A stretch of 49,615 nucleotides of DNA, taken from assembly GCA_944364445.1 (NCBI GenBank), contig CALVWC010000002.1, forward strand, positions 1 through 49,615, given 5' to 3'. The notes beneath the pieces are model-generated. The model had not been told where the DNA came from, ran no database searches, and saw only the letters and a list, made by a program, of their open reading frames with translations. Position 1 is the first letter of the stretch. Each line of letters starts with the position of its first letter. A program made the position numbers and the translations under genes. Shown one piece after another: positions 1 through 49,615 of the stretch. Source of the stretch: an uncultured Clostridia bacterium (GTDB taxonomy: Bacteria; Bacillota; Clostridia; Christensenellales; UBA1242).

Positions 1-2
1 GT

Positions 3-404
3 TTAACGGAGTATTCCACCTTACTTTTTTACGAAAAAACTGAAAAAGGTGATTATTCTTCCATGATAGATAATGCATTAAATTCTTATCGGCTTTTTGT
101 GGAGGTTTATGAAAGTGTTAAAGGGGATGTGGATGAAAGCATGAACAGAGATTTGTCCGCCTATTCCACAGAGCCAGAATATGTCAACTGCGTATACACT
201 AAAGGGGTGCTTCTTTATGACAGTTTAAGAGCGATGCTGGGCGACAATAAATTTTTCAAGTGCCTTGAAAACTATTTTGATGATTATGCTTTTAAAAATT
301 CCTCGTCGGCAAAACTCATTGAAAGTTTTTCTAAAACTGCAAGAATGGATTTAGAGGGATATTTCAATTCTTGGCTTGACGGCACGGTTGTGCTTTGTGA
401 CTAA
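3..404 (+). CDS. M1-family metallopeptidase (aminopeptidase N-like), C-terminal part; 5' end lies outside the window
   Basis: The frame of the listed 63..404 ORF stays open back to base 3 (LTEYSTLLFYEKTEKGDYSS...). The sequence character resembles the region downstream of the catalytic domain of M1 peptidases. The family call is from memory only. Confidence 0.55.
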   Translation, partial: LTEYSTLLFYEKTEKGDYSSMIDNALNSYRLFVEVYESVKGDVDESMNRDLSAYSTEPEYVNCVYTKGVLLYDSLRAMLGDNKFFKCLENYFDDYAFKNSSSAKLIESFSKTARMDLEGYFNSWLDGTVVLCD

Positions 405-793
405 AAGCAAAAAACTTGTTTTTTAAAGTTAAATTTGTTATTCTTTGTTGTCAAAACTGCGTCGCAAGATTTTTCCGCCCAACTTATTCTTTTATCCACT
501 TCTTTAAAAGGAAGCGGAAAGTGGAATTCGAAATGGTTGGCATTAAAGGAAATTTGCTCTCTGAAATGAGGATAGATACATTTTGCACTTGATTTAATTC
601 TTAAAAGAAGAGAATGGATTTCTTTTGCGATAGTATTATCATATATAAAATAGAAAAACTTATAATTATTTCTAAGTAGCGAACCTATTTTTTCATTCAA
701 AGTGTCTAATGCTTCCATTTTAAAGTCATCATCAATCACAACCAAACACGCTTTCGACTTTTCTCTGTTAAATTCTTTTTGTTTTGTTTTCAT
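401..793 (-). CDS. hypothetical protein (130 aa)
   Basis: Long ORF, divergent from an XRE regulator gene. No motif recognised. Confidence 0.45.
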   Translation of the reverse strand: MKTKQKEFNREKSKACLVVIDDDFKMEALDTLNEKIGSLLRNNYKFFYFIYDNTIAKEIHSLLLRIKSSAKCIYPHFREQISFNANHFEFHFPLPFKEVDKRISWAEKSCDAVLTTKNNKFNFKKQVFCF

Positions 794-929
794 ATTTTTG
801 TCCCTTTATGAATATGAGTAATGAAAATTTCCCATATTATATATTATAGCATAAAAATGTAGAATGTAAAGCATTTTTGCATAATTAGAGTGATAATTTA
901 ATTCATAAAGGTTTGGTAAAATATGTTAT

Positions 930-1256
930 ATGAAAAAGGATAGTATTAGCGAAGACAGAAAATATTTAATTGAAAGAGCAGGTTATTTAAGAACGCGTGC
1001 TAATTTAAGTGCCAGAGAACTTTCACAAAGAATGGGTTTATCACAAGGGTATATCAACAAATTTGAATTTGGTGGAATAAACATACCTTCCGAGGTGCTT
1101 TTAGATTTAATTCGCACTTGTGAGTCAACTCCAGAAGAGTTTTTCTATGAAAACATTGAGCATTATCAACAAGACAAAAATTTCATTAAAAAATTCAATA
1201 AGTTGTCAAAAGAAAACAAGGAAATCGTTTTGAAACTTATGGATAACTTAAAATGA
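930..1256 (+). CDS. XRE-family helix-turn-helix transcriptional regulator
   Basis: N-terminal HTH_3-like segment (RANLSARELSQRMGLSQGYINKFEFG). The C-terminal EEFFY...D-K tail is shared with the island repressor at 41821..42129. Confidence 0.8.
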   Translation: MKKDSISEDRKYLIERAGYLRTRANLSARELSQRMGLSQGYINKFEFGGINIPSEVLLDLIRTCESTPEEFFYENIEHYQQDKNFIKKFNKLSKENKEIVLKLMDNLK

Positions 1257-1269
1257 GTTTCATTTTTGC

Positions 1270-1298
1270 TTGACAATTTTTTTTGTTGGATATAAAAT
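1270..1298 (+). promoter_or_regulatory. sigma-A type promoter of trpS (TTGACA-17 nt-TAAAAT)
   Basis: TTGACA at 1270-1275, 17-nt spacer, TAAAAT at 1293-1298, about 20 nt upstream of the trpS ATG. Confidence 0.5.
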
Positions 1299-1319
1299 AG
1301 TCAAGACTTAGGAGTTATT

Positions 1320-2312
1320 ATGAAAAGAGTTTTGACAGGCATCAAGCCAACAGGATATGCACATATTGGCAACTATTTTGGCATGATTAAGCCTGCGATT
1401 GAAATGAGTCACAATAAAGATTTTGAGTGTTTCTATTTCATTGCAGACTATCATGCATTGACCACTTTGAAAAATAAAGAGGAGATGAAAGAATATTTTT
1501 TCAACATCGCTTGCACATGGCTTGCATGCGGACTCGACCCAGAAAAAGTTGTTTTCTATCGTCAGTCAGACATTAAAGAGGATTTTGAACTCAACTGGAT
1601 TCTTTGCAATGTGACGCCAAAAGGGCTTATGAACAGAGCACATGCATATAAGGCAATTGTTGAGAAAAATGAGGAACTTGGCGTGGATAAGGACGACGGC
1701 GTGAACATGGGGTTATATAACTATCCAATTCTTATGGCAGCCGACATTCTTTTGTTCGACTCCGACTATGTGCCAGTTGGACTTGACCAAAAACAACATA
1801 TTGAAATTGCGCGCGACATTGCACATAATTTCAATGCAAAATATGGCAAATGCTTGAAAGAACCTATGGAAAAAATAGATGACGATAACAAGGTTTTAGT
1901 CGGTTTAGACGGAAGAAAAATGAGTAAAAGTTATAACAACACCATACCACTCTTTTCGTCGGAAGAGGTGCTTAAAAAGGCTATTTTTAGGGTGGTGACC
2001 GACAGTCGCTTGCCGGGTGAACCAAAGGATAAAGATTGCACTGTTAACAAACTTTTCAAACTTTTTGCCACCAAAGAAGAAGCACAAAAATTTGAAGAGG
2101 ATTTACTTAATGGTTTAGGCTGGGGAGAGGCAAAAAAACAACTTTTAGAAGTTGCCAATCGCTACCTTGCTCCAATGCGTGAAAAATTTAATTACTATAT
2201 GGCGCATAAGGATGAAGTGGAAAAAATTTTGAAAGAGGGTGCAATTAAAGCACAAAAAGTGGCAGAAAAAGTGCTTAAACGCGTGCGAATTGCCATTGGA
2301 ACAGAAGAATAA
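1320..2312 (+). CDS. trpS: tryptophan--tRNA ligase
   Basis: Class I aaRS signatures: TGIKPTG..HIGNYFG (HIGH-type) and KMSKS. Length of 330 aa is typical of TrpRS. AGGAG RBS upstream. Confidence 0.95.
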   Translation: MKRVLTGIKPTGYAHIGNYFGMIKPAIEMSHNKDFECFYFIADYHALTTLKNKEEMKEYFFNIACTWLACGLDPEKVVFYRQSDIKEDFELNWILCNVTPKGLMNRAHAYKAIVEKNEELGVDKDDGVNMGLYNYPILMAADILLFDSDYVPVGLDQKQHIEIARDIAHNFNAKYGKCLKEPMEKIDDDNKVLVGLDGRKMSKSYNNTIPLFSSEEVLKKAIFRVVTDSRLPGEPKDKDCTVNKLFKLFATKEEAQKFEEDLLNGLGWGEAKKQLLEVANRYLAPMREKFNYYMAHKDEVEKILKEGAIKAQKVAEKVLKRVRIAIGTEE

Positions 2313-2347
2313 AATATGTAGATGACTACATATTTTTTTTAATTTAA

Positions 2348-2683
2348 TTATTTTACTAATTTAATTTCAATGCCAATAACGCCGAATTTAGATTGCTCAG
2401 ATTTTGGATAATATTTTTCCATGTCGCTTGGCTTTGCAGTTTCATTTTCTTGATAGCCAAGTCTTTTTTTATCAAATTGGGCGTATAGTTGTTTAAAGGA
2501 TGAGAAAATATGCAAATTAGTCACCTTGCACAAAATTTTTTCGTTTGTCTTTTCATTCGTGAATTCGATTAAGTCATCCTTTTTAATTTGTTTTCGCTTT
2601 TCGTCGTAAAGGCGCATTTCAATATCTTTCCCTCCACTTTTTATTGCCTCAAATGGTTGTGGCTGTAATTTCATATAAATCAT
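2348..2683 (-). CDS. ASCH domain-containing protein
   Basis: Small protein with ...QPFEAIKSGGKDIEMRLYDEKRKQIKKDDLIEF..., typical of ASCH/PUA-like domains. RBS AAGAGG upstream. Confidence 0.7.
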   Translation of the reverse strand: MIYMKLQPQPFEAIKSGGKDIEMRLYDEKRKQIKKDDLIEFTNEKTNEKILCKVTNLHIFSSFKQLYAQFDKKRLGYQENETAKPSDMEKYYPKSEQSKFGVIGIEIKLVK

Positions 2684-2812
2684 AATTTACCTCTTTAAAT
2701 TTTTAATATATCTTACCAAAAAATCTGGAAAATGTAAATTGTTTTTCTAATTTTAAACTTTGTTGCATAAAAGTAAACTATTTGCAAAAGATATGCGTAT
2801 GGAGGAGGAAAT

Positions 2813-3061
2813 ATGATTATTGCAAACTATATTGCTTACATCTTGACAATCATTGGCGGACTTAACTGGGGGCTTGTTGGAATTTTTAATTTCGACCTCG
2901 TGAATTGGATGTGTATGGGAAGAAATGCTGGCTCAATCATAATTTATGTTTTGATTATGCTTTCAGCAATTTGGCTTATCATCTCTCCAATCATTTCAAG
3001 AGGTATGCTTGACCTTGGTTGCCAAAGAAAAAAAGAAGTGGACGAAAACAATAAAAAATAA
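2813..3061 (+). CDS. DUF378 family small membrane protein
   Basis: Two TM helices with the GGLNWGLVGIFNFDLV motif characteristic of DUF378. GGAGGAGG RBS. Confidence 0.75.
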   Translation: MIIANYIAYILTIIGGLNWGLVGIFNFDLVNWMCMGRNAGSIIIYVLIMLSAIWLIISPIISRGMLDLGCQRKKEVDENNKK

Positions 3062-3106
3062 AAGGGGATTATTAAAAATCCTCTTTTATTATCAAATTAA
3101 ATTCGA

Positions 3107-3589
3107 TTATTTTATTTTCTTATCAACAATATTATCTATTGCAATAACAAGTGCGATTAAGAAAGGGATATCCTCTTCTGGTGCGTCAAGTTCAAAAGCG
3201 TCATTAACAATGGTAAATTGTCGTCTAATAGTTCCCCAAACTTCACCATTTTTTAAGATATTTGAGGATAGGCTAAAGAATTTGCCGTCTATTTTTATTT
3301 CGTCCTTATAGCCTTCAATATAGAAATCGCCTTTTATTTGAAGCCACTTATCTTTCACAGTGCAAAGTTTTGTGTTGTTGGCATCATAGATGTATGCTTT
3401 GTGAACAAAGAAATTGAACCATTTGTTTCTTATTTTAAAAAGCCTTTTGCCTTGCAAGTCGCAAACCCATTTTACTCTCGTTATGCTGAAAACTCTTCCT
3501 TTAACTTGAAAAATAGGTTCTTTGTTTTCATTCAGCACGGATGAACCACCGCCAATAGACCAAAATTTGTTTTTAATATAAACTTTCAT
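3107..3589 (-). CDS. LURP-one-related / tubby C-terminal-like family protein
   Basis: About 160 aa. Pattern MKVYIKNKFWSIGGGSSVLNENKEPIFQVKG...F.I.. resembles the bacterial DUF567/LOR family. Confidence 0.6.
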   Translation of the reverse strand: MKVYIKNKFWSIGGGSSVLNENKEPIFQVKGRVFSITRVKWVCDLQGKRLFKIRNKWFNFFVHKAYIYDANNTKLCTVKDKWLQIKGDFYIEGYKDEIKIDGKFFSLSSNILKNGEVWGTIRRQFTIVNDAFELDAPEEDIPFLIALVIAIDNIVDKKIK

Positions 3590-3599
3590 ATTTTCCTCC

Positions 3600-4106
3600 T
3601 TAAATTAATTTTGAAATTAAAAATCCCGCAAGAATACCAAGTCCAATCCAAACAATTATCTTAATAATTAAAAGTGCAATCCAGCGTTTTTTTGCAGTTT
3701 TGTCTAGCAGATAGCCGTTTTTGATTTCCTCATATTCATTTGGAGTTTCAAGCTCCACCGCTTTTCCTTCATTTGCGAAAGGATGAAATTTTACATTGAC
3801 TTCATTCAATTCGTTTAATTTAAGTTTAAACAAACAATCTATTGTAATACATTTTCTGTCATAAAATGGTTCGAAAATTCCAAACACGCTTACAATAAAC
3901 GAGAGAAAAGCGTATAGCCACCAAAGTTTGCTTTTAAGTTCTAAATCGCGAGTTATCGCAAACTCAACAACATCTTTTTCCGTTTCGACTGTTGTTTCAT
4001 ATGAACCAAATTCATTTTTCTTGCATTTAACCATTTTTCCATCAATTAAGATGTTAGGAATAATTTTTGAATTAATTCCTATGAGTTTCAATTTTAATGT
4101 TTTCAT
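3600..4106 (-). CDS. hypothetical membrane protein
   Basis: ORF with internal and C-terminal TM segments. Preferred start is ATG 4106 (AGGAG 8 nt upstream), which forms an ATGA overlap with the stop of the upstream gene. Confidence 0.55.
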   Translation of the reverse strand: MKTLKLKLIGINSKIIPNILIDGKMVKCKKNEFGSYETTVETEKDVVEFAITRDLELKSKLWWLYAFLSFIVSVFGIFEPFYDRKCITIDCLFKLKLNELNEVNVKFHPFANEGKAVELETPNEYEEIKNGYLLDKTAKKRWIALLIIKIIVWIGLGILAGFLISKLI

Positions 4107-4606
4107 CCTGCCACTCCTACAGCGATAACAATTAAACAAATAAGAGCAACTGCAAGCACAACTGAAGATAAGACAATTCTTGCAACGTGTTTTGTGCGTC
4201 TGTCAAGAACCAAAAGGATAAGTGATAAGATTGAAGTTGCAATTGTTAAACCTGCAAAAATATAGAAGTTTTCCAAAAAGAAGGTTGAAATTCCGCCTGT
4301 CACTTCAACAATATTTGTGAAAAGAGAAAAAAAGTTTGGATTGATAAGAAAAATTGTGCCAACTGTGATAATTATGATAAACACGCAAATTATAATGACA
4401 ATTGCCGTTCCAGCAAAGGAAAAAATTCCGCAAAGACATAGCAATACAAGAACTATTGACATATTCGAAAATATTTTTCCTAACCTAATAAGAAAATTCA
4501 TGAAATCTTGTTTTAAGGGTGATGTTGTGGTTTGAGGTTGCATATCACTCTCCAAAATATAATTAGTATATGTTTTAATTTTAAATTTATTATAACATAA
4601 AGTCAA
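4103..4606 (-). CDS. hypothetical polytopic membrane protein
   Basis: Highly hydrophobic 167-aa ORF with several predicted TM helices. Translationally coupled to 3600..4106. Confidence 0.55.
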   Translation of the reverse strand: MTLCYNKFKIKTYTNYILESDMQPQTTTSPLKQDFMNFLIRLGKIFSNMSIVLVLLCLCGIFSFAGTAIVIIICVFIIIITVGTIFLINPNFFSLFTNIVEVTGGISTFFLENFYIFAGLTIATSILSLILLVLDRRTKHVARIVLSSVVLAVALICLIVIAVGVAG

Positions 4607-4674
4607 GCAAATTAACGATTTTGATTAAAATTTTTAAATAATTTTAAGGATAAAAGATAAGCCACTTTCGTGAC

Positions 4675-6723
4675 TTAAATTTTTTCGGCAACTTCCCAAG
4701 CACGCCAAACAACTGTTCTAAGGTTGCCAACGCCGTTTGCATCGCCAACCACATACACTTTTTTGGTGGCAAGAGGGTTAGGGTTATAGCCGATTGCACT
4801 GATGACCGAGTCGGCTTTAAGTTGTTTCTTTTCGCCATTTTTAAGTGCGATCATAACATTGTCTTTATTAATTTCCAAAACCTTGCTTTCAAGATAGGTT
4901 GGCACTTTGTTGAGTTTGAAGAAATCTCTTAAATATGAAGAGTTTGCAAGGCAAAGTGTTTTTGAAACCATAAGGTCGTTTTGCGCCTCAACAATGGTTG
5001 GATTTTTGCCTTTAAGATATAGGTCATAGGCAATTTCGCAACCACTGAGTCCGCCACCAATAATCACAACATTTTTGCCAACAGGTTTGGTTTCGTTCAA
5101 ATATTCCACCGCTTCCACACATCTTTCAGCACCTTTGACTTTCAAGGTTTTAGGTTTTGAGCCAGTGGCAACCACAACAACATCCGCTTTGACATCTTTA
5201 ATATCTTTGATTTCTGTGTTAAATTTAACTTCTATTGGAAGTTTGGCAATTTGCCTGCGATACCACTCAATAAGCATCTTATCTTTTTCCTTAAAAGAAG
5301 GAGCGGCAGCGGCAATGAACACACCTCCAAGTTTATCCGATTTTTCATAGATTGTCACTTTGTGGCCTCTTAATGTTGCTATTCTTGCCACTTCAATTCC
5401 GCCAACACCGCCACCGATGACTGCCACAGTTTTTGATTTTTTTGCTGGCACGATGTCGAATTTGTGGTTTTGCATGGTGATTGGGTTTAATGCACAACGG
5501 CTCATATGTGCAGAGTCGTTGATTGAGGCGGCATTTGCCACACCTTTATAGTGCGAAAGAGGAAAACATCCGTTATGGCAACAAATGCAAGGCAAAATAT
5601 CCTCTTCCCTTCCTTCTATAAGTTTGGTTATCCAGTGATTATCAGTTAAAAATTGCCTTGCCACGCCCATACCGTCGATTTTACCTTCAGAAATGGCTTT
5701 TGAAGCGGTGTCTGGTTCCATTCTTCCAGCGCAGACAACAGGAATATCAACAAATTTTTTGATATGAGCAACATCTTCAAGGTTGCAGTTCTTTGGCATA
5801 TATGCAGGAGGGTGTGCCCAATACCATGCATCATATGTTCCGTTGTCGGCGTTTAGCATGTCGTAGCCTGCGTCTTGAAGATATTTTGCTGCCTTTTCGC
5901 TCTCTTCCATATCACGCCCAACTTCCGTGAATTTTTCGCCCGGCATCGCACCTTCACAGAAACCTTTGGTTTTGCTGACAACAGAGTATCTAAGTGAAAC
6001 TGGATAATCTTTTCCACACGCTTCTTTAATCGCTTTCACAACATCTGTGGCAAAGCGGTAGCGGTTTTCAAAACTTCCGCCATATTCGTCCGTTCTCTTA
6101 TTTGTGTAGGCGGTGGTGAATTGGTCAAGAAGATAACCCTCGTGAACGGCGTGAACTTCCACACCATCAACGCCAGCCTCTTTGCATAGTTTGGCAGTTT
6201 TTGCAAAGCCTTCCACCATTTTTTCAATTTCTTTTTTAGTAAGTGCGCGAGTGTAAACTCCTTCCGCCCAACGAGCAGGAAGTTTGCTTGGAGAAGCACA
6301 GATATATGAAAGATTGAAAATTGGTTTAATAAGAGCGCCAAGCGCTGGATGTTTCACCATTGGCACAAGTTTGTCTGGAATGGAGAAAGAACGACCAAAA
6401 CCAGCGGTCAATTGCACAAAAAGTTTTGCACCAGTTTTGTGAATTTCTTCCATATATGGTTTAAGTTTTTTGAAACTTTTTTTGCTTTTATAAAGCCATT
6501 GTCCGCCCATTAAGTTTCTTAAGGGTGCAATTCCCGGAATGATTAAACCCACATTGTTCTTAGCGGTTTCCAAGAAGAACTCGGCGGCGTCTTTATCAAA
6601 ATGATGAGGTTCCATCCAGCCAAAAAGTGATGTTCCACCCATTGGGCAAAGCACAATTCTGTTTTTTATTTCCACTTTTCCTATCTTCCAAGGTGTGAAA
6701 AGTGAAGCGTATTTTTTATCCAT
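4675..6723 (-). CDS. NADH:flavin oxidoreductase, Old-Yellow-Enzyme/2,4-dienoyl-CoA reductase (enoate reductase-like) family
   Basis: N-terminal OYE-like TIM barrel (CPMGG, HAVHEGYLLDQF), a central CICCHNGC Fe-S motif, and a C-terminal Rossmann segment VAVIGGGVGGIEVA...GG plus VVIIGGGLSG. Confidence 0.85.
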   Translation of the reverse strand: MDKKYASLFTPWKIGKVEIKNRIVLCPMGGTSLFGWMEPHHFDKDAAEFFLETAKNNVGLIIPGIAPLRNLMGGQWLYKSKKSFKKLKPYMEEIHKTGAKLFVQLTAGFGRSFSIPDKLVPMVKHPALGALIKPIFNLSYICASPSKLPARWAEGVYTRALTKKEIEKMVEGFAKTAKLCKEAGVDGVEVHAVHEGYLLDQFTTAYTNKRTDEYGGSFENRYRFATDVVKAIKEACGKDYPVSLRYSVVSKTKGFCEGAMPGEKFTEVGRDMEESEKAAKYLQDAGYDMLNADNGTYDAWYWAHPPAYMPKNCNLEDVAHIKKFVDIPVVCAGRMEPDTASKAISEGKIDGMGVARQFLTDNHWITKLIEGREEDILPCICCHNGCFPLSHYKGVANAASINDSAHMSRCALNPITMQNHKFDIVPAKKSKTVAVIGGGVGGIEVARIATLRGHKVTIYEKSDKLGGVFIAAAAPSFKEKDKMLIEWYRRQIAKLPIEVKFNTEIKDIKDVKADVVVVATGSKPKTLKVKGAERCVEAVEYLNETKPVGKNVVIIGGGLSGCEIAYDLYLKGKNPTIVEAQNDLMVSKTLCLANSSYLRDFFKLNKVPTYLESKVLEINKDNVMIALKNGEKKQLKADSVISAIGYNPNPLATKKVYVVGDANGVGNLRTVVWRAWEVAEKI

Positions 6724-6940
6724 AATTTTCTCCTTTTCGTTAACTATTTAAAGTTTAGCAAAATTTTGTGAGAAAAGTCAAAGAAAATAAGAATTTTTCT
6801 TTTTATTTTTTTGCGTTTTTGTATATATGTTATACAAAAGATTAGATTTTGCAATGCTGAAAATTCTTGTATAAATATACACATTTTATTTGATTTATTC
6901 ATGAAAAAAGTGCTATAATTTTTTTGAAAGGGAGTTGGAT

Positions 6941-7504
6941 ATGAGTTTTCTTTATTACTATGACCTTGTTGATTTTGATAAGAACGGAAATGTTAAAGAA
7001 ACCAAAACATGTGCCGATTTAAAAAAAGTGACTTCAAATTTTATCTACTTAATTTGTAAGTATAACCAAAATATCTTGCATGAAAAGGCATTAAAGACAG
7101 GAAAGAAAATGGAATTATCGCCGTTTTTTAAAGAGGGGTTAGGTGACCTTCTTGACAAGGTGGAAAAGGGAAGGGTGAGCAAAGAATTTGCCATTTTAGA
7201 GGTGGCAGAGAAATGTTTACCAGAGGTTAAGAAAATTTGCAAAGAGGCGATAAATGACCGTGAAATTTTAACCAAACTTAATTCGCTTGTGGATATTAAT
7301 TCGCAAGAATATGCAAAAAAGTTTAAAACGGCAGTCAACAAAAAACAACTTGAATACATAATGACACACATTTCAAGTCAACTTATGGACGAGATTAACG
7401 CTCTTTTAAAAGAGGGTGACGAGGATAAGAAAATTAAAAGCACGCTTTACAAAAAAATTATTTCCTATAACGGAATTGTTAACGCGGTGACAAATTTGGC
7501 GTGA
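6941..7504 (+). CDS. hypothetical protein
   Basis: ORF with AGGGAG RBS 6 nt before ATG 6941. TATAAT at 6914-6919. No motif recognised. Confidence 0.5.
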   Translation: MSFLYYYDLVDFDKNGNVKETKTCADLKKVTSNFIYLICKYNQNILHEKALKTGKKMELSPFFKEGLGDLLDKVEKGRVSKEFAILEVAEKCLPEVKKICKEAINDREILTKLNSLVDINSQEYAKKFKTAVNKKQLEYIMTHISSQLMDEINALLKEGDEDKKIKSTLYKKIISYNGIVNAVTNLA

Positions 7505-7553
7505 AACGAGCATAAAAAATTTTCATTTTTTTATAAAAAATATCCTTAAACAC

Positions 7554-7582
7554 TTGACAATTAATTAAAAAGATATTAAAAT
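7554..7582 (+). promoter_or_regulatory. sigma-A type promoter of rplM-rpsI (TTGACA-17-TAAAAT), followed by a leader of about 100 nt
   Basis: TTGACA at 7554-7559 and TAAAAT at 7577-7582. The leader contains a duplicated ATAAGCGT motif. Confidence 0.5.
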
Positions 7583-7681
7583 ATAAGCGTCTTTACTTTA
7601 AAGGCGTTTTATTGTTAGCCCCGATAAGCGTTTTTGAAGGAAGAAAAAATGTCCAATTAAAAATTTTTTTAGGAGAAAATA

Positions 7682-8125
7682 ATGAAAACATATATGGCAA
7701 ATCCAGTCACAGTTGACAGAAAGTGGTTTGTTGTTGATGCAACAAATATGCCTCTTGGAAGACTTGCAAGTCAAGTTGCTGACATTTTGACTGGCAAAAA
7801 TAAAACAATCTACACACCTCATGTTGACACTGGCGACTTCGTTATTGTGATTAACTCTGATAAGGTGGTTTTAACTGGAAAAAAATTGGAACAAAAGAAA
7901 CTTCGTTGGCACACAGGTTATGTTGGCGGACTTAAAACAGTTGACTATAAAACTTTGATGGCAACCGATTCCAGAAAGGTTATTGAACACGCTGTTAAAG
8001 GTATGCTTCCAAAAAACAGCCTTGGCAGAAAGGAATTTACAAGACTTCATGTTTATAAAGATGCAAATCACACTCATGAGGCTCAAAAACCAGAACAAGT
8101 TGCATTAAAAGGAGTTATTGAATAA
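7682..8125 (+). CDS. rplM: 50S ribosomal protein L13
   Basis: Clear L13 sequence (KWFVVDA...LGRLAS.VA..L.GK....[14 protein letters not shown]). Confidence 0.97.
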
Positions 8126-8535
8126 TGGCTAAGAAAATTCAAAATAAAACTGGCGCATTCCTTGCCACTGGAAGAAGAAAAAAATCAATCGCAAGAGTTA
8201 GACTTTATCCGGGAAAAGGTCAATTCACAATCAATAACAGAGGTATTGAGGAATATTTGCAAAGAGACACTCTCATTTTAATTGCAAAACAACCACTCAC
8301 TTTAACTAACACTTCAGATAAGTTTGATGTTGTTGTTAATGTCACAGGTGGTGGTCTTTCTGGCCAAGCAGGTGCCATCCGTCACGGAATTGCAAGAGCA
8401 CTTGTTGAAGCGTCAGAAACTTATAAGAAAGAACTTAAAGAGGCTGGCTTCTTAACAAGAGACCCAAGAATGAAAGAAAGAAAGAAATACGGTCTTAAAA
8501 AAGCAAGAAAAGCACCACAATTCTCAAAGAGATAA
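8125..8535 (+). CDS. rpsI: 30S ribosomal protein S9
   Basis: Clear S9 sequence ending ...[15 protein letters not shown] overlaps the rplM stop. Confidence 0.97.
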
Positions 8536-8536
8536 C

Positions 8537-8563
8537 AAAAACAGGCAGTTTGCCTGTTTTTTT
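8537..8563 (+). terminator. Rho-independent terminator after rpsI
   Basis: ACAGGCA-GTT-TGCCTGT hairpin (8541-8557) followed by a T run. Confidence 0.8.
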
Positions 8564-8595
8564 GTTGAAAGAAAAGTTAAAATTGTGGAAGTTTG

Positions 8596-8739
8596 GCGGG
8601 CGAAAGTGTGCTTTTTGCGGTGTTGTTTCTTTGTGTGGCATGTTGAAGGATAACAATTATATCAAAAATGCATTTTTGCTAACACGCAAAAAGCACTGCA
8701 CGCTTTGCGTGCCCATGCTTTGCATGGACTTTCGCCCGC
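8596..8739. repeat. GC-rich nested perfect palindromic module (four-helix junction-like)
   Basis: Perfect pairings: 8596-8607/8728-8739 and 8608-8619/8685-8696, plus hairpins 8698-8712 and 8713-8727. The pairings are certain; the function is unknown. Confidence 0.6.
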
Positions 8740-8817
8740 ATTTCATTGAAATTTATAAAAAAATCTATCAATTTTCATTTTCATGGTGTATAATATGATA
8801 GCTTACAAAGGAGAAAA

Positions 8818-9354
8818 ATGAAAGATATAAACGCGCTTGTCAGCAGGTTGCAGAAGGGCGATACGGAAGCGTTTGATAAGATATATAAGTTGACGAACAA
8901 GTCAATTTATTTTGTTGCTTACTCCATTTTGAAAAACAAGGATGACAGCGAAGAAATCGTGCAAGAAGTTTACATAAAATTTTATAAAAACCTTTCAAAA
9001 ATCGACACAACACGCAATGTTTACAATCTTCTTTACACAATAGCCAAAAACTTATCGCTTAACAAGTTGAAAACAAACAAGAGGTCAGTCACTTTGGAAT
9101 TTGCCGAAAATGTGACGGAGGAGAAAAACGAAACTTTTCATAAGGCGTCGTTCGACAACCTTTTAAACCTTGCCTTATCCACGCTCAAGCAAAATGAGTT
9201 TGAAGTTTTGTCGCTGTGTTTAATTGAAGGCTACAAGCGAAAAGAGGTGGCAAAGATGTTGGATAAATCGGTGGCAACAGTCACATGGCAATATAACAAC
9301 GCACTTAAAAAACTCAAATCTAAATTAGAAGGAGGGGGATATGAAAAAAATTGA
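8818..9354 (+). CDS. RNA polymerase sigma-70 factor, ECF-like subfamily
   Basis: Region 2 (FDKIYKLTNKSIYFVAYSILKNKDDSEEIVQEVYIKF) and region 4 HTH (YKRKEVAKMLDKSVATVTWQYNNALKKLK). Confidence 0.85.
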   Translation: MKDINALVSRLQKGDTEAFDKIYKLTNKSIYFVAYSILKNKDDSEEIVQEVYIKFYKNLSKIDTTRNVYNLLYTIAKNLSLNKLKTNKRSVTLEFAENVTEEKNETFHKASFDNLLNLALSTLKQNEFEVLSLCLIEGYKRKEVAKMLDKSVATVTWQYNNALKKLKSKLEGGGYEKN

Positions 9355-10456
9355 GAAAGAACTGAAAAAAGAAATACGAGAGATAAATGTTGATGAAAGC
9401 GTTTTAGCCGACATTAAAAACACCTGCAATATGCCAAAACCAAGAAACAAAGTTTTTCGTTTCTGCAAAATTTTTGTTCCCGCTTTAAGTGCAGTTGCAG
9501 TGGTTTTAACGCTTTGTTTAACACTAACCAATCGCGACAATGTTTCGCTTAAAAGTTATCTTTTAATGGCTTTTGGTGGTGTGGCAATGGCATCTGCTGA
9601 AATGTCAGAAGAAAGCCCTGCTTTTGAGATTGTGTTAAACGATGACGAAAAGGTGGAAAGTGTTAAAAGTTTAAATGAAAGAGGTGCTGTTGTGCTTGCG
9701 GGGCAAAATATCGATAAAAATTTAGATGGCACAATTGAAAACTTAGTGCTTGAAGCAAACGATATCAACTGCTTAAACAACATCACAGTGATTGGTTTTG
9801 ACGGCAATATGGAACTTAAAGAAAAGATTTCCACGACACTTCAAAATATTGTTGAAAGGAATGATATAACTTGCGAGTTTAGTGTTCGTTTCAATGAAAA
9901 CAAGGTGGAAAACATCAACGCCAACCACTATATCTTGGCAGAATATGCTCAAGCTAAAAATGGTGGAGAAATAAGAGATTATATTGGCAAAAGCATAGAT
10001 GAATTATTGCGACTTTTGTTCAAATATGATGAAGATATGATGGCACAAATTGAAGAGAAAATTGAAAGGTATATTAATTTTGTGAAAGAGCAAACAAGCA
10101 CGATGACAGGCTTATTTAACGAGATTGCAGATGCAACAACCGCGTTTTTAACAAGAGTTGACAACCTTATTGATAGTTATAAAGAGGGAAGCGACCTTGC
10201 CGAACTTCAATACGAGTCACTTGTGGAACAGTTATCTCTTTTTGTCAATCAATTTTCTTCATATTTTGGAGATATAAGCACTGGTCAAATGGGAGAATAT
10301 TTGCAACAAGATAAGATTGAAAACTTCTATCAACACTTCCAAGGTGGCTATGAAAATATTGTTCGCCAACTTGAAGAGGCAGAACAATCGGCGCAAAATA
10401 AAATCGACATTTTTAAAGAAGATTTCGATTTATCCAATTTTGCCATGGTGGCATAA
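9341..10456 (+). CDS. putative anti-sigma factor / single-pass membrane protein
   Basis: Overlaps the sigma gene stop. Has a short cytoplasmic N-terminus, one TM (FVPALSAVAVVLTLCLTL) and a large extracytoplasmic domain. The call rests on genomic context only. Confidence 0.5.
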   Translation: MKKIEKELKKEIREINVDESVLADIKNTCNMPKPRNKVFRFCKIFVPALSAVAVVLTLCLTLTNRDNVSLKSYLLMAFGGVAMASAEMSEESPAFEIVLNDDEKVESVKSLNERGAVVLAGQNIDKNLDGTIENLVLEANDINCLNNITVIGFDGNMELKEKISTTLQNIVERNDITCEFSVRFNENKVENINANHYILAEYAQAKNGGEIRDYIGKSIDELLRLLFKYDEDMMAQIEEKIERYINFVKEQTSTMTGLFNEIADATTAFLTRVDNLIDSYKEGSDLAELQYESLVEQLSLFVNQFSSYFGDISTGQMGEYLQQDKIENFYQHFQGGYENIVRQLEEAEQSAQNKIDIFKEDFDLSNFAMVA

Positions 10457-10498
10457 ATATTGTTGCTTATGGCTTAAATATTGTGATATAATATAACT

Positions 10499-11374
10499 AT
10501 GGAAAGAAATGTTTATGATATTTTAATTCTTGGCGGTGGTGTTGCTGGAATTGTGGCAGGTGTTTATGCCAAAAGACGCAACAAAAAGGTGGCAATAATT
10601 GAAGAGATGCTTCTTGGCGGGCAACTTGCGTCGATTAGCGAAATCGAGAATTTTCCTTCCTATTCTCAAGTTTCTGGCTTTGAACTTATGGAAAATTTTC
10701 AAAAACAAGTAAAGAGTTTGGAAATAGAGGTCATCGCTGACACCATTAAAAAAGTGGATTTTGAAGGGGAAGTTAAATCTCTTCAAGGGAACAAGAAGGA
10801 TTATTTTGCCAAAAGCGTCATCATTGCAACAGGGCTTAGTTATAAAAAACTTAATAAAGGCGAAGAGAACTTTTTAGGACGCGGTGTAAGTTTTTGTGCT
10901 GTTTGCGACGCTAATTTTTATAAGAATAAAGAGGTTTGTGTGGCTTCAAAGGCGGGAAGCGGAGTGCATGGCGCATTAATTTTAGCAGATGTTGCAAAGA
11001 AAGTTTACCTTCTCGACAGCGAAGATTTAACGAAATATGCGTCAGTTTGCCCTAAAAAGAATATTGAAGTTATCTCTTTTGCCGACATTCAAAAATTTGA
11101 AGGCGATAAGGTGCTTGAAAAAGTTATCTATAAAGTAAATGGAAAGAGAAAGACTCTTGAAGTTTCTGCCTGCTTTGTGGAACTTGGCAAAATGCCAAAC
11201 ACAAAGATGTTTGAGGGCGTTTTAGATTTAGATAAAAATGGTTATATTAAAACAAACGAAATTATGGAAACTTCAATTTCCAAGGTGTTTGCTTGCGGAG
11301 ATATTCGTGCGGGAGTTTTAAAACAACTTGTTTGTGCTTGCTCTGATGGTGCGATTGCTGGTCAATATGCTTAA
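10499..11374 (+). CDS. thioredoxin-disulfide reductase-like FAD-dependent oxidoreductase
   Basis: GGGVAG dinucleotide motif, redox CAVC motif (SFCAVCDA), C-terminal GD motif (FACGDI). About 290 aa. Confidence 0.8.
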   Translation: MERNVYDILILGGGVAGIVAGVYAKRRNKKVAIIEEMLLGGQLASISEIENFPSYSQVSGFELMENFQKQVKSLEIEVIADTIKKVDFEGEVKSLQGNKKDYFAKSVIIATGLSYKKLNKGEENFLGRGVSFCAVCDANFYKNKEVCVASKAGSGVHGALILADVAKKVYLLDSEDLTKYASVCPKKNIEVISFADIQKFEGDKVLEKVIYKVNGKRKTLEVSACFVELGKMPNTKMFEGVLDLDKNGYIKTNEIMETSISKVFACGDIRAGVLKQLVCACSDGAIAGQYA

Positions 11375-11433
11375 AAATTTTGAGATTTTTCTTTATTTTG
11401 TTTGCAAAACCATAAAAATGTGCTATATTAAAA

Positions 11434-11859
11434 ATGAATTTATCATTTTATAAAGGTGGTTTTGTGGAAGAAAAAATTGAAGAAAATCAAAAAATAGAAA
11501 ATCAAAATTTAAAAAATGACGAAAAAAAAGATAAGGCAAGTTTAATTTTGTTTATCATTGGCGCGGTTTTGTTTGGAATAACTTTGATTATGGTGATAAT
11601 GTTTGGTGTTATGTCAATCTCATTCTTCACCGCGACAGGCGAGGAACAACTTGGTGAGGCACTAGGATATATCATCTATTTTGCTTATTTTGGTTTTCCT
11701 GCTTTGATTATTGGCTTAGTTTCTGTTATTTTGAACATCATTTCAGTTGCATTAAGCACAAGGCTTAGAGCGGTTAAAATCACTTTCATGATTTTTTCCA
11801 TTCTTGTGGTTATTGCTGACATTTTACTTTACATTTTGCCTTCTGCAATTTCAGGTTAA
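11434..11859 (+). CDS. hypothetical membrane protein
   Basis: Lys/Glu-rich N-terminus followed by 3-4 hydrophobic helices. Confidence 0.5.
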   Translation: MNLSFYKGGFVEEKIEENQKIENQNLKNDEKKDKASLILFIIGAVLFGITLIMVIMFGVMSISFFTATGEEQLGEALGYIIYFAYFGFPALIIGLVSVILNIISVALSTRLRAVKITFMIFSILVVIADILLYILPSAISG

Positions 11860-11870
11860 GTTTAACACAA

Positions 11871-11903
11871 AAAGAATAGTGAAATAAACACTATTCTTTT
11901 TCT
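11871..11903. terminator. hairpin terminator (bidirectional position)
   Basis: AAAGAATAGTG-AAATAAA-CACTATTCTTT followed by Ts. Confidence 0.7.
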
Positions 11904-12015
11904 TTGCCGTTTTCCTGCTTTTTATAGAACCATTTAAGAAAGGGAACAGTCCAGCGAGGCGCTTTTATGCAAATGATTCTTATGTTGCTCTTTTTTTCTT
12001 TTTCCATATTAATTA

Positions 12016-12321
12016 TTATGAAATTGCCATCTCTTTTGTCACATTTGTCTTTGATTTTTTGTTTAAAGTTGTGATAATTTTGCCAATCTTATGCACCACC
12101 TTATCAAACTTTAAATCCATTGCAGTTCGGAAAATGCTGTTGGTGGTTTTTGGGTCTATAAATATGCAGAGAGGGCATTCTTCCAAAATTTGAACACATC
12201 TATTTTCTGTGTATTCTTTATCTTTCGGCGTATGGTTAACCTTTAAGGCGATATCGTTAGAATAAGATGTTATATAAAGTTTTAGTTTGTTGAAATATTC
12301 TTCCTCATTCAATTTGTTCAT
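12016..12321 (-). CDS. hypothetical protein (101 aa), downstream of rpmB
   Basis: ORF with AGGAGG RBS, same strand as rpmB. Confidence 0.5.
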   Translation of the reverse strand: MNKLNEEEYFNKLKLYITSYSNDIALKVNHTPKDKEYTENRCVQILEECPLCIFIDPKTTNSIFRTAMDLKFDKVVHKIGKIITTLNKKSKTNVTKEMAIS

Positions 12322-12365
12322 AGTTCCTCCTATAAAAAAACACTCCTTAAAAAGAAGTGTTTAAA

Positions 12366-12542
12366 TTAGCCATTGTTTTTCTTGGCTGTTCTAATACATT
12401 TTGTGCAGGCTTTAACCTTTTTTCCATCAATAACAACATCCTGAAGATTGGCATTATATTTTCTAGGTGCTCTGTTATTTGCATGGCTGACAGTGTATCC
12501 GCTCATTTTGCCTTTGCCACAAATATCACAAACTCTGCTCAT
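12366..12542 (-). CDS. rpmB: 50S ribosomal protein L28
   Basis: Hand translation of the minus strand gives MSRVCDICGKGKMSGYTVSHANNRAPRKYNANLQDVVIDGKKVKACTKCIRTAKKNNG* (58 aa), with a GGAGAAAG RBS. It is absent from the ORF track because it is under 60 aa. The listed + ORF 12357..12596 is its antisense shadow. Confidence 0.9.
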   Translation of the reverse strand: MSRVCDICGKGKMSGYTVSHANNRAPRKYNANLQDVVIDGKKVKACTKCIRTAKKNNG

Positions 12543-12787
12543 AACTTTCTCCTTTTAGTAATTTTTTACATTCGATGTATATCATACCACAAATGAAAGA
12601 AAAAATCAACTGTTTTTTCACAACTTATCATATATTTTATCTTTTTTAAATACTTTTAAATATATAATAGGGCGAAATTTCGACTTATTTTTAAAAATTT
12701 TTCAATTTTTGCCTTAAATTGCTTGCTTAAAATTTCATATTGTTGTATTATTATAGTGCAATATATCTAAGTTGTTTGGAGGAACTT

Positions 12788-13138
12788 TTGACAGTAGATA
12801 CCAATAATTACTATGGAAACATTTCAATAAGCGACGATGCCATTCGCACTGTCGCTGGTTTTGTTGCTATGGATTGTTATGGTGTTGTTGACTTGGTTTC
12901 TAAAAGCATAAAGGATAGTGCACGCGAAATTTTTAAGAAAGAGTCCTACTCAAAAGGGGTCTCTGTTCATCATATTGACAACCGCATATTCATCGACATT
13001 TACTGTATTTTAAAATACGGTGTTTCTATTTCTGCGGTTGCCGAGTCACTTAAAAAATCAGTAAAATACACAATCGAAAATTTCACAGGCATGATTGTTG
13101 ACACTGTGAATGTTCATGTTGTGGGTGTTAGAGTTTAG
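12788..13138 (+). CDS. Asp23/Gls24 family envelope stress response protein
   Basis: ISISDDAIRTVAGFVAMDCYGVV... is typical of Asp23/DUF322. Preferred TTG start at 12788 lies 5 nt after GGAGG. Conserved pairing with the DAK2 gene and a divergent rpmB. Confidence 0.85.
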   Translation: MTVDTNNYYGNISISDDAIRTVAGFVAMDCYGVVDLVSKSIKDSAREIFKKESYSKGVSVHHIDNRIFIDIYCILKYGVSISAVAESLKKSVKYTIENFTGMIVDTVNVHVVGVRV

Positions 13139-13150
13139 GAGTTTATTACT

Positions 13151-14785
13151 ATGCAAAAATCGATTAACGGAGCGACTTTTCGCAAGATGGTCCTTGCGGG
13201 AGTCAGTCTTTTAGAACAAAATAAAGAATATATTGATTCACTTAACGTTTTCCCAGTTCCTGATGGCGACACTGGAACAAATATGTTTTTAACAATGAAA
13301 AGCGCTGTTAATGAAATTAATAAATGCATGAACAGCGATCTTGCCTCACTTTCAGAAGCCTTTTCAAAAGGAGCGCTTCGTGGAGCAAGAGGAAACAGTG
13401 GTGTTATCACTTCTCAAATTTTTAAAGGCTTTTGCTCTGTGACAAGCGGTTGCAAGGAAATTTCTACAAAAGATTTTGCCAAAGCCATGCAAGAGGGTGC
13501 AACAATCGCATATAAGGCTGTGACAAAACCAAAAGAAGGCACAATTTTAACTGTCATTCGTGTTATGGCGGAAAATGCTGTTTCGCTTGCTAAAAAGCAC
13601 GATGATTTTGAAGTTTTCCTCAAAAAAGTTATCGACACAGGTGAAGAAATCTTAAAGCAGACGCCAGAAATGCTTCCAGTTTTGAAAAAAGCGGGAGTGG
13701 TGGACTCGGGTGGTCGCGGAATTTTGGTTATCTTCACAGGTTTTTATCGTTTCATTATGGGCGATGAAGATTTGGAGATTTCGTTTGAGGATGATAAACA
13801 ACCACAAACGCTTGACGATGTGATTGCAGACATAAACAATCTTGGCGACATTGAGTTTGGTTATTGCACCGAGTATATGATTATTCATATGCATAAAAAG
13901 ACGACCGAGGCAGACATTGACAAACTTCGCGAAAAACTTATGGAGATTGGCGATTCAGTTATCTGCATTGGCGATTTATCTCTTGTTAAGGTCCATGTTC
14001 ACACAAACGAACCAAACAAGGCACTTCAATATGCCTTGGAACTTGGCGAACTGTTCAACTTGAAAATTGAAAACATGCGTGAGCAGAACCGCGAACTTAA
14101 AAAGAAAGCGCAAGCAGTGGAAGAAAGCAAGGAAATGGGTATGATTTCTGTGGCACCGGGCGAAGGGCTTGCCACAATCTTTAAGGAACTAACAGTGGAT
14201 GAAATCATTGTTGGTGGGCAAACCATGAACCCTAGTGCTGAGGATATTGCAAACGCTGCTGATAAAGTGCCTGCAAGAACAGTTTTTGTTTTTCCTAACA
14301 ACAAAAATATCGTTTTGGCGGCAGAACAGGCGAATGATGTGACAAATAAGAATTTGGTTATCATTCCAACTAAGAGCGTGCCAGAAGGAATTTCGGCTTC
14401 GATTGCGTTCAATCCTGAGGCTAGCGTGGAAGAGAACAAAACTGCTATGCTTGAGGCGATTAAGTCGGTGCGTTCTGGGCAAGTGACATATGCTGTGCGT
14501 GACACTCATGTGGATGGCTTTGACCTTCAAAAGGGCGAAATAATTGGGCTTGACGATAAGGCAATTCTTGCAAAAGGAAATTTAGTTGGCGACACAACCG
14601 AAAGTTTAATCGAAAAGATGTTTGACGACTCTGTTATGAACATCACTTTGTTCTATGGCGAGGATATTCGCGAGGATGAGGCTGTTAAACTTCAAGAAAA
14701 ATTGGCAGAAAAATATCCAGATTGTGAAGTGACAGTGGCAAGTGGTGGCCAACCAGTTTACTATTATATTGTTTCTTTAGAATAA
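13151..14785 (+). CDS. DAK2 domain-containing protein (YloV-like)
   Basis: DAK2 motif PVPDGDTGTNM, plus a C-terminal DegV/YloV-like part. Canonical Asp23-YloV synteny. Confidence 0.9.
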   Translation: MQKSINGATFRKMVLAGVSLLEQNKEYIDSLNVFPVPDGDTGTNMFLTMKSAVNEINKCMNSDLASLSEAFSKGALRGARGNSGVITSQIFKGFCSVTSGCKEISTKDFAKAMQEGATIAYKAVTKPKEGTILTVIRVMAENAVSLAKKHDDFEVFLKKVIDTGEEILKQTPEMLPVLKKAGVVDSGGRGILVIFTGFYRFIMGDEDLEISFEDDKQPQTLDDVIADINNLGDIEFGYCTEYMIIHMHKKTTEADIDKLREKLMEIGDSVICIGDLSLVKVHVHTNEPNKALQYALELGELFNLKIENMREQNRELKKKAQAVEESKEMGMISVAPGEGLATIFKELTVDEIIVGGQTMNPSAEDIANAADKVPARTVFVFPNNKNIVLAAEQANDVTNKNLVIIPTKSVPEGISASIAFNPEASVEENKTAMLEAIKSVRSGQVTYAVRDTHVDGFDLQKGEIIGLDDKAILAKGNLVGDTTESLIEKMFDDSVMNITLFYGEDIREDEAVKLQEKLAEKYPDCEVTVASGGQPVYYYIVSLE

Positions 14786-14798
14786 ATTATTTTTAATG

Positions 14799-14830
14799 AC
14801 ATATTGAATTTTAAACTCAATATGTTTTTA
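14799..14830 (+). terminator. Rho-independent terminator
   Basis: ACATATTGA-loop-TCAATATGT followed by TTTTT. Confidence 0.7.
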
Positions 14831-14927
14831 TTTTATCAAAAAAGAGATTATCAAAATAAATTATCCTTTAGCAACTTTTAACTTCCTTTTGCATATCTTT
14901 TTAATGAGACTTTAAGGAGGTTAAAAG

Positions 14928-15611
14928 ATGTCTTTTTATATCAATAACACGAATGGGAATAGACCCGGGCCCATCAGTGGAAATCCTACCAACGGCATCT
15001 GTGAAAAGATTTTAATCCAAACAAGAAAAATCTTTGATGCTTGTGTTTCCACCGCAACTGAAACGGGAATTGTGCTTCAAGCCACAAATTTCACTCCTGC
15101 AGACCCTGCACTGCCACTCACATATCTTTCTGCAGAGGTGACACCAAACGCCACAGCAACGGTGACAGACCTTGTTGTTGAAAGGCTTGACAATGCACCA
15201 AACTACGCAAATGTGACAATGAATATAAGCGTTCCAATCACGATTACATACCGTGATGCAAATGGAGTTATTGGGACGGCAACTTCAACAATCACAATAA
15301 GCAAAGCGGTTGTTCTTTTTGTTCCACAACCATCAGCAACGCCAATAGATATCACGGCAAGCGTGCTGTTTTCCAGTCAAATTGGCACTTTCACTTCGCC
15401 AAACATCTTCACAGTGACTGCGTGCATTCAAGTTATAATTCGAGTGTCTGCTATTGTTGATGTGTTAGTTCCAAGTTATGGCTACCCTTGCCTTCCACCT
15501 TGTCAACAAGCGTGTGGCGCGCAGTGCCCGGGCATTCAAGATTTGCCAACTTATCCAACTGCAGCAGGACCTATTCCAACAAGAATTTCTCAATTAAATC
15601 AAACTGTTTAA
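14928..15611 (+). CDS. hypothetical Thr/Pro/Ala/Val-rich beta-type protein with Cys clusters at both ends
   Basis: Strong AAGGAGG RBS. ORF of 227 aa with few charged residues. Visibly more G+C-rich than its neighbours. Has its own terminator. Confidence 0.6.
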   Translation: MSFYINNTNGNRPGPISGNPTNGICEKILIQTRKIFDACVSTATETGIVLQATNFTPADPALPLTYLSAEVTPNATATVTDLVVERLDNAPNYANVTMNISVPITITYRDANGVIGTATSTITISKAVVLFVPQPSATPIDITASVLFSSQIGTFTSPNIFTVTACIQVIIRVSAIVDVLVPSYGYPCLPPCQQACGAQCPGIQDLPTYPTAAGPIPTRISQLNQTV

Positions 15612-15620
15612 CTATAAATA

Positions 15621-15656
15621 GAGTATATCAAAAATTTTTAAGATATACTCTTTTTT
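15621..15656 (+). terminator. Rho-independent terminator
   Basis: GAGTATATC-loop-GATATACTC followed by TTTTTT. Confidence 0.75.
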
Positions 15657-15702
15657 ATTTATCTTTTTCCTTGATTTGTGATATACTTGATATGAGGTAT
15701 TT

Positions 15703-16227
15703 ATGAATATTTGGAAGGAAATTGATAAAAAAAGAATAACGCCAAAGGATTTTATAGCCTGCATCGAAATTCAGCAGGGGGATAAGACCAAGTATGAACT
15801 CGACAAGGAAACAGGACTTCTTAGAATGGACAGGGTGCTTTACACCAGCACAAACTACCCAATGAATTATGGCTTAATTCCATTGACGCTCAGTGAGGAT
15901 GGCGATCCACTTGATGTTTTTGTTTTGTGCAGTCAACCACTTGCAAGACTCTGCCTTGTCAGATGTTATCCTATTGGCGTGGTGACCATGATTGACAGAA
16001 AGGAGCGTGATGAAAAAATTATCGCCATACCTTTCGACGATCCACAATATAACACCTATCATGACATAAGCGAACTTCCAAGACATATCTTTGATGAACT
16101 TAAACATTTCCTTTCAGTTTATAAACAGTTGGAAAATAAAGAAGTTCATGTTGAGAGATTGGAAAACTTTGAAAGTGCGGAAAAAGTTATTGAAAAGAGT
16201 TTAAAGAATTTTGAAAAAATAAAGTGA
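15703..16227 (+). CDS. ppa: inorganic diphosphatase, family I
   Basis: YELDKETGLLRMDRVLYTS..YPMNYG.IP.T...DGDPLDVFVL signature. Confidence 0.92.
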   Translation: MNIWKEIDKKRITPKDFIACIEIQQGDKTKYELDKETGLLRMDRVLYTSTNYPMNYGLIPLTLSEDGDPLDVFVLCSQPLARLCLVRCYPIGVVTMIDRKERDEKIIAIPFDDPQYNTYHDISELPRHIFDELKHFLSVYKQLENKEVHVERLENFESAEKVIEKSLKNFEKIK

Positions 16228-16398
16228 GAGAAATAACCACAAAGGTTGGTGATATTTTATCTTGAACTTTTGTTTTTATGTTTCTTAAATAATGTAAAGA
16301 AAAAAGAGGAGCTTCCTCTTTTTCTTCTTTCTTTATATTCCATATTTTGTTTTTATGATTGCATACTACACAACATTTTGTGGTGGTATGCAATAAAT

Positions 16399-18204
16399 TT
16401 ATTCCAAATTTTCCGCATAGAACATATTTTTGAATTTAACATTATTTTCAAAAAGTTCGTCGAATGTGCCAATATCTTCAATCTTGCCATTTTCCAAGAA
16501 AAAGATTTTGTCAACATTTCTTATTGTTGAAAGGCGATGTGCCACAATGACAATTGTGCTTTGCCCTTTCAAATTGTCGATGGAATGTTTGATGTCTTCT
16601 TGCGCAAAATTGTCAAGCGAACTTGTGCTTTCGTCGAAGATGATTATTGGCGAATTTCTAAGAAGTGCTCTTGCAATTGCAAGGCGTTGTTTTTGACCAC
16701 CAGAAAGTTTAATTCCACTTTCACCAACTTTTGTTTCCACACCTTTTTTTAGCGAAGAAACAAAATCTTTAAGTGATGCTTTTTCAATTGCGCTTTCAAT
16801 TTCTTCGTCGGTTGCATCTTTCTTTGCAAGAAGTAAGTTTTCTTTAATGGTCATGTCAAAGATGTATGGAAATTGGTTGACAAGAGAAATGGAGTTTCTT
16901 AAAGTTTCTTTGTCAAGGTCGTTAATATTTATGCCGTCAATCAAAACTTCACCACCATTTACTTCATACATTTTCGACATCAAATTCAAAATTGTCGATT
17001 TTCCAGAGCCAGATTTACCAACAAACGCCACAGTGGTGTTAGGTTCAATTTTAAAGGAAAGATTGTCAAAAATTTTGTTTTCGCTTTCCACCTTACGCTT
17101 TTCTTTTTTCCTCTTTTTCCACTCTTTTGGACTGAGATATTTTTCGTTGTCAATTTGCTCGTATTCGATATATGAATATTCCACATTTTTAAATTCAATT
17201 TTACCTTTAACTTCATCCAAATGAACATTGCCGAATTTTTCGCAAACATAGTCGGAACTGTTGAACAGTGCAAACATTCTGTCTGTACTAATTTTAACTT
17301 CCAAAAAGATATCCATAATTCTTCCAATTGACCACACAAATGAGTATAGGCTATTATTATTTGAGTAGATTATCATAAATGAGGCGACGGTTAAGAGGGA
17401 AATATCAATCATGTAAACGCCAAGAATTAAGATTAAAATTCCACAAATTTCAATTATCACATTTCTAAGAGAAAATAGGTTTATATCTTTAATTTCAAAG
17501 TTATAGGTTGCTTTTTTGTAGTCAGCGTAGTATTCTTTGGAAATTTCACTTAATTTATCTTCTAAGCCAAGCGACTTAACATCTTTTTCGCTTCTCACAA
17601 TTTCATTGGTTAGCGAATATATCTTATCACTTTTTCGGCGCATGATGAATTTGTTTTTTCGATTTCTCTTTCTTCTAAATGTTTCAATAATCATGGAAAC
17701 TGCTAAAATAAAGACAACGCCAAGCCCAACATAAATGTTGAGAGTGGAAATGTAAACAATCATAACAAGCGAGGTCACAATGTCAGTGATAATATCCACA
17801 ATATTGGATAGGTTGATAACCACAACTTCTGGGTCGTTGACAATTCTTCTAACAAATTCGCCAGATTCGTGATTTGCATAGGTTGTGGAGTTAAGTTTGA
17901 ACGCTTGTTTTGCTAAGTCTAAATTTAAGTCTGCCATGATTTTGTTGGCATATTTTTGATAGATAATGTTAGTTAGATACCAACTCAGCCTTTTCAAAAA
18001 CACAATGCCCGCAATGAATAACAGGGTGTAGATAGCCTCGCGATAAAGAGAAAGAGTGATGTATTCAATCGCTTTTGCAAAGTATATTGTTTGCAAAACT
18101 GTGCAAGCACCAGACACGAGATAAATAAGAATATACATCGATATTCCAAACTTATATTTTCCTAAATATAAAGAAAGTGACTTTTTTTCTCTCTTATTTT
18201 GCAT
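16399..18204 (-). CDS. ABC transporter, fused permease/ATP-binding exporter (MsbA/multidrug-type)
   Basis: N-terminal six-TM domain; Walker A GKSGSGKST, signature LSGGQKQR, Walker B IIIFDESTS. Confidence 0.9.
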   Translation of the reverse strand: MQNKREKKSLSLYLGKYKFGISMYILIYLVSGACTVLQTIYFAKAIEYITLSLYREAIYTLLFIAGIVFLKRLSWYLTNIIYQKYANKIMADLNLDLAKQAFKLNSTTYANHESGEFVRRIVNDPEVVVINLSNIVDIITDIVTSLVMIVYISTLNIYVGLGVVFILAVSMIIETFRRKRNRKNKFIMRRKSDKIYSLTNEIVRSEKDVKSLGLEDKLSEISKEYYADYKKATYNFEIKDINLFSLRNVIIEICGILILILGVYMIDISLLTVASFMIIYSNNNSLYSFVWSIGRIMDIFLEVKISTDRMFALFNSSDYVCEKFGNVHLDEVKGKIEFKNVEYSYIEYEQIDNEKYLSPKEWKKRKKEKRKVESENKIFDNLSFKIEPNTTVAFVGKSGSGKSTILNLMSKMYEVNGGEVLIDGININDLDKETLRNSISLVNQFPYIFDMTIKENLLLAKKDATDEEIESAIEKASLKDFVSSLKKGVETKVGESGIKLSGGQKQRLAIARALLRNSPIIIFDESTSSLDNFAQEDIKHSIDNLKGQSTIVIVAHRLSTIRNVDKIFFLENGKIEDIGTFDELFENNVKFKNMFYAENLE

Positions 18205-18288
18205 AAAAAAACCTCCGTATTAGATTTTTCATACGAAGGCTTGAATTTTGCTATATTTTTTGTGTCAGAAAGATGATTTAACACAAAT

Positions 18289-18360
18289 TTATCTTATAAC
18301 CGCAAAAGAAAAACCATTCGTATGATTTAAATTTGTTCTGTAAACTGTTTGATTAAGCAT
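18289..18360 (-). CDS. candidate 23-aa leader peptide (MLNQTVYRTNLNHTNGFSFAVIR) upstream of the ABC exporter
   Basis: Hand-found sORF with AAGGAGAA about 9 nt upstream. It overlaps one arm of an alternative RNA pairing that reaches the exporter RBS. Confidence 0.3.
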   Translation of the reverse strand: MLNQTVYRTNLNHTNGFSFAVIR

Positions 18361-18653
18361 TTTTTTGGTTCTCCTTTTGTTAAATTTTTTTGTAGGTTGG
18401 AACAAAAACAACCTTTCGACTTTTTCAGTATATTATAAAATCTTTCAAATTGTCAATAGATTTTTTAAATTTTATCTAAAATTTTTATCTTTTTTATGAA
18501 ATAGGATAAATTTATTGATTTTTAGATATTTAAATTTTTAGATTTTAAATTGATTTTTAGATATTTAATATATATATGGCGACGATAAATTTGGCAAAAT
18601 TTTGCTTGCGACAAAAAAATCTAAAAAAATTTTAAAATTTTTGGCATTTTCAG

Positions 18654-18682
18654 TTGACTTTTTTAACAAACATGCATATAAT
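18654..18682 (+). promoter_or_regulatory. consensus sigma-A promoter of the hrcA operon (TTGACT-17-TATAAT)
   Basis: TTGACT at 18654-18659, TATAAT at 18677-18682, exactly 17-nt spacer. Confidence 0.75.
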
Positions 18683-18686
18683 AATG

Positions 18687-18713
18687 TTAGCACTAAAAAG
18701 TCGAGAGTGCTAG
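18687..18713 (+). promoter_or_regulatory. CIRCE operator (HrcA binding site)
   Basis: TTAGCACT-N9/10-GAGTGCTA inverted repeat (TTAGCACTAAAAAGTCGAGAGTGCTAG), immediately downstream of the -10 box and upstream of hrcA. Confidence 0.92.
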
Positions 18714-18738
18714 CAACTGATGAAATCTGGGAGTTTTT

Positions 18739-19719
18739 ATGGAACTTTCTGAAAGAAAAATCAAGATTTTGAATATTGCTGTGGAGGAGTTTATCAAAGA
18801 TTCCGCGCCAATAACAAGCGGTTCGGTTAAAGATAAAACGGCACTGAATGTTTCCACTGCCACTTTAAGAAACGAACTTAATGCACTTGAGGCGATGGGG
18901 TTTTTGAAACAACTTCACACTTCTGGCGGGCGTGTTCCAACAGCGCAAGGCTATCGCTTTTATGTGGAAAATCTTTTGAAAGATGTTAAAGCCACAAACA
19001 AGGAACTGGAAGAAATTAAAAGTGTGATTGAAAACAGAACTCAAAGTTTGTCGGAGATGATTGGAAAGATTGCAAAGCTTATTTCTAAAGCCACAAACTA
19101 TCCAACTGTTGTGATGATGAATGGTATTGAAAATTTGGTGCTTTCTGAATTTAAAATCATTCCGCTTTTAGATGAAAAATGTATGGTTTTAATCGGCACG
19201 AATTATGGCTACATCTCAAACACGATGGACTTTTCGGCAACCATGGAAAATTGCCAAGACGCGTCAAACTATCTCACCAAATATTTTAAGGGCGAAACAA
19301 TGGGCTTTTTGCTTGATAATATTGATGAATACATGAAAGGCATGAGTGGCGAGATTGAGGCTTTTCAAGAAGTGGTCAACAACATCATTAAGGGCTTAAC
19401 CAAAATGAATAGGCAAAAACTTTTGAATGCAGAGGGCGCTATGGACCTTGTGGAACGTGAGGAAGATTTCAATGAAACAAAAAAAATCATGAAACTACTT
19501 CGCGATGAAGATGAGCTTATTGAAGTTTTGGATAAGACTGACGACAAGATTTCTGCCGATGTTGGAGAAAAAGGCGTTTCGGTTGTGAAAGCACCAATCT
19601 TGGTGGGAGGAAACAAACTTGCTTCGATTGGAGTTATTGGTCCGCAGAAAATGGATTATTCTGGAATTGCATCCGCTTTGAAAGTTGTTATTGATGAACT
19701 TAATAAGCGAAATGAATAA
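18739..19719 (+). CDS. hrcA: heat-inducible transcription repressor HrcA
   Basis: LSERKIKIL..AVEEFI....PI.S....K......STATLRNELNALEAMGFL.Q.HTSGGRVPT. Canonical position before grpE. Confidence 0.95.
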   Translation: MELSERKIKILNIAVEEFIKDSAPITSGSVKDKTALNVSTATLRNELNALEAMGFLKQLHTSGGRVPTAQGYRFYVENLLKDVKATNKELEEIKSVIENRTQSLSEMIGKIAKLISKATNYPTVVMMNGIENLVLSEFKIIPLLDEKCMVLIGTNYGYISNTMDFSATMENCQDASNYLTKYFKGETMGFLLDNIDEYMKGMSGEIEAFQEVVNNIIKGLTKMNRQKLLNAEGAMDLVEREEDFNETKKIMKLLRDEDELIEVLDKTDDKISADVGEKGVSVVKAPILVGGNKLASIGVIGPQKMDYSGIASALKVVIDELNKRNE

Positions 19720-19727
19720 GGAGGACA

Positions 19728-20312
19728 ATGTTGGAAAAGAAGAAAAAAGAGGAAAAAGTGCAAGAAGAAACAAGTTGCGAATGTGAAAACAAAGAACCTT
19801 ACAACTGCGACGAGCATTGCGAATGTGAAAATTGCAACTGCGAGGAAAGTCATTGCAAGGAAGAGTGCAAGTGTGGTCAGGCAGAAGAAAAAGCACAGGA
19901 ATATTTACAACTTGCACAGCGAATTCAAGCAGAGTTTGAAAACTATCGTAGGCGTATGGCGGACGAACTTGTGCTTAAAAAGCAAGAGGGAATTGTCAGT
20001 GTTATCAATGTGTTTTTGCCATGTCTTGACACCTTTAAAGAGGCAAAAAAAAGCATAACTGATGAAAAGGTTTTAGAGGGCGTGAACATGATTGAACAGA
20101 AAATCTACTCTGCTTTAGACACTTTGAAAGTGGAAAAAATTGAAACTGTTGGGAAAAAATTTGACCCAAACTTGCATGATGTTATTGCAGTTATGCATGA
20201 CGACAAACAAGACGAAGATATCATCTTGGATGAATACCAAGCAGGATATACGTATAACGGTAAAGTTATAAGATACTCAAAAGTTATTGTGAATAAAAGG
20301 GAGGTTAAATAA
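19728..20312 (+). CDS. grpE: nucleotide exchange factor GrpE with a Cys-rich N-terminal extension
   Basis: GrpE core ([18 protein letters not shown] ... [11 protein letters not shown] ... [13 protein letters not shown]). Residues 17-49 contain 10 Cys. Confidence 0.93.
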
Positions 20313-20314
20313 TT

Positions 20315-22153
20315 ATGAGTAAAATTATCGGTATTGACTTAGGAACAACAAATTCGTGCGTTGCGGTTATGGAAGGCGGAAAACCAACCGTTATCCCAAA
20401 CGCTGAGGGCGACAGAACAACACCATCTGTTGTTGCCTACACAAAGGACGGAGAAAGACTTGTTGGTAAGGTGGCAAAACGTCAAGCAATCGTTAACCAT
20501 GAAAACACAGTTATCTCCATTAAAAGAGAGATGGGCACAAACTATAAGGCAAAATTAAACGGAAAGGAATATTCTCCACAAGAGATTTCTGCCATGATTT
20601 TGTCGAAACTTAAACAAGATGCTGAAAGTTATTTAGGCGAAAAAGTGACACAAGCGGTTATCACAGTTCCTGCATACTTCAACGACAGCCAACGCCAAGC
20701 AACAAAGGATGCTGGCAGAATTGCTGGGCTTGATGTTTTAAGAATTATCAACGAACCAACTGCCGCTGCACTTGCTTATGGACTTGACAAAGGAGAAAAC
20801 AAGAATCAAAAGATTTTGGTTTATGACCTTGGTGGCGGAACGTTCGATGTTTCCATTTTGGAAATTGGCGATAATGTGTTTGAAGTTTTATCCACAAACG
20901 GCAACACTCGTCTTGGTGGCGATGACTTCGATAACAGAATTATCGATTTCTTGGTGGAAGAATTCAAATCTCAAAACGCTGGCATGGACTTATCAAAAGA
21001 TAAACTTGCTCTTCAAAGATTGAAAGAAGCCGCAGAAAAAGCAAAAATCGACCTTTCTGCAACTCCAAAAACAACCATTTCTTTGCCATTTATTACAGCT
21101 GACGCAAATGGTCCTAAACACTTGGAAGTGGAACTTACAAGGGCGAAGTTTGATATGTTAACAGAAGACCTTGTTAAAGAAACCACAGATTGTGTGGAAA
21201 AGGCGCTTAAAGATGCAAATCTCACAAAAGACCAAATCGACAAGGTTATCTTGGTTGGTGGTTCAACAAGAATTCCAGCCGTTCAAGAAGCGGTTAAAAA
21301 CTACACAGGAAAAGAACCATACAAGGGGATTAACCCAGATGAATGTGTGGCTATCGGTGCTGCCATTCAAGCGGGCGTGCTTGCTGGCGATGTTAAGGAT
21401 GTTCTTCTTCTTGATGTCACACCACTTTCACTTGGAATTGAAACTTTGGGCGGAGTGTTCACAAAACTTATTGAAAGAAACACCACAATCCCAACAAGAA
21501 AGAGCCAAATCTTCTCAACCGCTGTGGACAATCAACCAGGCGTTGACATCCATGTTCTTCAAGGCGAAAGAGAATTTGCAGCACAAAACAAAACTCTTGG
21601 AAGATTTCAATTAACCGACATTCCACCAGCACCAAGAGGCGTTCCACAAATTGAAGTGACATTCGATATTGATGCCAACGGAATTGTTAAAGTTTCGGCT
21701 AAGGACCTTGGAACAAACAAGGAACAAAACATCACAATCACTGCTTCCACAAACCTCAAAGAAGAGGATATTCAAAAGGCTATCAAAGAGGCTGAGGAAC
21801 ACGCTGAGGAAGACAGAAAACACAAGGAACTTGTGGAAACCAAGAACCAAGCCGACAACCTTGTTTACGGCTTAGAAAAACTCATTAAAGACAATGGCGA
21901 TAAACTTAACGAAGAAGATAAAACAAAACTTCAAGAGGCAATCGACAAGGCTAAGAAAGAGTTTGAAAGCGAGGATATTGAGGTTGTTAAGAAAGCGATT
22001 GACGAACTCACAACTGCATCAAATGGCATAGTTTCAAAGATGTATCAATCGGCAAATCCAAACGGCGCAACTGACGCTGGCAATGCTGGAAACGACACAA
22101 ACAACAATAACAACAATAATAACGGCGAAGACCCAGTTGTTGATGTTGACTAA
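20315..22153 (+). CDS. dnaK: molecular chaperone DnaK (Hsp70)
   Basis: [24 protein letters not shown] and other Hsp70 signatures. Poly-Asn tract near the C-terminus. Confidence 0.98.
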
Positions 22154-22228
22154 TCAAAATGCTTTTCAAATTGCAATGTTTTTTGTTAAGAATTTAATAT
22201 TTCAACAAACTTTCATTAAAGGAGCGAT

Positions 22229-22594
22229 ATGAACTCGGAAGAATATTTAGGAAAAACTATTAAAGTGGTTATTGACAGGAAAATGGGTTCAAAACATCCA
22301 AAACACGGTTTTGTGTATCCAATTAATTATGGATATATTCCAAACACAATTTCAGGTGATGGAGAGGAATTGGATGCGTATGTTCTTGGCGAGTTCACTC
22401 CACTTGAAAGTTTTACTGGAATTGTGAAAGCAATAATCCACAGAACAAATGACAACGACGATAAACTTGTTGTTATGCGTGAAGATAAAAACTACACTGA
22501 TGAGCAAATACAGGCTCTTACGGAATTTCAAGAACGATTTTTTAAAAGTGAAATTATAAGACAAAATTCTCATGGTTGTGAAAAAGTAAAATAA
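22229..22594 (+). CDS. short inorganic-pyrophosphatase-like domain protein
   Basis: YPINYGYIPNTISGDGEELDAYVLG resembles the family I PPase core (NYG.IP.T...DGDPLDV), with D-x-E in place of D-x-D. 121 aa. Confidence 0.55.
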   Translation: MNSEEYLGKTIKVVIDRKMGSKHPKHGFVYPINYGYIPNTISGDGEELDAYVLGEFTPLESFTGIVKAIIHRTNDNDDKLVVMREDKNYTDEQIQALTEFQERFFKSEIIRQNSHGCEKVK

Positions 22595-22618
22595 TTAAAA
22601 CTAATGTGAGGAGTTTTT

Positions 22619-23647
22619 ATGAGTGGCAAAATTTTTGTGGAAGTTAAGAAACAAACGGAACTTATGGGTGTTTGTTTAAGGCTTTCTGACTACAAAAATA
22701 GGTATCCATTTTTAGCTAAAGATTTCAAGAATTATCCTTATCTTGACGAGGTTAATGAATACTTCATAAAGTTTTCTTCTCATAAGGCAATTCAAACATT
22801 AAATGAAATTATTAAATTAGGCTTTTCCTATGATGCCCCTTACGCAATGATTCTTTATGTGGATGATGATTGGAATTTTCATGGGCAAAATTATTATCCT
22901 TTTGTTGACAGATTGAAAAAATCTCCATTAGTTTTAAAATTTATGGAAGAACTAAAAGATTTTGTTAAAGAAACCAAGTTTGAGGAATTTTTTGCAAAAC
23001 ATAAAACTTATTATGAAGAAGAAATCAAGAATTTTAATGAAAGTATGCCACTTGATGATATTCTTCCATATATGAGAAAATTTTTCCATAAAGACTTTGA
23101 TGAAAACGAATTTCATGTGGCTTTAGCACTTCTTTCAACTGGTGGAGGGTATGGTCGCAATGATTTTACTTTGAAAAATTTTTATTGCGTAGAAAGCAAA
23201 AGGCAAAAAAATGGTGGTGAGGCAAACAAAAAGTGGGGAATTAACACTGCCACTGGTCGTTCGCATTACTTACATGAATTTTGTCATCCTGTTGTCAATC
23301 CTGAGTCTGATAAAAATTTAGATAAAGTTGAAAAGCCTGATATGCCAAAAGAAGAATATGATAGACTGTGTGCAAGTGCTTATCCTAGTTTTTATTCAAT
23401 CGTAAATGAATATATCATAAGAGGAATTCAACTTTGCTATATTCAAGATTGTAAAGAAGATGTTCAAGATTTTCTTGCACATAACGAAAGACTTGGTTTT
23501 AATAAAATAGTTTTAATGGACTTAGCAAAAAGATTAAACAAATTTAAAAATTCAAACCTAAAGTTTGAAGATGAATATGTGGATATTGCAAACACGATTG
23601 CAAAATCTTATAATGAAATGAATAAAGGGAAAAATTATGGCGAATAA
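22619..23647 (+). CDS. putative zinc metallopeptidase (HExxH; DUF4932-like by recollection)
   Basis: HEFCH at codons 219-223 (nt 23273-23287). The 3' end overlaps the dnaJ start by 11 nt. Confidence 0.55.
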
Positions 23648-24770
23648 GGATTATTATCAAGTTTTAGGAGTGGATAAGAATGCGAGTGCGGATGAAATTA
23701 AGTCAGCATATCGTAGGCTCGCCAAAAAATATCACCCTGACCTTAATAAAGCCCCAGAAGCCGCTGAGAAGTTCAAGGAAATCAATGAGGCGTATGAAGT
23801 TTTAGGCGACGATAAAAAGCGCGCTAATTATGACCAATTTGGCTCTGCTGACGGACCACAATTCTCAAATGCTGGTGGCGGAGGATTCTCTGATTTCTTC
23901 GGCGGTGGCTTTGGAGGCGGTTTCGGCGGAGGATTTTCCGATATTTTCTCTGACATTTTTTCCGCTTTTGGAGGAGAAAGGCGTTCGCGCGTGTCGGAGA
24001 GAGGAGAGGATATTAATCTTGCTATGAAACTTAGTTTTGAAGAAGCCATTTTTGGTGTGAATAAAACAATCACTGTTTCCAAAATTCAAACTTGTTCCGA
24101 TTGCTCTGGAACAGGGGCAAAAAACGGAACAGCATTTTCCACTTGCCCTGATTGCCGAGGTGTTGGGCGTGTTAGAATTCAACAAAACACCATGTTCGGC
24201 ACAACGATTAGGGAGGCAAATTGCCCTAAGTGCGGTGGAACTGGAAAGATTATTAAAGATAAATGTGCAACTTGCGGTGGCAAGGGATATAAGCGGGTGC
24301 AAAGCCAAATCACAGTTAAAATTCCAGCGGGTATAGACGATGGTCAAACTGTTCGTATGCGTGGCGAAGGGAATTCTCCACTTGGCAAGGGTGTTAACGG
24401 CGATTTGAACATAAGAATCAGCGTTGCACCGCACAAACTCTTTAAGCGTGACGGCATGAACCTGTCCTATGACCTCTATGTGCCATTCACAACCCTTCTT
24501 CTTGGCGGAAAAGTGGATGTGGCACTTCCAAAAGGCAAATTCACGCTTGACATAAAGGAAAGAACCTCAAGTGGCACAGTTATGCGCATCAAAGGAAAGG
24601 GTGTTAAGGCACTTAATAAGGAAAGTTACGGCGACCTCCTCATCACGCTGAAAAGCGAACCACCAAAATCGCTTACGGCGTCGCAGAAGGAAATGTTGCA
24701 AAAACTTTCCAACTCCTTTTCGGAAAGCGATTTTCCAAAATACAAAGATTTCAAAAAGAGCAATTTATAA
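23637..24770 (+). CDS. dnaJ: molecular chaperone DnaJ
   Basis: J domain with HPD (YHPDLNK), G/F-rich linker, four CxxCxGxG zinc-finger repeats. Confidence 0.97.
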
Positions 24771-24846
24771 CGCTCTTTTTTCTTTTTTCTTAAAAATTGC
24801 TTGAAAAAAAGATAATATTGTTGTAAAATAACATCGAGGAGAAAAT

Positions 24847-25551
24847 ATGAGAAGATTTTTTGGTGAAAAAATTGACGATAAAATTGTGATTAAAGGGGAT
24901 GAGTATAACCATTTGAAAAATGTTTTGCGTCTTAAAGTGGGCGCAGAGGTTTTGGTTAGCGTCAACACCCCTGTGGAATATGTTTGCGAAATTGTTTCGC
25001 TTGGCAAAAACGGCGCAACTTGCAAGATAAATGGCGAGCATGAATGTGTGGGAAATCCGAATAAGGACATCACTCTTTTTCAGGCTATCACAAAAGGACC
25101 TAAGTTTGAATTCATTGTGCAGAAAGCAACCGAAATTGGAATTACAAGGGTTATTCCTTTTGTCAGCGATTTTGTGATTGCCAAAGTAAGCGAGCATAAA
25201 AAAGATAGGCTGGAAAGCATTATTGAAAACGCTTGCAAGCAATGTGAAAGAACAATCAAAACCATTGTGGAAGATGTGGAAACGGTGGACAGCATAATTG
25301 AAAAATTTAAGGATTATGACATTGTGCTTTTCGCCAATGAACGCACCGATGTTGGCAAGGAAATCAGCAAACTGACAAAATACAAAAAGATTGGCATCAT
25401 CGTTGGCTCTGAGGGCGGTTTTTCGCAGAGAGAGAAAGAGGGGTTTATTGAAGCGGGCGCAGTTTCCGTGTCGCTTGGGCGAAGAATTTTGCGATGTGAA
25501 ACGGCATCAGTTGCCATGATGAGCATGGTGTCAATTATGAGTGGAAACTAA
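24847..25551 (+). CDS. rsmE: 16S rRNA (uracil1498-N3)-methyltransferase RsmE
   Basis: MRRFF start, PUA-like N-terminus, SPOUT C-terminus (IIVGSEGGFS..E......G...VSLG.RILR.ETA). Synteny after dnaJ. Confidence 0.88.
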   Translation: MRRFFGEKIDDKIVIKGDEYNHLKNVLRLKVGAEVLVSVNTPVEYVCEIVSLGKNGATCKINGEHECVGNPNKDITLFQAITKGPKFEFIVQKATEIGITRVIPFVSDFVIAKVSEHKKDRLESIIENACKQCERTIKTIVEDVETVDSIIEKFKDYDIVLFANERTDVGKEISKLTKYKKIGIIVGSEGGFSQREKEGFIEAGAVSVSLGRRILRCETASVAMMSMVSIMSGN

Positions 25552-26788
25552 GATGAAAATTGCGGTTATAACACTTGGTTGCAAAGTTAATAAATATGAG
25601 AGCGATGCTCTCATTTTTACTCTGCGTAATTCTGGAAACGAGGCGACGGATAAGTTGGAGTTTGCAGACGCTTACATAATCAACACCTGTGCTGTCACAA
25701 ACGAGGCGGAAAAAAAGAGCAGACAGATGATTGAGCGTTGCAGAAAATTTAATAAAAATGCCAAAATTTTTGTGATTGGTTGCGCAAGTCAAAACAGACC
25801 CGCTCAGTTTCAAGATAAGGGCGTTTCCTATCTTCAAGGCGTTGCAAACAAAATGGAAATCTTAAACCACTTAAACGAAACTGGCGAAAAGATTTATCCT
25901 CTTCCAGAAAGGTATGAAAATGATATGTTTTCTGCACAAACCTTGTCGCGTGCGTTCATAAAAGTGCAAGACGGATGCAACAATTTCTGCACCTATTGCA
26001 TAATTCCTTATCTTCGCGGAAGAAGTCGCTCACGAGATATGCAAAGCGTGGTGGAAGAGGTGGAGAAACTACCAAAAAGCGTGAAAGAAGTTGTGCTTGT
26101 TGGAATTGACGTTTCAAGTTATCAGCAGAATGGCAAAAAAGCACTCATCGATTTGTTGGAAAAATTGGATAAATATGGTTTTCGTTTGAGGCTCTCTTCC
26201 ATGGAAGATAATTTGGTGGATGAAGATTTTGTTTCACGCTTAAGTAAACTTAAAAACTTCTGCCCACATTTTCACTTATCTCTTCAAAGTGGAAGTGACG
26301 AAGTTTTAAGAAAAATGAACAGAAAATACACCACAACGCAGTTTTTAAATTCCGTGAACTTAATTAGAAAATACTTTCCGCTTGCTGGCATCACAACTGA
26401 TGTTATTGTGGGGTTTCCAACTGAAACAGAGGAGAATTTTTTGGAAACAGTGGAGTTTGTGAAGAAAGTTAAGTTTTCCAATCTTCACATTTTCCCTTAT
26501 TCTAAGCGTGACGGCACAGTGGCGTCGAAACTATATAAAGATTTGCCAAAGCAAGTTAAAATGGCAAGGTGGAAAAAGTTGGAAGAGGTGGCAGAGAAGT
26601 TGAAAGCCGATTTCATTCAAAAGAACACAACTTTTGAAGTTTTGATTGAGGAGGAAGAGGACGGCTATTTTGTTGGATACAGCAAAAACTACATAAGGTG
26701 CTATTTCAAAGGCAATTTTCACGCTGGCGACATTGTTAAAGGAAAATTTAAAAGCCAATTTAAAGACGGCGTTTTGTGTGAAATTTAA
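25541..26788 (+). CDS. mtaB: tRNA t6A37 methylthiotransferase MtaB (radical SAM MTTase)
   Basis: UPF0004 N-terminus (TLGCKVNKYES, NTCAVT), radical SAM CNNFCTYC, TRAM-like C-terminus. Synteny with rsmE. Confidence 0.88.
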   Translation: METKMKIAVITLGCKVNKYESDALIFTLRNSGNEATDKLEFADAYIINTCAVTNEAEKKSRQMIERCRKFNKNAKIFVIGCASQNRPAQFQDKGVSYLQGVANKMEILNHLNETGEKIYPLPERYENDMFSAQTLSRAFIKVQDGCNNFCTYCIIPYLRGRSRSRDMQSVVEEVEKLPKSVKEVVLVGIDVSSYQQNGKKALIDLLEKLDKYGFRLRLSSMEDNLVDEDFVSRLSKLKNFCPHFHLSLQSGSDEVLRKMNRKYTTTQFLNSVNLIRKYFPLAGITTDVIVGFPTETEENFLETVEFVKKVKFSNLHIFPYSKRDGTVASKLYKDLPKQVKMARWKKLEEVAEKLKADFIQKNTTFEVLIEEEEDGYFVGYSKNYIRCYFKGNFHAGDIVKGKFKSQFKDGVLCEI

Positions 26789-26863
26789 GAAAAACACTTG
26801 ACAAATGTGTTAAATATGATTATAATATCATAAGTATACTGAAAATGAAAGGTGGTGAGAAAG

Positions 26864-27046
26864 TTGACAACAGTCAAGGTTGGCGAGAACGAATCTCTTG
26901 AAAATGCGCTTAAAAGATTTAAAAGAAAATGCCAAAAAGACGGCATCATTGGCGATATAAGAAAGAAAGAAGCATACGAAAAGCCAAGTGTTAAAAGAAA
27001 GAAAAAAAGCGAAGCAGCAAGAAAGAGAGCAAGAAAAAGAAGTTAA
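26864..27046 (+). CDS. rpsU: 30S ribosomal protein S21
   Basis: ...[25 protein letters not shown]...[12 protein letters not shown]. Preferred TTG start at 26864 lies about 9 nt after AAAGGTGGTGA. The track start at 26852 (GTG) falls inside the SD. Confidence 0.9.
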
Positions 27047-27101
27047 AAAATCGAGCAAATCTGCCCGATTTTTTTAATCGAATTTGATATAACCCCTAGC
27101 G

Positions 27102-27344
27102 TCACCGAAGAAACGACCTAACAAACTTTAGAACAAAAGACACCACTAGTTTTTCATCCCAAAATTTTTGAGAATCAATTTCCAAAAGTAAGTTTGTGAA
27201 GATTAAATCTTGTTCTGGAGTTAAAGTTTCTCGCAATTGTTTTGCAAGTTTAAAATCATTAAAAGATAAAATTTTTCTTTCTTCTTTAAGTTCTTTTTTA
27301 AATTCGTTATAAATAATTTCTTCCATATCAACTCTAAATACCAT
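27102..27344 (-). CDS. hypothetical small protein (80 aa)
   Basis: ORF with AAGGAGAG RBS, divergent from an XRE gene. Confidence 0.45.
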   Translation of the reverse strand: MVFRVDMEEIIYNEFKKELKEERKILSFNDFKLAKQLRETLTPEQDLIFTNLLLEIDSQKFWDEKLVVSFVLKFVRSFLR

Positions 27345-27507
27345 TTTTTCTCTCCTTTATATTTTGAATATTAATATTATAGACAATAAAAAATATAAAG
27401 TCAAGTAAAATAGAGTATATTTCAATCAAAATAGAATAATTTTAATTTTTTGATAAATTATAATAATTCTATGAAAATTGAGTAATTTTCAATAGAGGTT
27501 GAGATAT

Positions 27508-27819
27508 ATGGTGGATATAGTCAAAAAATTGGAAAATATAAGAACAAATCGTGGCTTGTCAGTCTACAAAGTGACACAACTTGCCGATATTTCTCAACAA
27601 ACATATTACTCTTGGATAAAAGAAAATGTTATGCCGTCGATGACTTCGCTTAAAAAGGTTTGTAATGTGTTGGGTGTGGAAATTACTGATATTTTGACAG
27701 ATGATAGTGATAGTTTAGAATTTGAAACACTTAAATCAAAATGGAACATGATGACTCTTAGTCAAAAACAATCAATTATGTCGATTATTGATAATTATAT
27801 AAGCAATAATTTTAAGTAG
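27508..27819 (+). CDS. XRE-family helix-turn-helix regulator
   Basis: HTH segment (RTNRGLSVYKVTQLADISQQTYYSWIKE). ATG at 27508 follows GAGG. Confidence 0.75.
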   Translation: MVDIVKKLENIRTNRGLSVYKVTQLADISQQTYYSWIKENVMPSMTSLKKVCNVLGVEITDILTDDSDSLEFETLKSKWNMMTLSQKQSIMSIIDNYISNNFK

Positions 27820-27942
27820 AAGGCAAAAAGAGTAAATATCAATAGAATAACCATAACATTTCTTTCTTCTTTTTTATTTCTTATTTCAAAAATAATCCGA
27901 ATTAAAAGAAAAGTGAAAAATGAAAAAATAAAAAATAAGAGT

Positions 27943-27980
27943 AAAAAATAATCCAAGCCTATCGGTTCGGATTATTTTTG
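27943..27980 (-). terminator. hairpin downstream of tRNA-Leu
   Basis: AAAATAATCC (27945-27954) pairs with GGATTATTTT (27969-27978), directly 3' of the tRNA on the minus strand. Confidence 0.5.
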
Positions 27981-27982
27981 TT

Positions 27983-28068
27983 TGGTGCAGGTGGAGGGGG
28001 TCGAACCCTCATGAAGTTGCCCTCGAGGGATTTTGAGTCCCTTGCGTCTGCCATTCCGCCACACCTGC
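27983..28068 (-). tRNA. tRNA-Leu (anticodon CAA), type II with long variable arm, CCA encoded
   Basis: Hand fold of the reverse complement: acceptor GCAGGTG/CACCTGC, anticodon stem AGGGA/TCCCT with loop CTCAAAA, T arm GAGGG-TTCGACC-CCCTC, 3' ACCA. Confidence 0.9.
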
Positions 28069-28272
28069 ATATATTTTATGTTGAAGAAAATTCTTCTATG
28101 TTTTAACCTTTTTTATTCCAAATCTTAGGTTAACGATAAGATTTTAGCATAATTCTTCATATTTTGCAAGCGTTTTTGATTATTTTTTAATTTAGTTATA
28201 AATTTCTCTTGCCAAATTGCTAAGAAAATAATATAATAGATATGAAAAAAGTTTAAAATTGGGTAAAACAAA

Positions 28273-30630
28273 ATGATTTTTAAGAAGTTTTTTAATAAGG
28301 AGTCTGCTCTTGTTAAAGAGTATGCAGAAAAGTTTCATGTTTTACCATCAACGATGTATTTGATGTTGTCGCGCGGGCTGACAAGCGAAGAGGAAATTAA
28401 AGAATATCTTTCCACTGGCAAGTTAATCAACCCTTTCCTCATTAAAGGAATGAAAGAATTTTGTGAGCGGATTGATTTAGCCAAAAAAGTGGGCGACAGA
28501 ATTTTGGTTTTTGGCGACTATGATGTTGATGGTATAAGTGCCACAGCAATAATGCTTAAAACGCTGAAAAGGCTGGGAATTGACGCTGATTTTTACCTTC
28601 CAAATCGTTATGAGGACGGTTATGGTTTATCATGCGCGGTGATTGATAAGATTGAAAAAAAGTTTTATCCTGACCTAATCATCACAGTGGACTGCGGAAT
28701 TTCTTGCTGGCAAGAGGTGGAATATGCAAAGGAAAAAGGGATTGAAATCATCGTCACCGACCATCATGAAATCCCAGAAAAACTGCCAGACACACTTGTT
28801 TTGAATGCGAAAATTACTGACCAAGAATATCCATTTCGCGAACTTTGCGGAACAGGACTTGCCTACAAAATCAGCGAGGCGCTTTTAGGGCAGAAAAAGG
28901 CAGAGGAGTTTTTGCCGATTGCCTCCATCGCAACGATTGCCGACATTGTTTCGTTGACAGGAGAAAATAGGAACATCGTTAAGCGTGGTTTTGATATGTT
29001 CGACAAACTGCCAATCGGACTTAAACAACTTTTTAAAGAAAACAAAGTTTCGCTTTCTTCTCCTAACGCCACCGACATTGCCTTCAAAATTTCGCCAAAA
29101 ATAAACTCGGCTGGTCGCATGGGAAAGGCAGAGGATAGTTTGGTTTTGTATATGAGCGAAGATATGGTGGAAATTAAAAAACACCTTCAAAAAATTTCCG
29201 CCCATAACCAAAAAAGGCAGGAACTATCTTCTGCTATTATGGAAGATTGCGAAAAAGCAATTAAAAAAATGGACTTATCCAAAACACGCGTCATTGTGCT
29301 TGCCTCGAAAAAATGGGACCAAGGAATTTTGGGTATTGCGTGCGCAAGGCTTGTGGAAGAGTATAATAGACCGGTCTTTCTTTTTTCGCAGACAGGCGAT
29401 GTGCTTCACGGCTCGGGAAGAAGCATAACCGACATTAATATCCACGAACTTCTCTCTTCCATGCAGGATATTTTGGAAACTTTTGGCGGTCACACCATGG
29501 CAGCAGGGCTGACGCTTAAACGCGAAAACTATGAAGATTTTTCAAAGCGCGTCAATGCGTTTGTGTTTGAGCATATTAGTGATAAAGTTTTCATTCCAAT
29601 TAAGTATTACGACCTTGACATCAAACTTGAAGAAATTGATGATAGGTTTTTAAATGAACTTAAACTTTTGGAGCCTTATGGATGTGGAAATCCTAAACCA
29701 AAATTTAGAATAACCGCAGAAAATGTGGAAATTTTGCCAATGAAATATTGTCAGCAACACGCCAACATCAACATTGGAGATTTGCAACTTGTTTACTTTA
29801 ATTTTGCCAAAAAATTTAACCCTCTTTTCTTTTCAAGATATAAATCATTTATCTTTGAATTTCAAGAAAATGGTAAGCGTGGCTCGGTTTCCGATTTTGA
29901 TGCAGGAAGTTTCATCATAGATAATGCACATATCTACACATATCCGGTGCAAATCGAGCAACTTATGTTTGCTTGCCAAGATGATTTAACTTTTTCTTAC
30001 TATCCTCAAAGTGACCTTTTAAACTTTGTTGCTGGCACGCAAAGCACGGTTTACGGCACGGCGTTTGTGACATATTCGGCTTACGATTTTGTTTCTTTTT
30101 CCAAAAATTACTCCAAAGAAAACATCTTCCACATCGGCATTTACGACGAGGAACTTCTTGGTTATAACAGCCTTCTTCTTTCGCCAAGAGGGGTTAATTG
30201 GGCAAAAAATTTTGAGAAAATCATCTTCCTTTCGCCAGTTTTAGACAGTGGCTTTTTAAGTGAGATTAAAAAGGTTTCAAAGGCAGAAATCTACCTTCCA
30301 CTTGAAACTTTTCAAGACAAAAATCGGTTTAACGGCATAAACTTATCTCGCGAAAGTTTTGGTAAGGTTTTTAAAGCACTTGTTGGAAGAAGTGGAAAAA
30401 AATATTATTCTCCAGTTGATTTTTATGAAGATAAATTGAAAGGCAAAGTTTCGTTTGACACATTTTATTCGGCGTATTTAACTTTTTGCCAACTTGGACT
30501 TATAAAAAAAGTGGATGAAACATATTTTAATTTTACTGAAGTTAAAAATATTAAAAGACCGCTGACAAATTCAACGCTATATAACAAATTGTCGCTTATT
30601 AAAAATTCATGGAGTAAAAATGAGAGATAA
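28273..30630 (+). CDS. recJ: single-stranded-DNA-specific exonuclease RecJ
   Basis: DHH motifs (VFGDYDVDGISA, ITVDCG, IIVTDHHE) and DHHA1 (GGHTMAAG). Confidence 0.92.
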   Translation: MIFKKFFNKESALVKEYAEKFHVLPSTMYLMLSRGLTSEEEIKEYLSTGKLINPFLIKGMKEFCERIDLAKKVGDRILVFGDYDVDGISATAIMLKTLKRLGIDADFYLPNRYEDGYGLSCAVIDKIEKKFYPDLIITVDCGISCWQEVEYAKEKGIEIIVTDHHEIPEKLPDTLVLNAKITDQEYPFRELCGTGLAYKISEALLGQKKAEEFLPIASIATIADIVSLTGENRNIVKRGFDMFDKLPIGLKQLFKENKVSLSSPNATDIAFKISPKINSAGRMGKAEDSLVLYMSEDMVEIKKHLQKISAHNQKRQELSSAIMEDCEKAIKKMDLSKTRVIVLASKKWDQGILGIACARLVEEYNRPVFLFSQTGDVLHGSGRSITDINIHELLSSMQDILETFGGHTMAAGLTLKRENYEDFSKRVNAFVFEHISDKVFIPIKYYDLDIKLEEIDDRFLNELKLLEPYGCGNPKPKFRITAENVEILPMKYCQQHANINIGDLQLVYFNFAKKFNPLFFSRYKSFIFEFQENGKRGSVSDFDAGSFIIDNAHIYTYPVQIEQLMFACQDDLTFSYYPQSDLLNFVAGTQSTVYGTAFVTYSAYDFVSFSKNYSKENIFHIGIYDEELLGYNSLLLSPRGVNWAKNFEKIIFLSPVLDSGFLSEIKKVSKAEIYLPLETFQDKNRFNGINLSRESFGKVFKALVGRSGKKYYSPVDFYEDKLKGKVSFDTFYSAYLTFCQLGLIKKVDETYFNFTEVKNIKRPLTNSTLYNKLSLIKNSWSKNER

Positions 30631-32701
30631 GGTTATTGAAAACATAAAAACGCATTTTAAACTTTCAGCACACGAACTTAAACTTGTGAATATTTTTGTG
30701 GTGGAGGAAATCAACCTCGACAGGCTTAATCATGTGGTGGACATCATGGCGGAATATTATATGCAAACCGAGGTTCTCATTGCATATCTGCTTTTTCAGT
30801 TCTATAAAGTTTTGCCAGAAGAGGCGGAATCTTATGAAGAAAAATTGACGATTGCCGAGCGCAAACTTTTTGCCACTTTTAAACAATTAAGAAATGTGCA
30901 CACAATAAGCCGAAGCGGTGAGGCGGAGGATATTAAACGTATGTTTGTGGCAATCTGCCAAGATATGCGTGTTGTTATCATCAAGTTTGCAACGATTGAC
31001 TATGACCTTCAAAGAATAACATTGCCACTTACCGACGAAACAAGAAAATTCGCCAAAATGGTTTCTGATATTTTTGCTCCTCTTGCTGAAAGTTTGGGAC
31101 TTAGTAAGTTTAAGTCGTCTTTTGAGGAAACCACCTTTAAACTTTTAGAACCTAAGGCGTATAACGAACTTAAAAACAACGCGCTTATGAAAGTGGACGA
31201 TAATATGCGTCTTATGGAGTTTGTGGAGAAAAAACTTCAAAAAATTTTGGATGAACTTCAAATCAAAGGCGAAATTCAAAAGCGTCAAAAGCATTTTTAC
31301 AGTGTGTATAAGAAAATCAAAAAGAAAAACATCACTCTTGGCAAGGTGTATGACCTTCTTGCTATGCGTGTTATTGTGCCAAGTGTTGAGGATTGCTACT
31401 CTGTGCTTGGAAAAATTCACGCCATTTATAAGCCTATTCCAGAACGCGTGAAAGATTATATCGCCAATCCTAAACCAAATGGCTATCAAAGTTTGCACAC
31501 CACAATAATTGCCGACAATAATAGACCTTTGGAAATTCAAATTAGAACTTTTGATATGCATAAGCACGCGGAATACGGAATTGCAGCACATTGGATATAT
31601 AAAGAAAGACGCTCATCGAATAAGTTTGATGCCAAGTTTGCTCGCATCAAGCAAATTTTGGATAACTCGAAAGAATTAAGTCCAGAAGAATTCCTTGAAA
31701 CTTTGAAAACCGACCTTTATGGTGAAAGTATCTTTGTTCAAACGCCAAAAGGTAAGGTTTTGGAACTTCCAGTGCATTCCACAGTCATCGATTTTGCCTA
31801 TGCCATTCACACCGAAATTGGAAATAAATGTGTGGGCGGAAAAATCAACGGAAAACTCTATCCAATCACCACCGAGTTAAATAACGGCGACACGGTGGAA
31901 ATTATCACAAACCAAAACAGCAAAGGTCCATCGCGTGATTGGCTTAAACACATTAAAACCTCTTCTGCAAGAAGTAAAATTCGTTCGTTTTTCAAAAGCG
32001 AGTTTAAGGAAGAAAACACCAAGCAAGGAAAACTTATCTTTGAGCAAGCCTTAAAAGCGAAAAATTTAAACATCTCTAAGCAAGATAAGGAAAACTATCT
32101 TAATGAAATTGCCTCCAGCATGATGATGGAGAATATTGATATGTTGTTTGCCGAAATTGGAGGTGGCTCGCTTGCCATAAATTCTCTTATGGGCAGGTTT
32201 ATGAATTTATACTTCAAAGACCGTGCAAAAGAAATTAAGCCAAGCGTGATTGAGGTCAAGAAGAATAAAGACGGCGTTTTGGTGGACGGCGAAAGCGGAC
32301 TTTTAATTCGTTATGCAGGATGTTGCACTCCAGTTATGGGAGATGATATAATAGGATATATCTCTAGAGGACGCGGAGTGACCATACATAGAAAAGAGTG
32401 TCCAAACTTAAAATATCTTGAAAAGGAAAGGCTTATTGGTGCGAAGTGGGAAGATAACATCAACTCCAAATTTGTTGCCACCATTAAAATTGTTGCCGAG
32501 AACGAGCCAAAAGTTGTGGACTATGTTAACAATGTGCTTAGGAATTTGAAAATCACACTTAAAGCCTTTAACTATAAAAAAGTTAAAGAGGAAATTCAGT
32601 TTAATGTTATCTTGGAAGTTAATGGCAAAGAGGAAATTGACAACGCAATTAACATTTTTGAAGGAGTGAAGGGAGTTAAAAAAGTTTATAGGAGTGAATG
32701 A
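30620..32701 (+). CDS. relA: RelA/SpoT-homolog (p)ppGpp synthetase; the N-terminal hydrolase domain appears degenerate
   Basis: Synthetase motifs are intact (YSVYKKI, YDLLAMRVIV, DYIANPKPNGYQSLHTT, EIQIRTFDMH..AEYGIAAHW.YKE), and TGS and ACT-like C-terminal regions are present. HD motifs are not found. Confidence 0.9.
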   Translation: MRDKVIENIKTHFKLSAHELKLVNIFVVEEINLDRLNHVVDIMAEYYMQTEVLIAYLLFQFYKVLPEEAESYEEKLTIAERKLFATFKQLRNVHTISRSGEAEDIKRMFVAICQDMRVVIIKFATIDYDLQRITLPLTDETRKFAKMVSDIFAPLAESLGLSKFKSSFEETTFKLLEPKAYNELKNNALMKVDDNMRLMEFVEKKLQKILDELQIKGEIQKRQKHFYSVYKKIKKKNITLGKVYDLLAMRVIVPSVEDCYSVLGKIHAIYKPIPERVKDYIANPKPNGYQSLHTTIIADNNRPLEIQIRTFDMHKHAEYGIAAHWIYKERRSSNKFDAKFARIKQILDNSKELSPEEFLETLKTDLYGESIFVQTPKGKVLELPVHSTVIDFAYAIHTEIGNKCVGGKINGKLYPITTELNNGDTVEIITNQNSKGPSRDWLKHIKTSSARSKIRSFFKSEFKEENTKQGKLIFEQALKAKNLNISKQDKENYLNEIASSMMMENIDMLFAEIGGGSLAINSLMGRFMNLYFKDRAKEIKPSVIEVKKNKDGVLVDGESGLLIRYAGCCTPVMGDDIIGYISRGRGVTIHRKECPNLKYLEKERLIGAKWEDNINSKFVATIKIVAENEPKVVDYVNNVLRNLKITLKAFNYKKVKEEIQFNVILEVNGKEEIDNAINIFEGVKGVKKVYRSE

Positions 32702-34107
32702 TGAAAATTGTTTGTGAAAGCTATGAATATGAAAAGGATATGCAAGACCTTGTCAACCTCTTTTATCCTGAGGGTGTGCCTTTCTCTATTCATCATAAAG
32801 ACAGCACTTTGGGTTCAACCATAACAAGCACAATTGTAGTTAACGACGGATTGAACGAAAAAGAATATGTTAAATTTTTCACTCTTCCAAAAGGCTTAAC
32901 TCCTCTTCGCGAAAAAAGTTTTAAAAAAGGCGCTTTTAAAAATCATCTCTATCAAGTTTTAAGTGCAATCGCAAAGAAAACTTTACCTTGGGGGTCACTC
33001 ACTGGAATTAGACCTTGCAAGATGATGCGTGAAATGGTGGAACGCGGAGAAATTAAAGAGCATATTGTGCCAGAAGTTTTGATGAAAGAATTTTTTGTGG
33101 ATGAAAAGAAAGCAAAACTTGTGTTTGAAATCATGAAAAACCAAAAGTGCATAATTAAAAACGATAAACTTGTGGACCTATTCATAAACATTCCAATCTG
33201 CCCAACAAGATGCAACTATTGCTCGTTCATTTCAAACGAATTATGCTCGGTGGCGGACAAGGTGGACCTATATCTTGACTGCCTTTTAAAAGAACTTAGA
33301 GCGGTTAAAGAACTTATCGCAGAAAAATCGTATATTATAAGAACAATCTACATCGGCGGAGGCACACCAACAGTTTTAACAGTTAGGCAACTTGAAAAAC
33401 TTCTTGCTGAAATCAATTATCCTGTTTCCGAATTTACGGTGGAGTGCGGTCGTGCGGACACGATAACGCGAGAAAAATTGGAGATATTGAAAAAGTATAA
33501 TGTCAACAGAATTTCCATAAATCCTCAAACCTTTTGTGAAAGCACTTTAAAGCGTATTGGCAGAAAACAAACAAATAAGCAGATTTTTGACGCGTATATG
33601 CTTGCAATGGAATATGATTTCATTGTTAATATGGATATAATTGCCGGGCTTCCGGGCGAGAAACTTGGAATTTTTAAGCGTTCCATAAACACTCTTTTGG
33701 AACTATCTCCACAAAACATCACAGTGCACACATTGTCGATTAAAAATGGTGCCTTACTTAAAGAAGATACCTCACAAATTTTTGGTAGGGATGTTCCTAA
33801 AATGGTGGATTATGCCGAAGAAGTTTTGCAAGAAAATGGATATAAACCATATTATATCTATCGTCAAAAACATCAGATTGGTGGCTTAGAGAATGTCGGC
33901 TATTTTCGAGATGGTCATGTTTGCATCTTTAACATCGACAGCATGGAAGATGTTTCTTCTGTTATTGGCGTGGGAGCAGGTGCAATTTCCAAAAGGGTGT
34001 TTAACCTTGAAAATCGCTTGGAGCGTGAACCAAATTGCAAGTTTATAAACGACTATATTGCTAGAATTGACGAAATGGTGGCAAAAAAGATAAAATTTTT
34101 CTCATAA
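32698..34107 (+). CDS. radical SAM protein, HemN/HemZ (oxygen-independent coproporphyrinogen oxidase-like) family
   Basis: CPTRCNYCSF radical SAM cluster motif, IYIGGGTP. About 470 aa. ATGA overlap with the rel stop. Confidence 0.8.
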   Translation: MMKIVCESYEYEKDMQDLVNLFYPEGVPFSIHHKDSTLGSTITSTIVVNDGLNEKEYVKFFTLPKGLTPLREKSFKKGAFKNHLYQVLSAIAKKTLPWGSLTGIRPCKMMREMVERGEIKEHIVPEVLMKEFFVDEKKAKLVFEIMKNQKCIIKNDKLVDLFINIPICPTRCNYCSFISNELCSVADKVDLYLDCLLKELRAVKELIAEKSYIIRTIYIGGGTPTVLTVRQLEKLLAEINYPVSEFTVECGRADTITREKLEILKKYNVNRISINPQTFCESTLKRIGRKQTNKQIFDAYMLAMEYDFIVNMDIIAGLPGEKLGIFKRSINTLLELSPQNITVHTLSIKNGALLKEDTSQIFGRDVPKMVDYAEEVLQENGYKPYYIYRQKHQIGGLENVGYFRDGHVCIFNIDSMEDVSSVIGVGAGAISKRVFNLENRLEREPNCKFINDYIARIDEMVAKKIKFFS

Positions 34108-34254
34108 ACAAAGAAAATTTGTTAAAAATTCTTTACAAATTAAAAAAGATATGCTAAAATGAAAAAGTCGATTTTATGCATCACACAGTTTTGTGGAGTC
34201 CTTCGACCCTTGGCTTTGTGAGTGCAAGAAAATTAATTTTTAATGGAGGGAAAT

Positions 34255-34524
34255 ATGGATAAGCAAGTTAAAGGCGAAATTATTGCAAAGTTTAAGCAAT
34301 CGGAAAACGACACTGGTTCTGTTCAAGTTCAAGTTGCACTTTTAACTGAAAGAATCAATCACTTGACCGAGCATCTTAAAAATAACCCTAAAGACAACCA
34401 TTCAAGACGCGGACTTCTTCAAATGGTTGGTAAAAGAAAGGGGTTTTTGCAATACTTGAAAGACAGAGATATTGAAGCGTATAGACAACTTATCAAAGCG
34501 TTAAATATCAGAGAAATTAAATAA
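34255..34524 (+). CDS. rpsO: 30S ribosomal protein S15
   Basis: ...[39 protein letters not shown]...L.YL. ATG at 34255 follows GGAGGG. Confidence 0.95.
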
Positions 34525-34586
34525 TTTTTAAGGGGAGGATAATGTTTTTTTCTTCCCTTTTTTCAATGTTCTATTAGGAGTTTAGC

Positions 34587-36689
34587 ATGAAAACAGAGTT
34601 ATCAAAAAAATATAAAATTGAAATCGCAGGCAAGGAAGTGACCTTTGAAACAGGCGCACTTTGTATGCAAGCAAACGGCTCTTGTCTTGTTTCTTGTGGC
34701 GAAACAGTTATCATGGTTAATGTCACAATGAGCGACGAGCCAAAACCTGGCATAGACTTTTTCCCACTTTCTGTGGAATATCAAGAAAAGATGTATTCAG
34801 TTGGTAAAATTCCGGGAGGATTTAAAAAGAGAGAGGGCAGACCTTCCGATAAGGCAATCTTGGTTTCTCGTCTTATCGACCGTCCGCTTCGTCCGCTTTT
34901 CCCAAAGGGATTTTTCAATGATGTTGTTGTGGTGGCAACCGCTCTTTCCATTGATCCAGATGTTTCTCCAGAACCACTTGCAATGCTTGGGTCATCGTTT
35001 GCTCTCTCCATTTCCGACATACCTTTTCAAGGACCAACAGGCTCAGTTTTGGTGGGACTTGTTGACGGAAAATTCATCATCAATCCAAATCAGGAAGAGC
35101 GTGAAAAAAGCGACCTTCACTTAACCGTTTCTGGCACAGAGGAAGCTGTTTTAATGGTGGAAGCAGGAGCAAATGAAGTTCCTGAAAGCGAAGTTTTGGA
35201 AGGCATCATGCTTGCTCACGAAGAAATCAAGAAAATTTGCAAATTCATTAAGAAAGTTAAAGAGGAAATTGGAAAGGAAGTCAATCCAAAAATTTCCTAT
35301 TATGTTGTTCCTGAAGAAATTGAAAATGAAGTTAGAAAGTATGCCGACACTATGCTTGACGAGGCACTTGACACTTTCGACCGTCATGTTCGCCAAGCAA
35401 GGCAAGACGAGGTTGACGCAAAGGTTAAAGAGCATTTTGCCGAAATTTTCCCAGAGAAAGAAAGAGAAATTGGCGATGTTCTATACAAGATGACAAAAGA
35501 AAAAGTGCGCAACAAAATTTTAACCAAAGGTATCCGTCCAGACGGAAGAACTTTGGAGCAAATTCGCCCTATTTGGTGCGAAGTTGGCGTTTTGCCAAGA
35601 GTTCATGGAAGTGCTGTTTTCACGCGTGGCGAAACACAGGTGCTCTCTGCTTTAACACTTGGCACAGTTAGCGATGTGCAACAACTCGACGGCTTGGATG
35701 ACGAAGAAGTTAACCGCTATGTTCATCACTACAATATGCCACCATACGCAACAGGCGAAGCGAAGATGATTAAGGGAACAGGAAGAAGAGAAATTGGGCA
35801 TGGCGCTCTTGCAGAACGCGCATTAGAGCCAGTTGTTCCAAAAGAAGATGTTTTCCCATATGCTCTTAGAATTGTTTCTGAAGTTTTGTCGTCTAACGGC
35901 TCATCCTCAATGGCAAGCGTTTGTGGCTCCACTTTGGCACTTATGGACGGCGGTGTGCCAATCTCTGCTCCAGTTGCTGGAATTGCTATGGGACTTATTA
36001 AAGATGAGAAATCTCACAAGGTGGCAGTGCTTTCTGACATTCAAGGCTTAGAGGATTTTTTAGGCGATATGGACTTTAAGGTGACAGGCACAAGCAAAGG
36101 TGTCACAGCAATTCAAATGGATATTAAAATTAAAGGTATCGACAAGGCGATTTTAACCGAAGCACTAGAACGCGCAAAAATCGGAAGAATGTTCATTATG
36201 AACAAACTTCTTGAATGCATCAGCGAGCCAAGAAAGGAGATTTCTCAATATGCTCCTAAGATTATCACCTTTGAAATTGACCCTGAAAAAATTAAGGATG
36301 TCATCGGCTCTGGCGGAAAAACAATCAACAAAATCATTGCTGAAACTGGCGTGAAGATTGATATTGAAGACGACGGAAGCGTGTTCATTGCATCTGTAGA
36401 TTCCGCTATGAACGAAAAGGCAAAGAAAATCATCCTATCCATTGTGGAAGATGTAGAAGTTGGCGATGTTTACGACGGCAAGGTGGCAAGAATAACTTCG
36501 TTCGGCGCTTTTGTTGACCTTGGCGGTGGAAAAGAAGGGATGATTCATATTTCCAAACTTTCCAAAAAACGCGTAAACAAAGTGGAAGATGTTGTGAAAG
36601 TTGGCGACAGCGTGGAAGTTGAAGTTATCAAGATTGACGAGAAAGGCAGAATTGACCTTAAACGCCTTGAAAAAGAAGAGAAGAACTAA
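34587..36689 (+). CDS. pnp: polyribonucleotide nucleotidyltransferase (PNPase)
   Basis: Two RNase PH domains, KH (GSGGKTINKI) and S1 (G.V..I..FGAFV.L) domains. rpsO-pnp synteny. Confidence 0.97.
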   Translation: MKTELSKKYKIEIAGKEVTFETGALCMQANGSCLVSCGETVIMVNVTMSDEPKPGIDFFPLSVEYQEKMYSVGKIPGGFKKREGRPSDKAILVSRLIDRPLRPLFPKGFFNDVVVVATALSIDPDVSPEPLAMLGSSFALSISDIPFQGPTGSVLVGLVDGKFIINPNQEEREKSDLHLTVSGTEEAVLMVEAGANEVPESEVLEGIMLAHEEIKKICKFIKKVKEEIGKEVNPKISYYVVPEEIENEVRKYADTMLDEALDTFDRHVRQARQDEVDAKVKEHFAEIFPEKEREIGDVLYKMTKEKVRNKILTKGIRPDGRTLEQIRPIWCEVGVLPRVHGSAVFTRGETQVLSALTLGTVSDVQQLDGLDDEEVNRYVHHYNMPPYATGEAKMIKGTGRREIGHGALAERALEPVVPKEDVFPYALRIVSEVLSSNGSSSMASVCGSTLALMDGGVPISAPVAGIAMGLIKDEKSHKVAVLSDIQGLEDFLGDMDFKVTGTSKGVTAIQMDIKIKGIDKAILTEALERAKIGRMFIMNKLLECISEPRKEISQYAPKIITFEIDPEKIKDVIGSGGKTINKIIAETGVKIDIEDDGSVFIASVDSAMNEKAKKIILSIVEDVEVGDVYDGKVARITSFGAFVDLGGGKEGMIHISKLSKKRVNKVEDVVKVGDSVEVEVIKIDEKGRIDLKRLEKEEKN

Positions 36690-36716
36690 AGAGATTTGTA
36701 ATAAATCTCTTTTTTA
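36688..36716 (+). terminator. Rho-independent terminator after pnp
   Basis: AAAGAGATTT-GTAAT-AAATCTCTTT followed by TTTT. Confidence 0.8.
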
Positions 36717-36824
36717 TTTGCCAATTTGTTTTGAGTTTAGCATACCAATATTAATTTATAAAAGATTTTTATATCAGCAGATTAAGCTTTTGAAAATAAA
36801 AATTCAGTATTGTCTACTGAATTT

Positions 36825-37160
36825 TTATTTTTTCTTCCAACCACAGTTTGAGCATTGTTCTTCGTCTTCCCATATAGGAAAGCCACATTTTTTGCAAAGG
36901 ATATATTTACCATTATTTACCTGTTCTTCCGGCAAATCTTCAACTTGTTCTATAATTTGTTCATTATCTTTTTTTATTATTTTCTTTTTGGAAATATCAG
37001 GAAGTCCAGCACTATAAATCAAGCCGATTATTCCAAACAAAAAACCAATCCAAAAGCCACCATTATAACCTTTTTTATGTTGCAAATCCATACTCAAAAA
37101 GCCGGATATGATCCAAAAAATTATTGCAAAAATAATTGCGATTATTGTTCCTATGTCCAT
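36825..37160 (-). CDS. small membrane protein with C-terminal zinc-ribbon (CxxC...CxxC)
   Basis: Two TM helices, then CKKCGFPIWEDEEQCSNCGW. The 17-bp hairpin at 36794-36832 covers its stop codon. Confidence 0.55.
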   Translation of the reverse strand: MDIGTIIAIIFAIIFWIISGFLSMDLQHKKGYNGGFWIGFLFGIIGLIYSAGLPDISKKKIIKKDNEQIIEQVEDLPEEQVNNGKYILCKKCGFPIWEDEEQCSNCGWKKK

Positions 37161-37203
37161 GGCTCACCTTAATTTTGCTCAAAAGTTCTTACGCTAGTTG
37201 TTT

Positions 37204-37250
37204 TGGTGGACTGCCAGGGGCTCGAACCCTGTACCCATTGATTAAGAGTC
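37204..37250 (-). pseudogene. orphan 3' portion of a tRNA-Lys(CUU) gene (positions about 30-76); left att-type repeat of the island
   Basis: The reverse complement reads GACTCTTAATCAATGGGTACAGGGTTCGAGCCCCTGGCAGTCCACCA. It matches the intact tRNA-Lys at 45477..45552 over the T arm (20 nt identical) and the anticodon loop (11 nt identical). Confidence 0.8.
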
Positions 37251-37443
37251 AGAAAAGCAAAGTAATTTAATTATTATAGAATGCTATGTATTACCGCTAA
37301 ATGTCGTTTAATTTAGCGGTTTTAAGAGATTTAGCACAGGTGTTATTCAGTTTTCAAAGTTCAAAGATACTAATTGATATCTTGTTGTATCATTTAGTGT
37401 TTTTTATCACAATTTTATCAAAACATAGAATGAAAGCATAGAA

Positions 37444-38757
37444 TTAATCTATATTAAATCTACTATTTAAAGTTTCGCCTATAAGTTTTGCTCGTTCCTT
37501 TTTCTTTTCTGCGAAAATGTTTGCGTAATATCTTTCAGTAGTTTTTATGCTTTCATGCCCTAGATACTGCTTTACCTCATATAAGTCCATACCCATATCA
37601 ATTAGATTTGAAGCACAGGTATGCCTTAAATCATGCCACCTTGTATGAGGCTGAAAATTACACTTTTTTAGTAGTTTGTTGTAAGTGTGAGATAAATAAC
37701 TTGGTGTTATTAAACTTCCATCTTCATGCCTAAAAATAGGGTTAAATTCCATTATACCTTTTTTGTCTTGTAAGTTATAAGGTATAGAAAAAATCTTATT
37801 ATTTTCTTTCCATAAACTTTTATCTTGGCTTTTTACATAATTTTTTATCATGTTAGCAAATTGCTTTGGCATAAAGATTTCTCTCTGTTCGTTTGATTTT
37901 GTATTATTTATAAAGGCTTCATTTTCATTGTTATAATCTAAACTTTTTGATATTAAAACCTTATTCTTTTCAAAATCAAAATCGGCAAGTTCTAATGCAC
38001 ATAATTCGCCACGCCTTACACCTAAATACAAAGAACTTAGCCAAGGCATTTCAAGTTTTTTATAAAAACTTTCAGGCGGATTTTTTATTATCTCTAATAT
38101 TTTCTTTTGTTGTTCAGGTTCTAAAATGGTTATTGGTTTTTTAGGAATAACTACTTGCAGTTTAAAAGTGTCCTTATCAAACTTGTTATACTTAGCTGGG
38201 TTTTTCTCTTTATACACCTTTTCATAGATTGCTAGGTCAAAAATAGGTGATAAAAATTTTGAATAGTGGCTGATAGTATTTTCAGTTCGTCCTTTTGCTC
38301 TTAAATGTTTATAAAAGCTTAAAATATCTTGTTGAGTTATCTCGGTTATCTTTTTATTTTTGAAAAACTTTTCTAAAACATTTACATTTGACTTATAGCC
38401 TCGTTTGGTGTTTGAACGATTTTTCTCACTTTTAATACTTAAATATCTCTCTGCATATTCTTTTAAAGTGTATTCAAATAGTTCTTTACTTTCTACTTGC
38501 AATTTACTTTCATATTCCATTATAAAATCTTTCAGTTTTTGAATGCAGATTTCAGTTGCTTTCGTTAAGTTTCCTTTTTCGTTTAAACCTGTGCTTAACC
38601 ATTTTGGAGTGCTTTTGTGCTTCTCGTGATTGTAATAGTAAAAGTATCCATAATACATTTTATTGGTTTCATTTATGAATATTTTAAGATTAAAAAGTTT
38701 ATTTTCATTGTTTACTTTTACTGATACACTCAATGTTTTACTTTTGTTTTCTTTCAT
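37444..38757 (-). CDS. int: tyrosine-type site-specific integrase
   Basis: C-terminal catalytic motifs (GVRRGEL..L, HDLRHTCASNLI, LGHESIKTTERYY). Adjacent to the att repeat. Confidence 0.92.
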   Translation of the reverse strand: MKENKSKTLSVSVKVNNENKLFNLKIFINETNKMYYGYFYYYNHEKHKSTPKWLSTGLNEKGNLTKATEICIQKLKDFIMEYESKLQVESKELFEYTLKEYAERYLSIKSEKNRSNTKRGYKSNVNVLEKFFKNKKITEITQQDILSFYKHLRAKGRTENTISHYSKFLSPIFDLAIYEKVYKEKNPAKYNKFDKDTFKLQVVIPKKPITILEPEQQKKILEIIKNPPESFYKKLEMPWLSSLYLGVRRGELCALELADFDFEKNKVLISKSLDYNNENEAFINNTKSNEQREIFMPKQFANMIKNYVKSQDKSLWKENNKIFSIPYNLQDKKGIMEFNPIFRHEDGSLITPSYLSHTYNKLLKKCNFQPHTRWHDLRHTCASNLIDMGMDLYEVKQYLGHESIKTTERYYANIFAEKKKERAKLIGETLNSRFNID

Positions 38758-38761
38758 TTGC

Positions 38762-38971
38762 TCACTCCTTTGAGTTATTCATTGTTTGGCTATTTATGTA
38801 AGTGATTAGTTCACTCTTCATAATTCGCCATTGACGACCTATTTTAAAACTTTTGATTGCTCCACTTTGTAAAAGGCTGTAAGCGAATGTTCTTTTAATG
38901 TTCAATAAAAGACACAAATCTTCAAAAGTTAAGATGTCGCCATAATCTTCTAATTTTGCTTTGTTTCTCAT
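38762..38971 (-). CDS. xis: excisionase-family / MerR-like helix-turn-helix DNA-binding protein
   Basis: LTFEDLCLLLNIKRTFAYSLLQSGAIKSFKIGRQWRI resembles excisionase-type HTH_17. Preferred ATG at 38971 follows GGAGAAGGAG. Lies immediately upstream of int. Confidence 0.7.
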   Translation of the reverse strand: MRNKAKLEDYGDILTFEDLCLLLNIKRTFAYSLLQSGAIKSFKIGRQWRIMKSELITYINSQTMNNSKE

Positions 38972-39250
38972 GACTCCTTCTCCCTTTTTTCGGGACGACA
39001 TCTCATAACTAATCATACGGATTTCTCTGCAAAAACCAAGTCTTAGCATAAAAATTTATAATGATTTTCTATGAATAGTCCCTGACTTTTGTTTTAGTAT
39101 TAGACACTGTTGATGTATCTTTTATTCCTTTGTGTTAGTTGATTACTAATGTAAATCAGTTTTTGAAACTATTTTTAAAAAAATTCACCTCCTTTATTTT
39201 AGTTTCATATATATTTTACTTGGCACCAAAAATTTCTTTTTTGCTATATT

Positions 39251-39270
39251 ACATGACATGTAATTTTTAG
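39251..39270 (-). promoter_or_regulatory. candidate operator, copy 1 (ACATGACATGTAATTTTTAG), upstream of xis-int
   Basis: Near-identical to 41744-41762. Contains the palindrome ATTACATG-A-CATGTAAT (39248-39264). Confidence 0.45.
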
Positions 39271-39311
39271 GGTATTTATATGTTAATTTTACACTTGACA
39301 GGCAAAAATAT

Positions 39312-39337
39312 AGGAACCACTATAAAAAATGGTTCCT
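39312..39337 (-). terminator. hairpin terminator of the cargo operon
   Basis: AGGAACCA-loop-TGGTTCCT, 40 nt downstream of the stop at 39379. Followed on the minus strand by ATATTTTT. Confidence 0.65.
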
Positions 39338-39378
39338 TATTAGGTTTTGAAATCTCATATAAATGCCTTTAAACGAAA

Positions 39379-39855
39379 TTATTTTTGATTTTGTAAACTT
39401 ATATAGATGTCCGCTATACTTTCAGTATCATTATCTTTAATTGTTAAACTTAATTTCTTAGCCACATCATGCAATCTATAACTATTGAGTTTTAAATTTT
39501 CTTTTGCCATGTTTAAAACATCAATATTTTTATTTTTAATCTTTGTAAAACGACTTAAAACAGGAATATCAAAGTTTTGCGAGTTGTAGCCGATAAGTAG
39601 ATATCTTTTTATAAATCTCTTTAATTTTTTGATTGCTTGCGTTAATTGTGGGGCAGAGTCTAAGTCTTTTTGATTTATATTAAGAATGTTTAATATTTCG
39701 TTATCTAAATGTTTATTAGGATTTATAAAAGTTGAAAACCTTTCTTTTACTTTTTGATTTTTATATTTAATAGCGTCTATCTTTACTAACTCACAAGTGT
39801 TTATATCTACACTTGTGGTTTCTATATTGAATGCTATAAATTTATGATGTTTCAT
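39379..39855 (-). CDS. DEDD (DnaQ-like) 3'-5' exonuclease-fold protein with non-canonical catalytic positions
   Basis: Exo I-like FNIETT (Asn where Asp is expected), Exo II-like GYNSQNFDIPVL, and no clear Exo III H-x4-D. RBS AAAGGAG. Confidence 0.65.
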   Translation of the reverse strand: MKHHKFIAFNIETTSVDINTCELVKIDAIKYKNQKVKERFSTFINPNKHLDNEILNILNINQKDLDSAPQLTQAIKKLKRFIKRYLLIGYNSQNFDIPVLSRFTKIKNKNIDVLNMAKENLKLNSYRLHDVAKKLSLTIKDNDTESIADIYISLQNQK

Positions 39856-39866
39856 TTAACACTCCT

Positions 39867-40442
39867 TTATCTTAAAATAATTATAAGAATAACTACAATT
39901 GCTATTACGACGATAAATGAGAATAAAACTACCTTTTTAATTTTTCTATTTTTAGTCTTTTTTGCCTCAATATAACACTTTTCAATATAATCTTTGGTAT
40001 AGTTCTCTTCAAGTGCTATATAAGCATTCATTTTATCTATACAAGGCTTCAAAGTATTATTGCTTATTTGGTTTAATTTGGATTTGAACTCTTCTATTTT
40101 TTGCAAGGACTGATTAGCAATAGGATTATAATAAGGCATAAAATACCCATTATGATTAGTTGGTATTTCATTGCATATTAAGGGAATTAAAACTTGTAAT
40201 TCTTCTTCATTTTTCTTTTCGATTTCTTTAAGATAATCTAAAATTTCATTAGGAGTAAATGAAAATGATTGAGTTTTGCGATTTGCTTTATCTTCATGCT
40301 TTAAAAAGTATTCATATAAGGCTTTTGCTCTTTTATCTTCTGGGTATTTCAAATAAGCCTCTAAACTTAATTTAGATGCCACTCCATTTTTTGATATTTT
40401 GGCATTATCATATATAAGAGATATATATTTTTCTAATTCCAT
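39867..40442 (-). CDS. hypothetical protein with C-terminal transmembrane anchor
   Basis: Soluble helical region of about 165 aa, then KKVVLFSFIVVIAIVVILIIIL. Its start overlaps the upstream stop (TAATG). Confidence 0.55.
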   Translation of the reverse strand: MELEKYISLIYDNAKISKNGVASKLSLEAYLKYPEDKRAKALYEYFLKHEDKANRKTQSFSFTPNEILDYLKEIEKKNEEELQVLIPLICNEIPTNHNGYFMPYYNPIANQSLQKIEEFKSKLNQISNNTLKPCIDKMNAYIALEENYTKDYIEKCYIEAKKTKNRKIKKVVLFSFIVVIAIVVILIIILR

Positions 40443-41662
40443 TATTGCCTCGAATGTTTTCTTATTAACTCTATTAAGTTTTGATTATTTAAAATATTGT
40501 CAATATTGTCATCACATGAAAGAACGATTTCTCTTTCTTCTACTAAAAGTTTTTGTAATAATTGAAAAAACTTATCTTGTTCATTTAATTTATTTTTTAA
40601 AAACTGAATATCTGTAATTATGATAAGTTTATAACCCATATATTCATGAACCATTTCCCAGGTTAAGCCTTTACAGAGCATAAGGTCATTGCAAAATTGT
40701 TCGCATGTTATATTTAATATTTGTTCTTTTGAAAACGATTTCGCTAACTTATTTATTTGGGATTTTAAGTTTTTTGCACTATCATTTAAAATTGTAATGC
40801 TCTTATTTTGATAAGTGTGTCGTCTTATTAAATCTATTGCCCATTTTTCTGCTTTTTCATCATTGATAACTATTTCTTGACAGCGAGCAGGGACTTTATA
40901 TTGTCCTAACTCATCAAAACCTTTCTTATCATCTAAACTTTTATATGAGGTTTTGCAACCACTCAATTCTTTAACTTTCCAAGAAGTCTTATTTGTATTA
41001 TCATTATCTCTATCGGTCAAGTTTAAACTTACTGTATAGTCTAATATTCCATAACCTTTTAAATTATTATCAAAGGAGCAGATATCTTTTGCAATATAAA
41101 TCGTATTGTTTTTTATATCTTTATATTTTTTCTTGTTCCAATGTGGTTGATATTTAAGCCATGGATATTTCTTTTTTAATTTCTTTCTTTCAGACCTATT
41201 TAGTGTTTCAGGCTTAATAATTTCTCCAATTTGCATATAGCCCCAAATAACATGCTTGCCTTGCTTTGTAATTTTATTCTCACTGATAAGATTACAATAG
41301 GAGCCATAAAATAAGAATAAATCTCCAACTTTTACAGAATTATTTTCTAAGTGTGTTTGAAAGCCTTCAATCTGTCCTAGGCTGCCTTTAAAGTTTTTAC
41401 AATTAAAATAATTTTCTAGTTGTGGGTCTAGGTGGCAATGCGTTTTAAGAAAAGACTTGTATTTTCCAGCCTCATCACTTTTCATAACTTTTGTGAAAGA
41501 TTTTATATAACTCTCTATATTACCATATTTCAATTTATCGAATTTGTCTGGGATTGGAACGAATTCAATTTTTGTTGTTTTATCATGCCCGATAGGTATA
41601 GGTAGCAAGCACAATGATTTAAAACTACTATCTAAACCTTTTTTACTTAAAATGACTTTCAT
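40442..41662 (-). CDS. fusion protein: uncharacterised N-terminal domain (possibly Nmad3-like) plus truncated DnaA-like AAA+ core with degenerate Walker A
   Basis: N-terminus: MKVILSKKGLDSS...CHLDPQL...LGQ...HL...VKVGDLFLFYG...HVIWGYMQIGEI. C-terminus (aa 283-406): ITCEQFCNDL...YKLIIITDIQFLKNKLNEQDKFFQLLQKLLVEEREIVLSCD, which aligns by eye to DnaA domain III. Confidence 0.6.
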   Translation of the reverse strand: MKVILSKKGLDSSFKSLCLLPIPIGHDKTTKIEFVPIPDKFDKLKYGNIESYIKSFTKVMKSDEAGKYKSFLKTHCHLDPQLENYFNCKNFKGSLGQIEGFQTHLENNSVKVGDLFLFYGSYCNLISENKITKQGKHVIWGYMQIGEIIKPETLNRSERKKLKKKYPWLKYQPHWNKKKYKDIKNNTIYIAKDICSFDNNLKGYGILDYTVSLNLTDRDNDNTNKTSWKVKELSGCKTSYKSLDDKKGFDELGQYKVPARCQEIVINDEKAEKWAIDLIRRHTYQNKSITILNDSAKNLKSQINKLAKSFSKEQILNITCEQFCNDLMLCKGLTWEMVHEYMGYKLIIITDIQFLKNKLNEQDKFFQLLQKLLVEEREIVLSCDDNIDNILNNQNLIELIRKHSRQ

Positions 41663-41743
41663 AATTACACCTCACTTGTAAGAATAATATCATAAAATGT
41701 ATTTTTATGCAAGAAAATGCACTTATAAATGCAAATTATCTTT

Positions 41744-41762
41744 CATGTCATGTAATTTTTAC
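41744..41762 (-). promoter_or_regulatory. candidate operator, copy 2 (CATGTCATGTAATTTTTAC), in the divergent cargo-operon/XRE control region
   Basis: 18 of 19 nt identical to copy 1. On the minus strand it sits in the spacer of a plausible TTGTAA-18-GATAAT promoter. Confidence 0.45.
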
Positions 41763-41820
41763 AAGTTTTATGAAAGGGAGTGCAAGCCTATTGTCAATTA
41801 TAATTTGTATGAGGTGTAAA

Positions 41821-42129
41821 ATGAATAAAGATGATGTAGTTTTAAGAATAAGTCAAGCGAGAAATAGGGCAGGGCTTTCTGCTCGTGATTTAAGTTTAAA
41901 AATAGAAAAGAATGAGGCTTACATATCAAGGTTAGAGTCTAAAAAAGGTAGTTTTGAGCCATCAGTTTCTGCCTTACTTAATATTATTTCGGTTTGCGGA
42001 ATGAGTGAGTGCGAATTCTTTTATTATGACTTAAATCAATATGATAAAGATAAACAGTTGATTGAACTTTTGAGAAAAGTTAAACCTGAGATTAAAGACT
42101 TAATGATTGCATTATTAAAAAAGATATAA
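41821..42129 (+). CDS. XRE-family repressor of the island
   Basis: HTH (RNRAGLSARDLSLKIEKNEAYISRLES). ATG at 41821 follows GAGGTG. Divergent from the cargo operon. Confidence 0.8.
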   Translation: MNKDDVVLRISQARNRAGLSARDLSLKIEKNEAYISRLESKKGSFEPSVSALLNIISVCGMSECEFFYYDLNQYDKDKQLIELLRKVKPEIKDLMIALLKKI

Positions 42130-42193
42130 ATATTTAAGACCGTATCGTCGTAAACCATAATTTTCAAAATTCTTAACTACTTGTTGTATATAT

Positions 42194-42238
42194 GTATTCT
42201 AACTTAATTGATAATAAATCAATTAAGTTGTAGAATAC
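42194..42238. terminator. long hairpin between the convergent XRE and primase-helicase genes
   Basis: GTATTCTAACTTAATTGAT-AATAA-ATCAATTAAGTTGTAGAATAC (one 2-nt bulge). Confidence 0.6.
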
Positions 42239-44100
42239 TAACCCTGATTGAATAGGTTAGTGTTGGTTTCTTCAATCTCTTTATAAAGATTATATGCAGG
42301 GAAAAATTCATAGAATATACTTTCGCCAGCAAGTCCAAATCTATTTTTTAAAAGTATGAGTTCAATCTCTCTTGGATTTTGTTTTTTGGCTAAATCTATG
42401 TCAAAATCTTTTCCTGTGTTTTTGTATTGCATGCCTAAAACTACTTCTGCCGAGAACTCAATGCCACCACTTTCTTTAATACTTTGCATTGATATCTTTT
42501 GAGTGTAGGCATCACGATTGATTGAACTGATTAAAATAATAGGCACTTCAAATTCTTTTATACACTTTTTCATTAAAGCCATAAGTTTGTCCATGTTTTG
42601 TTTATCACTGAAAGAGTCATTTAAAGAAGAGATAAGTTGCATATAATCCACAATAACCACAGGCTTTTTATTCCTTTCCTGTATGTGCTTTTTAATCGTA
42701 TTATAAATATCTAATGCGGTTATTCCATTATTATTTTCAACCACAAAAATATTATTTGCATATTTTCGATAGTTATCTTTTGCTCGGCTTATCACATTCA
42801 TTTCATGCTCTGAATAACTAACATAATGATATGGATTAGAAATCTCGCTTGTGCTTTTTCGGTTAACTGATGGTTCTGTTTCCGCTATAATTCTTGATAA
42901 AGACTTGGCTATTAGTTGATACTTTGACATTTCAAGCGAAAAGATTAAAACATCACTGCCTTGCTTTGCTGTGTAATCGGCTATCTGCATGGTGAAAGTA
43001 GTTTTGCCTAGTGAAGATATAGCACATAAGACATAGATATATGCTCTTAAACCGCCGTCTAACATTTTATCTAACTGATTAAAACCTGTTGAAAGCGGTT
43101 TTGAGTTTTTATTTTTCTCAATATAATTTTCAAAATCAGTCAAAGCATGATAGTTATTAAGTTTATTATATTCGCTTTCTTCTGCTTGTTTCTGCTTGTT
43201 TTGATTTTTCTCTTTCAATATCATATCAACTATACTATGGGCTTGTTTTGAAAAGTTTTCAGCCGATTTCATAAACATTTCGTTAGGGTCTTTATAAATT
43301 CCTAAATCAAAACTTTTCGGCTCTTTAAAGCCTAATTCAATAAGTTTCGCATATAGTTTCTTTTGCTGTGTTTTTCCTGTTTCGTCATTATCAAGAGCTA
43401 AAACAAAAGTAATATTCTTATCTTTGAAAGTGCTAAATATAAGGTTTATATTTTCAGCACTACGCAGACCGACAGCATGAACTCCAATCTGTTCAAAACT
43501 CATAGCGTCAAACTCACCCTCACATACAAAACAATAATCTAGGCAAGTTTTGGCTGACGCCACTTGCCAGTTAAATAACTTAGTTTCTTCCTTTCCATTA
43601 TTCTTTTTATACACTCTTTTATCTTTATCATTTTCTAAATTTCTAATAGTGTATTGCACAGCACTTACAGGTATAACTAGATTACCATACTCACTTGCAT
43701 AGCCAAGTTTAAATCTTTTAATAGTATCTAAATTAAAACCTCTTGAAAAAATAAAACTCTTAGCCTTTTCATCATCTAGTAACGACTCATGCCAATAATC
43801 AAACTTAGTCTTATCTTTGATTTGAGTAGGGAGATATAACTCGCATGCTCTTTTATATGCCTCTTTTTCATTCAAGTTTTCTTTAAATCTTATTAGATTG
43901 AATAAGTCATAATATTGACCACATGCATGACAGTATATCGCCTTTTTATTCTCATAAAATGTAGCACTAGGATGTTTATCTAAATGATTTGGATTAGGGC
44001 AGGTGTATTGTTTTTTATCTATTAAACTCTCACCGAAATTTCCTTGATAATAATCTTTGATAAAAGATTTTAAATTTTCAGTTATTGCATCGTTTTTCAT
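42238..44100 (-). CDS. bifunctional DNA primase / DnaB-like replicative helicase
   Basis: CHC2 zinc finger (CPNPNHLDKHPS...CHACG), Toprim (CEGEFDAMS, ALDNDETGK), and a DnaB/RecA-like C-terminus (SSLGKTTF Walker A, VVIVDYMQLI Walker B). Confidence 0.88.
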   Translation of the reverse strand: MKNDAITENLKSFIKDYYQGNFGESLIDKKQYTCPNPNHLDKHPSATFYENKKAIYCHACGQYYDLFNLIRFKENLNEKEAYKRACELYLPTQIKDKTKFDYWHESLLDDEKAKSFIFSRGFNLDTIKRFKLGYASEYGNLVIPVSAVQYTIRNLENDKDKRVYKKNNGKEETKLFNWQVASAKTCLDYCFVCEGEFDAMSFEQIGVHAVGLRSAENINLIFSTFKDKNITFVLALDNDETGKTQQKKLYAKLIELGFKEPKSFDLGIYKDPNEMFMKSAENFSKQAHSIVDMILKEKNQNKQKQAEESEYNKLNNYHALTDFENYIEKNKNSKPLSTGFNQLDKMLDGGLRAYIYVLCAISSLGKTTFTMQIADYTAKQGSDVLIFSLEMSKYQLIAKSLSRIIAETEPSVNRKSTSEISNPYHYVSYSEHEMNVISRAKDNYRKYANNIFVVENNNGITALDIYNTIKKHIQERNKKPVVIVDYMQLISSLNDSFSDKQNMDKLMALMKKCIKEFEVPIILISSINRDAYTQKISMQSIKESGGIEFSAEVVLGMQYKNTGKDFDIDLAKKQNPREIELILLKNRFGLAGESIFYEFFPAYNLYKEIEETNTNLFNQG

Positions 44101-44151
44101 ATTTTATTCACTCCTATATAATTTTATTTTTTTAAGATTTATTTTATATTT

Positions 44152-44267
44152 TGACGGCTGGCGTAAGCCGTCAAGCCGTCAAGATTATTATTAAGCCTTA
44201 GGGCTTAATTCTTAAAGACTTTTTTTAGATTTATTAACACCTTTAAAGCCTTGTATTTAAAGGTGTT
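44152..44267. other. cluster of three perfect hairpins plus a tandem AGCCGTCA repeat (candidate ori / single-strand initiation region)
   Basis: TGACGGCT/AGCCGTCA (44152-44173) with a second AGCCGTCA at 44174-44181. TTAAGCC/GGCTTAA (44191-44208). A 12-bp AACACCTTTAAA/TTTAAAGGTGTT (44236-44267). Confidence 0.5.
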
Positions 44268-44334
44268 TAGCCTTTTTAATCTTTCGTAAAATAAAACCGA
44301 TTAGTATCGTTTGAATATTGTTAGAGTTTGCTTT

Positions 44335-45279
44335 TCAGGGTGGACGGATTTCATTTTTTGTGTTCTCATCGGTTGGTATCGTTTCTTCAACTTTTCCTAA
44401 CTCTATTTTGCTGTTGTGTGCTGACTTTTTGAAAGAAAAGTGCATTTTTAGTTCTAAAAATTGATATAAACTTATTTTCTTTAAGTGTTGTTTAGTGTTA
44501 TTTAAGTCCACTAAATACCAATCAATGATATTAGATAATCTTTTCATATCTCGCATGAAAGGATTTATTATTCTTTGATTTGTTTGTCCTGCTTTTTTGA
44601 TTTCTGTATAGTTTTTAGGTATATCAGGGCAATAGTCTAAAAGAGTTCTTATTAAGATATTATTCACTCTTTCGGGCTTGTTTCGATTAATATTATTTAG
44701 ATATGATAAAGCCCATAAAATGTAAAAAGAGTTGGGGTTTAAGTGGGTGTCTATCCTAAAAATTTCAGTTGATAAAATCATTTTAGGAAAGGTGTTGTAA
44801 AGTTGTATAAAATCTTCGTTTAAGATTATTTGTATTTCGCCATTTGAAAATTTTGTATAACTGCTAAAAATATTCATTTTAAAGGTGTCTATTACTGGCT
44901 TTTTATCTTTACCTATCTTGTTATAATTTCTATCTTTAAAACCTATATGAAAACTTAAAAGGCTGCTTAAATCTTGATTTATCTTTCTTCTTGCACTTAC
45001 AGGGTTAGATATGTTTCTAAGTTCCATATAATCTTTAAGTGGAATATTGATAGTTCGATATTCTTTTGTAAGGCTTAATGCACTTGCTTTCACTAAAATG
45101 AAAATAAATAGTTGTAGTGTTGACGGCTTTAAATTTAATTCTTTCGATTTGTCGAGAATAAAATAAAATTCGTTTGTGCCTATTGTTTCTTTAAGGTTAT
45201 CTACCTTATATAAATTTTTGTTAAAAGTGATTAAGTTGTTGATTACATTTTTTTGTTTAATTTCTACATATTCGTCCAT
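44335..45279 (-). CDS. putative replication initiator / DNA-binding protein of the island
   Basis: 314-aa ORF (ATG 45279 follows GGAG by 6 nt), upstream of the primase-helicase. The call rests on position only; no motif was recognised with certainty. Confidence 0.4.
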   Translation of the reverse strand: MDEYVEIKQKNVINNLITFNKNLYKVDNLKETIGTNEFYFILDKSKELNLKPSTLQLFIFILVKASALSLTKEYRTINIPLKDYMELRNISNPVSARRKINQDLSSLLSFHIGFKDRNYNKIGKDKKPVIDTFKMNIFSSYTKFSNGEIQIILNEDFIQLYNTFPKMILSTEIFRIDTHLNPNSFYILWALSYLNNINRNKPERVNNILIRTLLDYCPDIPKNYTEIKKAGQTNQRIINPFMRDMKRLSNIIDWYLVDLNNTKQHLKKISLYQFLELKMHFSFKKSAHNSKIELGKVEETIPTDENTKNEIRPP

Positions 45280-45426
45280 AAAAATCTCCATTTTTTATAA
45301 ATTTTTTTGATTTTTATCTTCGAACATAGAAAACTGCATAGAAAAATGATATTTACACTTTCTGTAAACACCTTATAATCTCAAAAAATTTTTATTTTCT
45401 ATGGTTTAATTTTGTGTAATACATAG

Positions 45427-45463
45427 AATAAAAAATAGAGAGATAGGTCTAAATCTCTCTATT
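45427..45463 (-). terminator. Rho-independent terminator of tRNA-Lys
   Basis: AATAGAGAGAT-loop-ATCTCTCTATT, followed on the minus strand by TTTTATT. Confidence 0.75.
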
Positions 45464-45476
45464 TTCCGTTGGTAAG

Positions 45477-45552
45477 TGGTGGATTGCCAGGGGCTCGAAC
45501 CCTGGACCCTTCGATTAAGAGTCGAATGCTCTACCAACTGAGCTAGCAATCC
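45477..45552 (-). tRNA. tRNA-Lys (anticodon CUU), CCA encoded
   Basis: Hand fold: acceptor GGATTGC/GCAATCC, D arm GCTCAGTTGGTAGAGC, anticodon stem TTCGA/TCGAA with loop CTCTTAA, T arm CAGGG-TTCGAGC-CCCTG, ACCA. Confidence 0.92.
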
Positions 45553-45582
45553 ATATTATTAAATTTTTATTTCAGGACTCTG

Positions 45583-45622
45583 GATTAAGAGTCTCGTGCT
45601 CTACCAACTGAGCTAGCAGTCC
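45583..45622 (-). pseudogene. orphan 5' portion of a second tRNA-Lys(CUU) gene (positions 1-40)
   Basis: The reverse complement reads GGACTGCTAGCTCAGTTGGTAGAGCACGAGACTCTTAATC, then diverges into non-tRNA sequence. Its acceptor strand GGACTGC is complementary to GCAGTCC of the orphan 3' piece at 37208-37214. Confidence 0.75.
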
Positions 45623-45734
45623 ATATGACTTTCATTGCGTTACAATTTCGGCTAATTTTTCAACTTTTCTCTATTTTACTTAAATTTTGTGGAAAAGTTG
45701 TTAATTTTTTAGCGTGCAATAAAAAACTATGTGT

Positions 45735-45763
45735 ATTATACAACACATTAAAATTTTTGTCAA
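45735..45763 (-). promoter_or_regulatory. consensus sigma-A promoter (TTGACA-17-TATAAT) upstream of the tRNA-Lys locus
   Basis: Minus strand: TTGACA (45763-45758), 17-nt spacer, TATAAT (45740-45735). About 110 nt upstream of the orphan 5' half. Confidence 0.65.
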
Positions 45764-45783
45764 TTATTTTTAATAAATTTCTC

Positions 45784-45957
45784 TTATGATTTTGTTTTTA
45801 TTTCTCCATGAAGCCTTTCAAAGTCGGTTATGTAGCGCTTTATGGCAATTTCAATCTCCTTGTTTTTTGAGCGAGCGTTATATTCGGCTGTGCATTGAAG
45901 TTTTTCGTGTAGTGTTGTGGAAATTCTCAGTGTAAACCTTGGATAATTGTGTTCCAT
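45784..45957 (-). CDS. ribbon-helix-helix (Arc/CopG-like) DNA-binding protein
   Basis: MEHNYPRFTLRISTTLHEKLQCTAEYNARSKNKEIEIAIKRYI fits a beta-alpha-alpha RHH pattern. ATG at 45957 follows GGAGGTGA. Confidence 0.6.
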   Translation of the reverse strand: MEHNYPRFTLRISTTLHEKLQCTAEYNARSKNKEIEIAIKRYITDFERLHGEIKTKS

Positions 45958-46087
45958 ATTTTCACCTCCATATAAAATTTTACTAAAAATTTGGCAAATT
46001 TCCATTCAAATTTTGCAAAAATTATATATTTTCGACATATTTCGACATCAAGATGCACAAATTAAACTTTAAACATATAAATTTACT

Positions 46088-47086
46088 ATGAGTGTGAATT
46101 TAAAGTTGATTAATGCGGATAATCTTCGCCATAACATTTCCTTATTTAAGGATAAAAAGGTTTGTCTTATGGTGAAAGCAAACGCCTATGGTCATGGACT
46201 TAAGGAAGTTGTGGAAATATGCGATGATTTGGTGGATGCGTATGGCGTTGTTAGTGAAGAAGAAGGTGCGGAACTTAGAAAACTGACGAAAAACCGCATC
46301 ATAATTTTTTCGATCGCACGCGACTTTCTTTTTTGCAAGTCGGAAAAATTGGAATTTATGATTGAAAATGAAGAAATGCTTTGGCAAGCGTTGGAATATG
46401 GCTGTAAGAATTTATTGCATCTTGCCATAAATTCTGGGATGAACAGGTTTGGTACAAAAAGCGAAATTGTGCTTAAAAACATCGACCAAATTTTAAAAGA
46501 AAAGAAGATTAATTTGAAATCAATTTACACGCATTTTTCGCAAGTTGAAAATGAGCGTGTGACGAAACAGCAATTTCAAAATTTTTTGAACCTTAGAAAT
46601 ATCATTTCTCAAGACGCACCTGTTTGTTTGGGTGGAAGTGGAGCAAGATATCTTAATGCTGATATGATAAGGTTGGGCATTGCTGGTTATGGATATGGAA
46701 ACGAGTGTGAAAAAGTTATGCAAATTCGTTCAAAAATTATTAAAATATTGTATGTAAAAAAGGGCGAATATGTGGGCTATGGCAAAAAGTTTCGGGCAAA
46801 ATCTCCGTGCTTTATAGGTCTTGTGCCGATAGGCTATGGAGATGGGCTTTTACGCAACCTCTCTCAAAAGTTCTATGTGAAAATAGACGGCAAAAAGTTT
46901 TGTGCGGGGGGAAACATCTGCATGGACTCGTTTTTTGTTAAAGTTGACGAGAGTGTTCATGTGGGAGATGAGGTGGAGGTTATGTTTGATGCCTCATATC
47001 TTGCCAAAAGAGCAAAGACCATCCCATATGAAATTTTAACAAATTTTTCTAAATTAAGAGGCGAAGTAAAAGTTGTTAGAAATTAA
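46088..47086 (+). CDS. alr: alanine racemase
   Basis: PLP-lysine motif MVKANAYGHG and C-terminal PYEILT. Somewhat short at 332 aa. Confidence 0.88.
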   Translation: MSVNLKLINADNLRHNISLFKDKKVCLMVKANAYGHGLKEVVEICDDLVDAYGVVSEEEGAELRKLTKNRIIIFSIARDFLFCKSEKLEFMIENEEMLWQALEYGCKNLLHLAINSGMNRFGTKSEIVLKNIDQILKEKKINLKSIYTHFSQVENERVTKQQFQNFLNLRNIISQDAPVCLGGSGARYLNADMIRLGIAGYGYGNECEKVMQIRSKIIKILYVKKGEYVGYGKKFRAKSPCFIGLVPIGYGDGLLRNLSQKFYVKIDGKKFCAGGNICMDSFFVKVDESVHVGDEVEVMFDASYLAKRAKTIPYEILTNFSKLRGEVKVVRN

Positions 47087-47156
47087 AAAAATGGTAAGAT
47101 AATAAAAAATTGCTAAATTTTTTGGAAAAATGAGCGATTTTTGATATAATGTCAAC

Positions 47157-47678
47157 ATGAGAATTGTTGCAGGTAAATTTAAAGGCAGACGCTTAGAAGA
47201 AAATAAATACGAGCATATCCGTCCAACCACGGACAAGGTTAGAGAAGCACTTTTTGTGAAACTGCAGTTTTTTCTTCCTGATAAGGATGTTTTGGACCTT
47301 TTTTGTGGCACGGGCGCGATGGGAATTGAGGCTCTTAGTCGAGGCGCAAACAGCGTGATTTTTGTGGATAAAGATGCACGAAGTGTGGCATTAACTAAAC
47401 AAAATCTTAAAATTGTGGGAAGTGATGCCAAGGTTGTGAAATGTGATGCAGTGAAATTTGTGGAGGTTTGCAAAGTTAAATTTGACCTTATTTTGCTTGA
47501 CCCGCCATATAAAAGTGGGCTGTATGAAAAAATAATTCCTCTTCTTCCAAACATCTTGAAGGAGGGAGGAGTTGTGGTCTGTGAACATGATTCGAAAGAT
47601 GTTTTTAATTACTCGCCATTTTCCGTTTATGACGAAAAAAGATATGGCAACATAACTTTGACATATCTGGAAATTTAA
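47157..47678 (+). CDS. rsmD: 16S rRNA (guanine966-N2)-methyltransferase RsmD
   Basis: MRIVAGKFKGRRL....RPTTDKVREALF, DLFCGTGAMGIEALSRGA, DPPY. Confidence 0.88.
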   Translation: MRIVAGKFKGRRLEENKYEHIRPTTDKVREALFVKLQFFLPDKDVLDLFCGTGAMGIEALSRGANSVIFVDKDARSVALTKQNLKIVGSDAKVVKCDAVKFVEVCKVKFDLILLDPPYKSGLYEKIIPLLPNILKEGGVVVCEHDSKDVFNYSPFSVYDEKRYGNITLTYLEI

Positions 47679-47722
47679 TAAACTTATTTTTGCCTTTTTC
47701 ATATATATTCCTAGGAGCGAAT

Positions 47723-49444
47723 ATGTGTGGAATTTGTGCATACAAAACAAAAGAAAATGCCGTTAAGTTGGCAGTTGAAAGTTTGAAAATTTTGGAATAT
47801 CGCGGATATGACTCGTGCGGTATTTCTCTATTTAAAAATGGTAAAATTGAAACGATAAAATCTCTTGTTGATATTGAAGATTTAAGAAAGAAAACTGAAA
47901 GCATATCATCGCATTTGGCTATCGGGCACACAAGGTGGGCTACACACGGAGGCGTCACACTTAAAAACGCTCATCCTCATTTATCTTCTTCAAACAAAAT
48001 TGCGCTTGTTCACAACGGCATTATTGAAAACTATAAAACGCTGAAAGAAAATTTAAACTGTGCTTTTCAATCAGAAACCGACAGCGAAGTTTTGGTCAAT
48101 TTAATTGAAAAGGAAGGCGGAAGTTTAATTGAAAAAGTGATTTCCGCTTCAAAAAAAGTGGAAGGAACTTTTGCGATTGCGGTAATTGAAAATGATGAAC
48201 TTGTGGTTGGAAAAAGAGAAAGTCCGCTTTATGTTGCTTTTTGTGAAAGTGGAGTTGTTGCCACAAGTGACATTTCAGCGTTTGTTGGAAATGTGAAAGA
48301 ATTTTACATTTTAAATGATGATGAATTTGCTTGCCTAAATGAAAATAAAATTGAATTTTTTAATAAAAATGGTGAAAAAATCAAAAAAAATGCGGAAATT
48401 TTGCCAAAAATCACTCAAAATTTTAAGATTTTTGATAAAACGCATATGGAAAGCGAGATTAAGGAAACTAAAATTGTTTTAAAAAACACTTTAAAGGAAT
48501 ATTTAAATTCAGATATTTTAACCAATTTAAACTTGCCAAAAAAAATTAAGGAAATTGACTTAATTGCTTGTGGAACGGCATACCACAGTGCACTTATGGG
48601 TGCGGAGTTTTTTAAGGAACAGGGGATTAATTCGCATGCCTATGTGGCAAGTGAATTTAGATATGGTAAGGAAATTTTAAGTAAAAACACTTTATATATT
48701 TTTGTTAGTCAAAGCGGAGAGACGGCGGACACCATTGCTTGTGCCAAACTTTTAAAGGAAAAGAAGATGCACCTTCTTGCATTAACCAACACGCCTAATT
48801 GCGTTTTGAACAGAGTTTGCGATAATGTTTTACCTACTTTTGCAGGAAAGGAGTTTGCGGTTGCCTCCACAAAAGCTTATTGTTGTCAAGTTTTTGTCCT
48901 TTATTTGTTTTCGCTTTTTCTTGCTCAAAATTTGCAAGATAACATTGAGGAGCTAATTAAATTTACAAATGATTTTCAAGTTCAAGATTTTGACAGGGCT
49001 TTGCTTGACAAGATTTATCATTATAAAAAAATTTTCTTTGTTGGTCGAGAGAAAGATTATATCACCGCCTTAGAGGCGAGTTTGAAACTTAAAGAAATTT
49101 CCTATATAAACTCCATTGCCATTTCCGCTGGCGAACTTAAGCATGGCACTTTGGCTCTTGTTGATGAAAGCACGCTTATAATCGCCATTTCAACTGAGGA
49201 AAATGTGCGTGAAAAACTTTTTTCAAATTTAGAGGAGATTAGGGCACGCGGAGGAGAAGTCATTCTTGTTTCCAATTTTAAAAGCGGGGGATTTACAAAA
49301 GTTTCGCTTTCATCGATGTGTGAAAATCTTATGCCGATTGTTTCAATAATTCCTCTTCAATTTTTTGCGCTTAGGATGTGCGAAAAGTTGGGATATAATC
49401 CAGACAAACCGAAAAATCTTGCAAAGTCTGTGACTGTGGAATAA
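47723..49444 (+). CDS. glmS: glutamine--fructose-6-phosphate aminotransferase (isomerizing)
   Basis: The mature N-terminal Cys requires the MCGI start at 47723 (AGGAG RBS). Has the GATase-2 domain, two SIS domains and the C-terminal ...LAKSVTVE. Confidence 0.95.
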   Translation: MCGICAYKTKENAVKLAVESLKILEYRGYDSCGISLFKNGKIETIKSLVDIEDLRKKTESISSHLAIGHTRWATHGGVTLKNAHPHLSSSNKIALVHNGIIENYKTLKENLNCAFQSETDSEVLVNLIEKEGGSLIEKVISASKKVEGTFAIAVIENDELVVGKRESPLYVAFCESGVVATSDISAFVGNVKEFYILNDDEFACLNENKIEFFNKNGEKIKKNAEILPKITQNFKIFDKTHMESEIKETKIVLKNTLKEYLNSDILTNLNLPKKIKEIDLIACGTAYHSALMGAEFFKEQGINSHAYVASEFRYGKEILSKNTLYIFVSQSGETADTIACAKLLKEKKMHLLALTNTPNCVLNRVCDNVLPTFAGKEFAVASTKAYCCQVFVLYLFSLFLAQNLQDNIEELIKFTNDFQVQDFDRALLDKIYHYKKIFFVGREKDYITALEASLKLKEISYINSIAISAGELKHGTLALVDESTLIIAISTEENVREKLFSNLEEIRARGGEVILVSNFKSGGFTKVSLSSMCENLMPIVSIIPLQFFALRMCEKLGYNPDKPKNLAKSVTVE

Positions 49445-49565
49445 ATTTTTTGAGATTTGCTTAAATTAAACTCCTTTTAAAAAAGTGATAAATGAAAAAT
49501 ATGGTGCATAAATTTAAACTGTGAAGTAAAAGTGCGGACGTATATTTTTGATAAAGGAGTCAATA

Positions 49566-49615
49566 ATGAAATTGAAAGCAAAGATACTAAAACGAGAGGA
49601 CAAATTTTTCAAGCC
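49566..49615 (+). CDS. start of an unidentified CDS (runs off the window)
   Basis: ATG 5 nt after AAAGGAGT. Only 16 codons are visible. Confidence 0.25.
   Translation, partial: MKLKAKILKREDKFFK

Follow-up and report, generated by a model that had tools for sequence, protein, structure and literature searches.

What does a small integrated element of the Clostridia do with an operon that joins a DnaA-like ATPase core to a DnaQ-like exonuclease fold, when both have lost catalytic motifs? This question is raised by a locus on contig CALVWC010000002.1 (assembly GCA_944364445.1) of an uncultured Clostridia bacterium, of which 49,615 nucleotides (the window) were analyzed. Three adjacent genes in it encode protein A, a fusion of an Nmad3 domain to a DnaA-like tail, protein B, a helical membrane protein, and protein C, of the DEDD exonuclease fold. 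They lie in an 8.3-kb element, both ends of which are 47-nt direct repeats of tRNA-Lys that are 91% identical to each other. Within the element the operon is flanked by the integrase and excisionase genes (37444–39049) on one side and the primase-helicase gene (42238–44100) on the other, which agrees with its placement between recombination and replication modules in a preliminary description of this DNA.

Phage-inducible chromosomal islands (PICIs) and other small integrative replicative elements carry the genes of an integrase and an excisionase together with a divergent repressor and a replication gene of their own, and they have a tRNA attachment site and an accessory slot. The island shares this gene set with PICIs, as well as the tRNA attachment site, the small size and the accessory slot, and its integrase, repressor and replication module are enclosed by the attachment repeats. 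Unlike PICIs, it has no packaging, capsid-remodelling or terminase genes; profile searches of its eight open reading frames recognized none for packaging or capsid redirection. Moreover, it has no known helper, and no relative of C or of the tail of A was found in IMG/VR. The island had been taken for a satellite; its gene set and its attachment repeats would fit this, the missing packaging genes and the lack of viral relatives do not, and it is at most a candidate satellite. The replication operon starts with the gene of a 318-aa protein for which profile searches gave no family match.

All three open reading frames are on the minus strand, at the positions previously assigned to them (A, 40442–41662; B and C as in Table 1). 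A and B join in a TAATG with a 1-nt overlap at 40442, and B and C are separated by a spacer of 11 nt, AGGAGTGTTAA (39856–39866); both features of the tight operon were verified. The hairpin and T-run of the predicted terminator were likewise found in place, in a scan for such structures that returned two sites in 3.3 kb against 0.7 expected. A-B-C is confirmed as an operon in which translation is coupled, with a terminator and with a promoter overlapped by an operator.

The operator is a palindrome of the 7-1-7 type (41741–41755) that overlaps the promoter-like site upstream of A and is also present in the intergenic region between the XRE gene and A in the related loci L001, L082 and L084. 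As a promoter scan by itself was not above chance (24 sites vs. 22.5 expected), the evidence that the promoter is regulated lies in the palindrome. For the XRE gene, 41821 is the most likely start, as in its relatives, rather than 41707, and with this start the divergent control region would extend over 41663–41820. The repressible promoter region had been proposed at 41663–41760. A second copy of the palindrome, upstream of xis, is confined to the sub-lineage of the window and L084; its lack of conservation beyond this lineage counts against the reading of the operon that we favor below, and a shared operator as a general control of xis-int was rejected on this ground.

Table 1. Positions of the island features in the window, with the supporting evidence.
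Feature	Position	Strand	Evidence or remark
attR, left island end, displaced tRNA-Lys 3' half	37204..37250	none	repeat comparison
Tyrosine integrase, 437 aa	37444..38757	-	Phage_integrase 1.8e-26; phrog_1 3.3e-56
Excisionase-like HTH_17 protein (xis)	38762..39049	-	PF12728 1.3e-12
Second operator-like palindrome copy, TTACATGACATGTAA	39249..39263	none	upstream of xis
Intrinsic terminator of A-B-C	39312..39337	-	10-bp stem, 6-nt loop, T-run
C, 158-aa PolC/DnaQ-type DEDD-fold protein, degenerate active site	39379..39855	-	RNase_T 1.2e-14
B, 191-aa helical protein, C-terminal transmembrane anchor	39867..40442	-	anchor conserved; ω 0.28–0.39
A, C-terminal part (aa 284–406), DnaA domain-III stub, ATPase-dead	40445..40813	-	Bac_DnaA 1.5e-9
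A, N-terminal part (aa 1–283), intact Nmad3 domain	40814..41662	-	PF18754 1.4e-35
Promoter-like site for A-B-C, TTGTAA-18-GATAAT	41735..41764	-	overlaps operator palindrome
XRE-family repressor, 102 aa, divergent from A	41821..42129	+	HTH_3 8.9e-6; phrog_3 repressor
Primase-helicase (Toprim + DnaB_C), replication gene of island	42238..44100	-	domain profile matches
318-aa protein, first gene of replication operon	44335..45291	-	conserved in island copies
tRNA-Lys(CTT)	45477..45552	-	3' half 45477–45523 = attL, right island end

Within A, residues 2–246 match the Nmad3 profile with 123.6 bits (gathering cut-off 27). The residues that are invariant in the family, in alignments of 27 and 70 sequences that include the window protein, are all kept (K8, D11, C76-H77, P80, G96-Q97, H174, W228, Q262-E263, and W274). 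The structure model of this part is confident (pLDDT 89) and has no significant match in PDB or BFVD. Its weak matches recurrently fall on PUA-like readers of modified bases (McrB-N, THYN1/EVE, PH1033, ASCH) and are non-significant throughout (best E = 0.08); for this reason a PUA-like, EVE or ASCH fold was not assigned. Neither a domain for the transfer of methyl or other groups nor a cofactor motif was identified in Nmad3. The domain is our candidate for the sole plausibly catalytic part of A-(B)-C.

Nmad3 is scattered over bacteria and archaea in variable gene contexts and is absent from 50,697 phage genomes. The Nmad domains were reportedly named by Iyer et al. in 2013; our literature search found no mention of the Nmad3 family. 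Its main genomic partner is Nmad2 (20 of 80 loci, plus one fusion protein), to which it showed no homology in hhalign. A typical member either stands alone, at approximately 280 aa, or is paired with or fused to Nmad2. Protein A has the intact domain in common with these, and its gene and a homologous XRE gene point away from each other, an arrangement also seen in its closest relatives; the C-terminal DnaA stub is found only in a tiny clade (P0001-3 and P0015).

The tail of A aligns to DnaA domain III. Its Bac_DnaA match covers residues 299–390 (profile positions 51–144 of 162), and its match to TIGR00362 covers positions 159–247 with 38.8 bits, compared to an equivalog cut-off of 343.9 for DnaA. 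The tail sequence 'ILNITCEQFCND…LIIITDIQFL…QDKFFQLL…EIVLSCD' aligns with 'ILYITCERFTND…LLVDDIQFL…QEEFFHTFN…QIVISCD' of DnaA, and Foldseek matched the tail to DnaA domain III and Hda with a probability of 1.0. It has the same fold as these proteins and carries the DnaA signatures (β2, the initiator-specific helices, Walker B, and sensor I), and its nearest relatives are real DnaAs; a supposed relative of 921 aa (P0126) is a coiled-coil repeat protein and was discarded as a spurious match. Judged by its sequence, the tail is specifically DnaA-derived.

In contrast to DnaA, the tail has no Walker A motif (GxxGxGK[ST]), the position of which reads ILNDSAKNL, and the acidic pair of Walker B (hhhhDD/DE) is degenerate, with IIITD in the window and TD, TN, KS or TS at the pair across the orthologues. 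The motifs AKN (aa 296–298) and ITD (aa 349–351) are as quoted before, and the fusion of an Nmad3 domain to a DnaA-like core without P-loop, proposed at first from the letters alone, is borne out. Protein A ends approximately 25 residues past the sensor I strand, near box VII, and its tail comprises no lid, no sensor II, no domain I, and no domain IV for binding DnaA boxes. Hda is likewise a DnaA-core-only polypeptide. From its predicted motifs, a role of the tail as ATP-dependent initiator or in RIDA-type regulation is excluded. It is nevertheless under purifying selection (ω 0.28–0.30).

A comparable loss of catalytic residues is seen in C, which scores 55.7 bits against PF00929 (RNase_T, cut-off 24) and also matches TIGR01405 (polC, 3.5e-23) and PDB 2p1j (5.6e-12). 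It is closest to the exonuclease domain of PolC and to phage proteins annotated as 'DNA polymerase exonuclease subunit'. C has the fold of the PolC/DnaQ (ε) DEDDh exonucleases and, of their five catalytic residues, keeps three (E12, D96, and D143). The other two are lost: the first Asp is replaced by Asn (N10) and there is no Exo III His, as had been noticed before and is seen in alignments of all five orthologues (N-E-D-(no His)-D in 5/5). DEDDh relatives, in contrast, keep the Exo I Asp and the Exo III His; those in C. difficile phages and bacteria (approximately 30% identity), a comparison group to which the standalone exonucleases of phages such as phiCD506 belong, have the full set. C is the most strongly constrained gene of the operon (ω 0.15–0.23) and, going by these residues, probably acts as a binding protein and not as a nuclease.

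B has the single C-terminal membrane anchor that was predicted for it, and this anchor is conserved. Profile searches gave no family match for B, and only two related clusters were found among 5.8 billion proteins. It is under purifying selection, and it is absent from L001, where an 18-nt gap takes its place and XRE, A and C are intact. B is therefore a lineage-restricted, optional component and not part of the core.

Island variants with 99, 84, and approximately 66% identity contain all three genes as a unit, as would be expected from the preliminary description, with L001 as the exception for B. The real coupling in the operon is that of the DnaA stub with C: they occur together in every architecture that could be assessed, namely the window type, L001 and L111, the last of which has a different N-terminal domain in front of the tail, with a junction equivalent to window position ~40879, and could be an assembly chimera. 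Close relatives that lack the tail (L113 and L085-89) also lack C. As the lineage is very narrow and confined to a few gut-metagenome contigs, this co-occurrence reflects few independent events; more distant loci with the tail or C were found neither in JGI metagenomes nor in IMG/VR. Nmad3 and a DEDD protein are not a general gene pair, since L001 alone among 81 loci has an adjacent C-like gene. A ParB-like N-terminus suspected in P0005 was not confirmed by Pfam (weak Noc match, E = 0.011).

XRE homologues adjoin Nmad3 in L001, L002, L004, L085-88, and L113, and this XRE-Nmad3 front end is conserved in related Clostridia elements with a different Rep and integrase. The presence of repressor-adjacent Nmad3 in several types of element could equally mean a role in the life cycle of the elements. 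The earlier view of the operon as accessory cargo is too simple: XRE and Nmad3 form a conserved front end at the regulatory switch, and the DnaA stub, B and C are lineage-specific additions. L001 is a decayed island: integrase, replication genes and B are gone and xis is largely so, while XRE, the operator, A and C are intact.

We compared the operon with described defence systems. PADLOC-DB v2 gave no system-level match, on which basis A-B-C was rejected as a known defence system; of the single proteins, A matched Cas5a at 0.032, B gave no match, and C matched only a generic Cas-associated DEDDh model. An enrichment of defence genes around Nmad3 was not demonstrable from scattered matches to type I R-M, MADS and RT among 148 neighbors, which have no background for comparison; this counts against the reading that we favor below. 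The literature searched gave no pertinent result on DnaA-like proteins with a role against phages. As PADLOC, PDB, phage genomes and the literature gave no match to a named defence or replication system, in line with what had been supposed, the combination of Nmad3, a DnaA stub and a dead PolC-type domain matches no described system. A link to a described system is offered by DS-4/NTTI of DefensePredictor, a validated anti-phage system of a thymidylate synthase, a dNMP kinase, a 5-hmdU-kinase-like protein, TIR and Nmad2 (PMC13092281). It contains the commonest genomic partner of Nmad3, and the 'NMAD' of DefensePredictor is this non-homologous Nmad2 and not Nmad3. DS-4/NTTI has no Nmad3, DnaA-like or DEDD protein, and Nmad2 in turn is missing from the window. 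The argument through Nmad2 is one of guilt by association.

We tentatively read A-(B)-C as an accessory, derepression-triggered, replication-directed module for interference or defence, in which the two dead domains are adaptors; this is possible, and short of probable. Relief of the XRE repressor would lead to A and C being made together, and in the sub-lineage of the window and L084 xis-int would be induced simultaneously. The stub and C would cooperate physically as non-catalytic adaptors, either mimics or decoys, and link a putative enzymatic activity of Nmad3 to replication initiation complexes or primer termini. These complexes and termini may belong to the host or to a phage, either an invader or a helper, and the outcome would be interference with that replication, while the element can replicate through its own primase-helicase. 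Where present, B would tether the assembly to the membrane or add a membrane effect. More doubtful is the idea that the dead DnaA core and the dead PolC proofreading domain are mimics that dock on replication complexes, or decoys bound by phage-encoded inhibitors of host replication, and thereby target or trigger Nmad3, a widespread family with a putatively new fold; this would be interference or immunity through replication mimicry. The defence aspect would lean on the retention of the cassette in L001 and on the connection of Nmad2 to a validated defence system. Expression only upon derepression is unusual for defence systems, which counts against it.

The same genes may serve the island itself, if A and C help it to replicate or seize the host replisome after induction and have no anti-phage role; the stub might, for example, bring in or cap the DnaA of the host, or serve to load factors at the origin of the island, and C might bind to PolC or to the ends of primers. 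This is a rather unlikely account. It is consistent with Nmad3 being the first gene of a derepressed operon beside the XRE switch in elements with differing Rep and Int, with the common operator of the operon and xis-int in the sub-lineage of the window and L084, and with the descent of both dead domains from replication proteins. The decayed island argues against it, because a helper of island replication would be purposeless in L001, where little of xis is left, integrase and replication genes are gone, and XRE, A and C persist intact. Furthermore, about 75 of the 80 Nmad3 loci lie outside repressor-switched elements of this kind, and related elements without the tail and C evidently replicate anyway. 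The retention in L001 could also be accounted for if A, with or without C, were toxic and held by XRE as repressor or antitoxin. The pairing of XRE and A is conserved together with the operator, and XRE and its promoter are nearly identical across lineages in which A has diverged; yet XRE and A are divergent and not co-transcribed, which is atypical of type II toxin-antitoxin systems, most Nmad3 genes have no XRE neighbor, and profile and PADLOC searches gave no match to a toxin family. We consider such an addiction-like arrangement very unlikely.

A module that adds or removes a modification of DNA or nucleotides through Nmad3, coupled by the stub and C to newly replicated DNA for self-marking or restriction evasion, is unlikely too, if less so than a toxin. 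The name of the family and the association with Nmad2 would fit, as would the consistently PUA-like structural matches and the N6-methylase genes near Nmad3 in 5 of 80 loci. Against this, those matches lack significance, the domain shows neither a group-transfer domain nor a cofactor motif, and Nmad3 is absent from sequenced phages, which are the home of hypermodification pathways. Finally, the three genes could be unrelated, co-transcribed passengers, with C and the tail as decaying remnants, as the dispensable and nearly orphan B and the lost catalytic motifs might indicate. We regard this as highly improbable, given the ω of 0.15–0.30 for C and the tail, the translational coupling, and the persistence of the tail with C across rearranged architectures.

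That accessory modules carried by satellites and small integrative elements can yield novel mechanisms of interference and phage defence is well established. New here are the co-occurrence of the stub with C, the XRE-Nmad3 front end, and the retention of XRE-A-C in a decayed island. It is unusual that two pseudo-enzymes, one from the host replication initiator and one from the replicative polymerase, are found together and are both under purifying selection. If the module serves the replication of the element itself, it would show a minimal element manipulating DnaA and PolC. If the interference reading is true and the two domains are mimics or decoys, they would represent an undescribed way of targeting or sensing DNA replication, and the first biological role for Nmad3, a family that spans bacteria and archaea.

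The three minus-strand ORFs A, B and C of the preliminary description were found exactly where it had placed them (see table), and the feature as a whole proved real and correctly described. The stop codon of A overlaps the start codon of B in TAATG and the B-C spacer is 11 nt (AGGAGTGTTAA), both as reported, and a hairpin with a T-run was present at the expected terminator position. In the proposed repressible promoter region, a promoter-like site upstream of A overlaps a palindrome; a generic promoter scan alone gave 24 sites against 22.5 expected, i.e., no excess over chance. The palindrome also occurs in the XRE-A intergenic region of the comparison loci L001, L082, and L084, and it, rather than the promoter scan, is the feature that counts. 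The start of the divergent repressor gene XRE is most likely at 41821 (102 aa), matching its relatives.

Features of the A-B-C operon and its element, in window coordinates
Feature	Position	Strand	Remarks
A	40442-41662	minus	406-aa ORF
B	39867-40442	minus	191-aa ORF
C	39379-39855	minus	158-aa ORF
Terminator-like 10-bp hairpin + T-run	39337-39312	minus	downstream of C
Promoter-like site TTGTAA-18-GATAAT	41764-41735	minus	upstream of A
7-1-7 palindrome TTTCATG-T-CATGTAA	41741-41755		overlapped by promoter-like site
Perfect palindrome copy TTACATG-A-CATGTAA	39249-39263		terminator on one side, xis on the other
47-nt direct repeat, one copy	37204-37250
47-nt direct repeat, other copy	45477-45523		3' half of tRNA-Lys(CTT)

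Protein A belongs to the Nmad3 family (PF18754; residues 2-246, 1.4e-35) and retains every invariant residue read from family alignments of 27 and 70 sequences (K8, D11, C76-H77, P80, G96-Q97, H174, Q262-E263, W228, and W274), a set that points to an enzyme or to a pocket for a specific ligand. The confident model of this domain (pLDDT 89, pTM 0.90) resembled no PDB entry (best E = 0.08) or BFVD entry significantly; the weak matches were repeatedly to PUA-like modified-base readers (McrB N-terminal domain, THYN1/EVE, PH1033, ASCH), a possible resemblance that we use as a lead only. Residues 284-406 of A form a DnaA domain-III stub, which matches DnaA structures and Hda in Foldseek (probability 1.0), aligns to positions 159-247 of the DnaA equivalog model, and carries DnaA-specific signatures (ILNITCEQFCND…LIIITDIQFL…QDKFFQLL…EIVLSCD, compared to ILYITCERFTND…LLVDDIQFL…QEEFFHTFN…QIVISCD in DnaA). 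Just 33 matches to this tail were obtained among 1.84 billion representative proteins, its own small family first and then genuine DnaAs at 30-35% identity.

AAA+ proteins have standard requirements for ATPase function. In the tail, NDSAKNL stands where the Walker A loop should be, the acidic pair of Walker B reads TD in the window protein, with TN, KS, or TS at this position in the orthologues, and the lid, sensor II, and DNA-binding domain are missing because the chain stops near box VII. Judged by those requirements, the tail cannot act as an ATPase, and the description of a DnaA-type core without a functional-looking P-loop is borne out. As the defining motifs were absent when tested, A is a DnaA homologue and not a functional member of the DnaA family.

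Protein C has the PolC/DnaQ-type DEDD fold (RNase_T 1.2e-14, TIGR01405 3.5e-23, PDB entry 2p1j 5.6e-12, phrog_192 1.1e-20). It shares this fold with the DEDDh exonucleases but fails the catalytic-residue test: the replacement of the first Exo I Asp by Asn and the missing Exo III His, noted earlier for the window, are found in all five orthologues. All DEDDh residues are retained in relatives at approximately 30% identity, namely two proteins from bacteria and the standalone exonuclease encoded by C. difficile phage phiCD506. C is nonetheless the best-conserved gene of the module (ω 0.15-0.23), a maintained pseudo-nuclease rather than a decaying gene. Protein B (ω 0.28-0.39) matched nothing in the family libraries and only two related clusters among 5.8 billion proteins; its proposed single C-terminal membrane anchor corresponds to a conserved hydrophobic segment, preceded by basic residues.

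The direct repeat delimits an 8.3-kb element with a G+C content of 0.25-0.31, compared to approximately 0.36 in the flanks. Read along the transcribed strand, it consists of the genes for a 318-aa protein and a primase-helicase, XRE (opposite strand), A, B, C, the terminator, xis, and int. The island recurs at this site on more than 20 metagenome contigs. No packaging genes were recognized on the island and neither the tail of A nor C has relatives in IMG/VR; we therefore treat its identity as a phage satellite as a hypothesis. Just upstream of the intact tRNA-Lys lies a truncated second tRNA-Lys(CTT) (45583-45626; 5' half through the anticodon arm), suggesting earlier integration or deletion at this hotspot. 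The region between the 318-aa and primase-helicase genes (44101-44334) contains many G+C hairpins (TTGACGGCT/AGCCGTCAA and AACACCTTTAAA/TTTAAAGGTGTT), a direct repeat of 16 nt, and AAGCCGTCAAGCCGTCAAG in tandem, and is a candidate replication origin of the island. Outside the island, a gene between pnp and the island, just beyond attR (36825-37160), encodes a 111-aa protein that has two hydrophobic segments at its N-terminus and a zinc ribbon at its C-terminus; a 73-aa minus-strand ORF (45784-46005) is located between alr and the tRNA-Lys genes.

XRE-A-B-C-xis-int was found again as a whole at 99%, 84%, and approximately 66% identity. The trio is thus a recurring unit, but not an invariable one, as B is missing from L001. 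There, a cassette (4381-6838) flanked by rplM-rpsI and truA contains XRE, A (65% identical, tail included), an 18-nt gap, and C, with the operator intact; integrase and replication genes are also missing, and after C come 80 bp left over from the 5' region of xis. L001 is a decayed island in which XRE-A-C is preserved intact. C is missing from close relatives in which Nmad3 has no tail (L113 at 67% identity; L085-L089 and L004 at 45-48%). These have a homologous XRE divergent from Nmad3, a rolling-circle-type Rep (PF23343), and an integrase unlike that of the window; after Nmad3 they encode either a soluble protein (approximately 106 aa) or two proteins, one a 48-aa zinc-ribbon protein and the other a polytopic membrane protein. 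They are a family of small Clostridia integrative elements, arranged as Rep, divergent XRE, Nmad3, variable slot, and integrase, and L086-L088 have a HEPN_AbiU2 gene beside the integrase.

In locus L111, the domain in front of a window-type tail, B, and C is not Nmad3 but another one, of 172 aa, and the breakpoint is sharp and in frame. The fused protein (P0005, 706-1635, 309 aa) is weakly Noc/ParB-like at its N-terminus (E = 0.011), and its gene lies between a Helicase_C gene upstream and B and C downstream; the tail is 98% identical to the window in nucleotides, starting at window position ~40879. This fusion reflects either a domain swap in nature or a chimeric assembly. When window positions 39000-42250 were compared with L001, L082, and L083, XRE and the promoter were 97-100% identical to L001 and A only 70-85%, changing abruptly at the start codon. 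The terminator-to-xis segment (39100-39400) reached just 50-60% identity in every comparison, and the second operator copy is therefore specific to the sub-lineage of the window. By these alignments the module is a mosaic.

In 80 bacterial and archaeal genome loci, Nmad2 (PF18753) is the sole recurrent Nmad3 partner, located immediately upstream on the same strand in 20 (including L026, L038, L045, L047, and L058); the remaining neighbours vary. The two domains are fused in protein P0098, and hhalign detected no homology between them (probability 0.35%). Nmad3 was not found in 50,697 phage genomes and is rare in IMG/VR and plasmids. PADLOC matched no system to A, B, and C, and a literature search returned nothing on Nmad3 and no defence system or satellite with a DnaA-like or dead-exonuclease component, in agreement with the view that the combination matches no named system.

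A-B-C is a regulated accessory module of previously undescribed composition on an integrative element. It has three layers: a conserved front end of XRE and Nmad3, the DnaA stub-C pair, and the optional B. The stub and C, both dead domains of replication proteins, are strictly coupled, and an absence of joint function, the least probable reading, is contradicted by their co-occurrence as well as by the ω values. A part in replicating the element itself is rather unlikely, weakened by L001 and by the related elements without tail and C. A function in nucleotide or DNA modification is less likely still, and an addiction cassette is improbable.

We tentatively favour an interference or defence module that is triggered by derepression and directed at replication; in this model the stub and C would serve as adaptors for Nmad3, either as mimics or as decoys. 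This reading is preferred because Nmad3 is the sole candidate catalytic activity; because the retention of XRE-A-C in a decayed island and the scattered, often mobile Nmad3 genes argue for a function not in service of island mobility; and because the validated DS-4/NTTI system contains Nmad2 (PMC13092281), an indirect connection to defence. The very narrow lineage of the tail and C lowers the interest of the finding, which lies in paired pseudo-enzymes kept under selection, and in Nmad3 as a widespread family without an assigned activity or structural match.

Follow-up and report, generated by a model that had tools for sequence, protein, structure and literature searches.

A DnaA-Derived AAA+ Core Without Catalytic Motifs, Fused to an Nmad3 Domain in a Small Integrative Island

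AAA+ proteins of the DnaA type are known to meet their own kind: Hda regulates DnaA by AAA+-to-AAA+ contact, and inactive (pseudo-ATPase) AAA+ subunits typically co-assemble with active relatives. Mobile elements, too, have proteins that reach the initiator. YqaH, from the skin-element prophage of Bacillus subtilis, binds or targets DnaA (bioRxiv 10.1101/2020.11.18.388090), and so does YfdR, from a cryptic prophage of Escherichia coli (PMC4776307). Within DnaA itself, Lys222 of the B. subtilis protein is essential and contacts a phosphate of single-stranded DNA (ssDNA) (PMC10721633).

The other family that matters here, Nmad3 (PF18754), has no model in PADLOC v2, and our literature search found no mention of Nmad3 or PF18754. 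To our knowledge, it has no known activity, and a paper from the Aravind group is the likely source of its name. One of its members (P0098) is fused to Nmad2, a component of a defence system that has been validated by experiment (PMC13092281).

In this paper, we describe a protein from an uncultured Clostridia bacterium in which the two families meet. Both domains come from known families. We know of no earlier description, however, of a mobile element in which a DnaA fragment without catalytic motifs is kept by selection, joined to a candidate conflict domain and accompanied by a degenerate proofreading-exonuclease homologue. What might an element do with a piece of an initiator from which the catalytic parts have gone?

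Results

The fusion gene (40442..41662, minus strand) is a complete ORF of 406 amino acids, stop codon included, in the window, by which we mean the whole 49,615-nucleotide stretch of DNA analysed; the AlphaFold2 model of the full-length protein has a pLDDT of 89.7 and a pTM of 0.88. Residues 1-268 (40859..41662, minus strand) make up the Nmad3 domain, which Pfam recognizes over residues 2-246 (PF18754, E=1.4e-35, 123.6 bits against a cut-off of 27), so that what the first-pass annotation had offered as an N-terminal Nmad3 is borne out. Modelled alone, the domain reaches a pLDDT of 89.9, and it keeps all 15 columns that are invariant in a 100-sequence alignment of the family (S6, K8, G9, D11, P36, H77, G96, L105, F118, P173, H174, L215, W228, Q262 and E263).

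What sort of domain is this? Foldseek searches against PDB and BFVD gave no significant neighbour (best E 0.13). The sub-significant matches at the top were the N-domain of McrB (6p0f), THYN1 and PH1033; ASCH matches in BFVD had E values of at least 0.1, and Pfam EVE appeared weakly, below significance, in 7 of 100 Nmad3 members (best 0.013). These EVE/YTH/ASCH-like fold matches are coherent but below significance, and the domain is a putative EVE/PUA-like reader of nucleic acids or nucleotides with a conserved polar site. Our search of the family returned 435 matches, ~430 of them without a DnaA-derived domain. Stand-alone Nmad3 is absent from 50,697 phage genomes. Its genes have neighbours of the defence type, namely HEPN_AbiU2, a WYL-WCX regulator, GmrSD with a methylase, AbiJ-NTD4, ABC-3C components and HNH with Dcm.

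The Nmad3 domain ends in a helix of the model, KAEKWAIDLIRRHTY (residues 269-283; 40814..40858, minus strand), that doubles as the linker and is the best-conserved stretch across the fusions, with the columns K270-R281 invariant. The same stretch is the recombination point in a ParB-like chimera, L001, whose DNA homology to the window runs from position 40857. If this single 2.8-kb metagenomic contig is real (it is possibly a chimera), a ParB-like domain has been swapped in ahead of the same C-terminal module.

Behind the linker comes the DnaA-derived AAA+ core (residues 286-383; 40514..40807, minus strand), recognized by Pfam, TIGRFAM, hhalign and Foldseek and running, in the model, b1, a1, b2, the two helices of the initiator-specific motif, b3, a helix and b4. 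Residues 283-406 had been read by eye as DnaA domain III at 40445-40816 (minus strand), coordinates that are correct for this 406-residue frame, and every line of comparison that we followed leads to the same family. Pfam Bac_DnaA (PF00308) matches residues 299-390 at profile positions 51-144 of 162 and scores 38.7 bits against a cut-off of 23; its E value is 1.5e-9 in a search with the full protein and 1.6e-10 when the C-terminal piece is searched by itself. TIGR00362 matches over profile positions 159-247 (E=5.9e-10), and its 38.8 bits are so far below the equivalog cut-off of 343.9 that the protein is a DnaA homologue, not an equivalog. A phmmer search of PDB found only DnaA chains (2hcb, 1l8q, 8bv3, 8btg and 2z4r) and reproduced the by-eye alignment with Bacillus DnaA; profile-profile comparison of four fusion C-termini with 17 DnaA segments gave a probability of 98.8 % and E=8.4e-17 over 86 columns (hhalign, residues 303-388). 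The structural check agrees: the best PDB match of the AlphaFold2 model is domain III of B. subtilis DnaA (8bv3_A; E=1.4e-5, rmsd 3.0 A across 120 columns), and Foldseek places Hda, IstB, DnaI and DnaC behind DnaA. The initiator-specific motif is kept, its modelled helices (320-328 and 335-342) aligning with the DnaA motif. A joint MAFFT alignment of full-length fusions and DnaA segments put the DnaA Walker B at residue 216, within Nmad3; because of that misplacement it was discarded, and separate domain alignments were used. An Nmad3 domain joined to an AAA+ core derived from DnaA domain III is thus confirmed.

What has been lost is as telling as what has been kept. In the model, b1 (SITIL, 289-293) leads through a glycine-free loop of five residues, NDSAK (294-298; 40769..40783, minus strand), into a1 (299-307), at the place where DnaA has GxxGxGKT; hhalign could not align the region to DnaA, and GxxGxGK[TS] is present in every canonical DnaA match examined that spans the P-loop. 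The degenerate Walker A of the first-pass annotation therefore stands, with no intact P-loop overlooked, as does its replacement of the first Walker B Asp by Thr (LIIITD, residues 346-351; 40610..40627, minus strand, from the alignments), where relatives have ND, KS or TS. Its claim that the protein ends near box VII is right as well: the last residue lies 16 amino acids past the PF00308 match, so the protein has no b5, lid or domain IV. DnaA domains I and II and sensor II are missing too. The C-terminal helices that replace DnaA boxes VI/VII in the alignment (residues 384-406; 40445..40513, minus strand) hold no conserved Arg finger among the fusions, and this segment is wholly missing from a divergent relative (P0015), in which a genuine stop follows directly on b4. 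Three of eight residues that engage the DnaA-trio are gone (R202 is V, E228 is K and I193 is deleted), and the position that we take to be equivalent to E. coli R227 (AID-1; own numbering) is Met.

Against these losses stands IQFLKNK (residues 352-358; 40589..40609, minus strand). The fusions share Q353, F354, L355 and K358 without exception, and all of these except L355 (there L, F or I) are also invariant in 17 canonical DnaA segments; F323 is likewise invariant from the fusions through canonical DnaA. K358 is the counterpart of B. subtilis DnaA Lys222. From all this, we infer that the fusion is not a DnaA initiator, an ATPase or a helicase loader. The features of Hda that we looked for, namely the AAA+ nucleotide site, the Arg finger and (by eye, in sequence) the N-terminal clamp-binding motif, are absent, and comparison with DnaC/DnaI/IstB loaders finds an IstB_IS21 match below the cut-off (E=0.04), no ATP site and an N-terminus that is Nmad3.

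The fusion is extremely rare. An exhaustive phmmer search of 1.84e9 representative proteins restricts the C-terminal module to the island lineage, the next matches being canonical DnaA (26 proteins at E<1e-3, besides close relatives and two repeat artefacts); those artefacts, the repeat proteins P0122 and P0123, ranked next after P0005 and P0002. A candidate stand-alone module, P0121, is instead the 3' half of a gene that a ~73-bp duplication has split in contig L002. When GTDB genomes and IMG/VR were scanned for patterns of the fusion or of its C-terminal module, nothing matched, and JGI metagenomes yielded one further copy of the same island and nothing else. The lineage amounts to four sequence clusters and one possibly chimeric contig, all from gut-metagenome islands, and it is so tiny that the conservation statistics are thin. 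Within it, the DnaA part has a dN/dS of 0.28-0.30, and Nmad3 has one of 0.19. The DnaA-derived core evolves under purifying selection; a decaying pseudogene remnant can be rejected, given dN/dS near 0.3 and ORFs intact in several lineages.

The fusion gene is the first of three in a cassette. The second encodes a 191-residue protein with a C-terminal hydrophobic anchor (39867..40442, minus strand, from the ORF list), a tail-anchored membrane protein with no family match in Pfam, PADLOC or PHROG; its start codon overlaps the fusion stop in an ATGA, and the gene is missing from the cassette copy in contig L003. The third, after a gap of 11 nt, encodes a 158-residue DEDDh/PolC-exonuclease-like protein (39379..39855, minus strand; Pfam RNase_T 1.2e-14; 5.6e-12 to the PolC exonuclease 2p1j in PDB, with niETT aligned to dfETT). 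Here again, catalytic residues have decayed: every copy has Asn10 in place of the Exo I Asp, the Exo III His is absent, and D149 is Asn in L003. Even so, identity among copies is 85-96 % for this protein vs 65-84 % for the fusion. PADLOC gave no meaningful match for the fusion or the 191-residue protein and a generic Cas-associated DEDDh model for the third; PHROGs gave the fusion one marginal 34-residue match only. A terminator-like hairpin with a T-run closes the cassette (39312..39337, minus strand).

On the other side lies a divergent cI/Xre-type regulator (41707..42129, plus strand; Pfam HTH_3 and PHROG repressors), which probably starts, in truth, at 41821 with an ATG preceded by GAGGTG and would then be 102 amino acids long. 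An HTH gene divergent from Nmad3 is kept in the loci L003, L004, L005, L006-9 and L097, and L097 has the HTH-fusion pair as well. An operator-like 25-nt element with the palindrome TTACATGxCATGTAA (41737..41761, repeat D5) overlaps the promoter-like match of the cassette (minus strand, 41764-41735), and a second copy lies upstream of xis-int (39245..39269). This arrangement shows a cassette under the apparent control of the divergent cI-like repressor.

All of this sits in an 8.3-kb tRNA-Lys integrative island between 47-nt direct repeats that are 91 % identical: one lies within tRNA-Lys(CTT) (45477..45523), and the other, on the integrase side, duplicates the 3' half of that gene (37204..37250), where homology to L002 stops (at 37204). 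At 37444..39049 (minus strand), Pfam identifies a tyrosine integrase of 437 residues and an excisionase-like HTH_17 protein of 95, and a replication module of a primase-DnaB-like helicase fusion (620 aa; Pfam Zn_ribbon_DnaG, Toprim_2 and DnaB_C, PHROG DNA primase/helicase) and an unannotated 318-residue protein occupies 42238..45291 (minus strand). The island thus has traits of PICI-like satellites (integrase, master repressor, its own primase/helicase, <15 kb and flanking att sites); among its ORFs, of which those of 318 and 191 residues are unannotated, Pfam and PHROG found no terS, capsid or morphogenesis match. The window has no dnaA. A DnaA-box-dependent island origin can be rejected, with two boxes in the island where ~2.4 are expected by chance.

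The cassette also occurs apart from the island's replication genes. In L003, which comes from a different host, the HTH gene (98 % identical in DNA), the fusion gene and the DEDDh gene are flanked by rplM-rpsI and truA, at a locus that has neither integrase nor primase-helicase. Islands with an unrelated rolling-circle Rep have a stand-alone Nmad3 in the same position. The cassette is cargo of the island, independent of its replication.

Discussion

The reading that we prefer, at a probability of roughly 0.4, is that the DnaA-derived part is an ATP-independent docking or assembly module on a conflict protein acting at the level of DNA replication. It may bind DnaA-type AAA+ assemblies, ssDNA or both by way of the retained initiator-specific motif and K358, and docking would serve to target the Nmad3 domain or to gate it. 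Relief of the repressor would turn on the cassette together with xis-int, the two having the same palindrome ahead of them, and the conflict, of island or host with an infecting phage, would be played out at DNA replication. To call the protein a DnaA mimic, as had been suggested, may be plausible, with several DnaA-DnaA contact residues lost, and its role is probably one in conflicts between mobile elements and phages. Counting against our preferred reading are the losses in contact and base capture (the Arg finger, the presumed R227 equivalent, R202, E228 and I193), and a cassette regulated together with xis-int might just as well serve the life cycle of the island itself as defence.

The first-pass annotation had suggested that the fragment could cap, poison or sense DnaA filaments; in this view, the dead core would dock on host DnaA-ATP filaments at oriC as a cap or poison and, on island induction, stop or retime initiation. 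DnaA is by far the best AAA+ match (Pfam 1e-10 vs 0.04 for IstB, and first in Foldseek), the domain is under purifying selection, the Lys222 equivalent does not vary, YqaH and YfdR set precedents for targeting DnaA, and pseudo-ATPase subunits commonly join their active kin. Yet the box VII/Arg-finger segment is unconserved and, in P0015, absent; the presumed R227 position and the trio residues are lost; and there is no nucleotide pocket to receive a neighbour's Arg finger. The idea leaves unexplained, moreover, why an intact Nmad3 and a degenerate exonuclease should be its companions, and we consider it rather doubtful.

Another possibility is that the DnaA-like domain and the DEDDh-like protein are an integrated decoy or guard: as imitations of host replication proteins, they would be bound by phage factors directed against DnaA or against the proofreader of the polymerase, and this binding would trigger Nmad3, the membrane protein or both. 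That a single operon holds two distinct homologues of replication proteins, each of them catalytically degenerate, would make sense in this light, as would the close conservation of the DEDDh protein relative to the fusion despite its catalytic loss, the defence-type neighbours of Nmad3 relatives and, if L001 is real, the exchange of a ParB-like domain before the same module. The case is purely contextual, however, and we know of no phage trigger; L001 is a lone contig, and the exonuclease might stay active with Asn at Exo I. We hold this explanation to be unlikely, and we say the same of a broader version in which the dead DnaA core and the dead proofreading-exonuclease homologue, captured from cellular replication genes, would form a replication-mimicry cassette, serving either as decoys for attacks on the replisome or as dominant-negative parts that jam initiation and elongation of a helper phage, with Nmad3 and/or the membrane protein as output. 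As far as we found, such use of initiator-protein fragments by mobile elements has not been described.

Must the fold have anything to do with replication at all? It could be a generic scaffold, an oligomerisation or stability domain for Nmad3 unconnected to DnaA, ssDNA or replication, given that nearly all Nmad3 proteins do without it, that most functional DnaA residues are gone and that P0015 retains b1-b4 only. A scaffold, however, would hardly call for a surface lysine (Lys358) and a Q353/F354 pair that are invariant back to DnaA, nor for purifying selection on the domain or the presence of a second replication-protein homologue next door, and we find this improbable. Least likely by our estimate is that the domain assists in replicating the island, as a helicase loader or co-initiator for its primase-helicase: the fusion gene lies 576 bp from that helicase gene, and helicase loaders belong to the DnaA/DnaC/DnaI clade, but the domain appears ATPase-dead, the cassette in L003 persists in another host without the primase-helicase, stand-alone Nmad3 takes its place beside an unrelated Rep, the helicase gene belongs to another transcription unit, on the far side of the repressor gene, and the island has no DnaA-box cluster.

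Should docking on DnaA-type assemblies or unwound origin DNA prove true, the fusion would offer a minimal probe, made by nature, of the surfaces through which DnaA domain III interacts independently of ATP, and it would exemplify how satellites or defence cassettes interfere with replication initiation. It would also open a first way into the function of Nmad3, whose members number in the hundreds.

How, then, does this protein stand beside what is known? With DnaA domain III (PF00308; B. subtilis 8bv3/8btg and Aquifex aeolicus 2hcb/3r8f), it shares the b1-b4 a/b core with its two-helix initiator-specific motif, IQFLxxK with the Lys222 equivalent, the xxFF helix and the IVLSxD strand, at 30-39 % identity to canonical DnaA over ~80 residues; unlike DnaA, it has no P-loop, Walker B pair or Arg finger and is placed behind Nmad3 on a mobile island. 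Hda (3bos, 3sc3 and 5x06), the second-best structural class (E ~1e-4), is likewise small and AAA+, a DnaA paralogue without the role of initiator, but it retains its nucleotide site and clamp-binding motif, and it depends on its Arg finger, whereas the fusion has none of these. Stand-alone Nmad3 proteins (PF18754, ~280 residues) share the divergent HTH regulator and the setting in small integrative islands; they lack the C-terminal DnaA-derived domain and have no DEDDh-like gene after them.

In architecture, the fusion is analogous to McrB-type modification-dependent restriction proteins, which join an EVE/YTH-like reader to an AAA+ domain: a PUA-like reader (putative in the case of Nmad3) comes first, an AAA+ domain follows, and the operon holds a nuclease-fold partner (McrC for McrB). 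It is the N-domain of Thermococcus gammatolerans McrB that is the top, non-significant, fold match of Nmad3. McrB, however, is a GTPase motor, whereas the AAA+ part of the fusion is DnaA-derived, truncated and inactive, and McrC is a PD-(D/E)xK nuclease, whereas the partner here has a DEDDh fold with degenerate catalytic residues. Finally, YqaH, YfdR and ORF104 of phage 77, which binds DnaI (5he9), resemble the fusion as Xre/cI-repressed mobile-element genes acting on host initiation; they are small and unrelated to DnaA, whereas the fusion is itself a fragment of DnaA and a candidate binder.

Results

What is the C-terminal third of this protein? The 406-aa open reading frame at 40442-41662 (minus strand) ends in a stretch (aa 283-406, encoded by 40445-40816) that the first-pass annotation had aligned by eye with the DnaA core, behind an N-terminal part likened to Nmad3, and both identifications hold. 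Pfam places Nmad3 (PF18754) over aa 2-246 (E=1.4e-35) and the bacterial DnaA ATPase domain (PF00308) over aa 299-390, which correspond to profile positions 51-144 of 162; the match passes the gathering score, with E=1.5e-9 when the full-length protein is searched and 1.6e-10 when only its C-terminal piece is. NCBIfam agrees on the C terminus (TIGR00362 DnaA, positions 159-247), and among all PDB sequences phmmer matches it to DnaA chains only, recovering the by-eye alignment with the Bacillus subtilis protein. When the four known fusion C-termini were compared with 17 DnaA segments, profile to profile, hhalign gave a probability of 98.8 % (E=8.4e-17, 86 columns, aa 303-388). The AlphaFold2 model of the whole fusion is confident (pLDDT 89.7, pTM 0.88), and its top PDB neighbour is B. 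subtilis DnaA domain III (8bv3_A; E=1.4e-5, rmsd 3.0 Å, 120 columns), followed by the origin-opening complex 8btg and A. aeolicus DnaA and then by Hda, IstB, DnaI and DnaC. Profile, phmmer, hhalign and structural matches therefore put the homology to DnaA far beyond chance. An exhaustive phmmer search of 1.84 billion representative proteins with the last 137 aa returned two close protein clusters, P0005 and P0002, and two matches that were rejected as repeat-protein artefacts, P0122 and P0123; the remaining matches were all canonical DnaA with a DD[IVL][QH] Walker B segment, and those that reached the P-loop region had GxxGxGK[TS] intact.

What has been kept of DnaA, and what has gone? In the secondary structure of the model, this DnaA-derived core (DnaA*) runs from b1 (aa 289-293, SITIL) through a five-residue loop, NDSAK, that replaces the P-loop (aa 294-298), a1 (aa 299-307), b2 (aa 315-319), the two initiator-specific-motif helices (aa 320-328 and 335-342), b3 (aa 346-350, LIIIT), the IQFL segment (aa 352-355) and a long helix (aa 359-374) to b4 (aa 378-383, EIVLSC) and two short terminal helices; b5 and the lid are absent. 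The degenerate Walker A noted earlier is thus this glycine-free loop between b1 and a1, in a shortened region that hhalign could not align to DnaA, and the reported change of the first Walker B Asp to Thr is borne out by TD in the fusion, with ND, KS and TS in the related clusters P0002, P0003 and P0015. Conservation among the fusions does not extend to the box VII region, and P0015 does without it altogether, with a genuine stop codon directly after b4.

In the alignments, F323, Q353, F354 and K358 are unchanged across all fusions and canonical DnaA, and K358 is the equivalent of B. subtilis Lys222, an essential residue that forms hydrogen bonds with the backbone phosphates of the DnaA-trio strand (PMC10721633). 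That study names further residues that engage the strand: E183 (E321 of the fusion) and N187 (N325) are kept, the latter not in P0003; I190 becomes M328 and is hydrophobic in every fusion; I193 falls inside a two-residue deletion; and R202 (V338) and E228 (K364) are lost. Because dN/dS is 0.28-0.30 in the DnaA part (0.19 in Nmad3; Nei-Gojobori, against the 84 % and 65 % relatives), the DnaA-derived domain is not decaying. A real DnaA domain III derivative, stripped of its ATP site and under selection, is fused to an intact Nmad3 domain.

How might such a remnant be used? As the likeliest reading, with a probability of about 0.4, we infer that DnaA* is a nucleotide-independent docking or assembly module: the initiator-specific motif and K358 could provide the contacts, with DnaA-type AAA+ assemblies, ssDNA or both as the target, and the docking would target or gate Nmad3, whose action would be part of a replication-level conflict. 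The first-pass annotation had instead proposed that the fragment could cap DnaA-type filaments, which seems unlikely to us, given that the fusion has lost the Arg finger, the ATP site and the equivalent of R227, the Escherichia coli AID-1 arginine, which we take (in our own E. coli numbering) to be M342. We find it quite unlikely that DnaA* is an integrated decoy, and equally so that it is a generic scaffold.

The domain-only model of Nmad3 is confident (pLDDT 89.9). Against PDB and BFVD it yields no structural match of significance; its top fold matches are weak but coherent (the T. gammatolerans McrB N-domain, THYN1 EVE bound to 5mC DNA, PH1033, MJECL36 and viral ASCH domains), and Pfam EVE, matched weakly in 7 of 100 Nmad3 members, is the sole other family to recur. 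As a lead, Nmad3 may be a PUA-like reader barrel. Stand-alone Nmad3 genes, those without a DnaA-derived part, are variously adjoined by HEPN_AbiU2, by GmrSD and a methylase, by HNH and Dcm, and, at a prophage end, by AbiJ-NTD4 and ABC-3C components; on three contigs (L010-L012) the order is an FtsH-like AAA/M41 protease gene, a 106-aa ORF, a WYL-WCX regulator and then Nmad3, which may be a distinct multi-gene system. In one cluster (P0098), Nmad3 is fused to Nmad2, and the DefensePredictor study (PMC13092281) describes a validated defence system of which Nmad2 is part. Our literature search found no treatment of Nmad3 itself.

Nearly all of the 435 whole-protein homologues are stand-alone Nmad3 proteins of ~280 aa, the fusions being confined to P0001 (99 %), P0002 (84 %), P0003 (65 %) and P0015 (38 %). 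Searches of GTDB species genomes and IMG/VR yielded no DnaA* module, and a search of 50,697 phage genomes yielded no copy of the whole fusion; six large plasmids carry stand-alone Nmad3 only. In P0005, known from a single 2.8-kb metagenomic contig (L001, 1-2838), a ParB-like N-terminal domain stands in frame before the same C-terminal module, in a gene preceded by a SNF2-helicase gene and followed by the same two genes as in the window; DNA identity to the window sets in abruptly at 40857, within the last Nmad3 helix (L001 junction 1219/1220). Either the domains were genuinely exchanged or the contig is an assembly chimera. In one island copy (L002), a ~73-bp duplication around 4737-4749 (window 41024-41109) leaves two ORFs in place of the fusion gene, one of 225 aa (Nmad3) and one of 174 aa, and the product of the latter could pass wrongly for a stand-alone DnaA-like protein. 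P0121, which looked like a stand-alone module, was rejected as only the 3' part of this split gene.

The gene lies in an 8.3-kb island bounded by a 47-nt direct repeat (37204-37250 and 45477-45523), the second copy of which is the 3' half of tRNA-Lys-CTT. A 44-nt partial near-copy of the tRNA (91 %; 45583-45626), 70 nt past the tRNA gene and without an ARAGORN call, may have been left behind by an earlier integration or be what remains of a second tRNA. Read along the minus strand, the island holds an unannotated 318-aa protein (44335-45291, minus; no match in Pfam, PHROGs or PADLOC) upstream of a primase-DnaB-helicase fusion; a cI-like HTH gene (HTH_3) on the opposite, plus strand (41707-42129 as called, 140 aa); the Nmad3-DnaA* gene; a 191-aa tail-anchored protein (39867-40442, minus), whose ATG overlaps the fusion-gene stop and which has no significant family match, the Pfam ones falling below threshold and the PHROG ones being to families of unknown function; a 158-aa DEDDh-like protein (39379-39855, minus), followed by a terminator-like hairpin (39337-39312); an HTH_17 excisionase-like gene; and a tyrosine integrase. 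This order is unchanged on at least 21 metagenomic contigs, with different integrase-side flanks in several.

The repressor is probably called too long: an ATG at 41821 behind GAGGTG gives 102 aa, fitting the 99-102-aa regulators that adjoin other Nmad3 genes, and would make room for a divergent promoter region of 158 nt. A repeated 25-nt element, which contains the palindrome TTACATGxCATGTAA, looks like the operator of this repressor. One copy (41737-41761) overlaps the cassette's promoter-like site and the other (39245-39269) lies upstream of xis, which suggests that the repressor co-regulates cassette and excision.

For the 158-aa protein, the matches are to RNase_T (1.2e-14) and to the exonuclease domain of PolC (2p1j; 5.6e-12). 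Its Exo I motif reads N-I-E (FNIETT) in all copies where D-x-E is expected, with Asn for the first catalytic Asp; the Exo III histidine is missing, judging by motif spacing; and the last Asp is Asn in contig L003. Such motifs suggest that it may be a pseudo-exonuclease, and the operon therefore holds two replication-protein homologues, both seemingly catalytically dead. Its conservation (85-96 %) is above that of the fusion, and it is restricted to three clusters among 5.8 billion proteins.

Does the fusion then serve the replication of its island? On L003 (4331-6843), the HTH gene, the fusion and the DEDDh gene lie between rplM-rpsI and truA, with integrase, excisionase, primase-helicase and membrane protein all absent, in a different host (RplM only 59 % identical). 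The fusion there is 65 % identical to that of the window, the DEDDh gene 85 % and the HTH gene 98 % in DNA, and identity is mosaic across successive segments (98 %, 83 %, 90 % and 95 %). The fusion gene thus sits in a repressor-controlled accessory cassette that is autonomous and can exist apart from the replication genes of the island. A divergent relative on L097 is likewise adjoined by a divergent HTH gene; small islands that rely on an unrelated rolling-circle Rep for replication have a stand-alone Nmad3 gene in this place, again divergent from an HTH_3 gene; and the island has 2 DnaA-box-like sites against ~2.4 expected by chance. All of this is evidence against a helicase-loader or co-initiator role, and we regard an island replication factor as improbable.

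As a separate observation, the window as a whole has 36 sites within one mismatch of the DnaA box TTATCCACA, against 14 expected (0 of 100 shuffles reached 36), mostly in its host part and densest at 17.8-24.1 kb; it contains no dnaA gene and no GC-skew switch.

Discussion

The sequence finding is real and surprising, the distribution of the fusion is narrow, and its functional role is put forward here as a proposal. We found no description in the literature of a mobile element that carries a catalytically dead DnaA fragment joined to a conflict-type domain, with a degenerate exonuclease as its partner. Hda is an example of a DnaA paralogue that acts as a regulator. Prophage proteins that bind DnaA are also on record, namely YqaH and YfdR (bioRxiv 10.1101/2020.11.18.388090; PMC4776307). 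The Nmad3 and DnaA domains were both already known.
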